The position numbers and the translations under genes are program-made. 46,800 nt of DNA from a virus (lineage: Duplodnaviria; Caudoviricetes): positions 1-46,800 of the IMG/VR virus record IMGVR_UViG_3300037483_001799. One strand, written 5' to 3'. Within the stretch, counting starts at the first letter, position 1. Each line of letters begins with the position of its first letter. The notes beneath the pieces were generated by a model. It did not search any database, was not told the DNA's origin, and was given only the letters and a program-made list of their open reading frames with translations. Shown one piece after another: positions 1 to 46,800 of the stretch.

Positions 1-801
1 TCATCTTGCGCACCGGATCCTCACCGCCGCGACAGCGCGCAGTTTCTCGCCGTCCATCCCGAGGCCCCACCGGACCTTCACGGCGATCCACGCCGCGATG
101 TAGTCGCAGTGATAGGCCGCGTTGGGCGGCATCCACCGCGCGGGGTCCTTGTCTCCCTTGGAGCGATTGGCACCGGCCGACACGGCGATCAGTGTGTCGG
201 GATGATCGAGATCGTTGGCATAGGCCTGGCGCCGCGCGGCGTCCCAGCGATCGGCGCCGCTGCGGTGGGCCTCGGCGAGCGGCACCAGATGATCGATGTC
301 GAGCTGTCTGGGGTTGGTGACGGTTTCGCCGGTATAGGAATCGAACCACCGGCCCGACAGGACGCGGCAACCGGACGGATCGATCTGCACGGGCACCCGG
401 CTCGCCACGATCAGGACCTCCTGGCATGTATCCTGGCAGTCGCTGTCAGCATCGACCCAGTGGCGGTAGAGGTCCCGGCTGTAGGGCACCGGGGCGGCCG
501 TCGCAGCGGGAGACGGCTGGCTTGGGCTCGTTGCGGGGGCGGACGGGGTGGCTGGCGGAGGCCCTTGGAGGGCCCGTTGCGCCTTGGCCTTGCTCCCGAA
601 GCTCCAGCCGGCGAGCGCGCCACGGTGGCAGTGGTAGCCGTCCGCCTTGCGGTCGTGGTGGCAGCCCAGCGAATCGAGGCCGCCGCTGTGGGCGAGGGCC
701 GGCAACGGCGCGGTCGGCGAGACGGTGAGGCCGAGCGCAAGGGTTCCGATGGCGATCGCGTTCGCGAGGAACGATCTTCCCATGCCGGGAAGGTACATCA
801 A
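1..801 (-). CDS. Secreted YHYH-domain / HNH (DUF1524-like) endonuclease family protein
   Basis: Signal-peptide-like N-terminus ending ALA-HSGG; HSGGLDSLGCHHDRKADGYHCH motif; Pro/Ala linker; LDIDHLVPLAEAH...ANDL...NRSKGDKDP HNH core. Confidence 0.8.
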   Translation of the reverse strand: MMYLPGMGRSFLANAIAIGTLALGLTVSPTAPLPALAHSGGLDSLGCHHDRKADGYHCHRGALAGWSFGSKAKAQRALQGPPPATPSAPATSPSQPSPAATAAPVPYSRDLYRHWVDADSDCQDTCQEVLIVASRVPVQIDPSGCRVLSGRWFDSYTGETVTNPRQLDIDHLVPLAEAHRSGADRWDAARRQAYANDLDHPDTLIAVSAGANRSKGDKDPARWMPPNAAYHCDYIAAWIAVKVRWGLGMDGEKLRAVAAVRIRCAR

Positions 802-892
802 TCATGCGCCCAGTTGATCGACCACTCGTGAGCCGGCGCTCGAACCCCACATCGCGGCCGACGCCGGCATTCCGAGCTTGAGGGTCTCTGTC

Positions 893-1147
893 CTATACCA
901 CCGCCCACCGGTAGATGCCGAGCAAGTTGATCGCCGTGAACGCCCCTTGCAGAACCACGAGGCTTGGCTCGTGCTGCGCCCAGCCAACCGTCGTCCAGAG
1001 AAGAGACGAGACGAGAAACAGGCCGAAGCCGTAGACGACGCCGCCGAGATTGAGCGCGATCAGGACGGCGCCGGCAATCCCGGCTCCTGTACCGGTCCAT
1101 TTGGCGAACCACACCACAGCAGCGTCGGGGACCGGCCGCTTCATCAC
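893..1147 (-). CDS. Small membrane protein (about 3 TM helices)
   Basis: Three hydrophobic stretches; start overlaps the upstream stop (1144-1147). Confidence 0.7.
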   Translation of the reverse strand: MMKRPVPDAAVVWFAKWTGTGAGIAGAVLIALNLGGVVYGFGLFLVSSLLWTTVGWAQHEPSLVVLQGAFTAINLLGIYRWAVV

Positions 1148-1410
1148 GGCCTCCTCGCGCGCGCTGCCGCCGTACCCATGGCCTGGCTGAGCTGATGGCG
1201 CGGCACGTTGAGGAGGACGAAGCGTCTGCGGTGCTCGGGCAATGTATCGAAGTCCGCTTCGACGAATATCTCGACGGTCTCGTCGCTGGCATGCACCTCG
1301 ATGCGCACAGGCGAATCGCCAAAATCCACCTCGTGACGGCGCCCGTTATTTCCGCGGATGATGGCGTGGGACATGGTCGCTTTTCCATTCTGATCCGGTT
1401 TGATGATCAT
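1144..1410 (-). CDS. Hypothetical protein (alternative start 1374)
   Basis: Coupled to the repressor stop; protein-like composition unlike the shadow frames. Confidence 0.65.
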   Translation of the reverse strand: MIIKPDQNGKATMSHAIIRGNNGRRHEVDFGDSPVRIEVHASDETVEIFVEADFDTLPEHRRRFVLLNVPRHQLSQAMGTAAARARRP

Positions 1411-2111
1411 AGCCGCCGCGCCGCCCAGACCACGCGGCCGACCACGTGCACTTCCTCGGCATCGCGCTCGTAGGTTTCGTACTCGGGATTGACCGACTTG
1501 ATCACTACCTTGGGCGGATCGGAGTGCGGCACGTGCTCGACCCGCTTGGCGACCAGGCCCATCCCGTCCCAGATCACGAATATCCCCGGCGGCACCGGCA
1601 CGCGCTGGCTGGTGTCGAGCATGATGCGGTCCCCGCTCGACAGCAGCGGTTCCATCGAGTCGCCATGGATCGTGATCATGCGAAGGTCGTCCGGCTTGGC
1701 ACGGAGCTCGTGCCGGATCACCGTCTCGGGGAAGTGCCAGACCTCCTTCGTCTCCTCGAACCCCTCATGAATCGCGCCGGCGCCGGCCGCGGCGCGGACA
1801 TCGATCTCGGGGACGGCGACGATACCTTCCGGTAGGCCGCTACCGCCGGTGCTCGCCACTGGCCGGGGCTCGGGTCTCGCCCGCGGCTTTCGCTCCGGCC
1901 GCTTCCTGTGGCGCAACTCGTCCTCATCGCAGCCGAGATGCCGGGCGAGCGCCGCCCGGTCGTCCTCCGAGAGCACCTTGGGCGTTCCCCGGTAGATGAA
2001 CTGGTGCAGGTACGCCTGATTGCGCCCCATGGCGATCGAGGCGTGCTTGAGATCGGTCCCGCGCTTTTCGATCAGCTTCAGGACCTTGATGCGGACGGGG
2101 TCGAGGTCCAT
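1407..2111 (-). CDS. cI: Phage repressor, HTH plus S24 (LexA/CI-type) autopeptidase
   Basis: N-terminal HTH (ASIAMGRNQAYLHQF); AAAGAG cleavage region; GDSMEP serine motif; VAKR lysine; VVGRVVW end; divergent from a cro-like gene. Confidence 0.92.
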   Translation of the reverse strand: MDLDPVRIKVLKLIEKRGTDLKHASIAMGRNQAYLHQFIYRGTPKVLSEDDRAALARHLGCDEDELRHRKRPERKPRARPEPRPVASTGGSGLPEGIVAVPEIDVRAAAGAGAIHEGFEETKEVWHFPETVIRHELRAKPDDLRMITIHGDSMEPLLSSGDRIMLDTSQRVPVPPGIFVIWDGMGLVAKRVEHVPHSDPPKVVIKSVNPEYETYERDAEEVHVVGRVVWAARRL

Positions 2112-2197
2112 GGCCTCCTCCTGTGGATAGGAAATAGGAGATTAACAACTTTTTCCAATTGACGCAATAGGAGGCTTGAGATTTGAATGCTCCTATC
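2112..2197. promoter_or_regulatory. Divergent cI/cro control region with operator-like half-sites
   Basis: AT-rich; ATAGGAG at 2134 and 2167 with inverted CTCCTAT at 2190; TTGACG at 2159. Confidence 0.6.
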
Positions 2198-2449
2198 ATG
2201 AAGACCCTCTCCGAACAGTTCCGCGATGCGGTCGAGGAGTTCCTCGCGCGCACCGGCACCAAGCCGACCGAGTTCGGCAGGCTCGCGGCCGGCGACCCTT
2301 CCTTCGTCCTCAGCCTCAGGCGCGGCCGGTCGCCGAAGCTCGCGACCGTCGACCGGGTGCTCGCCTTCATCCGCGAGAGCGACGCGGCCGAGCGCCGGAA
2401 GGCGCGGAAGCCGGCCGCGATGCCCATCAGGGAGTTTCCTGACCCATGA
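2198..2449 (+). CDS. Cro-like HTH protein
   Basis: Small protein divergent from cI; PTEFGRLAAGDPSFVLSLRRGRSP helix-turn-helix. Confidence 0.8.
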   Translation: MKTLSEQFRDAVEEFLARTGTKPTEFGRLAAGDPSFVLSLRRGRSPKLATVDRVLAFIRESDAAERRKARKPAAMPIREFPDP

Positions 2450-2688
2450 CCCGACCGACGCCCGTCAGACACCTGAACCAGAGCGAACTCGCCGACCGCT
2501 GGGGAATCTCGCACCGGACCCTCGAACGCTGGCGGTGGATCGGCGAAGGCCCGCCCTACCTCAAGATCGGCGGACGGGTGGCGTACCGGATCGAGGACAT
2601 CGAACGCTACGAGCGGGAGCGGCTGCGCCTGGCGGCGAGCGGCGCGCCGGCGCAGACCGGCTCAGATGCGAGGGAGCGCGTGGCATGA
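2446..2688 (+). CDS. AlpA/excisionase-like HTH DNA-binding protein
   Basis: LNQSELADRWGISHRTLERWR...GPPYLKIGGRVAY. Confidence 0.85.
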   Translation: MTRPTPVRHLNQSELADRWGISHRTLERWRWIGEGPPYLKIGGRVAYRIEDIERYERERLRLAASGAPAQTGSDARERVA

Positions 2689-3074
2689 CCCTCATCGACG
2701 CCCCTGCCCTCGCGGAACCCCGCGATCTTGCCCCGCCGCCGCGCACGCTCGCGATCGGCAAGGGCGCGCTGCTCGCCTGGCTGGAGAACGCCGAACCCGG
2801 ATCCCGGATCGAGTATCACCGCGGCTTCCTGCTGCTCGATCGGCATCGGGGGTTCAGCCCGTTCCCCGAGCACCGGCGGCGCGAGCTCGTCGCCCTCGCG
2901 GACCGCCTCCTGGCGCTCGCCGGGACCGGCTGGGTGCTGCTCGTCCAGGAGCGCCATGGCGAGTGCGACTACAGCTATGTCGCGATCAAGGCAAAGCGCC
3001 GGGCCCCGTGCCAGGCGATAGCAATCGGCAGATTCGAGGAGGTGTCCAATGGCGCTCCGCATCGTCACGGCTGA
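2685..3074 (+). CDS. Conserved phage hypothetical protein
   Basis: ATGA overlap with upstream gene; AEPGSRIEYHRGFL...LVQER...YSYVAI. Confidence 0.7.
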   Translation: MTLIDAPALAEPRDLAPPPRTLAIGKGALLAWLENAEPGSRIEYHRGFLLLDRHRGFSPFPEHRRRELVALADRLLALAGTGWVLLVQERHGECDYSYVAIKAKRRAPCQAIAIGRFEEVSNGAPHRHG

Positions 3075-3924
3075 CGAGCGCCTCGCCGAGGCGAAAGGAA
3101 AGACCACCATCGCGCTGTTCGGCCCGAGCGGGGTCGGCAAGACCTCGCTGCTCAAGACCCTGCCGGTCGAGGAGACCCTCTGCCTCGATCTCGAGGCCGG
3201 GCTCAAGTCGGTGCAGGACTGGCGCGGCGATAGCATACCGATCCGCACCTTCCCAGACGCCGTCGACGTCGCCTGCGCCATCGGCGGTGTCGATCCGGCG
3301 GCCGATGCGAATGGGTTCTTCTCGGAGGGCCACTACCGGCACGTCTGCAGCACCTACCCCGATCTCGTCCGACTCGTCGTGGGGAAGCGAATCGTGTTCG
3401 TCGACTCGATCACCGACCTCACCCGCCAGGCGATGGCCTGGGCCAAGACCCGGCCGGAGGCCGTCTCGGAGAACACCGGCAAGCCCGACATCCGGGGCGC
3501 CTATGGTCTTCTTGCCCGCGAGGTGATCGCACTCCTCAAGCATCTGCAGCACGCGCACGCGAAGACCGTGATCTTCGTCGGCATCCTCGAACGCGTGGTC
3601 GACAAGTTCAACCGCGAGACCTGGCAGCCGCAGATGGAAGGCGGCAAGGCCGGCCGCGAGCTCCCCGGCATCGTCGACCAGGTGATCTCCATGAGCCTGT
3701 TCGAGCCGGACCCGGGACCCGTCGCCGGGCCGGGCGGCGATCCCGGTGCCGCCGTCGGACTTCGCCACGCGCCGGCAACGGGAGATATCCGCGCCCTCGT
3801 CTGCCGCGCCGGCAACCCCTTCGGCCTGCCGGCCAAGGACCGGTCCGGCCGGCTCGATCTGATCGAGCCGCCCGATCTCGGCGCCCTGCTCGCCAAGGCG
3901 AGCGGCCTCGCCCCGGCGGCGTGA
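3049..3924 (+). CDS. AAA_24 / Sak4-like P-loop ATPase (recombination)
   Basis: Walker A GPSGVGKT, LDLEAG, Walker B VFVDSIT, AKDRSG; GAGGAGG RBS. Confidence 0.85.
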   Translation: MALRIVTADERLAEAKGKTTIALFGPSGVGKTSLLKTLPVEETLCLDLEAGLKSVQDWRGDSIPIRTFPDAVDVACAIGGVDPAADANGFFSEGHYRHVCSTYPDLVRLVVGKRIVFVDSITDLTRQAMAWAKTRPEAVSENTGKPDIRGAYGLLAREVIALLKHLQHAHAKTVIFVGILERVVDKFNRETWQPQMEGGKAGRELPGIVDQVISMSLFEPDPGPVAGPGGDPGAAVGLRHAPATGDIRALVCRAGNPFGLPAKDRSGRLDLIEPPDLGALLAKASGLAPAA

Positions 3925-3964
3925 TTCCCAGTCATCCATCCGTTCCGCACACAGGAGATTCCCG

Positions 3965-4702
3965 ATGTACGACCTCAACGACGTGGAGCCGCAGCGCAGC
4001 GGCGATCTCATCCCCGACGGCGCCTTCGTGAAGGTGGCCATGGCGATCAAGCCGGGCGGCGTCGACGGCCAGACCGAGATCGATCGGGGGCTCCTGAAGG
4101 CCTCGACCAGCCCGGGGAGCGACGTGCTGTCGCTCGATACCGAGTTCACGGTGCTCGATGGCCCGCACGCCCGGCGCAAGTTCTGGCAGCTGTTCACGGT
4201 CGCCGGCGGCAAGGTCGACGAGAAGGGCGCCTCGATCGGCTGGAACATCTCGAAGCGCACGTTCCGCGGCATGGTCGACAGCGCCCTCGGGCTCGACCCC
4301 GAGGACAAGAGCGACGCCGCGCAGGCGAAGCGCCGGCTCCGCGGCCTCGCCGATCTCAACGGCATCGTCTTCGTCGCCAAGATCACGGTCGAACCCAGCA
4401 AGGACCCGCGCTACCCCGACCACAACAAGCTCGACCGGCCGGTGCTGCCGAACGAGAAGGAGTGGCGTCTGGTGATGGACGGCAAGGACGTGCCGCCGAG
4501 CCCGAGCCGGTCGCGCGGCGCCGCGGCGCAGGCGCCGGCGGCATCCCAATCGCCCGCCTGGCAGCAGCCGAAGGCCCAGCCCGCGCCGGCCGCCGGCGCA
4601 CCCGCGTGGCAGCGCCCCGCCGTCCAGCCCGCGACAGCGGCGGCACCGCCGTCGGCGGCGCAGCACGCGAACCCCGCCGGCCCGGCGTGGCTCAACGGGT
4701 GA
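3965..4702 (+). CDS. Phage single-stranded DNA-binding protein-like
   Basis: Follows the Sak4-like ATPase; LIPDG...EFTVLDGPHARRKFW core; Pro/Ala/Gln tail ending PAWL. Confidence 0.65.
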   Translation: MYDLNDVEPQRSGDLIPDGAFVKVAMAIKPGGVDGQTEIDRGLLKASTSPGSDVLSLDTEFTVLDGPHARRKFWQLFTVAGGKVDEKGASIGWNISKRTFRGMVDSALGLDPEDKSDAAQAKRRLRGLADLNGIVFVAKITVEPSKDPRYPDHNKLDRPVLPNEKEWRLVMDGKDVPPSPSRSRGAAAQAPAASQSPAWQQPKAQPAPAAGAPAWQRPAVQPATAAAPPSAAQHANPAGPAWLNG

Positions 4703-4709
4703 GGAGGCG

Positions 4710-4934
4710 GTGACCGACGACGAGTGGCAGGCGTTCGTGACGACAGAGGCGGCGAAGGCGGCCGGGGCATGGCTGGAGGCAAGAGGCGGGCTCCACCGGC
4801 CCATCCGATCGCTGACCCTGGCCGACCTCGAGGCGCTCGCGGACACAGCCATCGGCCGCTTCATCGTCCTGGCCTCGGAGCGGATCCGGGAGCGGCAGGA
4901 CGCCGACGAACTGCGCCATCTCCTGCTGATGTGA
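4710..4934 (+). CDS. Hypothetical protein
   Basis: GAGGAGG RBS before GTG; fits the operon. Confidence 0.65.
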   Translation: MTDDEWQAFVTTEAAKAAGAWLEARGGLHRPIRSLTLADLEALADTAIGRFIVLASERIRERQDADELRHLLLM

Positions 4935-5275
4935 CGTGTTGCGCGATCTGCAGGCGGGAGGCCCGCGGGTTCGGCTACGTCCATCGGCTCCGCCCCGATG
5001 TCTACCCGACCTACAGCTTCTGCTCGATGCGCTGCCTCGATGCCGGGGCGGCGCTCGCCAACCGGAACAACGGGATGATCGACAAGACCGACCTCGAGAA
5101 GCAGGCAATCAGGGACGCGCGGCGCAACCTCGCCGAGACCCTCGCCGAGCTCGGGCTCATGGAGCCCTTCTTCGACCGCAGCGCGGACGACATCGACCGC
5201 ATCATCGAGGCCTGCGTCGACGGGTTCCAGGGCTCGATGCAGCGCCAGGCGCTCAACGACGATCTGCCGTTCTGA
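4931..5275 (+). CDS. DUF6511-like protein with N-terminal CxxC...CSxxC
   Basis: CAICRREARGFG...FCSMRC; C-terminal DDLPF. Confidence 0.65.
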   Translation: MTCCAICRREARGFGYVHRLRPDVYPTYSFCSMRCLDAGAALANRNNGMIDKTDLEKQAIRDARRNLAETLAELGLMEPFFDRSADDIDRIIEACVDGFQGSMQRQALNDDLPF

Positions 5276-5286
5276 GGCGCGCGCCG

Positions 5287-6063
5287 ATGGATCTTGCCGT
5301 CGACCTCAATAGCGGCTCGGGCTTCGTCTACTGCCCGGCATCGGCCGTCAGCGCGACGGGCTTGCGCGTCAATGCGCTGATCGACCGGGCCCTGGTCGCG
5401 ACCGATCGTGCGCAGCCGCCACGCGAGTATCTCGGCGGCAGCCGCGTTGGCGAGCCCTGCGCCCGGAAGCTCGTGTACGAGGTCACCCATGCGCCGAAGG
5501 ATGACGGGAAGGAATTCGACGGCACCATTCTCCGCGTGTTTGAGGCCGGCCACCAGTTCGAGGCGCTTACCATCAAATGGCTGCGCGCGGCCGGCTTCGA
5601 CCTGCGCACGGCGGGCCGCGACGGCCGGCAGTTCGGGTTCAGCGTCGCCGGAGGCCGGCTGCGCGGGCACATCGACGGCGCGATCGTCGCCGGCCCCGAT
5701 ATCGGCGTCGAATGGCCCGCCCTCTGGGAGCACAAGGCGCTGAAAAGCGCGTCGTGGACCGACCTCGTGAAGCGGGGCTTGCGCGATTCGAAGCCGGTCT
5801 ACTACGGCCAGGTCCAGCTCTACATGGCGTACATGGAGCTGCGGGTCGCCCTGTTCACGGCGATGAACAAGGACACCCAGGCGCTCTACCACGAGGTGGT
5901 GCCTTATCATCCCGCCGCGGCGCAGGCGCTTTCGGACAAGGCGGTACAGGTGCTGCGCGCCGCGGAACTCGGCGAGTTGCTCCCCCGCATCGCTGAGGCC
6001 CCGGACTTCTATCTCTGCCGCATGTGCGAATACGCCCGGCGCTGCTGGGGGCCGGACGCATGA
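5287..6063 (+). CDS. PD-(D/E)XK (Cas4-like) exonuclease
   Basis: YLGGSRVGEPCARKL, GHIDG, WEHK, QVQLYM, C-terminal CRMCEYARRC. Confidence 0.85.
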   Translation: MDLAVDLNSGSGFVYCPASAVSATGLRVNALIDRALVATDRAQPPREYLGGSRVGEPCARKLVYEVTHAPKDDGKEFDGTILRVFEAGHQFEALTIKWLRAAGFDLRTAGRDGRQFGFSVAGGRLRGHIDGAIVAGPDIGVEWPALWEHKALKSASWTDLVKRGLRDSKPVYYGQVQLYMAYMELRVALFTAMNKDTQALYHEVVPYHPAAAQALSDKAVQVLRAAELGELLPRIAEAPDFYLCRMCEYARRCWGPDA

Positions 6064-7364
6064 GCGGCGCGTTCACTCCCTCCGATCTGCAGGCGAAGGC
6101 CATCGCCGGGATCAAGGACTGGTTCGTCCACCGGACCGGCGCCCGGCAGGTGTTCCGGGTGTTTGGCTATGCCGGAAGCGGAAAAACCACCATCACCCGC
6201 CACGCCATCGCCGAGCTCGGGCTCGAAGACGGTCCGAATGGCGTGCTCTATGCCGCGTTTACCGGGAAGGCGGCGTTGGTGATGACCCGCAAGGGCACGC
6301 CGGCCTCTACGATCCACAGCCTGATCTACCGCGTCTCCGAGGCGACCCCGGCCGAGATCGAGAAGGTCAAGGAGGACATCGCCGGGATCAAGGCCAATCT
6401 GCCGCAGCTGCAGCCGGCGGAGCGGCTGCTGGAGGAATCGCGCCTGCGCTCGCTCGAGCTTCGTCTCGCCGACATCCACAAGCCGCGGTTCGTGCTCAAC
6501 GAACAGTCCGCCGTGCGCGACGCCAAGCTGATCGTCCTCGACGAGGTCTCCATGGTCGGCGACGAGATGGCGCGCGATCTCCTCGCCTTCGGCAAGCCGA
6601 TTCTGGTGCTGGGCGACCCCGGCCAGCTGCCGCCGATCAAGGGCGAGGGCGCGTTCACCGACACGGTGCCCGATGTGATGCTGACCGAGATCCACCGCCA
6701 GGCCGGCGAGAGCGCCATCATCCGGCTTGCCACCATGGCGCGTCAGGGCCAGCCCATTCCCTACGGCGAGCACGACGCGTTCGTCTGGAAGATGCGGCGG
6801 ACCGACGTAGGGCCTGAGCAGATGCTCCGCGGTGGCCAGGTGATCTGCGGGCGCAACGCGACCCGCATCCAGCTCAACGTCGCCATGAAGCGCGCCGCCG
6901 GGTTCGCCGGCGTCTATCCCACGGGCGAGGTCCGGGACGGCAGCCCTGAGAAGATCATCTGCCTCAAGAACCGCAACGACCTCGGTATCGTCAACGGCAT
7001 GTTCCTCGAGCTCGGCGACATCCGCGACGAGGACGCGCACAGCTTCTCGGCGACGGTGCGCACCGAGGACGGCGACGTCGTCGGCGGGACAGCGGAGAAG
7101 CCGCAGCGCCATCGCCTCTACAAGGGCCATTTCGACGACCATGTCGTGCTCGACCGCGAACGCGACCGGCGCGACCACTGGATCAGGAAGGGGCTGATCG
7201 AGGCGGTCTGGGGCTGGGCGATCACCTGCCATAAATCCCAGGGAAGCTCCTGGCCCAACGTCATTGTGTTCGACGATGGACTCGGCCGCACGGTCGAGGA
7301 CCGCGCCCGCTGGCTCTATACCGCCATCACCCGCGCCGAGCGGGGGCTGGTGATCCTTGATTGA
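6060..7364 (+). CDS. RecD/Dda-like SF1 helicase
   Basis: GYAGSGKT, TIHSLIY, DEVSMV, GDPGQLPP, TEIHRQ, TCHKSQGS, YTAITRA. Confidence 0.92.
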   Translation: MSGAFTPSDLQAKAIAGIKDWFVHRTGARQVFRVFGYAGSGKTTITRHAIAELGLEDGPNGVLYAAFTGKAALVMTRKGTPASTIHSLIYRVSEATPAEIEKVKEDIAGIKANLPQLQPAERLLEESRLRSLELRLADIHKPRFVLNEQSAVRDAKLIVLDEVSMVGDEMARDLLAFGKPILVLGDPGQLPPIKGEGAFTDTVPDVMLTEIHRQAGESAIIRLATMARQGQPIPYGEHDAFVWKMRRTDVGPEQMLRGGQVICGRNATRIQLNVAMKRAAGFAGVYPTGEVRDGSPEKIICLKNRNDLGIVNGMFLELGDIRDEDAHSFSATVRTEDGDVVGGTAEKPQRHRLYKGHFDDHVVLDRERDRRDHWIRKGLIEAVWGWAITCHKSQGSSWPNVIVFDDGLGRTVEDRARWLYTAITRAERGLVILD

Positions 7365-10272
7365 TCTGAACGACGTCCGTCCGCTCGGTTCGGGGCACGA
7401 GCGCTACGACCTTGACGAGATCGTGCGCCGCCTGCGGGAGACCGCCGGGCACTGGGTGCCGCGGTACTTCCCGAACGGCCGCCGGCTCGGCGACGAGTGG
7501 CGGCTCGCCAACATCCGCGGCGACGCGCCCCGCAAGACGGGCTCCTGCGTCATCGCGCTCAAGGGCGAGCGGGCGGGCGACTGGATCGAGTTCGACGGCA
7601 ACGAAGGCGGTGGCGTCCTTGATACGCTGGCGCACGGGTCCGGGCTCAGGGGCCGCGCGCTGATCGAGCATGCGGCCGAGATCGTGCGCTGTCTGCCCGT
7701 GAGCACCCACGCAACATCCCATCCGCAATCAGCTGAAGCGAAGGCGGACCAGACCCGCCGCGAGATCGCGTTCATCCTGTCCCGCTGCGCCCCGCTCGCC
7801 GGTACGCCTGCGGCGGATTACCTGAAGGCGCGCGGCCTCGCCGTGCCCGAGACACCCGATCTTCTGTTCCATCCCGACCTCACCTGTTGGGACACGCGGA
7901 CGGGATATCCCGCCATGGTCGCCGTCGTGCGCAACGCGGCCGGAGAATCGGACGCGATCCATCGCACCTGGCTCGCCCCCGACGCACCCGCCAAGGCCGA
8001 CGTGCCGACGCCGCGCAAGATGCTGGGGCAGGTCGGCGGCGGTACGGTGCGCCTCGCGCCGATCGGCGAGAACGGCGTGCTCGGCCTCGCGGAAGGGATC
8101 GAGACCGCGCTCGCCGTGATGACGGCCTGCCCCGAGCTGCCGGTCTGGGCCGCGCTCTCGGCCGGCAACATGGAGCAGGCGGCGTTGCCGCCGGAGGCCA
8201 CGACCGTCGTCCTTCTCGCCGACCACGATGCGAGCGGCGCAGGACTCGCCGCGGCGCGCCGGGCGGCGGAACGGCTGTGCGCCGAAGGCCGGCGCGTGTG
8301 GCTGGCCGCGCCGCCCGACGCCGGCGACGACTTCAACGATCTCTTCCTGCACAAGGGCCCGGAGGCCGTCAAAGCCGCCATCGATGCCGCCGTGGCCTGG
8401 GGCGAAGACGGCACCGTGCCTGCCGCCGAAGACGGCGCCGCACAGCTCGAACTGGAACCCGTGGTCGGCGCTACGGCACCCGAGCCCGACGAGGTCGCCC
8501 GCACCGCCGCCACCTATCCGTTGCCCGCCGTCGAGGGGATCGAACTGCGCTACTTTCGCACGCGCAAGGGCGACGTCCTCGTCCACCGCAACGCCGGCCG
8601 GGACAAGAACGGCCACACCGTCTGGCGCGCGGTCGCGAGCCCGTTCGGCGTCCCGGCACGGCTGCGTTACCTTGACCACGATGGCGCCTATGGGCTCCGC
8701 ATGCTCGTCCGCGACATGGAAGGCGAGCCGCGCGCCGTCGACTTCCCGCGCGCCGGCCTCGCCCGCCAGGGCGCGCAGGACATCCGTTCCGCTCTCTTCG
8801 CCGCAGGCCTCCTCACCTACGGCGATGGCGATCAGGTGGCGCTGGCAGTCCTCAAGGCGGCCGATCCGCGCGAGGAAATCCTCGTCGTCAGCCGGCCTGG
8901 CTGGCATCGGCTCGACGACTGCGACCGCCCCGTGTTCGTCACGCCGGCCGGCCGGGCCATCGGCGATCCGCCGGCGCCCACGCTGGAGCTCACGACCAAC
9001 GCCCGCTACGACACCGTACGCGGCAATCTCGACGGCTGGAAGGCCGCCGGCGCCGCTGCGGCAACCGTGAAGGGCTGCCCCCACTTCGTGCTCGGCGTGC
9101 TCGCCGGCTTCTCCGGCGTCGTGCAGTCGCTCGCCGGTCTCGACAGCTGCGGCCTGAACCTCTCCGGCCTCTCGTCGAGCGGCAAGACCACCGCCCAGCG
9201 CCTCGCCGTCTCCGCCTGGACCTCGACCGCCATCGGGGCGGGGCTGCTGCAATCCATGCGCTCGACCGAGAACGCCATCGAGGTCTTTGCCCAGGCCGCG
9301 AGCGGCACCGTGCTGGCACTCGACGAGCTGGCCCATGCCGACGGACGCGCCATCGCCAGGCTCATCTACGCCATCGCCGGCGGCCAGGGAAAGGCACGCA
9401 TGACGGCCGGCGCCATCCTCAAGCAGCGCTATGCCTGGTCGACCTATGCGCTGCTCTCCAGCGAGTGCTCGCTCGAGGAGAAGGTGCGCGCCGACGGCGC
9501 CGCCTGGATCGCCGGCATGGCGGTACGCATCCTCGACGTCGACGTGACCGACGTGGACCGCTCGGTCCCGGCGGCGACCCTCAAGGCGGTCGCCGACGTC
9601 GAGAACCACTGCGGTCATGCCGGTCCTGCCTTCGTCGAGCGGCTGGTCGCGGCGAAACTGCACCATGCGCCCGACGCGCTGCGCGACCGCATCCTCGACC
9701 AGGCGCGCACGCTCGCCGGCGACCGTCCCGACTCGGCCCGCCTGCGCGCCGCAACCTGTCTCGCACTCCCGCTCGTCGCCGGCAAGCTCGCCCAGGACTT
9801 CGATCTCTTGCCATGGTCGATCGACATCGAAACCCCGGTGCGCTGGGCGTGGGAACGCTTCGAAAAATCCTCCGACGCCGAGGCGCTCAGTCCCGACGAG
9901 CAGGCGATCGCGAGCCTGCGCGCGTGGATCGCGGAACGCTGGGACGTAACCATCAAGAGCGTCGATGCGGCCGCCGAAGGGCTCGATCGGCATCGGCTCA
10001 ACAACCGCGAAGCGGTCGCCTGGTACGACCAGGGGGCCATCTACGTACCCGTCCAGCGTCTGCGCGAGGCGGCCGGCGAAACGCTGAAGAGCCAGCAGAT
10101 CGTCAAGGCGCTCACCGACCGGGATCTGATCGCCGCGCGCCAGGATCAGCGCCGCGCCACCGTGCGGTGGGTGCCGAAGATCGGCCGCATCGATGCCTAC
10201 GCCCTCAAGCGCTCCGAGTTCGGTCGGCGTTCGGCCTGGGCCGACGACGGAATGCCGGAGGACGGCGCATGA
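7357..10272 (+). CDS. Toprim primase fused to DUF927 helicase-like domain
   Basis: AEGIETAL and ADHD...G...DFND Toprim motifs; C-terminal GLSSSGKTT Walker A, RSTENA, LALDE. Confidence 0.88.
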   Translation: MIDLNDVRPLGSGHERYDLDEIVRRLRETAGHWVPRYFPNGRRLGDEWRLANIRGDAPRKTGSCVIALKGERAGDWIEFDGNEGGGVLDTLAHGSGLRGRALIEHAAEIVRCLPVSTHATSHPQSAEAKADQTRREIAFILSRCAPLAGTPAADYLKARGLAVPETPDLLFHPDLTCWDTRTGYPAMVAVVRNAAGESDAIHRTWLAPDAPAKADVPTPRKMLGQVGGGTVRLAPIGENGVLGLAEGIETALAVMTACPELPVWAALSAGNMEQAALPPEATTVVLLADHDASGAGLAAARRAAERLCAEGRRVWLAAPPDAGDDFNDLFLHKGPEAVKAAIDAAVAWGEDGTVPAAEDGAAQLELEPVVGATAPEPDEVARTAATYPLPAVEGIELRYFRTRKGDVLVHRNAGRDKNGHTVWRAVASPFGVPARLRYLDHDGAYGLRMLVRDMEGEPRAVDFPRAGLARQGAQDIRSALFAAGLLTYGDGDQVALAVLKAADPREEILVVSRPGWHRLDDCDRPVFVTPAGRAIGDPPAPTLELTTNARYDTVRGNLDGWKAAGAAAATVKGCPHFVLGVLAGFSGVVQSLAGLDSCGLNLSGLSSSGKTTAQRLAVSAWTSTAIGAGLLQSMRSTENAIEVFAQAASGTVLALDELAHADGRAIARLIYAIAGGQGKARMTAGAILKQRYAWSTYALLSSECSLEEKVRADGAAWIAGMAVRILDVDVTDVDRSVPAATLKAVADVENHCGHAGPAFVERLVAAKLHHAPDALRDRILDQARTLAGDRPDSARLRAATCLALPLVAGKLAQDFDLLPWSIDIETPVRWAWERFEKSSDAEALSPDEQAIASLRAWIAERWDVTIKSVDAAAEGLDRHRLNNREAVAWYDQGAIYVPVQRLREAAGETLKSQQIVKALTDRDLIAARQDQRRATVRWVPKIGRIDAYALKRSEFGRRSAWADDGMPEDGA

Positions 10273-10299
10273 CGCCGCGCAGGCCGTCTTGCATTGGCG

Positions 10300-10710
10300 A
10301 TGTGGCCACTGTGGCACCTGTGGCCACTACCGCTGCACCCGGTGATGTGGCCAGTGTGGCAACTGTGGCTACTCCGCGCGCGCGGGCGGCCCACGGCGGC
10401 GTTTTAGTGGCCACAGTTGCCACACGCGAATTCGCTGTGGCCACTGCTAACGCATTGATGAACAAGGGCAGTTGCCACAGTTTCCACAGTGGCCACAGCC
10501 GGAGGACAGATATAGGGAGACCCCGACTGAACGCCCCTTGGAGAAATTGCCGGGGGGTCGCGCGTCAATTCTATTCTCTGGAAGTGGAAACTGTGGCAAC
10601 TGTGGCCACTCGCCTTTGTTTTCAATGGCTTATCAGTGGCCACATGAATTCCCGATGTGGCCACTGTGGCCACTGCCCTTCCCGGGGGTCATGTGGCCAG
10701 TGTGGCCACC
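10300..10710. repeat. Array of 9-bp TGTGGCCAC/CTGTGGCAA-type repeats in both orientations; putative replication origin
   Basis: Many GTGGCCAC/GTGGCAAC units; perfect 19-bp inverted repeat 10469-10487 / 10584-10602; directly after the primase-helicase. Confidence 0.8.
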
Positions 10711-10785
10711 GGCGAGCCCGGTCGTTGCAGCGGCTCGTTTCCCCAATCCCGCAGATCATCCCGTTCCCGAGCACAGGAGACCGAC

Positions 10786-11310
10786 ATGACCGTCGTCACC
10801 GAAGCGGACGTGCTCCGTCGCGTCCGCGCACTCTCCGGCACCCCCTGGCAGCACGCCGAACGACTCGAACGCGCGCTCGCGGCGATCGTCGGAGAGACCC
10901 GCCGCGGCGCCAGGATCGAGCTCGGCATCGAGATCACGGCGCTCCGCCGCCGGCTCGCGCAGCTGTTCGGCGAGCGGCACGGGTGGAGACACAGCAGGGC
11001 GGACTTCGCGCCCGCGGTGCTGGCCCGGCGCGGCTTGTATGACGGCCACGGGCGCCGCCTCGGGAGCTGGCCTGTATCCCTGATCGACCACCCGTACTTC
11101 TTCCGCACCTCCGACCGCCGCGCGGCGGGGCTTGCCGCCCACCTCTACGGCCCGTCGCCGGCGATGCGCACCGAGATCGCACTGTGGGCGCCGCGGAACC
11201 GTCTGCGGGCGGTCTTCCCGAACGATTTTCCGAGCTGGTGGGTGCCGGGCGGGACGAGCTTGTGCGTCTACCTGCCGGCAGAGGAGGCGGACATGCCCGA
11301 CGGCCGATGA
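10786..11310 (+). CDS. Hypothetical protein
   Basis: AGGAGA RBS; LIDHPYFFR...AAHLY...PSWWVPGGT. Confidence 0.65.
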   Translation: MTVVTEADVLRRVRALSGTPWQHAERLERALAAIVGETRRGARIELGIEITALRRRLAQLFGERHGWRHSRADFAPAVLARRGLYDGHGRRLGSWPVSLIDHPYFFRTSDRRAAGLAAHLYGPSPAMRTEIALWAPRNRLRAVFPNDFPSWWVPGGTSLCVYLPAEEADMPDGR

Positions 11311-11406
11311 CGCGCCGCCCCGCAAGAGCGGGTGGCGGCGGCGTCCCTGCAAGTTCCCCGCCGCCACCCCGACCACGATGACCCGATGATGGAGGACACC
11401 ACAGCC

Positions 11407-11952
11407 ATGACCACTCTCGCTCAACCGCAGTCCGATGCAAGCCCGCCCATACCCCGGCCTGGTTACGCCCGGCGGCGCGACCTGACCCATCCCGTCGTGC
11501 TCGCCCTCGACCTCGGCACCGCCACGGGCTGGGCCATGCGCCTCGCCGACGGCGCCGTCCACAGCGGCACGGTCTCGTTCCGGCCGAGCCGCTATGACGG
11601 TGGCGGCATGCGCTACCTCCGTTTCCGCAGCTGGCTCGACCGGCTCCACGGCGACAGCGGCGGCCTGGGCGCTGTGCATTTCGAGGAGGTGCGGCGACAC
11701 GCGGCGACCGATGCCGCGCATCTCTACGGCGGCTTCCTCGCGACGCTCACCGCCTGGTGCGAGCAGCGCGACATTGCCTACCAGGGCGTACCGGTCGGCA
11801 CCATCAAGCGCTTCATCGCCGGCAAGGGCAATGCCGACAAGGCGGCGGTGATCGCGGCCGTGCGTGCGCGCGGTTATCGGCCGGCCGACGACAACGAGGC
11901 CGATGCCATCGCCATCCTGCTCTGGGCCATCGAGACCGGGGGAGGGGTGTGA
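11407..11952 (+). CDS. RuvC-like Holliday junction resolvase
   Basis: LALDLGTATGWA, FEEV, GTIKRFIAGKGNADK, DDNEADA. Confidence 0.85.
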   Translation: MTTLAQPQSDASPPIPRPGYARRRDLTHPVVLALDLGTATGWAMRLADGAVHSGTVSFRPSRYDGGGMRYLRFRSWLDRLHGDSGGLGAVHFEEVRRHAATDAAHLYGGFLATLTAWCEQRDIAYQGVPVGTIKRFIAGKGNADKAAVIAAVRARGYRPADDNEADAIAILLWAIETGGGV

Positions 11953-12215
11953 TGGACGGCGAACAGTTCATCGGACACGTCGCCGCCGTTCTCCGGATCC
12001 GGCGCGCGCGATACGGCGATGCCGCGGAGTCGTTCGCGCAGGTCGCCCGGCGCTGGTCGATGGTGCTCGGCACGACGGTGACGCCGGCGCAGGTCGCCCT
12101 CTGCCTGATCGAGCTCAAGATGGCGCGGCTTACCCGCGATCCCGGCGATCTCGACGGCCAGACCGATATCGCCGGTTACGCCGCCTGCCTGCGGGAGGTG
12201 ACGCGCGATGTCTGA
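11952..12215 (+). CDS. DUF6378-like phage protein
   Basis: R..RYGD...F..VA..WS...LKMAR...D..GYAAC. Confidence 0.75.
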   Translation: MDGEQFIGHVAAVLRIRRARYGDAAESFAQVARRWSMVLGTTVTPAQVALCLIELKMARLTRDPGDLDGQTDIAGYAACLREVTRDV

Positions 12216-12414
12216 GCCCCGCAGCTATCTCGGCAGGTACCAGCCGAACCCGATCGACGTCGAGGCCGAGAAGCGAACCGGCTGGCGCCAACACGGCATC
12301 CTGGTCGTGTCGGCCGAGGACCATCGGCTCACCTGGCCGGAGCGCGAGCTGGTGCGCCAGCTCGGCCGCAAGCTTTACGGCCCGCCCGGGAACGGAGGAG
12401 CGCGTCATGGCTGA
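12208..12414 (+). CDS. Hypothetical protein
   Basis: GGAGG RBS; overlapping operon arrangement. Confidence 0.65.
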   Translation: MSEPRSYLGRYQPNPIDVEAEKRTGWRQHGILVVSAEDHRLTWPERELVRQLGRKLYGPPGNGGARHG

Positions 12415-12874
12415 GCCGCGATGGACGCCCGACATCGTCGAGTCCTGGATGGCCGAGGCGGTTCACACCCTGCGCCGATTGCCTGAGAAGCGGGTTCAGG
12501 GGTATTTCAGCAGCTGGCCGCCGATCGTCCGCGACTACTGGGAATCCTTCGGCTGGAGCGAGACCCGCGTGCGCCTGGGTCCGCCATCGGCGGCGGCCAT
12601 CGATCGGATGGACCGGGCGCTGGAGTGGCTCGCGTGGCTCGACGCGGACGACGCGAAACTTGTCTGGGAGCGCGCATCGAACACGCCGTGGAAGGAGATC
12701 TGCTGGCGCCTCGGCGTCGGCCGCACCACGGCCTGGGAACGCTGGATCGCGGTCCTCTGCGTGATCGCCGCCCGGCTCAATGGCGAAACATTGCCCTTCG
12801 GCGCGTCGCGCCGGCGGGCTCTCGCAAAATCTCTGCGTCGCGCGGCGAACGGGCACGGGCGCGCGCGGGTGTGA
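12407..12874 (+). CDS. DUF6362-like putative late transcription regulator (C-terminal HTH)
   Basis: EAVHTLRRLP...WP...PSAAAIDRM...WKEICWRLGVGRTTA; occupies the lambda Q position. Confidence 0.7.
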   Translation: MAEPRWTPDIVESWMAEAVHTLRRLPEKRVQGYFSSWPPIVRDYWESFGWSETRVRLGPPSAAAIDRMDRALEWLAWLDADDAKLVWERASNTPWKEICWRLGVGRTTAWERWIAVLCVIAARLNGETLPFGASRRRALAKSLRRAANGHGRARV

Positions 12875-13025
12875 GCGAGGCCATGCGAAAGCCGTTCCGA
12901 ACAGGTTTCCGGCGAACAAATCTCCGGATTTGGGCTATGTTCAGCGCTAACCTCGGGAGAGGCGCGCGCGGGGGGATGATCGCCTGCGGCGCGTTGCAAT
13001 GCCGGGGGAGGTCCGTTCGGATGAC

Positions 13026-13691
13026 ATGATGGCCCGTGCGTTCGCAGCCCTGGTTCTGGTTCTGATCGCCGCCCTGGCGCCGGCGGCGCACGCCGACATC
13101 GCCGGTCGCGCATCGGTCATCGACGGCGACACCATCGAGATTCACGGCCAGCGCATCCGCCTCTTCGGCGTCGACGCGCCGGAGAGCGCACAGTTCTGTC
13201 TCGCCGACAACAATCGCTGGCGCTGCGGGCAGCAGGCGGCCCTTGCGCTCGATAGCAAGATCGCCGGCCGGCCCGTCGCCTGTGCCGAGAAGGACCGTGA
13301 CCGCTACGGCCGCATCGTCGCGGTGTGCCGTGCGGACAACGAGGACCTCAATGCCTGGCTCGTCGCCGAGGGCTGGGCGCTGGCGTATCGCCAATACTCC
13401 ACGAACTACGTGGGCAGCGAAGAGGCGGCCCGCTCGGCACGCAAGGGCGTCTGGCGCGGCACGAACGTGCCGCCTTGGGACTGGCGGCGAGGTCAGCGTC
13501 TTGAGGCTACCGCAAGCAAGCCCGGCGACTGCCGCATCAAGGGGAACATCAGTTCGAAGGGCGAGCGCATCTATCACGTCCCGGGCGGCCGGTTCTACGA
13601 ACGGACGCGGATCGACACGTCGAAGGGCGAGCGCTGGTTCTGCTCCGAGGACGAGGCGAAGGCGGCAGGCTGGCGCCGGTCGCGGCGGTGA
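13026..13691 (+). CDS. Secreted thermonuclease (SNase) family protein, ExoI-like C-terminus
   Basis: Signal peptide; VIDGDT, IRLFGVDAPE, DRYGR; CRIKGNIS...YHVPG...WFCSEDEA..AGWR. Confidence 0.9.
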   Translation: MMARAFAALVLVLIAALAPAAHADIAGRASVIDGDTIEIHGQRIRLFGVDAPESAQFCLADNNRWRCGQQAALALDSKIAGRPVACAEKDRDRYGRIVAVCRADNEDLNAWLVAEGWALAYRQYSTNYVGSEEAARSARKGVWRGTNVPPWDWRRGQRLEATASKPGDCRIKGNISSKGERIYHVPGGRFYERTRIDTSKGERWFCSEDEAKAAGWRRSRR

Positions 13692-14053
13692 GCGTAGGGG
13701 GAGACGACCGAATGGTGCGGGAGATTCCGTCGAGCGCGTCCGGATTCGATTCGATCACGGCCGCCGTGTGGATCGTACCGGCAGGGATGCTGCTCGTCGC
13801 GCTCGCCCCGTTGCCATATGGGTATTACACGTTGCTGCGCTTCGTCGTCTGCGTCGCCGCAGCGTTTCTCGCCTGGAAACATTACGCCTCAGCGCACGGC
13901 ATCGGCGCGTGGACGGTCGGGCTCGGTCTGATGGCGATCCTGTTCAATCCGCTTGTTCCCGTTTATTTGAGCCGCGGCGCCTGGGCCCCGATCGACATCG
14001 GTGCGGCGATCGTGTTCGGCGCCCACTATTACGCCGTTCGACGCCGACGCTGA
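13688..14053 (+). CDS. DUF6804-like membrane protein
   Basis: PLPYGYYTLLRFVV...AILFNP...W..ID. Confidence 0.75.
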   Translation: MSVGGDDRMVREIPSSASGFDSITAAVWIVPAGMLLVALAPLPYGYYTLLRFVVCVAAAFLAWKHYASAHGIGAWTVGLGLMAILFNPLVPVYLSRGAWAPIDIGAAIVFGAHYYAVRRRR

Positions 14054-14095
14054 TGCTCGTTCGGAACCAGGAGAAGATCGGCTATAATCTCTGCG

Positions 14096-14296
14096 GTGAC
14101 CGAGGAAATCGACATCTGGCGGGCGGCCAGGCTGCTCGTCGATCGGCACGGGGACGAGGCGCCGATCCACGCCGCGATGCGGGCGGACGAATTGATGGCC
14201 GATGGCGACATGGATGGCCGTCGCATCTGGCTGCGGATCAAGAATGCAATCGACGAGTTGCTCCGCTTGCCGAAACGAGACGATCCCCGGCATTGA
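14096..14296 (+). CDS. Small conserved hypothetical protein
   Basis: IWRAARLLVDRHG..A...A..RAD.L...GD..G...W pattern. Confidence 0.7.
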   Translation: MTEEIDIWRAARLLVDRHGDEAPIHAAMRADELMADGDMDGRRIWLRIKNAIDELLRLPKRDDPRH

Positions 14297-14359
14297 CAGG
14301 TCCGCAAGACACGGCCGCCTGCTCCCCGTGGTGAACCTGGTCAGGGTTGTTCGGAGGTT

Positions 14360-14650
14360 GTGCCGACTCCGCTCGCGGATCATATGTGGCTCTGCCACGC
14401 GGACGGGCGCAAGCAGGTCAGTCGAGTGAGGACGCAACAGAGCATCGAGGTCGGCCAGCGTTATCGCGATGCACGGATCACCGCATTCGGCGCACGGTTG
14501 CGAACGATCTGGGTGGTCGATCGCGTCTGGCAGCGTTCGGACGGGATCGAGTACGTCCGGCTGGTCCAGGAGGATGATCGGGGTCGGAGCAAAACGATCG
14601 CCGCGTCGGCGCTGAGCGACCGCCGCAACTTCATCCGGGTCTCGGCCTGA
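14360..14650 (+). CDS. Hypothetical protein (start uncertain)
   Basis: GGAGG before GTG; VGQRY...W.V...V.LV...KTIA.SAL.D...F beta-rich pattern. Confidence 0.5.
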   Translation: MPTPLADHMWLCHADGRKQVSRVRTQQSIEVGQRYRDARITAFGARLRTIWVVDRVWQRSDGIEYVRLVQEDDRGRSKTIAASALSDRRNFIRVSA

Positions 14651-14735
14651 CCGGGAGCGTTCGTTTCCGATCGACGCTCGAAGCCGGAAAGCGGCACCGA
14701 CCGCGGCAATACATGGGTTCATATAAGGGCGGAGG

Positions 14736-15098
14736 TCACGCAGCTCGCGGCTCAACCTCCTTTTCGATGCGCTTACGCAGACCCCGGTCGGCGACATCGA
14801 GATCGTAGCGGGCCTGCAGATTGATCCAGAACTCCGGCGACGTGCCGAAGTAGCGCGCGAGGCGCATGGCGGTGTCCGTCGTGATCGCACGACGCCCGAG
14901 CACGATATCGTTGGCCCGCGAGCGGGGCACCTTGATCGCATTGGCGAGTTCATAGGCGCTGATCCCCATCGGGGTCAGGAACTCGTCACGCAGGATTTCA
15001 CCGGGATGGACCGGCGGCAGACGACGCCCCGACGTCACGTCCGAGAAATCGACGATGCGCCTGTCGACATCCTCACGCTTGATGGTCATTGTCATCAC
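14736..15098 (-). CDS. higA: HigA family antitoxin
   Basis: PVHPGEILRDEFL...RAITTDTAMRLARYFGTSPEFWINLQARYDL. Confidence 0.93.
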   Translation of the reverse strand: MMTMTIKREDVDRRIVDFSDVTSGRRLPPVHPGEILRDEFLTPMGISAYELANAIKVPRSRANDIVLGRRAITTDTAMRLARYFGTSPEFWINLQARYDLDVADRGLRKRIEKEVEPRAA

Positions 15099-15101
15099 TC
15101 C

Positions 15102-15386
15102 TCAGTGGTAGTCGACGATCTCGACGTCCCACGCCTCGTTGTCGCGCCAGACAAAACAGACCCGCCACTGGTCATTGACGCGGATGCTGTGTTGACCTTG
15201 CCGATCGCCGTGCAATGCTTCCAGGCGATTGCCGGGCGGTACCCGCAGATCGTCCAGCAGTGTGGCCGCATCGATCGCCAGCAGCTTGGCGCGAGCCCGC
15301 CGCTGGATCTGCTGCGGCAGGTCGCGGACGGCGTAGCCGGCGAAGATCGCCGCTGTGCGTTTGTCGGCAAAGCTCTTGATCACCAC
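15102..15386 (-). CDS. higB: HigB (RelE/ParE-type) toxin
   Basis: IKSFADK...DLRVPPGNRLEALHGDRQGQHSIRVNDQWRVCF...EIVDYH; toxin upstream of antitoxin. Confidence 0.93.
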   Translation of the reverse strand: MVIKSFADKRTAAIFAGYAVRDLPQQIQRRARAKLLAIDAATLLDDLRVPPGNRLEALHGDRQGQHSIRVNDQWRVCFVWRDNEAWDVEIVDYH

Positions 15387-15388
15387 AG

Positions 15389-15444
15389 AGCGTAACGTAA
15401 AACGGGACGTCCTGTCAAACGGGACGTTCCGAATAACGGTACGT
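15389..15444 (-). promoter_or_regulatory. higBA promoter (TTGACA-N18-TACGCT) overlapped by three direct repeats
   Basis: Minus-strand TTGACA at 15413-15418 and TACGCT at 15389-15394; AACGG(G/T)ACGT at 15401, 15418, 15435. Confidence 0.65.
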
Positions 15445-15474
15445 CTTGAAAGCTCGTTAACTCGTTGATTTCAC

Positions 15475-15528
15475 GGGTCCTTCCTGGCGCAGATCGTATG
15501 CGGGGGGACGGAGCGCGGGAGTTCGCTA
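15475..15528 (+). other. Putative cos site (cosQ plus cosN-like)
   Basis: GGGTCCT (lambda cosQ) at 15475-15481, then TGCGGGGGGACGGAGCGCGGGAGTTCGCTA resembling lambda TACGGGGCGGCGACCTCGCGGGTTTTCGCTA. Confidence 0.7.
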
Positions 15529-15548
15529 CCGTCAGCGCCGCAAACTTG

Positions 15549-15836
15549 GTTGACACCTTCGCGGGCAGCTTTACCTGCCGGCGGTCCGGACCCCGCAGAA
15601 TTCCGCGGTTTTCGGCGCGGCGGCTGGAAAGATAAGGTGACAAACGCCGGACGCGGCCGCTTACCGCCGCGCCCGCCGGAAACGGCGGTTCCCTGCGGCT
15701 TTCGGGCTGTTGCAGGGGTAGGTTAAGTTGACATTCGTGCGGCCCGCCCGCGCGACGGCCGACTTTACCCGGCCGGGCACGAAACCCCAGGCAATCCGCG
15801 GCTTTCGGGCCGCCGCACCGGTAAGGTGAGTTGACA
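15549..15836. repeat. Three degenerate 90-105-bp units after cos (cosB/R-site-like)
   Basis: TTACC at 15571/15661/15765; GCGGYTTTCGG at 15605/15695/15798; GTTGACA at 15549/15727/15830. Confidence 0.65.
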
Positions 15837-15871
15837 TCCGCCGCGTGCCCGCGGCGGCCCGAGCGATTCCG

Positions 15872-16093
15872 ATGGCAGAAGGCGAGATCGTGAGCCGCCG
15901 GCGGCTCGCCCGGATCATGGGCGTGACGCCGCCGACCGTCGATGGCTGGGTGCGCCGGGGCTGTCCGGTCGTGGCGCGCCCCAGCCGGGAGACCGGCTAC
16001 GCGTACCGCTTCGACACCGCGGCCGTAGTGCGCTGGCGCATGGTCGAGGCGCGATGCGCCGCGATCGCCGGCGGGAGCAAAGAGGACACATGA
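15872..16093 (+). CDS. Nu1-like winged-HTH protein
   Basis: VSRRRLARIMGVTPPTVDGWVRRGCPV...YRFDTAAVVRW resembles the lambda gpNu1 DNA-binding domain. Confidence 0.75.
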   Translation: MAEGEIVSRRRLARIMGVTPPTVDGWVRRGCPVVARPSRETGYAYRFDTAAVVRWRMVEARCAAIAGGSKEDT

Positions 16094-16386
16094 TGGTCGT
16101 CGCCTTGGCCGCAACCTTTTCCCGGGCGTGGGCCTGGGTCTCGGTCCGGCTTCCCGCGCCGCGGCGCGAGGTGGAAGCGCTTCGCGAGCGGATAGGGAAG
16201 CTCGAGAGACGGCTCGCCGAATTCGATTCTACCGGTACGCGTGATGCCGACCCACGGCCGAGCGTCGCCGACCGGCGCGCGGAAGTCCGACGCCTGCTCG
16301 CCGAAGGACTCTCGCAGGCGGAGGTCGCCCGCCGTCTCGGCGTCAGCCGGCAATGGGTCCACAAGCTGGTCCGTCGCGGCCTCTGA
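16090..16386 (+). CDS. Small HTH protein
   Basis: Coiled coil followed by GLSQAEVARRLGVSRQWVHK. Confidence 0.7.
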   Translation: MMVVALAATFSRAWAWVSVRLPAPRREVEALRERIGKLERRLAEFDSTGTRDADPRPSVADRRAEVRRLLAEGLSQAEVARRLGVSRQWVHKLVRRGL

Positions 16387-16438
16387 CCTGCGCCGGCTCC
16401 GGCACCTCTGCCACAACCGGATCGGAGACCTCCTGGTC

Positions 16439-17284
16439 ATGACCTTGGCCGGCCCGACGCTGCGCGCACTCTCGCTCGGCGCCGGCGTGCAGTCCACGAC
16501 GCTCGCGCTGATGGCCGCGCACGGCGAGTTCGGCGTCATGCCCGACTGTGCCATCTTCGCCGATACCCAGTGGGAGCCGGCCGCGGTCTACCGGCATCTC
16601 GCGTGGCTGGAGAGGGGCAACCCCGGATCCGGATCCGGGGCAGGCTTGCCGTTCCCGGTCCACCGCGTTACCGCCGGCAGCCTGCGCGATGCGATCGTCA
16701 GCAAGGCCACCGGCACGAAGGGACGATTCGCGGCCGTGCCGTTCTTCACCGGCGACGGCGGCATGGGCCGGCGGCAATGTACACGCGAGTTCAAGCTGGA
16801 ACCGATCACGCGGAAGATGCGCGAGCTGCTCGGTGTGCCGAAGGGCCGGCGGGTGCCGGCCGGCGTGACGGTGGAGGTCTGGATCGCCATCTCGACCGAC
16901 GAGGTCTTCCGCATGAAGCCGGCGCGGCACGCCTGGCAATCGAACCGGTGGCCGCTGATCGAGAAGCGCCTGAGCCGGTGGGATTGCCAGCGCTGGCTGG
17001 AGCGCCAGGGCTACTCCGTGCCGCCGAAATCATCCTGCATCGGCTGCCCGTACCACAGCGATGCGCTGTGGCGGGAGATGCGGGATACCGCACCGGGCGA
17101 ATGGGCCGATGCGGTCGAGGTCGACCGGCTGATCCGCGTCGGCGGTACGCTCCGCGGCATGCGCCAGCAGCAGTTCATGCACGCCTCGCGCGTGCCGCTC
17201 GACGAGGTGGACCTGTCGACGCCGGCCGAGCGTGGCCAGCCCGACCTGTTCCAGAACGAGTGCGAGGGAATGTGCGGCCTGTGA
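16439..17284 (+). CDS. PP-loop (adenine nucleotide alpha hydrolase / PAPS-reductase-like) phage protein
   Basis: LSLGAGVQST, FADTQWE, RQCTREFK..PI, PPKSSCIGCPY, C-terminal ECEGMCG. Confidence 0.75.
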   Translation: MTLAGPTLRALSLGAGVQSTTLALMAAHGEFGVMPDCAIFADTQWEPAAVYRHLAWLERGNPGSGSGAGLPFPVHRVTAGSLRDAIVSKATGTKGRFAAVPFFTGDGGMGRRQCTREFKLEPITRKMRELLGVPKGRRVPAGVTVEVWIAISTDEVFRMKPARHAWQSNRWPLIEKRLSRWDCQRWLERQGYSVPPKSSCIGCPYHSDALWREMRDTAPGEWADAVEVDRLIRVGGTLRGMRQQQFMHASRVPLDEVDLSTPAERGQPDLFQNECEGMCGL

Positions 17285-17418
17285 CGGCGTTGCAGACAAT
17301 CGAGCTGGCAGTGGAACGCCGGGCCCTTGACCGGCTGATCCCCTATGCCCGCAATGCGCGGACGCATTCCGACGAGCAGATGGCGCAGATCGCCGGCTCG
17401 ATCGCCGAGTTCGTTTAG
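17281..17418 (+). pseudogene. Truncated ParB-like N-terminus of a DNA methyltransferase
   Basis: LIPYARNARTHSDEQMAQIAGSIAEF then stop; homologous to the start of the 18151 gene. Confidence 0.8.
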
Positions 17419-17444
17419 CTCCACGTCGGAAGATCGGGTTCGCG

Positions 17445-18158
17445 ATGAATTCGCCGCGTGTGCGTCCTCGCGGCCGACGGCAGCGCGTCTGTGTGGATTG
17501 TGGTCGCTCGGAATTCGTCCGCTCCGACAATGCGGCCGTCCAGTGCCACCGCTGTAGCTCGCGGCTGAAGGGCGCGAAAGGGAATGAAGCACGCCGAAGG
17601 GCGCGACCGCGGCGTATTTGCGAGGGGTGCGGATCGACGTTCCACACGAGCCCCAGCGGCTTTCGCCGCTATTGCACCAAGACGTGCAGGCGCGAATCGA
17701 AGCGGGTCCGCCGCCAGTGTGCGTATTGCGGACATACGTTCGAATTGCTCCAGAGTGCGCTGTGCGGAAAGACGCATGCAGCCGGGCGCTTCTGCTCGCG
17801 GAGCTGCTACCATGCCCATCTCTGCCGAACCGACCGGGTCCACGGACGCGGATCGCGCTGGGCGAGCATTCGACGCGAGGCGATACGGCGGACGCCGTTC
17901 TGCGTGCTTTGCGGCACGACGCGGCGGCTCGACGTCCACCACATCACCCCCTATCGGCTTACGCGCGACAATGGACAGGGCAACCTGATCCCGGTCTGCA
18001 AGCGGTGTCACAAGGCGGTCGAGACAATATTCGTCGATCTCGAACCTCTCGTCGACGACCTGACCGTCACCCGCTTGGTCCTCCGGTCGAGTCTCGAGGA
18101 GCACCGACTGGCGACTTGGATGAAGCTCAGAGAAATCTGGTCGAACCTTCATGTCTGA
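17445..18158 (+). CDS. HNH endonuclease with multiple Cys-rich zinc-binding repeats
   Basis: Repeated CxxC / YCxxxC; CVLCG...LDVHH...NLIPVCKRCH. Confidence 0.88.
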   Translation: MNSPRVRPRGRRQRVCVDCGRSEFVRSDNAAVQCHRCSSRLKGAKGNEARRRARPRRICEGCGSTFHTSPSGFRRYCTKTCRRESKRVRRQCAYCGHTFELLQSALCGKTHAAGRFCSRSCYHAHLCRTDRVHGRGSRWASIRREAIRRTPFCVLCGTTRRLDVHHITPYRLTRDNGQGNLIPVCKRCHKAVETIFVDLEPLVDDLTVTRLVLRSSLEEHRLATWMKLREIWSNLHV

Positions 18159-19380
18159 ATTGGTACTGCAGAACTGGCCGATCGGCCGGCTCATCGAGTA
18201 TGCGCGCAACCCGCGCCGGAATGACGAGGTCGTCGATCGCATGTGCGCGGCCATCGCCGAGTTCGGGTTCCGCATCCCGATCATCGCGCGAAGCGACGGG
18301 ACGGTGGTCGACGGCCATTTGCGCCTCAAGGCGGCCCGGCGGCTCGGCCTCGAAACTGTCCCGGTGGTCCTCGCCGACGAGCTGAGCGACGCCCAGATCA
18401 AGGCCTTCCGCCTGCTCGCCAACCGGTCGGCGAGCTGGGCGGCATGGGACGATGATTTACTCCGTCTGGAGCTGGCCGAACTCCAGCAGGCCGAGTTCGA
18501 CCTCGACCTCACCGGCTTCGACCTCGACGAGATCGAGCGGTTCTTGCAGCAGCCGGAGAGCGAATCCGCCGACGGCGGCGCCGACGACGATGCCGTGCCG
18601 GAGACGCCGGAGAACCCGGTCACCCGGCCGGGCGATCTGTGGATTCTCGGCGAGCACCGGCTGCTCTGCGGCGACGCCACCCTGCTCGACGATGTCGAGA
18701 AAGCGATGGGCGGCGAGCTCGCCGACATGACGTTCACCGATCCGCCCTACAACGTCGACTACCGGAGCAAGGGACGCAAGAAGCAGCGCATCCAGAACGA
18801 CGCGCTCGGCGAGGGCTTCGCCCAGCTCCTCTATGACGCCTGCGTCAATATTCTCGCCGTCACCAAGGGCGCGGTCTATGTGTGCATGTCGTCATCGGAA
18901 CTGCACACCCTGCGCACGGCCTTTGCCGAGGCCGGCGGGCACTGGTCGACCTTCGTGATCTGGGCCAAGGACCGGTTCACGCTGGGCCGCTCCGACTACC
19001 AGCGCCAGTACGAGCCGATCCTCTATGGCTGGCGCTCGGGGACCGATCACTACTGGTGCGGCGCGCGCGACCAGGGCGACGTCTGGTTCCTCAAGCGCCC
19101 GGCGAAGAACGACCTGCACCCGACCATGAAGCCGGTCGAGCTGGTCGAGCGGGCGATCCGCAACTCGTCGAAGAGCCGCGACATTGTGCTCGACCCGTTC
19201 GGCGGCTCGGGCACGACGCTGATCGCGGCCGAGCGGGCCGGCCGGCGCGCCCGCCTGATCGAGCTCGACCCGCGCTATTGCGACGTGATCGTCGGACGCT
19301 GGCAGGCGCATTCCGGCGGGGACGCCATGCACGCCGCCGACGGCCGTCCCTTCCGCGACATCGCGGCAGGACCGCGCTGA
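18151..19380 (+). CDS. ParB-domain fused N4/N6 DNA methyltransferase
   Basis: YARNPR...GFRIPI...DGHLR ParB domain; TDPPYN, HPTMKP, LDPFGGSGTT. Confidence 0.93.
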   Translation: MSELVLQNWPIGRLIEYARNPRRNDEVVDRMCAAIAEFGFRIPIIARSDGTVVDGHLRLKAARRLGLETVPVVLADELSDAQIKAFRLLANRSASWAAWDDDLLRLELAELQQAEFDLDLTGFDLDEIERFLQQPESESADGGADDDAVPETPENPVTRPGDLWILGEHRLLCGDATLLDDVEKAMGGELADMTFTDPPYNVDYRSKGRKKQRIQNDALGEGFAQLLYDACVNILAVTKGAVYVCMSSSELHTLRTAFAEAGGHWSTFVIWAKDRFTLGRSDYQRQYEPILYGWRSGTDHYWCGARDQGDVWFLKRPAKNDLHPTMKPVELVERAIRNSSKSRDIVLDPFGGSGTTLIAAERAGRRARLIELDPRYCDVIVGRWQAHSGGDAMHAADGRPFRDIAAGPR

Positions 19381-19385
19381 CCGGC

Positions 19386-20456
19386 GTGCATGGTCTGGCT
19401 CTATCTTCCCCCGGCGGTCCGGCCGGCGGGGCGCTGTTCGGGCTCTCGCTCTGCGCCGGCGCGGGCGGGCTCGACCTCGGCATGGGCCTCGCCGTCGGCG
19501 GATATCGCACTGTGGGTTACGTCGAGCGGGAAGCCTGTGCCGCGGCCATCCTCGTGGCGCGGATGGAGGACGCGGCCCTGGATCCGGCTCCTGTCTGGGA
19601 CGACGTGGCCAGCTTCGACGGCCGCCCGTGGCGCGGCGCGGTGGACATCGTCCTTGCGGGCTATCCGTGCCAGCCGTTCTCGGTCGCCGGAAGACGGCAG
19701 GGGGCGGCCGATCCGCGGCACCTGTGGCCGCACGTCGCGCGCATCGTCGGCGAATGCCGGCCGCCCTTCGTCTTCCTCGAAAACGTCGCCCATCATCTCC
19801 GCCTCGGATTTGCCGAGGTCGCCGGAGACCTGGTCGGCATGGGCTACCGCCTTGCGGCAGGACTCTTTACGGCGGCGGAAGTCGGCGCGCCCCATCGGCG
19901 GGAGCGGCTGTTCGTCCTCGCCCACCGCGGAGAAGACGGACCGGTGGCCGACCCCGCGCGCCTGCTCGGGGACCCGGTCGAGCGGCGGCAACCGGACGGA
20001 GTTCGTGCGACTCTGGCCGACGCCGCAGACCGACAGCTTCCGCTCCCGCGGCGGGACGCGGCGCGACGAGCCGGGTCTCGACCGGCTGGCGCGGAGGTCG
20101 TTCGCGGCGGAAGTCGCCGGCGCCGCCGGGCAGAGGGTCGCCGACTGCCGGAATGCGAACCCGCACCTCCCGTCGCCGCTCTGGATGACCCCGACGGCAC
20201 GCGACTGGAAGGACGGCGCTTCGCTGACGGAGCGGGTGCCGGTGAACGGTCTGCTTGGCCGCCAGGTCCAGCGGACGATTCCGGCTGGAGGAACTACCTG
20301 CGGCGAGCGCCGCACCTTGAACCCGCTGTTCGTCGAGGCGCTGATGGGCTGGCCGGTCGGGTGGACCGGCTTCGCCTTTGCGGGAACGGAGTGGTCCCGC
20401 TGGTGGCGGCTCATGCGCTGCGAACTCTGGCGGTTGTCCTTGCCGCCGAAGAATGA
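19386..20456 (+). CDS. C5 cytosine DNA methyltransferase
   Basis: LSLCAGAGG (I), GYPCQPFS (IV), FLENV (VI), PHRRERLF (VIII), RLRLCGNGVVP (X). Confidence 0.9.
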   Translation: MHGLALSSPGGPAGGALFGLSLCAGAGGLDLGMGLAVGGYRTVGYVEREACAAAILVARMEDAALDPAPVWDDVASFDGRPWRGAVDIVLAGYPCQPFSVAGRRQGAADPRHLWPHVARIVGECRPPFVFLENVAHHLRLGFAEVAGDLVGMGYRLAAGLFTAAEVGAPHRRERLFVLAHRGEDGPVADPARLLGDPVERRQPDGVRATLADAADRQLPLPRRDAARRAGSRPAGAEVVRGGSRRRRRAEGRRLPECEPAPPVAALDDPDGTRLEGRRFADGAGAGERSAWPPGPADDSGWRNYLRRAPHLEPAVRRGADGLAGRVDRLRLCGNGVVPLVAAHALRTLAVVLAAEE

Positions 20457-20493
20457 CGGCCGCCGCCGGACGCATCGCCCGGCGGCGGCCTGA
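19390..20493 (+). CDS. Overlapping +1-frame ORF with WPTP repeats and LNPxFVExLMGWPxGWT
   Basis: 367-codon open frame with its own ATG; motifs typical of phage C5-MTase-associated sequences. Confidence 0.5.
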   Translation: MVWLYLPPAVRPAGRCSGSRSAPARAGSTSAWASPSADIALWVTSSGKPVPRPSSWRGWRTRPWIRLLSGTTWPASTAARGAARWTSSLRAIRASRSRSPEDGRGRPIRGTCGRTSRASSANAGRPSSSSKTSPIISASDLPRSPETWSAWATALRQDSLRRRKSARPIGGSGCSSSPTAEKTDRWPTPRACSGTRSSGGNRTEFVRLWPTPQTDSFRSRGGTRRDEPGLDRLARRSFAAEVAGAAGQRVADCRNANPHLPSPLWMTPTARDWKDGASLTERVPVNGLLGRQVQRTIPAGGTTCGERRTLNPLFVEALMGWPVGWTGFAFAGTEWSRWWRLMRCELWRLSLPPKNDGRRRTHRPAAA

Positions 20494-20505
20494 GGCTCGG
20501 GCGGG

Positions 20506-20733
20506 TTACGGCGGCGCCACGCGGAAGCCGCCGGCGTGCGGCATCGTCCCGAACAGGACGCCGGGCCCGTTGCCCTCGTCGTCGCGCGACGGGTAGAGGA
20601 TCGCGCCGTTGTCGAGGACGAGGGCCGCCACCCGCTGGTCGGCGGGCCAGCCCTCGACCGCGAGTTCGGACCGGCTCATCGGGCGGATGTCCACGATGTG
20701 CCGGCCCAGCAAGGCGAAGTCGGTATCGTTCAC
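20506..20733 (-). CDS. Hypothetical protein
   Basis: GGAGG RBS; LYPSRDDEGNGPG motif. Confidence 0.75.
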   Translation of the reverse strand: MNDTDFALLGRHIVDIRPMSRSELAVEGWPADQRVAALVLDNGAILYPSRDDEGNGPGVLFGTMPHAGGFRVAPP

Positions 20734-20746
20734 GGTACGCCTCCTC

Positions 20747-20968
20747 TCAGCTCGGCTTCTGGCGGCGATTGCGGCAGATCAGGCGCATGATCGTGTCGTC
20801 GTCGCTCTCGCCCGGGTGCTGTTGGCTCCGCAGCCGCTCCCACGTATCGTCGGCGACGGGCACCAGCCAGCCGCCGTCCGGCGCGCGCGTCGCGGTCGAG
20901 CGGAACGGCAGGATCGCCTCGTCCGCGATCGCGCGGTAGGTCGCGTCGCTCACCTTGATCGTTTTCAT
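20747..20968 (-). CDS. Small hypothetical protein, possibly ribbon-helix-helix
   Basis: MKTIKVSDATY...GESDDDTIMRL. Confidence 0.6.
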   Translation of the reverse strand: MKTIKVSDATYRAIADEAILPFRSTATRAPDGGWLVPVADDTWERLRSQQHPGESDDDTIMRLICRNRRQKPS

Positions 20969-20979
20969 GGCGCGCACCG

Positions 20980-21483
20980 TTACCCGACGATCTTGTACAC
21001 GCGACCGCGACCGTCGATCTTCTCCGAGGTCACGTCGAGGCCGAGCTTCTTCTTGAGGGCGCCAGCGATGGCGCCGCGCACCGTGTGCGGCTGCCAGCCG
21101 AATGCGTCTGCGATCTCGGCGATGGTGGCCCCTTCGGGGCGCTTCAGCATCTCGATCAGTTGCGCCTGCTTGCTCCCTTCGCGCATCTTGCGCGGGGCGC
21201 CGGCGGCCTTCGCGCGCCGGGCGCGCTTGGCCGTCTCCGGCTCGCGGGCCGGGGCAGGCTTCCGTGCGGCTTTGGGTTCGATCCCGACGGCGCGCATGCC
21301 GGCGTCGGTGACCACCAGCGTGCCCTTGCGGTTCTCCGCGACCCCGGCCTCGATGAGGGCGGCGATGACCTTCGTGCGCGCGCCGCCGCGGAGGTTGACC
21401 GGCCAGCGGATGGCGCGGTCGGCGCAACCGGCGGCGACCTCGATCAGGGAGTGCTGGGCAGGAGTGAGATTGATCGTCGACAT
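20980..21483 (-). CDS. DUF3489 family protein
   Basis: REGSKQAQLIEMLKRPEGATIAEI...GWQPHTVRGAIAGALKKKLGL. Confidence 0.9.
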   Translation of the reverse strand: MSTINLTPAQHSLIEVAAGCADRAIRWPVNLRGGARTKVIAALIEAGVAENRKGTLVVTDAGMRAVGIEPKAARKPAPAREPETAKRARRAKAAGAPRKMREGSKQAQLIEMLKRPEGATIAEIADAFGWQPHTVRGAIAGALKKKLGLDVTSEKIDGRGRVYKIVG

Positions 21484-21582
21484 GGTGGGCTCCTTGGGTT
21501 CGGGGGCGCGACCATCGCAGCCCCGTCACCACCCCGAGCCCCGGCCGCTTGTGCGGCACGGGGCGTCCGGAGCCCGGCCGGG

Positions 21583-21921
21583 TCAGGCCGTACCGCGAGC
21601 CTCCCGGTGGGCGGTGCGGATGGCCCGCACCCCCGTGTCGAACCAGCGGCGCCAGCTGCGCACCGCGAGGCGGGCCATGATGTGCTCCTCGATCGCCTCG
21701 CGGCTCGCCGGCCCGCCCGGGATGAAACTCAGGTCGTCCGCAAGGTGGCGGCCGAACCGGCTGTCGAGGAGGTCGCGGATCTCGGCGGGGGTGAGGTCGA
21801 AGGCGGTCGCAAGCGCATCGCTCGCCGCCTCCCACGCGAGCGCCGCGTCGTAGCCGTTGCGCACGCTGGTGCCCCAGAAGCCCCAGTCGGGGTTGGCGGT
21901 GCGCAGAGTGGTATTCGTCAT
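21583..21921 (-). CDS. Hypothetical protein
   Basis: TANPDWGFWGT...LDSRFGRHLADD. Confidence 0.75.
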   Translation of the reverse strand: MTNTTLRTANPDWGFWGTSVRNGYDAALAWEAASDALATAFDLTPAEIRDLLDSRFGRHLADDLSFIPGGPASREAIEEHIMARLAVRSWRRWFDTGVRAIRTAHREARGTA

Positions 21922-21958
21922 TGGGGTTCTCTCCGTTCGGTGATGTTGTCGTCGCGGG

Positions 21959-22183
21959 TCAGCGGGAACGGCCGCGGGCGATCCGTGCCGTCCGGTCGGC
22001 GCCGCGCGCCTTGCGGATGGCGACGAACCCTTCCCATTTGCCGCCGACCCGTTCGAAGCATTGCGAGGTCTCCCAGCGTTCGCCCCGGATCGTCGCCGGC
22101 CTCCAGACCCCGGCTTTGAACCCGGGCTGGTCGATCAGCAACTCGGCGGCGGGAATGAGGTCGAACATCGCGTCGTTCTTCAT
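21959..22183 (-). CDS. Hypothetical protein
   Basis: Fits the leftward gene run. Confidence 0.5.
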   Translation of the reverse strand: MKNDAMFDLIPAAELLIDQPGFKAGVWRPATIRGERWETSQCFERVGGKWEGFVAIRKARGADRTARIARGRSR

Positions 22184-22186
22184 GTC

Positions 22187-22456
22187 TCAGCCGATCTGCA
22201 CGATCAGGCGGGTTTCCGGATCGAACCAGCCATGGCGGCGGCCGATGCCGTCGGAGCCGAGCACCGTGAGATCGAAGTAGCGGCAGCGCTCGGGCGGGAC
22301 GTCGGCGGCCGCCCAGTAGGGCCGGACGATCGCGTAGGAGTCGCCCCTGTAGCAGTCGCCATAGATGGCGCCGCAATGCCGGCACTCGAACACCGTCGGG
22401 TGGGCCGTAGTCTTGCGGCGCTTCGCGTTGCAGGCGGGGCAGCAGGTGCAGGTCAT
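22187..22456 (-). CDS. Small Cys-rich (zinc-ribbon) hypothetical protein
   Basis: GAGGA RBS; CPAC...CRHC...RYFDL...RRHGWFD. Confidence 0.65.
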   Translation of the reverse strand: MTCTCCPACNAKRRKTTAHPTVFECRHCGAIYGDCYRGDSYAIVRPYWAAADVPPERCRYFDLTVLGSDGIGRRHGWFDPETRLIVQIG

Positions 22457-22614
22457 CGTCGGGTCCTCGGGCGTGATGGTGTCGCCGTCGGCCACACACA
22501 TCGCTCTTGTGCCGGCGAATTCCAAGCGAATAAACGGCTGCAATCGTTGCTTTTTTCGGCCCGACACGATCATTGGATTGCTCGCTCCCGGCTCGGGGCC
22601 CGGGACAGGCCGCC

Positions 22615-23169
22615 ATGCTGATCAGCCAGGCCGAATACGCCCGTCGGCGCGGGTTTTCGCGCCAGTACGTCGGACGGCTGGTGGCGCAGGGCGTGGTGCA
22701 ACTCGTCGGCGGCAGGATCGACGTCGCGCAGGCCGATGCCGCGCTCGCCGCCCAGCGCGAGCCGGCGCGACCGCTGCGGCGAGCAGGCGGCGGGACGAAG
22801 GGCCCGGCGACGTCGCCGGTGCCGGAAGCGGCGCCACGGATCGAGCCCGCGGGGCCCTTGGGACATGGCGCCGGAACCGGCGATCTTCCGACGCTGCTCT
22901 TGAAGACCCGGATCAAAAGCGAGGTCGAGCGGGCGAAGCTGCTCGAGCTGAAGGCGAAGGTCGAGGCCGGCAAGTATGTCGATGCCGACGAGGTGAAGGT
23001 TGCGGCGTTCAACCGTGCGCGGGTGGTGCGCGACGGACTGCTGAACATCCCCGATCGCGTCTCGGCCGTGCTCGCGGCGGAGAGCGATCCGCAGAAGGTG
23101 CACACGCTCCTGGCCGCCGAGATCCGCCAGGTGCTGGAGGAGCTGACCGGTGGCCCGGAGCGCAGCTGA
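22615..23169 (+). CDS. terS: Terminase small subunit
   Basis: N-terminal HTH SQAEYARRRGFSRQYV; AKLLELK...GKYV...RDGLLNIPDR; overlaps terL. Confidence 0.85.
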   Translation: MLISQAEYARRRGFSRQYVGRLVAQGVVQLVGGRIDVAQADAALAAQREPARPLRRAGGGTKGPATSPVPEAAPRIEPAGPLGHGAGTGDLPTLLLKTRIKSEVERAKLLELKAKVEAGKYVDADEVKVAAFNRARVVRDGLLNIPDRVSAVLAAESDPQKVHTLLAAEIRQVLEELTGGPERS

Positions 23170-25153
23170 CCTTTACGTCGAGGCCTTCGACCAGGGGCTG
23201 CGGCCGGACCCGCTGCTCACGGTCTCGCAATGGGCGGACCGGCACCGACGGCTCTCGGGACGGGCCTCGGCGGAGCCGGGTCCGTGGCGCACCAGCCGTA
23301 CACCGTATCTGCGCGAGGTCATGGACTGCCTGTCGCCCGCTTCGCCGGTCGAGCGCGTGGTGGTCATGAAAGGCGCGCAGCTGGGCTATTCGGAATGCGG
23401 CAACAACTGGATCGGCTACGTGATCCACCATGCGCCGGGCCCGATGCTCAGCGTTCTGCCCACCGTCGAGATGGCCAAGCGCAACTCGAAGCAGCGGATC
23501 GAGCCGCTGATCGAGGAGAGCCCGGTCCTGCGCGAGCGGGTGAAGCCGGCGCGCTCGCGGGATTCCGGCAACACGGTGCTCGCGAAGGAGTTCCCGGGCG
23601 GCGTGCTGGTGATGACCGGCGCCAACAGCGCGGTCGGTTTGCGCTCGATGCCGGTGCGCTATCTGTTTCTCGACGAGGTCGACGGCTATCCGGGCGACGT
23701 CGACGGCGAAGGCGATCCGGTCGCGCTCGCCGAGGCGCGGACGCGGACGTTCAGCCGCCGGAAGGTGCTGATCGTCTCGACGCCGACGGTGAAGGGGCTG
23801 TCGCGCATCGAGCGCGAGTACGAGGCGTCCGACCGGCGGCGCTACTTCGTGCCCTGCCCGCATTGCGGCCACACGCAGTGGCTGCGGTTCGAGCGGCTCC
23901 GCTGGGAAAAGGGCCGGCCGGAGACGGCAGCGTACCATTGCGAGGGCTGCGACCGGCCGATTCCCGAGCATCGCAAGACCTGGATGCTGGAGCATGGCGA
24001 TTGGCGGCCTACGAGCGTGGGCGATCCACGTACCGCCGGGTTCCATCTCTCCAGCCTCTACAGCCCCGTCGGCTGGCGCAGCTGGGCGGATATCGCAGCC
24101 GCGTGGGAGGCGGCCCAGGGATCGGATGCCGCGCTCAAGTCGGTGAAGAACACCGAGCTCGGCGAGACCTGGGTCGAGAGCGGCGAGGCGCCGGACTGGC
24201 AGCGGCTGTACGACCGGCGCGAGGAGTTCCGGATCGGCACGGTCCCGGCCGGCGGGCTGATGCTGACCGCCGGGGCCGATGTGCAGAAGGACCGGATCGA
24301 GGTCTCGGTCTGGGCGTGGGGCCGCGGAAAGGAGTGCTGGCTCATCGAGCACCGTGTGCTGATGGGCGACACGGCGCGGGCCGAGGTCTGGGCAGCGCTG
24401 TCGACGATGCTCGACGAGACCTGGACCCATGCGTGCGGGGTCGAGATGCCGCTCCGCCGGCTGGCCGTCGACAGCGGCTTCGCGACCCAGGAGGTGTACG
24501 CGTGGGTGCGCCGTCATCCCGCGGCGCGGGCGATGGCGGTCAAGGGCGCCGAGCGCGGGAGCGCGCTGATCGGTCTGCCGACCGCGGTCGACGTTACCGC
24601 GGACGGCCGGCGGCTCCGGCGCGGGGTCAAGGTCTACGCGGTCGCCGGCGGCATCGCGAAGCTCGAGCTGTTCAACAACCTGCGCAAGACGCCGCCGACC
24701 GACGAGGAGCGCGCGGACGGCGCGGCGTATCCCGCCGGCTACGTGCACCTGCCCAAGGTCGACGCCGAGTACTGCAAGCAGCTCTGCGCCGAGCAGCTGG
24801 TCACTACCCGAAACCGGCGCGGCTACACGGTGCGCGCCTGGCAGAAGATGCGCGAGCGCAACGAGGCGCTCGATGCCTACGTCTACGCCCGCGCCGCGGC
24901 GACCGCGGCCGGTCTCGACCGGTTCGGCGAACGGCACTGGCGCGAGCTCGACCGTCAGCTCGGTATCGGCGTCGAGGATCGACCCGCGCCGGGCGCGGAA
25001 CCGGCATCCGGGATGCAGGCCGCCGGCAGCGGGAACCACGAACCGCGCTCGCCTCGCGTGCCGGAACGACCGGTACGGCGCGCCGGCTGGCTCGGCGACA
25101 GGAACAGGAACTGGCTGACCCCGGGTCTTCGCCCGGGGCAGGGGCGGCGATGA
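23150..25153 (+). CDS. terL: Terminase large subunit, lambda gpA family
   Basis: TVSQWAD, RTPYLRE, KGAQLGYSE, LFLDEVD, STPT, VPCPHC, GADVQ, RNEALD. Confidence 0.96.
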   Translation: MARSAADLYVEAFDQGLRPDPLLTVSQWADRHRRLSGRASAEPGPWRTSRTPYLREVMDCLSPASPVERVVVMKGAQLGYSECGNNWIGYVIHHAPGPMLSVLPTVEMAKRNSKQRIEPLIEESPVLRERVKPARSRDSGNTVLAKEFPGGVLVMTGANSAVGLRSMPVRYLFLDEVDGYPGDVDGEGDPVALAEARTRTFSRRKVLIVSTPTVKGLSRIEREYEASDRRRYFVPCPHCGHTQWLRFERLRWEKGRPETAAYHCEGCDRPIPEHRKTWMLEHGDWRPTSVGDPRTAGFHLSSLYSPVGWRSWADIAAAWEAAQGSDAALKSVKNTELGETWVESGEAPDWQRLYDRREEFRIGTVPAGGLMLTAGADVQKDRIEVSVWAWGRGKECWLIEHRVLMGDTARAEVWAALSTMLDETWTHACGVEMPLRRLAVDSGFATQEVYAWVRRHPAARAMAVKGAERGSALIGLPTAVDVTADGRRLRRGVKVYAVAGGIAKLELFNNLRKTPPTDEERADGAAYPAGYVHLPKVDAEYCKQLCAEQLVTTRNRRGYTVRAWQKMRERNEALDAYVYARAAATAAGLDRFGERHWRELDRQLGIGVEDRPAPGAEPASGMQAAGSGNHEPRSPRVPERPVRRAGWLGDRNRNWLTPGLRPGQGRR

Positions 25154-25353
25154 TCTGGACGCAATCGGAGCTCGATGCGCTGAGGCGCGCCTATGCCTCG
25201 GGCACGCTGCGGGTGAGCTACGAGGGGAAGAGCGTCGAATACGGCTCGGCCGAGGACCTCCTGCGGCGCATCCGCACCATCGAACGCGAAATGGCGGCCG
25301 CCACGGGCAAGCCCAGGCCGTCGCGCAGCTTCGCGACGTTCTCCAAGGGGTGA
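25150..25353 (+). CDS. gpW-like head-tail joining protein
   Basis: 67 aa; ALRRAYASGTLRVSYEGKSVEY; between terL and portal. Confidence 0.88.
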   Translation: MIWTQSELDALRRAYASGTLRVSYEGKSVEYGSAEDLLRRIRTIEREMAAATGKPRPSRSFATFSKG

Positions 25354-26903
25354 GCGCCATGAACTGGCTCGACCGCGCCGTGGGCTATGTCAGCCCGCGG
25401 GCGGGGCTCCGCCGCGCCCGGGCGCGGGCCGCCATGACGGTGCTCCGCCGCGGCTATGACGGCGCCCGCGTGGGGCGGCGCACCGACGGCTGGACGGCGC
25501 CCGGATCGGGCGCCAACGCCGAGCTGGCCGCGGCCTTGCCGCGGCTCAGGGACCGTGCGCGCGATCTCGTGCGCAACAACCCGTACGCCGCCAAAGGGGT
25601 TGCCGCGCTGGTCAGCAACATCGTCGGCACCGGCATCGTCGCCCGTGCGCGGGCCGGAAGCGAACGGCGCAATGCGGCGGCCGACCGGCTCTGGACCCGC
25701 TTCGCCGCCGAGTGCGACGCCGACGGGCGCACCGACTTCCAAGGGCTGCAGGCGCTCGCCGCGCGCACCATGGTCGAGAGCGGCGAGGTCCTGGTCCGGC
25801 TCCGGCCGCGGCGGTTGGCGGATGGGCTCGCGGTGCCGCTGCAACTGCAGGTCCTCGAGGCCGACCACCTCGATACGGCGCGTAGCGGCGAGCTCGCCGG
25901 CGGCGGGTTCGTGCACCAGGGCATCGAGTTCGACGCCATGGGGCGGCGCGCCGCCTACTGGCTGTTCCCGGTGCATCCGGGCGAGATTGCGACCGTCCGC
26001 AGGGGGCGTCTGGAGAGCCGGCGCGTGCCGGCGGACTCCGTCTGCCATCTGTTCGAGCGCCTGCGTCCGGGGCAGGAGCGCGGCGTGCCGTGGCTCGCAT
26101 CCGTGATCCTCAGGCTCCGCGACCTCGACGAGTACGACGACGCGGAGCTGGTGCGGAAGAAGATCGAGGCCTGCTTCGCCGCCTTCGTGCTCGACGGCGA
26201 CGATGCCGAGCCGCTCGGCGAGGCGCGCCAGGACGGAGCGGGGCGCCGGGTCGAGAGCTTCGAGCCCGGCATGATCGAGTACCTGCCCGCAGGGCGCGAC
26301 GTGCGGTTCGCGGCGCCGTCGGCCTCGGGCGGATACCCCGAGTACATGCGGCTCCAGCTCCATGCGGTCGCGGCCGGGCTCGGGCTCACCTACGAGCTGC
26401 TGACCGGCGATCTGAGCCAGGTGAACTACTCCTCCATCCGCGCCGGGCTGATCGAGTTCCGCCGGCGCGTCGAGGCGCTGCAATGGCAGGTGCTGATCCC
26501 CTGCCTGTGCGCGCCGGTCTGGCGGCGGTTCGTGGATGTGGCGCATGCCACGGGCGCGCTGCCCGCGGGCGAGATCGGTGTCGAGTGGACCGCGCCGCGG
26601 TTCGAGGCGGTCGACCCGCTCAAGGACGCCAGGGCCGACATCATGGCGGTGCGCGCCGGGTTCATGACCTTGAAAGAGGCGATCGCGCGGAACGGCTACG
26701 ACCCGGGCGAGGTGCTGGCCGAGATCGCCGCGACCAACGCCCTCATCGACCGGCTGGGGCTGGTGCTCGACACCGACCCGCGGCATGTGACGCAGAGCGG
26801 GCAGGCGAAGCCGGACGCGGCCGACGATTCCGCATCTGCCCCGAGCGGCGAACAGGAGCCTACGACGGAGGACGAGGATGAAGAGGCCGAAGATGAGCGC
26901 TGA
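25350..26903 (+). CDS. Portal protein, lambda family
   Basis: LRDRARDLVRNNPYA, RPGQERGVPW, GDLSQVNYSSIRAG, VDPLKD. Confidence 0.95.
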   Translation: MSAMNWLDRAVGYVSPRAGLRRARARAAMTVLRRGYDGARVGRRTDGWTAPGSGANAELAAALPRLRDRARDLVRNNPYAAKGVAALVSNIVGTGIVARARAGSERRNAAADRLWTRFAAECDADGRTDFQGLQALAARTMVESGEVLVRLRPRRLADGLAVPLQLQVLEADHLDTARSGELAGGGFVHQGIEFDAMGRRAAYWLFPVHPGEIATVRRGRLESRRVPADSVCHLFERLRPGQERGVPWLASVILRLRDLDEYDDAELVRKKIEACFAAFVLDGDDAEPLGEARQDGAGRRVESFEPGMIEYLPAGRDVRFAAPSASGGYPEYMRLQLHAVAAGLGLTYELLTGDLSQVNYSSIRAGLIEFRRRVEALQWQVLIPCLCAPVWRRFVDVAHATGALPAGEIGVEWTAPRFEAVDPLKDARADIMAVRAGFMTLKEAIARNGYDPGEVLAEIAATNALIDRLGLVLDTDPRHVTQSGQAKPDAADDSASAPSGEQEPTTEDEDEEAEDER

Positions 26904-29070
26904 GTCCAGCCGCGAGGGCACGATCGACCTGCCGCTGCAGACCCGGGCCGAGGTCCGGATCATGCCGGAGACGGTGGATGCGGAAGCGCGCACGGTCGAG
27001 GTCGTGTGGTCGACCGGCGCTTTGGTGCGCCGGCGCGACTTCTGGACCGGCAAGCGCTACGACGAGGTACTGTCGCTCGATCCGGCCCATGTCGACCTCT
27101 CGCGCCTCAACGGCGGCGCCCCGTTGCTCAACACCCACGGCATGTACGACCTCGACGACGTGATCGGCGTGGTCGACCGCGCCTGGATCGCGAACGCCGC
27201 AGGTGGTGCGCCCGAGGGGCGTGCGGTGGTCCGGTTCAGCGAGCGCGCCGGGGTCGAGCCGATCTGGGCCGACGTGCAGGCCGGCATCGTGCGCAACGTC
27301 TCGGTCGGCTACATCGTCCGCACCTACGAGATTACCGAGGAGGAAGGCAGGGTTCCGCTCTGGCGCGCCGTCGACTGGCAGCCGATGGAGCTCTCCGCGG
27401 TGCCGGTCGGCGCCGATGCGGGCGCCGGATTCCGTCATGCGCAGGAGCGTGTCTCCTGCCGTCTCATTCACCCTCCGGAGCGGCAGGGCCACCGCTGCGA
27501 AGGACGGGTCGCCATCAACCGGGCGCGCGGCGCCCTCAATCCGGAGGATCGCATGGACGAGGAAGAAGTCATGGCCGCGGCTGCGGCCGACACGGACGGG
27601 AACCGCGCTGATCGGCCGGACTCCACGGTCGAGGCGCGCAGCCCGGCTTTGAAGCCGGCGGAAGCGCGCGAGCCCAGGGCGCCGGCGGCAGAACCCGACG
27701 GGGCCCGCGCGGCCGATAGCCAGGCCGGCGACGGGGCGTCCGACCGGCATGACCCGGCGCGCGACGCCGACGCCATGCAGGCGGTCGCCGAGCGGGCAGT
27801 GTCGGTGGAGCGCGAGCGCAGTTCCGGCATCTACGACGCCGCCCGCAAGCTCGGCATCGACAGTGCGATCGCCGACGACCTCGTCCGCCGGGGCGTCGCA
27901 CTCGACGCCGCCCGCGGCGTGCTGATCGACAAGGCGGCCGAGCGCGACCGCGCGGTCGAGACCCGGCCGCAGGTGCGGATCGGCGGGCTCGACGAGACCG
28001 TCACCCGTCGCCAGGCGGTCGAGACGGCGCTGCTGCACCGGTTCGACCCGAACCGCTACCGGCTCACCGATCCGGCGCGCGAGTGGCGGGGCCTGAGCCT
28101 CCTCGAGATGGCCCGCGCCTTCCTCGAGGCCGAGGGCGTGCGGGTGCGGGGGCTCACGCGCGACGAGGTGGCGACGCGGGCGCTGCACTCGACCTCGAAC
28201 TTCCCCGAGCTCCTCGCCGCGGTCACCAACAAGACGCTGCGCGACGCCTACGAGGCGGCACCGCGCACCTTCCTCCAGATCGCGCGGCGCGTGAACGCGG
28301 TCGACTTCAAGGATATGCGCCGGCTCCAGCTCGGCGAGGCGCCGCAGCTCGAGAAGGTGAACGAGTCGGGCGAGTTCAAGCGCGGCACCATCGGCGAGGC
28401 CAGGGAGAGCTACCGCGTCCAGACCTACGGCAAGGTGATCGGCATCACCCGCCAGGTGATCGTCAACGACGACCTCGACGCCTTCACCCGCGTGCCGGCG
28501 CTGTTCGGCACCGCGGCGGCGACGCTCGAAAGCGACACGGTCTGGGGCATCGTCAGGGACAACCCGGCGATGGCCGACGGCAAGGCGCTGTTCCATGCCG
28601 ATCACAAGAACCTTGCTGCGGCCGGCACCGCGCTCGATGTGGCGAACCTCGGCAAGGGCCGCGCGAGCATGGCCAAGCAGACCGGGCTCGACGGCAAGAC
28701 CATCCTCAACGTCCGCCCGGCGTTCCTGGTGGTGCCCTCGACCCTCGAGCTCACCGCCGAGCAGCTGATCGCCCAGAACCTGGTGCCGGCGAAGAGCGCC
28801 GACGTGGTGCCGCAGTCGATCCGGACGCTGGCGGTGATCGCCGAGCCCAGGCTCGACCCGGCGGCGGGCGCCGTGCCCTGGTACCTGTTCGCCACGCCCT
28901 CGGCGATCGACACCATCGAGTATGCCTATCTCGAAGGCCAGGAGGGCGTCTACATCGAGACCCGCATGGGCTTCGACGTCGACGGCGTCGAGGTCAAGGC
29001 GCGGCTCGACTTCGGCGCCAAGGCGATCGACTGGCGCGGCATGTTCAGGAATTCCGGCATCGCCCTGTAG
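26893..29070 (+). CDS. Prohead protease / major capsid fusion protein
   Basis: PLLNTH, NVSVGY, ELSAVPVGAD protease motifs; acidic linker; HSTSNFP...TYGK...ITRQVIVNDDL...RLDFGA capsid. Confidence 0.92.
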   Translation: MSAESSREGTIDLPLQTRAEVRIMPETVDAEARTVEVVWSTGALVRRRDFWTGKRYDEVLSLDPAHVDLSRLNGGAPLLNTHGMYDLDDVIGVVDRAWIANAAGGAPEGRAVVRFSERAGVEPIWADVQAGIVRNVSVGYIVRTYEITEEEGRVPLWRAVDWQPMELSAVPVGADAGAGFRHAQERVSCRLIHPPERQGHRCEGRVAINRARGALNPEDRMDEEEVMAAAAADTDGNRADRPDSTVEARSPALKPAEAREPRAPAAEPDGARAADSQAGDGASDRHDPARDADAMQAVAERAVSVERERSSGIYDAARKLGIDSAIADDLVRRGVALDAARGVLIDKAAERDRAVETRPQVRIGGLDETVTRRQAVETALLHRFDPNRYRLTDPAREWRGLSLLEMARAFLEAEGVRVRGLTRDEVATRALHSTSNFPELLAAVTNKTLRDAYEAAPRTFLQIARRVNAVDFKDMRRLQLGEAPQLEKVNESGEFKRGTIGEARESYRVQTYGKVIGITRQVIVNDDLDAFTRVPALFGTAAATLESDTVWGIVRDNPAMADGKALFHADHKNLAAAGTALDVANLGKGRASMAKQTGLDGKTILNVRPAFLVVPSTLELTAEQLIAQNLVPAKSADVVPQSIRTLAVIAEPRLDPAAGAVPWYLFATPSAIDTIEYAYLEGQEGVYIETRMGFDVDGVEVKARLDFGAKAIDWRGMFRNSGIAL

Positions 29071-29099
29071 GGCGACCCGGATCGAACCTGACCCGACGG

Positions 29100-29124
29100 A
29101 GGGCGGCTTCGGCCGCCCTTTCTT
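29100..29124 (+). terminator. Rho-independent terminator after the capsid gene
   Basis: AGGGCGGC-TTCG-GCCGCCCT stem-loop followed by TTCTT. Confidence 0.75.
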
Positions 29125-29152
29125 CCTGGCCGCCCGCCGAAGGCTCGCCGAC

Positions 29153-29917
29153 ATGATCGAGTCTCGACCTCCCGGCCTCCGGCCAGTGCCGGGATTTGCC
29201 GGGTACTTCGTCGATCGGGATGGGGGCCTGTGGAGCACCCGGACCCGCTCGGGAACCGCGGACGGCCCCCTCCGCCGGCTCAGACCGACGCGATCCGACG
29301 GCTACTTGCGCGCAATGCTGAGCGTCCGGGGCAGGCAGCGCCGGACCTGCGTGCACCGCCTCGTCAGGGAGGCCTTCTGCGGGCCGTGCCCGCAAGGGAT
29401 GGAAGTCGCACATCTCAACGGCGTGCGCACCGACAACCGTCTCGCAAACCTCAGCTACGTCACGCGACGGGAGAACAACCACCACAAATACGCCCACGGC
29501 ACCATGCTGATGGGCGACACGCATCCCCGCCGCCGAATCGATCGGGCGACCGCAAGAGCGATCGGAGAGCGATTGCGGGAAGTGCGCTCGCATCGCCAGG
29601 TCGCCGCCGAGCTCGGCACCACTGAAGGTGTCGTGGGCCAGATCGCGATCGGCAAGAACTGGCGACACGTGTTCCCACCTGATTGGGAGCCCCCGGCCGA
29701 GCGCCGGATGACACCCGAAGAGCGGGAGCGTGCCGCGCTGATGGCTGCCTCCGGGACGACGCAGCGGGAGATCGCTGCATGTCTCGGGGTGACACAGTCA
29801 GCCATCAGCAAGCTCCTGAAAAGACGGAAAGAGAGAGCGAAAGGAGAAGAGCAATGGCCAAGAACTTCATCCAGCCCGGTAACGTCGTTACCGTCACCGC
29901 CCCGGCCGGCGGAGTGA
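29153..29917 (+). CDS. NUMOD4-like HNH homing endonuclease with C-terminal HTH repeats
   Basis: PVPGFAGYFVDRDG..., VHRLV..AF.GP.P...VAHLNG.RTDNRLANL...N. Confidence 0.88.
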   Translation: MIESRPPGLRPVPGFAGYFVDRDGGLWSTRTRSGTADGPLRRLRPTRSDGYLRAMLSVRGRQRRTCVHRLVREAFCGPCPQGMEVAHLNGVRTDNRLANLSYVTRRENNHHKYAHGTMLMGDTHPRRRIDRATARAIGERLREVRSHRQVAAELGTTEGVVGQIAIGKNWRHVFPPDWEPPAERRMTPEERERAALMAASGTTQREIAACLGVTQSAISKLLKRRKERAKGEEQWPRTSSSPVTSLPSPPRPAE

Positions 29918-30201
29918 GTTCGGGCGACGGCGTGCTGATCGGGACGCTGTTCGGGGTCGCCCAGACCGATGCGGCCGACGGTGCGGAGGTCGAGATACTG
30001 ACCGAGGGGGTGGTCGATCTCTCCAAGACCACGCCGCTCGCCATCGCCGCCGGCGACCGGCTGTTCTGGGACGCGGTCAACAAGGTGCTCAACAAGACCG
30101 CCGCCGCCCAAATCTGCGTCGGGGTCGCCGTCGCAGCGGCAGCCGACGCCGACGCGACCGTGCGCATCAAGCTCGGCGCGATGACGCCCGCGGGAACGTA
30201 A
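29854..30201 (+). CDS. DUF2190 family capsid cement/decoration protein
   Basis: AGGAGA RBS; MAKNFIQPG...GGVSSGD..LIG.LFGVA...GV. Confidence 0.88.
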   Translation: MAKNFIQPGNVVTVTAPAGGVSSGDGVLIGTLFGVAQTDAADGAEVEILTEGVVDLSKTTPLAIAAGDRLFWDAVNKVLNKTAAAQICVGVAVAAAADADATVRIKLGAMTPAGT

Positions 30202-30218
30202 GCCGGGAGACAGGTACG

Positions 30219-30533
30219 GTGTCCGCATTCGCCGCGATGATCGACGCGCTGTTCGCAGACCCGAACATCGCGGCGGATGCCGTCTACCTGCCGCAGGGCG
30301 GCGGCGGACCGGTCGCGGTGCGCGCGGTGCTCGACCGGCCGGACCGGCCGGTCGAACTCCTCGACGCCGCGTTGACGGCGCCGAGCGCGATGGTGGAGGT
30401 GCGGGTGTCGGAGGTCTCGGTACCGAAGGCGGGCGATAGCTTCGAGATCGCCGGCGTCACCTGGCTGGTCCAGGGCGAGCCGAAGCGCGATGCGCTGCGG
30501 CAGGTCTGGACGCTGGAGCTGGTCGAGCAATAG
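30219..30533 (+). CDS. Head-tail joining (FII-like) protein
   Basis: F..MIDALFADPN...P.AGD...W; position. Confidence 0.75.
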   Translation: MSAFAAMIDALFADPNIAADAVYLPQGGGGPVAVRAVLDRPDRPVELLDAALTAPSAMVEVRVSEVSVPKAGDSFEIAGVTWLVQGEPKRDALRQVWTLELVEQ

Positions 30534-30536
30534 CCC

Positions 30537-31199
30537 ATGCGCGTCGAGGCCGTGCTCGGCGGCGATCTGCGCCGGATCCTCGATGCCGAGTTGCGCGCGA
30601 CCGAGCGCGCAGTGACCCGCGGCATGAGCCGCACGGCGGGCGATCTCAAGCAGATGCTGCGTGACCAGATCACCGGCGCCGGCATGGGCCGGCGGCTCGC
30701 CAACACGGTCCGCTCGGAGACTTACCCGAAGAACGGCGTCTCGCTGTCACCGGCGGCGCTGGTGTGGACCAAGGCGCCGCAGATCGTCCGCGCGTTCGAC
30801 GAGGGAACGGTGATCCGGAGCCGCGACGGGTTCTGGCTCGCGATCCCGACCGACGCCGTGCCGCGGCGGCTCGGCGGCAAGCGGCCCACACCGGCGCTCG
30901 TCGAGCAAATCATGGGACTGAGGCTGCGGTTCGTTTATCGCCGGGGCCGGTCCGGGCTGCTGGTTGCAGATGGCGCCCGGCTCGGCCGCACCGGCCAGGC
31001 GCGCGCACTCGCCGTGCGGCGGTCGAGGAATGGCGGCGAACACATTCGGCTCAATGGGCGGGCAACGGTCCCGATGTTCGTTCTGGTGCCGAGCGTGCGC
31101 ATGCCCAAGCGGCTGAACTGGGCGGCGGCGGCGCGGCGCGCAGAAGCGCGTCTCGCGCCCAACATCCTCGCCGCGATCAGGGAGAGCGATGGCCGATAG
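30537..31199 (+). CDS. DUF6441-like tail completion protein
   Basis: Basic protein; GRRLAN, AFDEG.VIR..DG.WLAIP, PMFVLVP.V. Confidence 0.75.
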   Translation: MRVEAVLGGDLRRILDAELRATERAVTRGMSRTAGDLKQMLRDQITGAGMGRRLANTVRSETYPKNGVSLSPAALVWTKAPQIVRAFDEGTVIRSRDGFWLAIPTDAVPRRLGGKRPTPALVEQIMGLRLRFVYRRGRSGLLVADGARLGRTGQARALAVRRSRNGGEHIRLNGRATVPMFVLVPSVRMPKRLNWAAAARRAEARLAPNILAAIRESDGR

Positions 31200-31647
31200 C
31201 GCGCGCGAGGCGGCGCTGAAGGCGCTGAAGGCGCGCCTCGATGTGATCGCCTGGACCGGAGCCCCGGCGCCCGCCGTACGGCGCAACGAGCCGGAGAAGA
31301 CGGCCGTGCCTACAGGCGGGCTGATCGCCTTGCGGGATGGCGATCCGGGCGAGCCGGAGGTGCTTCTTTCGCCGCCGGCCTATGCATATCGCCACCGGGC
31401 GGAGATCGCCGTCATCGTGCAGCATCGCGATGCTGCCGTGCGCGACGCGCTGTTCGACGCGCTCCTGCGCGACCTCGGCGCGGCGCTCGATCCGGAATCC
31501 GGCGACCCCACCCTCGGCGGTGCGGTCGAGATGGCGACGTCGATGGCGCCCGAGCCGCTCGCCGAGCCGATCGAGGGCGCCCCCACCATCAAGGCCGGCC
31601 TGGTGCCGGTGATCCTCGACTACACCGCGCCGTCGCCGCTCGGCTGA
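31189..31647 (+). CDS. Tail terminator-like protein
   Basis: RE.AL.AL...LRDGDPGEPEV.LSP..Y...DPTLGG; just before the tail tube. Confidence 0.7.
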   Translation: MADSAREAALKALKARLDVIAWTGAPAPAVRRNEPEKTAVPTGGLIALRDGDPGEPEVLLSPPAYAYRHRAEIAVIVQHRDAAVRDALFDALLRDLGAALDPESGDPTLGGAVEMATSMAPEPLAEPIEGAPTIKAGLVPVILDYTAPSPLG

Positions 31648-31691
31648 GCGACCGGCGTATACTCTGAACAAATGAACCAAGGAGACGGGTC

Positions 31692-32972
31692 TTGGGCAAG
31701 ACGCGCGCGCTCGGCATCGACACCCAGTTCCTACTGGGGTTCGAGGCCGCTTACGGCACGCCGCCGGACGGCTCCGGCGGCGGGGTCTACTACCGCCTCC
31801 CGTTCCGGGAGTTCACTCTCGGGGCGGAGAAGCCGCTCGGCTACGATCCGCTGCTCGGTCAGGGGCGCGATGCGCAGGACCCGCATTACGAGGCGGTGAC
31901 GGATGAGGGCGAGGTTCAGGTCCCGATCGATCTCCGGAGCTTCGGGGTCTGGCTCAAGGCGCAGTTCGGCGCGCCCGTGTCCACCGCGGTGAAGGCGACC
32001 GGGACCATCGCGTTCGCGGCCAACCCGGCGCCCGGCGACACCATCGCCTTGAACGGCACGGTCTGGACCTTCGTCGCCGGCGCGCCCGGCGCGGCCGAGA
32101 CCCAGATCCAGGCGAGCCTCGCCGATTCGCTCGTCCAGCTCGCGGCCGACCTTAATGGCTCGGCCGATCCGGAGGTCTCGAGGTGCACCTATGCGGCGAC
32201 CGCGACGGCGCTCGAGATCGAGCACGATGCGGCCGGACCCGCCGGCAATGCATTCACCGTGGCGGCCTCGGCCGCCACGGTGTCGGCGGCGAGCCTCGGG
32301 GGCGGCCATTACCGGCATGTATATAAGAGTGGGGGCGAGGTGCCGAGCGCGGCCGGCGAGCTCGGGCATACCAAGCTGAGCACGCCCCGCTATGAGCGCC
32401 ATGCAGGCATCAAGTGCATGACGCTCGCCTTCGAGATGGCGCGCTCGGGCCCCGCGAACGCCACCATCGGGCTGATCGCCCAGGGCGAGTCGGTCGGCAG
32501 CACGGCCGCCGATGCGACGCCGATCACGCTCGAGCTCAAGCGGTTCAATCGCAGCAAGGGGAAGATCACGGTCGGCGGCGCGCCGCTTGCCAACGTCACC
32601 GGCGGCCGGTTCACGTTCTCCAACAACGTGGAGCCGGTGGAGACCATCCGCGACGACGACCTGATCGACGGCGCCGACGAGGGCGAGGCCACGGCCGAGG
32701 GCACGGTCGACGTGCGCTTCGGCGCCGATGCGACGCTCTCCATGCCGATCGACGCCGAGACGCCGGTCGCGATGACTTACGCGTTCGGCATGCCGGGTGT
32801 GGAGGGCCATGCGGTGGTGTTCGACCTGCCGCGGGTGTTCCTGCCCCGGAAGAAGAAGGAGGTACGCGGGCCCGGCGGCATCCAGGCGAGCTACGACTGG
32901 CGCGCCTCCGGCTCGGCGCCGGCGCCTCACTGCCTGCAGGTCACGCTGACCAACGATGTCGTGAGCTATTGA
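31692..32972 (+). CDS. Tail tube (major tail) protein with inserted domain
   Basis: AAGGAGA RBS before TTG; E..YGT.P, LLGQGRD, FSNNVE, GPGGIQASYDW, TLTNDV.SY. Confidence 0.85.
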   Translation: MGKTRALGIDTQFLLGFEAAYGTPPDGSGGGVYYRLPFREFTLGAEKPLGYDPLLGQGRDAQDPHYEAVTDEGEVQVPIDLRSFGVWLKAQFGAPVSTAVKATGTIAFAANPAPGDTIALNGTVWTFVAGAPGAAETQIQASLADSLVQLAADLNGSADPEVSRCTYAATATALEIEHDAAGPAGNAFTVAASAATVSAASLGGGHYRHVYKSGGEVPSAAGELGHTKLSTPRYERHAGIKCMTLAFEMARSGPANATIGLIAQGESVGSTAADATPITLELKRFNRSKGKITVGGAPLANVTGGRFTFSNNVEPVETIRDDDLIDGADEGEATAEGTVDVRFGADATLSMPIDAETPVAMTYAFGMPGVEGHAVVFDLPRVFLPRKKKEVRGPGGIQASYDWRASGSAPAPHCLQVTLTNDVVSY

Positions 32973-33002
32973 GCCGCCGGTTAGCCGGCGAACGCCATCA
33001 CA

Positions 33003-33482
33003 CTAATTTCCGCGGGTCTTTTCGAGGTAGATCGAGCGCCGGACGAAGCGCTTCGGTTGCCTCCCATCAGACACGATCTCGTGCTGCCGCAGACGCGTTC
33101 CATGCTTGTTTACGATGTCGTGCCCCTCAGCAAGGAAATGTCGGATCAAGGCCCGCTCGGCGAGCGCCACGCACTTTGACGCTCGCTGGCCGGGCCGGGC
33201 CACGAACTCTCCCGTCATGACGATTCGCTGCCCGGCCTTCTTGTTCTTCAACCGGGTCATGAGACGCAGGTTATTGAGCTGCCCTTTGACACGGCTGCGA
33301 ATGTTGTTGGCCTTCCCGATGTAGATGGCTTCCAACAGCTTCGTCTTCTTGCCCCAGCGACGGCCGAAGATGTAGACGCCTGCCGAAGTGGGCAGCTTCT
33401 CCAGATCGAGCGTGTAGATAAGCGCATCCCGCTTTCCGTTCTTCAGCGGGATGGGACGGTTCCAGTTCAGATGCAGCTGCAT
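33003..33482 (-). CDS. GIY-YIG nuclease-like protein (moron)
   Basis: GVYIF...IYIGKANNIRSRV...AERALI...N; antisense to the tail operon. Confidence 0.8.
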   Translation of the reverse strand: MQLHLNWNRPIPLKNGKRDALIYTLDLEKLPTSAGVYIFGRRWGKKTKLLEAIYIGKANNIRSRVKGQLNNLRLMTRLKNKKAGQRIVMTGEFVARPGQRASKCVALAERALIRHFLAEGHDIVNKHGTRLRQHEIVSDGRQPKRFVRRSIYLEKTRGN

Positions 33483-33653
33483 CGTTCTGCTCCCCCCGAA
33501 TGTACGTGCCGCCAACGCCCCCGTTCGTAAGTCGAAAATACTCCAGAGGCGTGGTTTTAGACCAATCCGACCTCCTTCCAGGCTGATCGCCGGCATACGG
33601 CCAGGGTAGGCGCTGCCGCGGTCCGCAGTCCGCATTTCATGGTGCAGGGCAAT

Positions 33654-34193
33654 ATGATCAGACTCGATCTCCCGAAGGATCCCTACTGGATGGACCTGCC
33701 GCACGGGGTGCGGCTGCTGGTCCGGCCCCTGTCGACGGCCGTCTACGAGGCGGCCCGCGCCCGCGGAGTGCGGACGGCGCGCGAGCTTCTCGACGAGCAC
33801 GCCGAGCTGGCGGCCGTCGGCGGCAGTATCGAGGGGCTGCCCGACCTCGGCTCGGAGGATGCGGCAGCCGGGCTGTCGCAGCTGATCTTCGCCCAGGCGC
33901 TGGCGCGGAGCGCCATCATCCGCTGGGAGGGGGTGCTGGAGCGGGATGGTTCGCCGGCGGAGGTGAACGACCGCACGGTCAACGACCTGATGCTGATCCA
34001 CCGCATGGCCGAGGCCTTCGTCATCGACTACACCCGCACCCACGAGCGGCTGATCTCCGAGGGAAACGCATCCGGGCCCTCGCCGAATGGCACTTCGGCG
34101 GCGGGCCCGGCTATTGCGACGGGTGCCGGCGGGACGGCAGCGCCTGCGCCGAGGGCGGGCGGGGCGTCAGCGGAGAGCGCTGCCCCTATGTGA
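33654..34193 (+). CDS. Tail assembly chaperone (gpG-like)
   Basis: MIRLDL...W.DL..GVR..V.P...WEGV; slippery GGGAAAC at 34061-34067. Confidence 0.8.
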   Translation: MIRLDLPKDPYWMDLPHGVRLLVRPLSTAVYEAARARGVRTARELLDEHAELAAVGGSIEGLPDLGSEDAAAGLSQLIFAQALARSAIIRWEGVLERDGSPAEVNDRTVNDLMLIHRMAEAFVIDYTRTHERLISEGNASGPSPNGTSAAGPAIATGAGGTAAPAPRAGGASAESAAPM

Positions 34194-34429
34194 CCAACCA
34201 TCCCCAGTCGGTCGAGGGCGAACAGGCCTGGTCTCTCCTGCGTCTCGCGCAGGGACAGCTGCGCACCGCCGGGATGGGCGGCGTGATCAGTCTCGATATG
34301 GCGGCCGTGCTCGCCATGGGCCGCGCCCTCGGATTCGACGAGGCTGCGTTGGTGCTGCTCCTCCACTACGGCGAGGCCGGGCTGGTGACGGCGTTCAACA
34401 GCCGGGTGAGCGAGGATGGCGGATCGTAA
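34061..34429 (+). CDS. -1 frameshift extension of the tail chaperone (gpT-like)
   Basis: The -1 frame from GGGAAAC reads KRIRALAEWHFGGGPGYCDGC...CPY and runs into the 34190-34429 ORF without a stop. Confidence 0.8.
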   Translation, partial: GKRIRALAEWHFGGGPGYCDGCRRDGSACAEGGRGVSGERCPYVTNHPQSVEGEQAWSLLRLAQGQLRTAGMGGVISLDMAAVLAMGRALGFDEAALVLLLHYGEAGLVTAFNSRVSEDGGS

Positions 34430-36692
34430 TATCAGCATCCGGCTGAGCCTGCAGGACGGCGACACCGTTCGGCGGGCCCTGTTGCAGCTGGGCGATGAGG
34501 GCCAGCGGGCCCTCGCCCGCATCGAGCGGGGCACGCAGCCGGCATCAAAGGGCCTGCTGGCCGTCAACGCGGTCGCCCGCGATCTCACCGGCAGCATGGG
34601 CGCCTTCGGCGCGCGGCTCGGGGCGGTGGGCAGCGGTCTGATGGCGCTCGGCCCCGGGGGGCTCGTGGCCGCCGCCGGCATCGGGGCGCTGATAATCGGG
34701 CTCAGGGGAGCGATCCGTGCCGCCCGCGAGGCGCTCGACCAGCTGGATGCGCTCGACGACACGGCGAACAAGCTCGGGGTCGGCGTCGAGGCGCTGCAGG
34801 AATGGCGCTATGCCTTCGAGCAGAACGGAGTCTCCGCCCAGACCCTGGAGATGGCACTCCAACGCCTTGGCCGGCGCATGGGCAACATCGCCCGCGGCGA
34901 GTCCCAGGAGGTGAAGCGCGCCTTCGACGAGCTCGGCATCTCTATTGTCCGCGCCGATGGCGGCCTCAAGACCATCGAGGAGGTGCTGCCCGAGGTCGCC
35001 GACGGGCTCGCCCGCATGGACGACCAGAACCGCCGGCTCGCGGTGTCGCAGAAGCTGTTCGACTCCGAAGGTGTCGCCATGGTGACCCTGCTGCAGCAGG
35101 GCGCCGAAGAGATGCGGAGGCTGCGCCAGGAGGCGCGGGAGCTCGGCGCGGTCATAGACAGTCGGCTGGTGGCGGAAGCGTCCGAGGTGAACGACCGGCT
35201 CGCCACCATGGACCGTATCGTCCAGACGCAGCTTAGCGGGGCGCTGGTCGATCTCGCCCCGGTGGTGCTCGCAGTGGCGGAAGGCCTCGCCGGGATGGCG
35301 CGCTGGCTCGGCGACGTGGTGGACGGGTTCCGCTCCCTCGAGACCATGTCGACCCGCGGACTGGAGCGTCGGCTTGCCGGGCTCGACCGGCGCATCCCGC
35401 AGATCCGCGGGCGCATCGACGATGTGAGCGCCCGGGCGACCGGCCCCGGGCTGCAGCAGGCGGCCGCCGGGCACCTGGCCGTGCTGCGCCGTGAGCTGGC
35501 GGCGGCGACGGCGGAACGGGAGCGCATCGCCGGGCAGCTGATCGAGCGCACCCTTGAGCGCAACACGGCAGGTCCGGGCGGCGCCGCGGCGCCACCCGGG
35601 GCGGCGCTGGAGCGCATCCGCGAGCTGGAGACCGAGGGGCAGGCGCTGGTCCGTCTTTCGCTCGCCCATCGGGAAGGGGAGGAAGCAGTGCGCGCGGCGA
35701 CCGCCGCCAACAAGGCCGACGACGAGGTGCGACGGCTGAAGATTGCCGGTGATACGCAGGAGGCGGCGGCCATCCGGCGGCTCATCGCCGCCAATGAGGA
35801 GCTGCGCCGGCTGATCGATCTGCGCCAGAAGGCGGCCGCGCTCACCCTGAAGCACGACCCGTCGGCGGCATTCGCAAAAGAGATGGCGGATCTGACAGCG
35901 CTGCTCGATACCGGGCAGGTCTCGCAGGAGACCTTTGCGCGCGCCACCGAGGAGGCCGAAAGGCGGCGGCTGGGCGCAAGCCGGGAGGCGGCGGACGGCA
36001 TCAGGCGGGCGCTGCTCGATATCCGCAAGGCGTCGCGAGATACCGCGGCCCAGTGGGAGCAGGATGTCGGGTCGATGAACCAGGCGGCGCGCGCGGCCTT
36101 CGTCGACATCGCGAGCGGGGCGAAGTCGCTGGCGGACGGATTGCAGGGGCTGTTGACCAGCGTCGAGCGTCTCATACTCGGCCGGGTGTTCGACCGCACT
36201 GTCGGCAGCTTCATCGACGACGCCCTGAATGCGGTGTTCGGCTCGAGCGGTAAGACCACGGCACCAACCAAGCACGCGGGCGGTATCATTGGCGAGGCAG
36301 GTCCCTCCCGGAGCGTCTCGCCGTGGGTGTTCGCCGGCGCGCCGCGGTTCCATGGTGGCGGGCTGCTTCCGGGCGAGGTGCCGATCATTGCGCTGCGCGG
36401 CGAGCGGGTGCTGACCCGGGCGCAGCAGGACGCGACCGCCCGCACCATCGAGGGGCTGGCCGCCATGGCCGGCCGGGCGCCCGCCATCACGGTGTTGCCC
36501 ACCGTCTACGTGAACGCGCCCAACGTGACGGCGCGGACGCAGGCAAGCTGGTCGGGGCGCGAGCTGAAGCTCGACGTGATAGTCGAGCAGATCGAGGAGA
36601 GCATGGCGCGCAACATGGGGCGCGGAGAGGGGATCGCGCCGGTGATGGAGCGGCGATACGGGCTCAATCCGGCGGCCGGCGCGTTCCGGTGA
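34416..36692 (+). CDS. Tail tape measure protein
   Basis: Long Ala-rich helical protein after the chaperones; C-terminal HAGG...FHGGG...EVPII..RGERVL. Confidence 0.9.
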   Translation: MADRNISIRLSLQDGDTVRRALLQLGDEGQRALARIERGTQPASKGLLAVNAVARDLTGSMGAFGARLGAVGSGLMALGPGGLVAAAGIGALIIGLRGAIRAAREALDQLDALDDTANKLGVGVEALQEWRYAFEQNGVSAQTLEMALQRLGRRMGNIARGESQEVKRAFDELGISIVRADGGLKTIEEVLPEVADGLARMDDQNRRLAVSQKLFDSEGVAMVTLLQQGAEEMRRLRQEARELGAVIDSRLVAEASEVNDRLATMDRIVQTQLSGALVDLAPVVLAVAEGLAGMARWLGDVVDGFRSLETMSTRGLERRLAGLDRRIPQIRGRIDDVSARATGPGLQQAAAGHLAVLRRELAAATAERERIAGQLIERTLERNTAGPGGAAAPPGAALERIRELETEGQALVRLSLAHREGEEAVRAATAANKADDEVRRLKIAGDTQEAAAIRRLIAANEELRRLIDLRQKAAALTLKHDPSAAFAKEMADLTALLDTGQVSQETFARATEEAERRRLGASREAADGIRRALLDIRKASRDTAAQWEQDVGSMNQAARAAFVDIASGAKSLADGLQGLLTSVERLILGRVFDRTVGSFIDDALNAVFGSSGKTTAPTKHAGGIIGEAGPSRSVSPWVFAGAPRFHGGGLLPGEVPIIALRGERVLTRAQQDATARTIEGLAAMAGRAPAITVLPTVYVNAPNVTARTQASWSGRELKLDVIVEQIEESMARNMGRGEGIAPVMERRYGLNPAAGAFR

Positions 36693-36772
36693 TCGAATCG
36701 GTGCGGTTTCGGATGTAGAAGGACCGAGCGCACAGGTCGCAGATTTGGTCAGTGGTGGACATCCATTAATAC

Positions 36773-37522
36773 CTAGAACCTGAATCGCGCTCGGGGGCGA
36801 GCCTTTCGTGCCAGTAAGCGCCGGAAGCCCGCCGCCGCGTATCGCAGGTCGGTTGTCTTGCTGCGTTTTAAATCGGCCCGGAGCAGAAAATTGTAGGTGC
36901 CTCGGATATGACTTTCGATAAAGTCCGCCTTGCTGGCGATCATGATTGCCGCCCTTCCGTCCGTGCTGCCGGGGAGCATGCAATAGAGCTCAGCGGCGCC
37001 GAAATCGAAAAAGACGTGCACACGACTTTCCGCCCATTCCTTGAGCAGTGTGCATTCATCGATCCACACCAGCCAAACGGCGGGCTTCTCGCAATAGCGG
37101 GATCCTTCCTTGATAGCGCGCTCAAACTGCATCCAGTCTCTTTTTCGTCGGCGGCCATCCACTACCCAAACGATCGGCTCGTAAAAGCCCTCGCGGGTTC
37201 GGCGTTCGACGGCGGCCAGATGTGAGTGTTGAAACTCGATCACCCAGCCCCGCTCGGTCTTGATATCGGCGACGTGCTTTTCCCCGTCGCTGGCCCGGTG
37301 GAAAAACTCCTGCCATTCAACGGGAAAGTGGTTCTTCCAATCACGGTGCCATGCTGTCTCCGGTTCCCACCAATGGTCGCATGTCCGGTTCCCCCTATGG
37401 CTCCAATGCCATACCCGGATGTTTCCGCACTTCGCCACCATTTCAGAACGACAGCCTGGGCACATGCCGAGCAAGCCCGGTTCGGCTTCTCGGCGCTGTT
37501 CTTCAACGAGCGCATATTTCAT
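36773..37522 (-). CDS. CoiA-like Zn-finger PD-(D/E)XK nuclease (moron)
   Basis: CPGC...KCG...WHWSH...CD.W.EPET.WH..WK...HVADI...IEFQHS...R..FY. Confidence 0.85.
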   Translation of the reverse strand: MKYALVEEQRREAEPGLLGMCPGCRSEMVAKCGNIRVWHWSHRGNRTCDHWWEPETAWHRDWKNHFPVEWQEFFHRASDGEKHVADIKTERGWVIEFQHSHLAAVERRTREGFYEPIVWVVDGRRRKRDWMQFERAIKEGSRYCEKPAVWLVWIDECTLLKEWAESRVHVFFDFGAAELYCMLPGSTDGRAAIMIASKADFIESHIRGTYNFLLRADLKRSKTTDLRYAAAGFRRLLARKARPRARFRF

Positions 37523-37801
37523 GTTCAGACCCCACCAGCTGCCAACGCACCGGGGCTTGTCAGCTTGCATACTGGTTCACAGGATGCCGATGGGAGGCGG
37601 CTTGATCACCGCTCGTGAGTTCTGGAGACCCGTTACTGCGAGCGTTCTTACTTGTTGGCCCATCTTAGCAAGAGCTATTGCAGGTCGAATCGCCCCACGG
37701 TGTCAACGCGAGCTGCAGTCGGAGGTAGAGTGGGAGTTCCCCATCCTCAATGCTATCTTTGGCCGGGGTAGCTTGCGCGACCCGAGGGACCGACAGACAC
37801 C

Positions 37802-38263
37802 ATGCAATCCTGCGAGCCAACCGCACCGGAACATGACCTCAGGCTGATCTCCGCCCGCCGCCTGCTGGCGGCGGCCATACGCATGTATTTCAGCGGCGAG
37901 GATGAACTGGCGGTGGACGTGCTCGCGAGCGCAGCGGTCAGCCTGTTGCGCGACCTCGGACCCGCCGAAGAGGGCAGGTCGGCGGTGGCGCATTCGCTGG
38001 ATGAGGTCAGCGGTCTGCCGCTGCTGATGCTGGCGCACGGCGCCTGCATCGAGCTCAGCAGTGAGGGAATCTGGCCGGAAGGCACGGTTCTCTGGATGTA
38101 CTACAACGCCATGGAAGGCACTCCGGATTCCGTTGAGGAGGACCTCAGGGAGTTCGTCGAGGCCCTGATTCCGCTCGCGCCGGAACCGCGGCTCGCGTTC
38201 TGCGCCGGCTGGATCGAGAGGCTGAAGGAGAGCGGGACCGCCGAGGCCATCAGCATCCACTGA
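37802..38263 (+). CDS. Hypothetical protein
   Basis: ARRLL.AAIRMYF..ED.LAV..LASAA..LLRDL helical pattern. Confidence 0.55.
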   Translation: MQSCEPTAPEHDLRLISARRLLAAAIRMYFSGEDELAVDVLASAAVSLLRDLGPAEEGRSAVAHSLDEVSGLPLLMLAHGACIELSSEGIWPEGTVLWMYYNAMEGTPDSVEEDLREFVEALIPLAPEPRLAFCAGWIERLKESGTAEAISIH

Positions 38264-38358
38264 TCACCCACGGGCCGGATCCCACCGGCCACCTGCATTT
38301 TCATCGGTCGGCCCAACGGCGACCGGCTAACTCTTCATCCGTGTAAACGAGTCTCCCC

Positions 38359-38853
38359 ATGGCGGACCTCGCCTGGCCGGCGGTATTGCCGCTGCCGACC
38401 TTCGATGCTTACGCGGTGGAGCCGCTCGATGCGGCGCTCCGCACCGAGATGGAGCAGGGGGCGGCGCGCCAGCGGCAGGTCTACACGCGGGTGCCCGAGC
38501 GGATCACGGTGCGCTGGCGGTTCACCCAGTGGCAGTACGCGATCTTCCGCTCCTGGTATGCGAACCGGGCGAAGCGCGGGGCGGCGTTCTTCACCATGAG
38601 CCTGCTCTCCGGCCTCGGCATGGTCGAGCACGAGGTCCGCTTCGTCGGGCGTGGTGCCACGCCCTGGCGCGCCACGCCGATGCGCGGACCGCGCTGGATC
38701 GTCACCTCCACCCTCGAGGTGCGCGAGAGCCCGGATCTTTCCGACGAGGTGCTCGACATCGCGCTCGCGGTGGAGGACGTCGCCGGGCTGATCGCCGCCA
38801 TCGATGCGCTCGGCCTTCTCGTCAACACCACCCTTGCCGCCGATCCCTGGTAG
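38359..38853 (+). CDS. Distal/minor tail protein (gpM-like)
   Basis: WP.VLPLP...Y...RTEMEQG.ARQR...F..WY...GA.FF. Confidence 0.8.
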   Translation: MADLAWPAVLPLPTFDAYAVEPLDAALRTEMEQGAARQRQVYTRVPERITVRWRFTQWQYAIFRSWYANRAKRGAAFFTMSLLSGLGMVEHEVRFVGRGATPWRATPMRGPRWIVTSTLEVRESPDLSDEVLDIALAVEDVAGLIAAIDALGLLVNTTLAADPW

Positions 38854-38871
38854 GGCGAACCCGGATCTCCC

Positions 38872-40083
38872 ATGACCCTGCAGACCGATCTCGAACAGGC
38901 CGTCGCCCGGACCAATACCGACTCGGCACGGCTCAAGGCCATCGTCAACGGACCCGCCTCGGGCGCAGGCTCGACCGTCGCCGTCGACTCCGGCCCGGTG
39001 AAGACGGTCGCCCGCGCGATTCAGGAGATCGGCGATACGTCCAACCAGGCGATCAGGGATCTCTCCAATGTCGCCGCGGCCGATCTCGCGGCCAGTCTCC
39101 GTGCTGCCGGCGAGGGCACCGGGTTCAGGGCCGGCGCCAACCAGCCCGCCGATCTGACCGTCGTGGTCGCGCCCGGCATCGTGCCGCGCCCCGACCAGCT
39201 GCCGCTCGCGGTCCCGGCGCAGGCGGTCGGGCCCCTGGCCGCACCGTTTGCCGAGCCGCGCAACGATCTCGTCCATGTGGACCGGCTGACCGGCGTTGCC
39301 GGGATCGTCGCGGGCGCGGAAGCCGCCGTGCCGGCCGATCCCGCGCTCCCGGCCGGCGCCCGTCCCATCGCCCGCGTGCGGCTCCTGCCCGGCATGGCGG
39401 CGATCACGGATGGCGATCTCGACGACCTGCGCGACGGGCTCATCGGTCACGGGAGCACAATAGCCCGCAACGCCGGCACCGGGCCGGACCAGCTGGTGCC
39501 GCTCGACGGTGCGGGCAAGCTGCCGGCGGTGGACGGCTCGCAGCTCGGCGGCGTGCTCAAGCCGGGCCTGCGCGAGTACATGATCCCGGCGGCGCTGCTG
39601 CAGCCGGCGGTGAACCAGGGCTGCGGACCGGTCGAGAGCCTGGCGCTCGGAGCGGGCAAGCCGGACCTGGTGTTCCGGGCCTTCGATCCGGTCGTCTCCG
39701 AATCCGGGTTCATGTTCCTGCCCCTGCCGAAGTCTTGGGACGGCGGGCCGGTCTCGTTCCAGGTGACCTGGAGCCATGGCGTGACCGCCACGACCTTCGG
39801 CGTCGTCTGGTCGCTGGACGGGGTCGCCATCGGCGACGACGAACCCGCGGACATCCTGCTCGGCGCCGCCGTCGAGATCGCCGATGCGGGCGGCGTCGCC
39901 AACCGCATCTACACCACCGACTGGTCGGCACCGCTTGCCGTCGCCGGCCCGCCGGCGGACGGCGACGTGGTGTGCTTCCGGCTCACCCGGGACGTGACCG
40001 CTGTCGCCAACACCCTCGCCGTCGATGCGCGGCTGGTGGCGGTCCGGCTCCGTATCACCCTTTCCGGAGGCAATGACGCATGA
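38872..40083 (+). CDS. Tail fibre protein
   Basis: N-terminal anchor MTLQTDL..AV...IVNG...GPVKTVA; GTGPDQLVPLDGAGKLPAVDGSQL fibre motif; C-terminal beta domain. Confidence 0.75.
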   Translation: MTLQTDLEQAVARTNTDSARLKAIVNGPASGAGSTVAVDSGPVKTVARAIQEIGDTSNQAIRDLSNVAAADLAASLRAAGEGTGFRAGANQPADLTVVVAPGIVPRPDQLPLAVPAQAVGPLAAPFAEPRNDLVHVDRLTGVAGIVAGAEAAVPADPALPAGARPIARVRLLPGMAAITDGDLDDLRDGLIGHGSTIARNAGTGPDQLVPLDGAGKLPAVDGSQLGGVLKPGLREYMIPAALLQPAVNQGCGPVESLALGAGKPDLVFRAFDPVVSESGFMFLPLPKSWDGGPVSFQVTWSHGVTATTFGVVWSLDGVAIGDDEPADILLGAAVEIADAGGVANRIYTTDWSAPLAVAGPPADGDVVCFRLTRDVTAVANTLAVDARLVAVRLRITLSGGNDA

Positions 40084-40802
40084 TCGGCCAGATCCTCGGG
40101 GGCGGCGAGCAGCCGTTCCGGCTCTCCATCGACACCAACCGGACCGATGCCGTGCTCACCGACCTGCTCGCCGCCGCCGGCTGGGGTGGCGAGCCACGGC
40201 AGTTCATGGTCACCATCGAGCCCGGCGTGGTCATCCAGGCGAGCGCCACCGGCGCCTACGCCCTCGACTTCGGGGCGCTCCCCGCGGGCTCCACCCTTAC
40301 GCTCGCCAACAGGGGCGCCATCCGCGGCAGGGGCGGGAACGGCGGGGGCGGCGGTTGCGGGTGGGGCGCCGGCGGTAATGGCAGTGCCGGCGGACCGGCC
40401 CTGCACACCACCCTCAGCTTCGAGATCGACAACAGCGAAGGCGTCATCACCGGCGGCGGGGGCGGCGGCGGTGGAGGCGGCGGCGGAGAAGGCCAGATCA
40501 ACGAGACCGGCGAGGGCGCCGGCACCAGCCCCTGTAATGCGTGCGGCGGCGCCGGCGGGACCGGGGCCGGACCGGGCATTCAAAACAATGGCGCCGGCGG
40601 CAACTGCTGCGGCGATGCCGTGGTGGCCTGTGGCGGCACCGGCGGGTCCGGTGGCGGATACGGTCTCGCCGGCGCCAATGGCGGGGCCGGCAGCCATGGC
40701 GGCGGCGGCGCGGGCGGTGCGCCCGGCACCGCGGTGGTGTTCGACCCCGGCGTCACCGCGACGCCCGCGACCATCCCCAACACCATCCCGCAGGTCGGAT
40801 GA
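40080..40802 (+). CDS. Glycine-rich gp38-like adhesin / receptor-binding protein
   Basis: LTLANRGAIRGRGGNGG...AGGPAL...IDNSEGVITGGGGGGGGG...GGAGGAPG pattern of T-even gp38. Confidence 0.7.
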   Translation: MIGQILGGGEQPFRLSIDTNRTDAVLTDLLAAAGWGGEPRQFMVTIEPGVVIQASATGAYALDFGALPAGSTLTLANRGAIRGRGGNGGGGGCGWGAGGNGSAGGPALHTTLSFEIDNSEGVITGGGGGGGGGGGGEGQINETGEGAGTSPCNACGGAGGTGAGPGIQNNGAGGNCCGDAVVACGGTGGSGGGYGLAGANGGAGSHGGGGAGGAPGTAVVFDPGVTATPATIPNTIPQVG

Positions 40803-41449
40803 TGGACACCAGGATCGCCGTTGCCGTCTCGGGCGGCATGGACAGCCTGGTGGCGCTCGGCCTGGCGCTGGAGACGTTCCCGCAGGCCACCGTGATCGCC
40901 CATCACGTGGCGTTCCACAACGGCCAGCGCCGCGGCGAGGTCGAGACCCTCGCCTGCCGCGAGTGCATCACCTGGATGCAGGGCAACATCCGCCCCTTCG
41001 TCTATACCGAAAGCCGCATCGAGTTCCGCTGCTGCCGGGCGCCCACCTGGGCGTTCATCGCCCCGGCCATCGCCGTGGTGGCGAGCGCTCATGATGCGAC
41101 GCATCTCTGCGACGGGCGGCGCAACACGCCCTCGGTCACCCAGGGTCCCATGTACCCGCAGGCCTTCTGGGACTGGGCCGCCCCGGTCTACCGCATGCAC
41201 AACCCGGGCTATATCGGATACTTCCCCGTCTACGCCATGAGCAAGGCGGAGGTGCTGGCCGCTCTGCCTGAGCCCCTCCGCGGCAATTACTGGTCCTGCC
41301 GCAGCCCCGTGGCGGGCGACGACCGCTGGCTGCCCTGCGGGGCCTGCAACCCGTGCATGGAGCACCGCGAGATGGGCGTCAGCCATCCGGTGCGGTTCAG
41401 ACCGCGATCGTCCGGGGTGCCGTCGAGCCATGGAGGGCCGCAGCCATGA
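40799..41449 (+). CDS. QueC-like PP-loop ATPase with Zn site (paralog 1)
   Basis: IAVAVSGGMDS; P...MSKAEV; YWSCRSP...CGACNPC. Confidence 0.8.
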   Translation: MMDTRIAVAVSGGMDSLVALGLALETFPQATVIAHHVAFHNGQRRGEVETLACRECITWMQGNIRPFVYTESRIEFRCCRAPTWAFIAPAIAVVASAHDATHLCDGRRNTPSVTQGPMYPQAFWDWAAPVYRMHNPGYIGYFPVYAMSKAEVLAALPEPLRGNYWSCRSPVAGDDRWLPCGACNPCMEHREMGVSHPVRFRPRSSGVPSSHGGPQP

Positions 41450-42294
41450 GGATCGTCGCACTTCTCTCCGGCGGGCTCGACAGCACCGCCATGTGCTGGC
41501 ACCTGCTCACCCGCACCGACTACCCGCTGCATATCCATCACTTCGAGCTCGATTACCACACCGAGCAGAACGGCGGGCACCGGACCGGGTGCGAACGCAT
41601 GGCGGTGCGCAACGTGGTCGCCTGGCTGCGCGACCATTGCCGCCCGTTCGCCAGTTCCGAAAGCCGGGTCACCCTGCAGATCGACGGGTTCCCCCGGCAC
41701 CCCAACGATCATCTCTGGATCGCCTTCATGGGGTTCAATCTCCTCAACAAGGGCCTCGGCGAGGTGCTGGCGACGGGCCGCATCGCCACCGACTGCAACG
41801 CCGGCGGCACCCCGCGGCTGCGCTCGGCCCATGCCGTGTTCAGGCTGCTCTCCGATGATCCCTCGGTGCGCGAGTGGGTGCCGCTCGGCGCAGAAGGCCG
41901 GGCGGAGAAGGTCCGATTCGAGTGGGTCTGTCCCATCATCTCCTGGACCAAGGCCGAGGCCATGATGCGGGTGCCGGCGGAGCTGCTCGGCCTCACCGTC
42001 ACCTGCCGGCGGCCGCGCGTGGTGGAGGGGGCCATCATCGAGTGCGGCGAGTGCCGCTCGTGCCGGCGCAAGGCGCAGGCGCGTGCCTGTGTCGAGGCCG
42101 GCATGGGCATCGATGAGGCCAACGACTGGCTCTGCCGCAACCCGCCCGGCAACGGCTGGCCCGCCGGGCCGGACTGTTACGACGGCTATCAGCTCTGGCC
42201 CATGAGCATCGAGCGGCTCGAGGAAGAGCGGCGCCAGGGCAGCTACATGTTCATCGACGGAACCGGAGGGTGCGGATGCCGCGATATGCCGTGA
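41446..42294 (+). CDS. QueC-like PP-loop ATPase with Zn site (paralog 2)
   Basis: IVALLSGGLDST; PII.WTKAE; TVTCRRP...CGECRSC. Confidence 0.82.
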   Translation: MRIVALLSGGLDSTAMCWHLLTRTDYPLHIHHFELDYHTEQNGGHRTGCERMAVRNVVAWLRDHCRPFASSESRVTLQIDGFPRHPNDHLWIAFMGFNLLNKGLGEVLATGRIATDCNAGGTPRLRSAHAVFRLLSDDPSVREWVPLGAEGRAEKVRFEWVCPIISWTKAEAMMRVPAELLGLTVTCRRPRVVEGAIIECGECRSCRRKAQARACVEAGMGIDEANDWLCRNPPGNGWPAGPDCYDGYQLWPMSIERLEEERRQGSYMFIDGTGGCGCRDMP

Positions 42295-42779
42295 TCGCCC
42301 ATGACCGCGAGACCGGCGCGGAATCCATCGAGGGGCTGCGCGTCTATCCGCGGGAGGTTCCGGCCGAGGCCATCCGGCGGCTCGGCGATGGTCGCCCGGC
42401 GCTGCGGCCGGTGGTGGAGATCGTGCCGGACCATGATCCCGCCACCCACAGGCTCACCGGCGAGGTGACCCGGGTCATCCTCGCCGACCGGGTGGAGGAG
42501 ACGCACGAGGTCGCGGCCCTGACGGAAGGGGAGCTGAAGGCGCGGTCTCTCCCCACGGTGGAGGCCACCGTCGATGCGCTGATCCAGGTGGTGGACCTGC
42601 TCGCCCAGTGGTACCGCGCGCGCAACGCCTGGCTGGCCCAGAGAGGGATCGTGAAGCCGGATCTGCTGCCGCAGGAGGGCCTCGATACGCTCACCGCCTG
42701 GCGCACTGCGCGCCGCGCCGATCCGGTGCCGCCGCGCGCCGTCGGCGAGCACGTGCCCGGCAGGCCGCTCGGCGAGTGA
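42276..42779 (+). CDS. Hypothetical protein, possibly tail fibre assembly
   Basis: GGAGG RBS; P.HDPATHRL...V...V.ALT..E pattern seen in fibre-associated proteins. Confidence 0.55.
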   Translation: MPRYAVIAHDRETGAESIEGLRVYPREVPAEAIRRLGDGRPALRPVVEIVPDHDPATHRLTGEVTRVILADRVEETHEVAALTEGELKARSLPTVEATVDALIQVVDLLAQWYRARNAWLAQRGIVKPDLLPQEGLDTLTAWRTARRADPVPPRAVGEHVPGRPLGE

Positions 42780-42791
42780 GGGATCTGACCC

Positions 42792-43400
42792 ATGCCTGAT
42801 CCCGCGCTCTCCCAGGCGATCCGGGAGGCCTATGCCGCGGCGCCCTCCGAGGTGGTGATCCTGCATACCCTCGAGATCCGGCATCCCGGGTTCATCGAGC
42901 CCATCCGGGTCGTGCGCAACTTCCCCGACCGGCAAAGCTGGATTGCGCTCGGCGGGGCGGCCATACAGGCGGTGCTCGACGCCATGGCGCCGGAGGACCG
43001 CGAGATGGTCGGGCTGGTGGCGCGCCTCGAGGGCTCGGCGCCGGCCGATGCGGGTCAGCTGGTGCCGTTCATCGCCCTCGCCTTCGACCTCGAGCTGCCG
43101 CCGGTCGAGAACGTGCCGGTGCCGGAGGCCGTGCTCACCATCGACAACGTGGGCCGCGAGATTACGGACGCGCTGGAGGCGGCGGCCACCAGCCAGCACA
43201 GGATCGAGGTGACCTACCGGCCCTATCTCTCGACCGATATCGAGGGGCCGCAGATGGACCCGCCCTTGACCCTCACCCTCTCCGATGCCCGGGCCAGTCC
43301 GCTCAAGGTGACCGGGCGGGTCCGCATGCTCGACTTCGGCAACAAGGCGTTCCCGTCCGCGGTCTACACGGCGAAGACGTTCCCCGGCCTCGCGCGCTGA
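42792..43400 (+). CDS. DUF1833-like tail tip protein
   Basis: S.AIREAYA.AP...TLEIRHP...IDNV...YRPYLS.D...P...FPGL. Confidence 0.85.
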   Translation: MPDPALSQAIREAYAAAPSEVVILHTLEIRHPGFIEPIRVVRNFPDRQSWIALGGAAIQAVLDAMAPEDREMVGLVARLEGSAPADAGQLVPFIALAFDLELPPVENVPVPEAVLTIDNVGREITDALEAAATSQHRIEVTYRPYLSTDIEGPQMDPPLTLTLSDARASPLKVTGRVRMLDFGNKAFPSAVYTAKTFPGLAR

Positions 43401-43413
43401 ACGGCTCGATCAT

Positions 43414-43821
43414 ATGACCCATTGGGCGGCGGCCTATATCGGGACCCCGTGGTCGGCGACCGGCGAGGGACCGGAGAGCTATCACTGCTGGGCCTTCGTC
43501 CGGCACGTCCAGGCGGTGCGGTTCGGCCGCACGCTGCCGGCGATCCCGAACCCCGAGGACCTGCTCGCCCAGGCGCGCGTGTTCCGTGCCCATCCGGAGC
43601 GGGCGCGCTGGCGGCGCGTCGAGCGGCCCGAGGAAGGCGACTGCGTGCTCCTTCGCCGGGCCCGCTATCCGGTGCATGTCGGGGTGTGGATCGCCATCGA
43701 CGGCGGCGGCGTGCTGCATTGCTCGCAGGATTCCGGGGTGGTGTTCCAGCGCCCTCCGGCCCTGGGCCTCAACGGCTGGATCATCGAGGGAGTCTACCGG
43801 TTCGCAGGGGGTGACGCATGA
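43414..43821 (+). CDS. NlpC/P60 tail tip protein
   Basis: YIGTPW...GP.SYHCWAFV...HVGVW...VLHC. Confidence 0.88.
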   Translation: MTHWAAAYIGTPWSATGEGPESYHCWAFVRHVQAVRFGRTLPAIPNPEDLLAQARVFRAHPERARWRRVERPEEGDCVLLRRARYPVHVGVWIAIDGGGVLHCSQDSGVVFQRPPALGLNGWIIEGVYRFAGGDA

Positions 43822-46193
43822 GCGCCGTTCCGGCGGTCCTCGCCCGGCCGGGCGTGGTGGTGCAGCTGGCCAACGCCTTCGATCCATCGCGGCACCGCAT
43901 CATCGAGCCGGTGCCGGTGCCGGTCTCGGTCCGCGGCTGGCTGGATGCGAGAGGGATTGCGGAGTTCCCGCAGCCCACCATCTGCCTGTTCAACGGCGCA
44001 GCCCTGCTGCGGGCGCAATGGACCGAGACGGTGATCGGCCCGGGCGACGTCTGCGCCTTCGTCGCCCTGCCGCAGGGCGGCGGGGGAGGCGGCGGCAAGA
44101 ATCCGCTCAAGACCGTGCTCGCCATCGCGGTGATGATCGCCGCCCCCGAGATCGCCGCCTGGATGGCGCCCGAGCTCGCCGCCGCGGCCGCCGCCTCGAC
44201 CTCGGCGTTCAGCGGCGCGAGCCTGGCATTCGGGGCGCTCAAGGCCGGGATCGCCATCGCCGGCACCGCGCTGATCAACGCGGTGATCCCCTCGCCGCGG
44301 CCGGCGACGCCGCAGCTCTCCTTCGGCGGTGCCGGCTCCACCCCGGCGCCGAGCCCCACCTATACGCTCACGGCCCAGGGCAACCAGGCCCGGCTCGGCC
44401 AGCCCATCCCGGTGATCTACGGCCGGCACCTGGTCTATCCCGACCTCGCCACCGATCCCTGGCAGGAATATGTGGAGAACCAGCAGTTCCTGCACCAGCT
44501 CCACGTGATCGGCCAGGGCGAGTACGAGATCGAGGCGATCCGCATCGAGGACACCCCGATCGCGAGCTTCGCGGAGGTCCAGACGGAGATAGTCCCGCCC
44601 GGCGGCGCCGTGACCCTGTTCGAGGTCAACGTGGTGACCGCGCCCGAGGTGGCCGGGCAGGAGCTGCTGAAGGACGCACCGGTGGGTCCGTTCGCGGCCA
44701 ACCCGGTGGATACCGCAGCTGACTCTCTCGGCATCGACATGGTGTTCCCGCGCGGGCTCTACTTCACCAACGCCACCGGCGGGCTCGACCCGAGGACGGT
44801 CAGCTGGACCGTGGAGGCGCGGGAGATCGATGCCGACGGCGTTCCCCCCGGTGCGGGCAGCTGGGCCGTGCTCGGCGCCGAGAGCCATACCGCGTCGACC
44901 AGCACCGCCATCCGGCTCTCGTTCCGCTATCCGGTCACCCCGGGCCGGTACGAGGTGCGCCTCACCCGGACGGACGTGAAGGACACCGACGCCCGGGCCG
45001 GGCACGAGGCCCGCTGGGGGCAGATGCGCGCCTACCTCGCCGAGGTGCCCGCGTTCGAAGGGCTCACCCTGCTCGCGGTCAGGATGCGGGCGACCGACAA
45101 CCTGTCGCAGCGCTCATCGCGGCTGATCAACGCGATAGTGACCCGCAAGCTGCCGGCCTGGGATCCCGTGACGCAGAGCTGGGGCGCGCCCACGGCGACC
45201 CGTTCAATAATCCGGGCCATCGCGGACGTCTGCAAGGCGGCCTATGGCGCGGAGCGTCCCGATGCGCAGCTGCCCCTCGATGACTGGGCGGCCCTCGATG
45301 CCGTGCTCGATGCCCGCGGCGACCGGTTCGATGCGGTGTTCGATACCTCCATCACCGTCTGGGAGGCGCTCAACCGCATCGCCCGCTGTGGCCGTGCGGT
45401 GCCGATCCTCCAGGGCGGCCGGATCCGCATCATCCGCGATGCGCCGCAGTCGCTCCCCGTCGCCCTGTTCGGGCCGCGCAACATAATCAGGGGCTCGTTC
45501 GAGATCGAGTACATCATGCCGGGCGAGGAGACGGCCGATGCGGTCACGGTCGAGTTCTTCTCATCGCGCACCTGGAAACCGGACGAGGTGACGCAGAAGC
45601 TCGCGGATTCTGCCGGCGACAGGCCGGCGCGGGTGCAGCTGTTCGGCTGTACCGATACCGCCCATGCCAGCCGGGAAGGGCTCTACGTCGCCGCCAACAA
45701 TCGCTATCGCCGGCGCTTCGTCCGGTTCCGCACCGAGCTCGAGGGCATGATCCCGCTCTATGGCGACCTGATCGCGGTTGCGCACGACATGCCGCGCTGG
45801 GGCCAGGGCGGAGAGATCACCGCCTGGACGGCCGACGGGGTCGAGGATCCCGGTGCGCAGCCACCGTGGGCGAACGCCGTGCTCACCCTCTCCGAGCCGC
45901 CGGTGTGGACCGCCGGGGCGGCGCATTACATCGCGCTTCGCAGGCGCGACGGCTCGGTCGCCGGGCCGTACCAGGTCGAGGCGGTGCCGGGGAGCAAAAC
46001 TCGAGTCCGGCTGGTCGACGACCTGGAGATCAGCCCCTCGGTCGGCACCGCCGAAGAGCGGACCCATTACAGCTTCGGGCCCGGCGTCGAATGGGCCCGG
46101 CTCTGCCGTCTGATCGGCACCCGACCGCGCTCGGGCGGCGAGCAGGTCGAGATCGTCGCCGTCACAGAGGACGAGCGGGTGCACGCGAACTGA
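43818..46193 (+). CDS. Host-specificity / central tail hub protein (gpI-gpJ-like)
   Basis: LPQGGGG, NQARLGQPIPVIYG, FPRGL, GRYEVR..R, ATDNLS, RFDAVFD, GDLIAV. Confidence 0.9.
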   Translation: MSAVPAVLARPGVVVQLANAFDPSRHRIIEPVPVPVSVRGWLDARGIAEFPQPTICLFNGAALLRAQWTETVIGPGDVCAFVALPQGGGGGGGKNPLKTVLAIAVMIAAPEIAAWMAPELAAAAAASTSAFSGASLAFGALKAGIAIAGTALINAVIPSPRPATPQLSFGGAGSTPAPSPTYTLTAQGNQARLGQPIPVIYGRHLVYPDLATDPWQEYVENQQFLHQLHVIGQGEYEIEAIRIEDTPIASFAEVQTEIVPPGGAVTLFEVNVVTAPEVAGQELLKDAPVGPFAANPVDTAADSLGIDMVFPRGLYFTNATGGLDPRTVSWTVEAREIDADGVPPGAGSWAVLGAESHTASTSTAIRLSFRYPVTPGRYEVRLTRTDVKDTDARAGHEARWGQMRAYLAEVPAFEGLTLLAVRMRATDNLSQRSSRLINAIVTRKLPAWDPVTQSWGAPTATRSIIRAIADVCKAAYGAERPDAQLPLDDWAALDAVLDARGDRFDAVFDTSITVWEALNRIARCGRAVPILQGGRIRIIRDAPQSLPVALFGPRNIIRGSFEIEYIMPGEETADAVTVEFFSSRTWKPDEVTQKLADSAGDRPARVQLFGCTDTAHASREGLYVAANNRYRRRFVRFRTELEGMIPLYGDLIAVAHDMPRWGQGGEITAWTADGVEDPGAQPPWANAVLTLSEPPVWTAGAAHYIALRRRDGSVAGPYQVEAVPGSKTRVRLVDDLEISPSVGTAEERTHYSFGPGVEWARLCRLIGTRPRSGGEQVEIVAVTEDERVHAN

Positions 46194-46230
46194 ACCGGGG
46201 GCGCGTGATAGTTACCGGAAAGGAAGCGCC

Positions 46231-46545
46231 ATGAACCGTCCGAGCCTCTCCGGTGGCCACATCGTCATGCCCGAGGCCGACCCCGGATCGTTGTCCGGGG
46301 CAAGGTTCGAGCAGCTGCTGGAGCTCGCGGCCGAGCGCGGTGCGCGGAAGGCCCTCGAGGATATAGGCCTCGACGGCGAGGACGCCGCCGCCGACATTCG
46401 CGATCTGCGCTCCCTGCTGGGTTGCCTGCGCCTTGCCAGGCGGACGGCCGTGCAGACCGCTGTCCGGCTCGTCACCACCGGGATCCTGCTTGCCCTCATG
46501 GCCGGCATCGCCATCAAGCTGAAGCTGTTCGGCCTGCCGTCATAG
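46231..46545 (+). CDS. DUF6127-like holin-position membrane protein
   Basis: AAERGARKAL..IGL...A..DI.DLRSLL plus a C-terminal TM helix; follows the tail hub. Confidence 0.7.
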   Translation: MNRPSLSGGHIVMPEADPGSLSGARFEQLLELAAERGARKALEDIGLDGEDAAADIRDLRSLLGCLRLARRTAVQTAVRLVTTGILLALMAGIAIKLKLFGLPS

Positions 46546-46800
46546 ACGTGGGCTCTTTCGCCGGCGCTCCCGTGTGCGCGGCTCCCCGGAATTACGGCCG
46601 ATCGGGATCTGTATGCCGGCACCGAACTCGCAGACGATCTGATCGTCGGTCCAACCTTCCTGTCGGAACAGGAAGATCGCGCGGGCCATGAGAACGGCCC
46701 CGATCGAGGCACGACTGATCCCTGCCAGGGTCAGGTTGTCGATCGATCGCGCGATGATGGCATCGATATCCTCGGCGTCCCGGTCTTCATGGTCGGCCAT
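46540..46800 (-). CDS. Hypothetical protein at window edge
   Basis: ATG at the last bases; upstream context missing. Confidence 0.4.
   Translation of the reverse strand: MADHEDRDAEDIDAIIARSIDNLTLAGISRASIGAVLMARAIFLFRQEGWTDDQIVCEFGAGIQIPIGRNSGEPRTRERRRKSPRL

Follow-up and report, generated by a model that had tools for sequence, protein, structure and literature searches.

Two QueC-like enzymes in a phage fibre-adhesin cassette: candidates for the tailoring of a Gp38-type adhesin

Background

What are two relatives of QueC, the 7-cyano-7-deazaguanine synthase (PF06508), doing in the tail-tip operon of a lambda-like provirus, directly behind its adhesin gene? The locus lies in IMG/VR record IMGVR_UViG_3300037483_001799, a provirus estimated to be 79% complete, from which a stretch of 46,800 nucleotides (positions 1 to 46,800; hereafter the window) was analysed. 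A sequence-only reading had proposed that the two enzymes covalently modify or cross-link the adhesin or the fibre, with an effect on host range. From comparative sequence evidence, we hold it moderately probable that they are ATP-dependent, amide-forming enzymes which tailor one or other of these proteins.

Results

Five genes make up the cassette, all on the + strand and all inside the tail-tip operon, as had been described: a short tail-fibre or adapter protein (38872..40083; 403 aa), a Gp38-type glycine-rich receptor-binding adhesin with 6 Cys, which is the candidate substrate (40080..40802; 240 aa), QueC-like enzyme 1 (40799..41449; 216 aa), QueC-like enzyme 2 (41446..42294; 282 aa), and a 167-aa protein (42276..42779) which, from its position, is probably a tail-fibre assembly factor. 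A distal-tail-like (Dit-like) virion protein (38359..38853, +; phrog_384, E=8e-36) precedes them, and a DUF1833 minor tail protein, an NlpC/P60 protein and the tip attachment protein J (42792..46193, +; Pfam and PHROGs matches) follow. The ATGA stop/start overlaps noticed earlier at 40080, 40799 and 41446 are present and couple the first four genes; the 167-aa gene, which probably starts at ATG 42276 (GGAGGG upstream) rather than at GTG 42270, overlaps the enzyme 2 gene by 19 nt, counted from that ATG. This translational coupling of the enzyme genes, on the same strand and within a structural operon, weighs against an explanation that we consider unlikely, namely that the enzymes have a small molecule, a lipid or a host surface glycan as product or target and so change the adhesin's receptor, leading to superinfection exclusion or lysogenic conversion; conversion genes usually have their own separate transcription. 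On such an account the linkage to the adhesin would follow from the need for modifier and receptor to match, and the product could be, for instance, an amidated sugar acid or an acyl unit.

A six-frame search of the record found neither QueD (PF01242; positive controls 10/14) nor TGT/DpdA (PF01702; positive controls 14/14), and a PHROGs scan of 56 genes showed no FolE or QueE family. These absences agree with what had been noted from the sequence, and are uncertain because the record is only 79% complete. The DNA-modification genes of the same phage (PAPS-reductase-like and methyltransferase, 16241-20493) are indeed far off. Their presence lends something to the idea that the enzymes act in counter-defence, as decoys or competitors of Cap9 or QatC, or on nucleic acids, as orphan base modifiers, and were merely inserted in a variable tail region, which we regard as improbable; a GC3 of 0.88-0.90 agrees with that of the core genes, so that a recent insertion finds no support.

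The fibre label of the 403-aa protein stood in part, in that its match to phrog_3398 is weak (E=7e-7), whereas two proteins of locus L378, the only ones to match among the ORFs of all fetched loci, precede adhesins (E=8e-22 and 1e-17); its look-alikes in the Atlas are viral proteins without names. The adhesin probably sits on the C-terminal domain (229-402) of the 403-aa protein. The adhesin itself was correctly recognised: it matches PF05268 (E=2e-4, under the cut-off) and phrog_2056 (E=7e-9), and in the PDB the sole matches of its profile A5 were S16 gp38 (6f45_D, 4e-14), beginning at residue 73 of S16 gp38, and a gp38 fusion (9v85_A, 1e-11). Like the T-even Gp38 adhesins, as described in the available text of PMC12032242, it has glycine-rich motifs with variable segments between them and a fibre gene ahead, but it belongs to a lambda-like siphovirus and has enzymes after it; that text mentions no modification of Gp38 adhesins. 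Neither a tblastn search against cultured phages nor a related-locus scan with the adhesin alone gave any match or locus. As to the 167-aa protein, position speaks for the earlier label of a fibre-associated protein and no family does, since Pfam and PHROGs gave no match, phmmer gave no significant match with same-position proteins of other loci, and a forced alignment with the latter shared only a short DP motif.

Both enzymes carry the SGGxDS PP-loop and the four-Cys Zn site that had been pointed out before (SGGMDS and C167-x12-CGACNPC in enzyme 1; SGGLDS and C187-x12-CGECRSC in enzyme 2), the zinc spacing C-x12-CxxCxxC being longer in both than C(x)8. They are only 25% identical to each other and fall in separate clades, which rules out a recent duplication of one from the other. 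Enzyme 2, which also has a C-terminal extension, retains the family aspartates D88 and D116, and enzyme 1 is without both. Both pass the Pfam QueC cut-off of 22 bits (26.2 and 28.7 bits) and the PHROGs label reads 'QueC-like queuosine biosynthesis', as would suit canonical synthesis of preQ0/ADG from host CDG for tRNA or DNA modification. Fold, SGGxDS and four-Cys Zn site are common to them and QueC (PDB 3bl5, 2pg3), but the deazaguanine-binding motifs are lost: YxQxHxxE and VPxRN are missing from both, a family Asp occupying the PxRN column of the alignment; the Tyr after the first Zn Cys is replaced (CR instead of CY); and YPDC is missing from enzyme 2, enzyme 1 having only a YPQ, of uncertain equivalence, near that column. 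According to the accessible part of PMC13329287, each of these four features is essential in E. coli QueC. Because YxQxHxxE, VPxRN and YPDC are missing from both enzymes, preQ0 synthesis by either is unlikely. The missing substrate-binding motifs argue against the CDG-to-preQ0 conversion that had been named as a contrary outcome, and with QueC proper in a separate clade and no QueD or TGT found in the record (79% complete), nor any linkage to queD/queE or tgt/dpdA, the canonical explanation appears highly improbable.

The model of enzyme 1 (pLDDT 90.5) has as its closest solved fold Cap9 of type IV CBASS (PDB 9nto; chain 9nto_B, TM 0.63), and the fold comparison is based on enzyme 1 alone because the AlphaFold model of enzyme 2 (5-sequence alignment; pLDDT 47) was unusable. 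With Cap9, enzyme 1 has in common the minimal QueC fold, the PP-loop and the Zn site, a likeness to a protein ligase that speaks for tailoring, though it may also be taken as favouring the counter-defence explanation. Cap9, however, retains the RN and YxDC motifs for CDG binding, and both window enzymes are without these nucleobase-binding motifs. It also targets an M(G/S)G(G/S)GG N-terminus, whereas the adhesin begins MIGQILGGG, and inspection of N-termini together with Pfam and PHROGs scans found neither of its partners (an M(G/S)G(G/S)GG protein and a CD-NTase) adjoining the window enzymes. Structure prediction for a complex of the adhesin with both enzymes scored 0.00 (mark 0.32) and counts as evidence for neither side.

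The family of the two enzymes is large, with 643 clusters at E<=1e-10, and we found no description of it. Quick IQ-TREE and FastTree trees placed canonical QueC in a separate clade (support 99), and the clade of enzyme 2 had SH-aLRT support of 89 in one tree and 92 in another. Locus L131, identical to the window, was left out of the counts, and L006, L007, L382-L384 and L387 were excluded as canonical or canonical-like QueC. Related-locus scans yielded no loci with profile A1 and five with A2, all canonical QueC or other PP-loop proteins; a high-GC motif scan yielded two, both outside the family. In 127 family sequences the SGGxDS, HH, R..E and four Cys are 87-100% conserved, which runs against the proposal, improbable in our judgement, that the enzymes have been recruited as factors of folding or assembly, or as parts of the virion, and use ATP or zinc without leaving a covalent mark. 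The position that they occupy, which is that of fibre chaperones, would suit such a role, as would the missing aspartates of enzyme 1 and the frequency of degenerate copies in tandem fusions of the family (n = 9, of which eight have one copy without the PP-loop Asp). Other fusions join the family to an HlyC acyltransferase plus a methyltransferase (3 proteins) or to acyl-CoA-ligase domains (2 proteins).

In phages, the family lies in or beside virion genes in 14 of 17 viral lineages, the setting being non-structural in the other three, a point on the side of counter-defence. Each of the three enzyme-2 clade members with known context (L129, L132 and L375) stands two genes behind a Gp38-like adhesin; L129 and L132 represent one T4-like phage type, and their adhesins are 35-36% identical to that of the window. 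The unrelated SU10-type phage of L378 has the order fibre, adhesin, assembly factor, enzyme, enzyme, plus a second fibre-adhesin-enzyme set. The recurrence of the cassette in T4-like phages counts further against a change of receptor. Adhesin-profile matches occurred in 7 of the 64 loci with a family-profile match (3 of which had served to seed that profile) and in none of 38 other viral loci. The expected linkage of homologues to tail genes thus held for the enzyme-2 clade and L378, and across the wider family became one to virion or surface proteins generally: 37 of the 62 viral loci form one head-module clade, between portal and scaffold genes, and only 5 of the 17 viral lineages have both a family enzyme and a Gp38-like adhesin in one cassette. 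The loci with neighbourhoods include no close relative of enzyme 1. Since only one of 80 adhesin-motif loci carries a family enzyme, the enzyme is optional for adhesins of this kind; that the majority of Gp38-type adhesins are without such a gene also disfavours a folding role. Comparison of 8 enzyme-linked with 28 unlinked adhesins revealed no distinguishing residue, Glu being somewhat higher in the former (0.017 vs 0.005). Acidic loop residues are frequent in unlinked adhesins as well. Tail-fibre regions are insertion hot spots, so that hitch-hiking could mimic a partnership of enzyme and adhesin.

In 8 of 11 cellular genomes the family adjoins secreted surface proteins or the genes for their secretion, some of these loci also having HlyC acyltransferases and methyltransferases; in the remaining three (G002, G004 and G005) no neighbouring surface protein was found. 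All five alphaproteobacterial-class matches (5 of 401) adjoin YadA, RTX, type I or two-partner secretion genes, and in one Saccharibacteria genome four family genes each immediately precede one of a set of paralogous secreted BNR-repeat proteins. Locus G469 runs HlyC, HlyC, cupin, a 112-aa Gly/Cys-rich peptide, family enzyme, hydroxylase, methyltransferase, M16 peptidase and ABC exporter. An RTX control was weak, as the pattern occurred in 0 of 80 loci yet was detected in only 1 of 4 family loci. In the loci examined, cellular members adjoin secretion and not defence genes, contrary to what counter-defence would lead one to expect. A changed receptor draws some support from glycosyltransferases among the cellular neighbours (L266), from fatty-acid hydroxylases near cellular members and the acyl-CoA-ligase fusions of the latter, from the N-sugar amidotransferases, e.g. 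WbpG, that PF06508 includes (PMC13329287, available text), and from a comparable cyanophage tailoring cluster, interpreted in the accessible part of PMC7824862 as serving capsule decoration or metabolite synthesis; in G003, however, each copy is paired with one secreted protein, which suits a protein substrate better.

Discussion

Because relatives recur beside phage tips and bacterial secreted surface proteins, the adhesin tip is likely modified chemically. The proposal of a covalent modification, cross-link or host-range effect on adhesin or fibre appears partly supported as a candidate by this comparative evidence: the closest relatives are adhesin-linked and the CDG motifs are missing, but the many head-module loci and the three non-structural lineages do not follow it. 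The enzymes would act late in infection, and their substrate would be adhesin not yet attached to the fibre, as the neighbourhood suggests. By the chemistry of QueC and Cap9, a carboxylate and ATP would give an acyl-adenylate and PPi, followed by amide formation. Preferably, Asp/Glu or C-terminal carboxyls of the protein would be activated and captured by an amine, either that of a small molecule or that of a protein; a close second would be the chemistry of Cap9, in which a small acid is ligated to the amine of a protein. Probably the two enzymes form a working pair in which one partner has diverged, as the tandem fusions also suggest, and the optional modification would serve to adjust binding or to shield the tip.

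HlyC acyltransferases, the HMW1C glycosyltransferase and mycobacteriophage virion glycosyltransferases each decorate an exported or virion substrate encoded beside the enzyme; the layout here is the same and the chemistry other, and to our knowledge no adenylate-forming PP-loop ligase is among such dedicated surface-protein modifiers. Cap9 provides a precedent for amide formation on a Gly-rich segment of a neighbouring-gene protein (bioRxiv 10.1101/2025.04.06.647259). QatC of qatABCD, likewise a QueC scaffold with a remodelled active site, is proposed in the available text of PMC13329287 to modify a partner protein, but it has ~400 aa and stands beside qatA/qatD, whereas the window enzymes have 216 and 282 aa and stand among tail genes.

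More speculatively, and with some doubt, a QueC-derived heterodimeric ligase may place an amide modification or cross-link on adhesin loops, its mobile cassette representing, in phages, a widespread and undescribed system for the tailoring of surface proteins, which in bacteria would serve RTX, YadA, two-partner and Patescibacteria surface proteins. If tailoring is what the enzymes do, phage receptor-binding tips would be handled like ribosomal natural products, and host range would depend on the enzymes plus the adhesin sequence, a chemical layer of host recognition that sequence-based host prediction ignores. It would also be the third protein-directed use of the QueC fold, after Cap9 and QatC, and many phage genes labelled as queuosine or DNA-modification genes would need reassignment. 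The cassette suits direct testing, comprising three small soluble proteins, and the cultured phage Muddy has a family member, gp16, encoded beside the capsid and tail-tube genes and following the latter; the Muddy capsid and tail-tube proteins end in acidic Gly/Glu tails.

The cassette in its phage setting

The window spans an entire virus record, which is classed as a provirus and estimated to be 79% complete. By gene content, it reads as a lambda-like temperate phage, with genes for a repressor, Sak4, a Cas4-like nuclease, a helicase, a primase, methyltransferases and terminase, and structural genes for the portal, a fused protease-capsid protein, the tail tube and the tape measure. A longer contig (L131; L numbers denote fetched loci) is identical to the window, so it was left out as independent evidence; it extends beyond the window end into a gene that we take to be a transposase. 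The cassette of fibre (38872-40083), Gp38-type adhesin (40080-40802), QueC-like enzymes 1 (40799-41449) and 2 (41446-42294) and a fifth gene (42276-42779), all on the plus strand, is real and recurring. Inspection of the sequence bore out the five-gene layout described in the sequence-only reading, including the ATGA overlaps at three junctions and the PP-loop and zinc motifs of the enzymes. The cassette interrupts the series Dit, DUF1833, NlpC/P60 and J (tip attachment protein), and its GC3 (0.88-0.90) is the same as that of the core genes.

Signature, fold and phylogeny of the enzyme family

A family profile built from 9 close homologues matched 1433 clusters at E<=0.001, 643 of them with E<=1e-10; the best 150 of the 1433 were examined, the weaker tail possibly including canonical QueC. 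The signature of 127 aligned sequences comprises SGGxDS, HH, R..E, RxFxYSES and WSCRxP..CxxCxxC, together with an aspartate (D88 of enzyme 2) in 85% and G-x4-D (D116 of enzyme 2) in 80%. Both aspartates are kept in enzyme 2 and absent from enzyme 1 and its relatives. The motifs shown to be essential to QueC in PMC13329287 (YxQxHxxE, VPxRN and YPDC) were found in 5 canonical or canonical-like QueC rows (YPDC in 4 of the 5) and in 0 of the 65 remaining alignment rows; a looser RN pattern matched in 3 family rows, but at other sequence positions, and D88 aligns with the PxRN column of the profile alignment. Loss of these CDG-binding motifs argues for an acid substrate other than CDG, the canonical one. 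For the enzyme-1 model (pLDDT 90.5), the nearest solved folds were Cap9, then QueC, and the nearest viral models a Vibrio N4-like phage protein and gp16 of phage Muddy. Canonical QueC formed its own clade, and enzymes 1 and 2 fell into separate clades, in quick trees with weak deep nodes.

Viral neighbourhoods

Among the matches listed, the enzyme-side search gave 102 viral or metagenome loci, L131 not counted, and 62 of these carried a total of 65 family ORFs, which grouped into 21 clusters at 50% identity. The clusters reduce to 17 lineages once a split gene (L018), a fragment (L062) and the three L378 paralogues are merged, with 39 loci lacking flanks excluded from the lineage count; motif scans favour certain codons, and the locus counts are therefore samples. 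Linkage to the adhesin held for all enzyme-2 clade members with context but was less tight across the wider family, where a Gp38-like adhesin shares the cassette in 5 of the 17 lineages among the matches listed (L080, the L129 group, L375, L378 and the L385 group). Other tail- or fibre-like neighbours occur in 8 of the 17, again among the matches listed. The family gene lies behind a Pfam-confirmed J in L020 and L379; labels were read from sequence in L023, L381, L377 and the L012 group, as was the tail label in L047, whose capsid gene is Pfam-confirmed; and on a giant-virus-like contig (L380:5845-7539) it adjoins a Pfam-confirmed collagen-repeat gene. A single clade of 37 loci (L014, L015 and 35 related) has it between portal and scaffold, and 3 of the 17 lineages among the matches listed (L013, L018, L376) show a non-structural setting. 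The portal-scaffold clade is common in phages, with small basic ORFs around the family gene.

The tandem enzyme pair recurs in L378, where a second adhesin is paired with a third enzyme and where alone relatives of the window fibre, themselves fibres, were found. The longest contig listed is 1861 bases for both P0005 and P0010, a shared length that gives a hint of the pair persisting at ~60% identity. The family gene follows a DUF1983 tail protein in the cultured phage Vibrio 1.188.A and precedes the terminase in cultured DS6A; in Muddy (L001:2443-6552), likewise cultured, the family gene gp16 comes after the tail-tube gene, and the capsid and tail-tube proteins carry Gly/Glu tails at their C-terminal ends. 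In several large phages (L012:4971-6070, L047, L018), an unannotated protein of 150-170 aa is coupled to the family gene.

Reverse test from the adhesin

A profile of the window adhesin and 33 relatives matched only two gp38 structures in the PDB. The enzyme was present in 1 of 80 loci with the adhesin glycine motif (L142); the Gp38-type adhesin does not need a QueC-like enzyme. In 35 such loci the proteins encoded downstream of the adhesin were scanned (100 of 102, after removal of 2 duplicates), and 8 loci had other tailoring-type enzymes: four have 2OG-Fe(II) oxygenases, two have desaturases, accompanied in one case by a radical SAM enzyme, and there were weak matches to a methyltransferase and an ATP-grasp enzyme. 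It is common for optional sets of enzymes to follow adhesins.

Cellular neighbourhoods and domain fusions

Family members occurred in 6 of 80 flanked genome loci and, by profile search of two classes, in at least 5 of 401 and at least 2 of 400 genomes, centre genome counted in each; with 7 candidates scored per genome, these are floors. In 8 of 11 examined genomes (G numbers), the family gene adjoins the gene of a secreted surface protein or genes for secreting it. Neighbours include YadA (G001), RTX (G384, G220), type I secretion with a serralysin-like protein (G402) and two-partner secretion (G178). In Patescibacteria, it is paired with a secreted BNR/Vps10-repeat protein (L289), and G003 (L273, L398, L399) has four enzyme copies, each with its own such protein. 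G469 (L401:735-12251) has a peptide-tailoring cluster around a Gly/Cys-rich protein of 112 aa, probably the precursor: a pair of HlyC-like acyltransferases, a cupin oxygenase, the family enzyme, a fatty-acid hydroxylase, a methyltransferase, an M16 peptidase and an ABC exporter. The cluster is a candidate for a new pathway to a lipopeptide or bacteriocin; the enzyme order in L397 (G220), adjoining an RTX/Hint protein, resembles it. In G002 (L294/L400), three family genes lie around a cluster in which an Asp/Asn hydroxylase is joined by ATP-grasp, QueC and radical SAM enzymes; the neighbours in G004 are glycosyltransferases, and G005 showed no telling neighbour.

Long matches listed included 9 proteins in which two family domains are fused in tandem, and in 8 of these the PP-loop Asp is missing from one of the two copies; there were also 3 fusions to HlyC and methyltransferase and 2 to acyl-CoA-ligase domains. 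These arrangements suggest enzymes that act in pairs and pathways of acyl or protein tailoring. Weak Diphthami_syn_2 matches also appeared in the domain scan of long members.

Proposed activity

Diphthamide synthetase and lasso-peptide cyclases are precedents for PP-loop-type enzymes on protein carboxyl groups. PMC13329287 and 10.1101/2025.04.06.647259 give acyl-adenylate and amide formation as the chemistry of QueC and Cap9, and the family enzymes would, by extension, form an acyl-adenylate and then an amide. We lean slightly towards the view that the enzyme pair covalently tailors the adhesin or fibre. The family is apparently an undescribed branch of the QueC superfamily, tracking virion and surface proteins. 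In the part of its main text covered here, PMC13329287 names ten clusters, tying none to such proteins, although its supplementary network tables may include this family. Literature searches, covering titles and the openings of abstracts, with subscription journals mostly outside coverage, found no description of a QueC-like enzyme linked to an adhesin or of a PP-loop enzyme modifying a tail-fibre or virion protein; nor did a term search of PMC13279940 give a match. The passages covered of PMC12032242, on Gp38 adhesins, speak of no modification, and PMC7824862 interprets a comparable tailoring cluster of a cyanophage as serving capsule decoration or the synthesis of a metabolite.

Other genes in the window

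Lower-GC3 genes are inserted within the tail operon at 33003-34043 (-), 36773-37570 (-) and 37802-38263 (+). A PHROGs search gave no match for the three; the first presumably resembles a GIY-YIG-type and the second a CoiA-type nuclease. Ahead of the terminase, a probable DNA-modification block (16241-20493) holds a PAPS-reductase-like gene, an HNH nuclease and two DNA methyltransferases, and a RelE/HigB-type toxin-antitoxin pair (phrog_3066, phrog_1381) occupies 14736-15386 (-).
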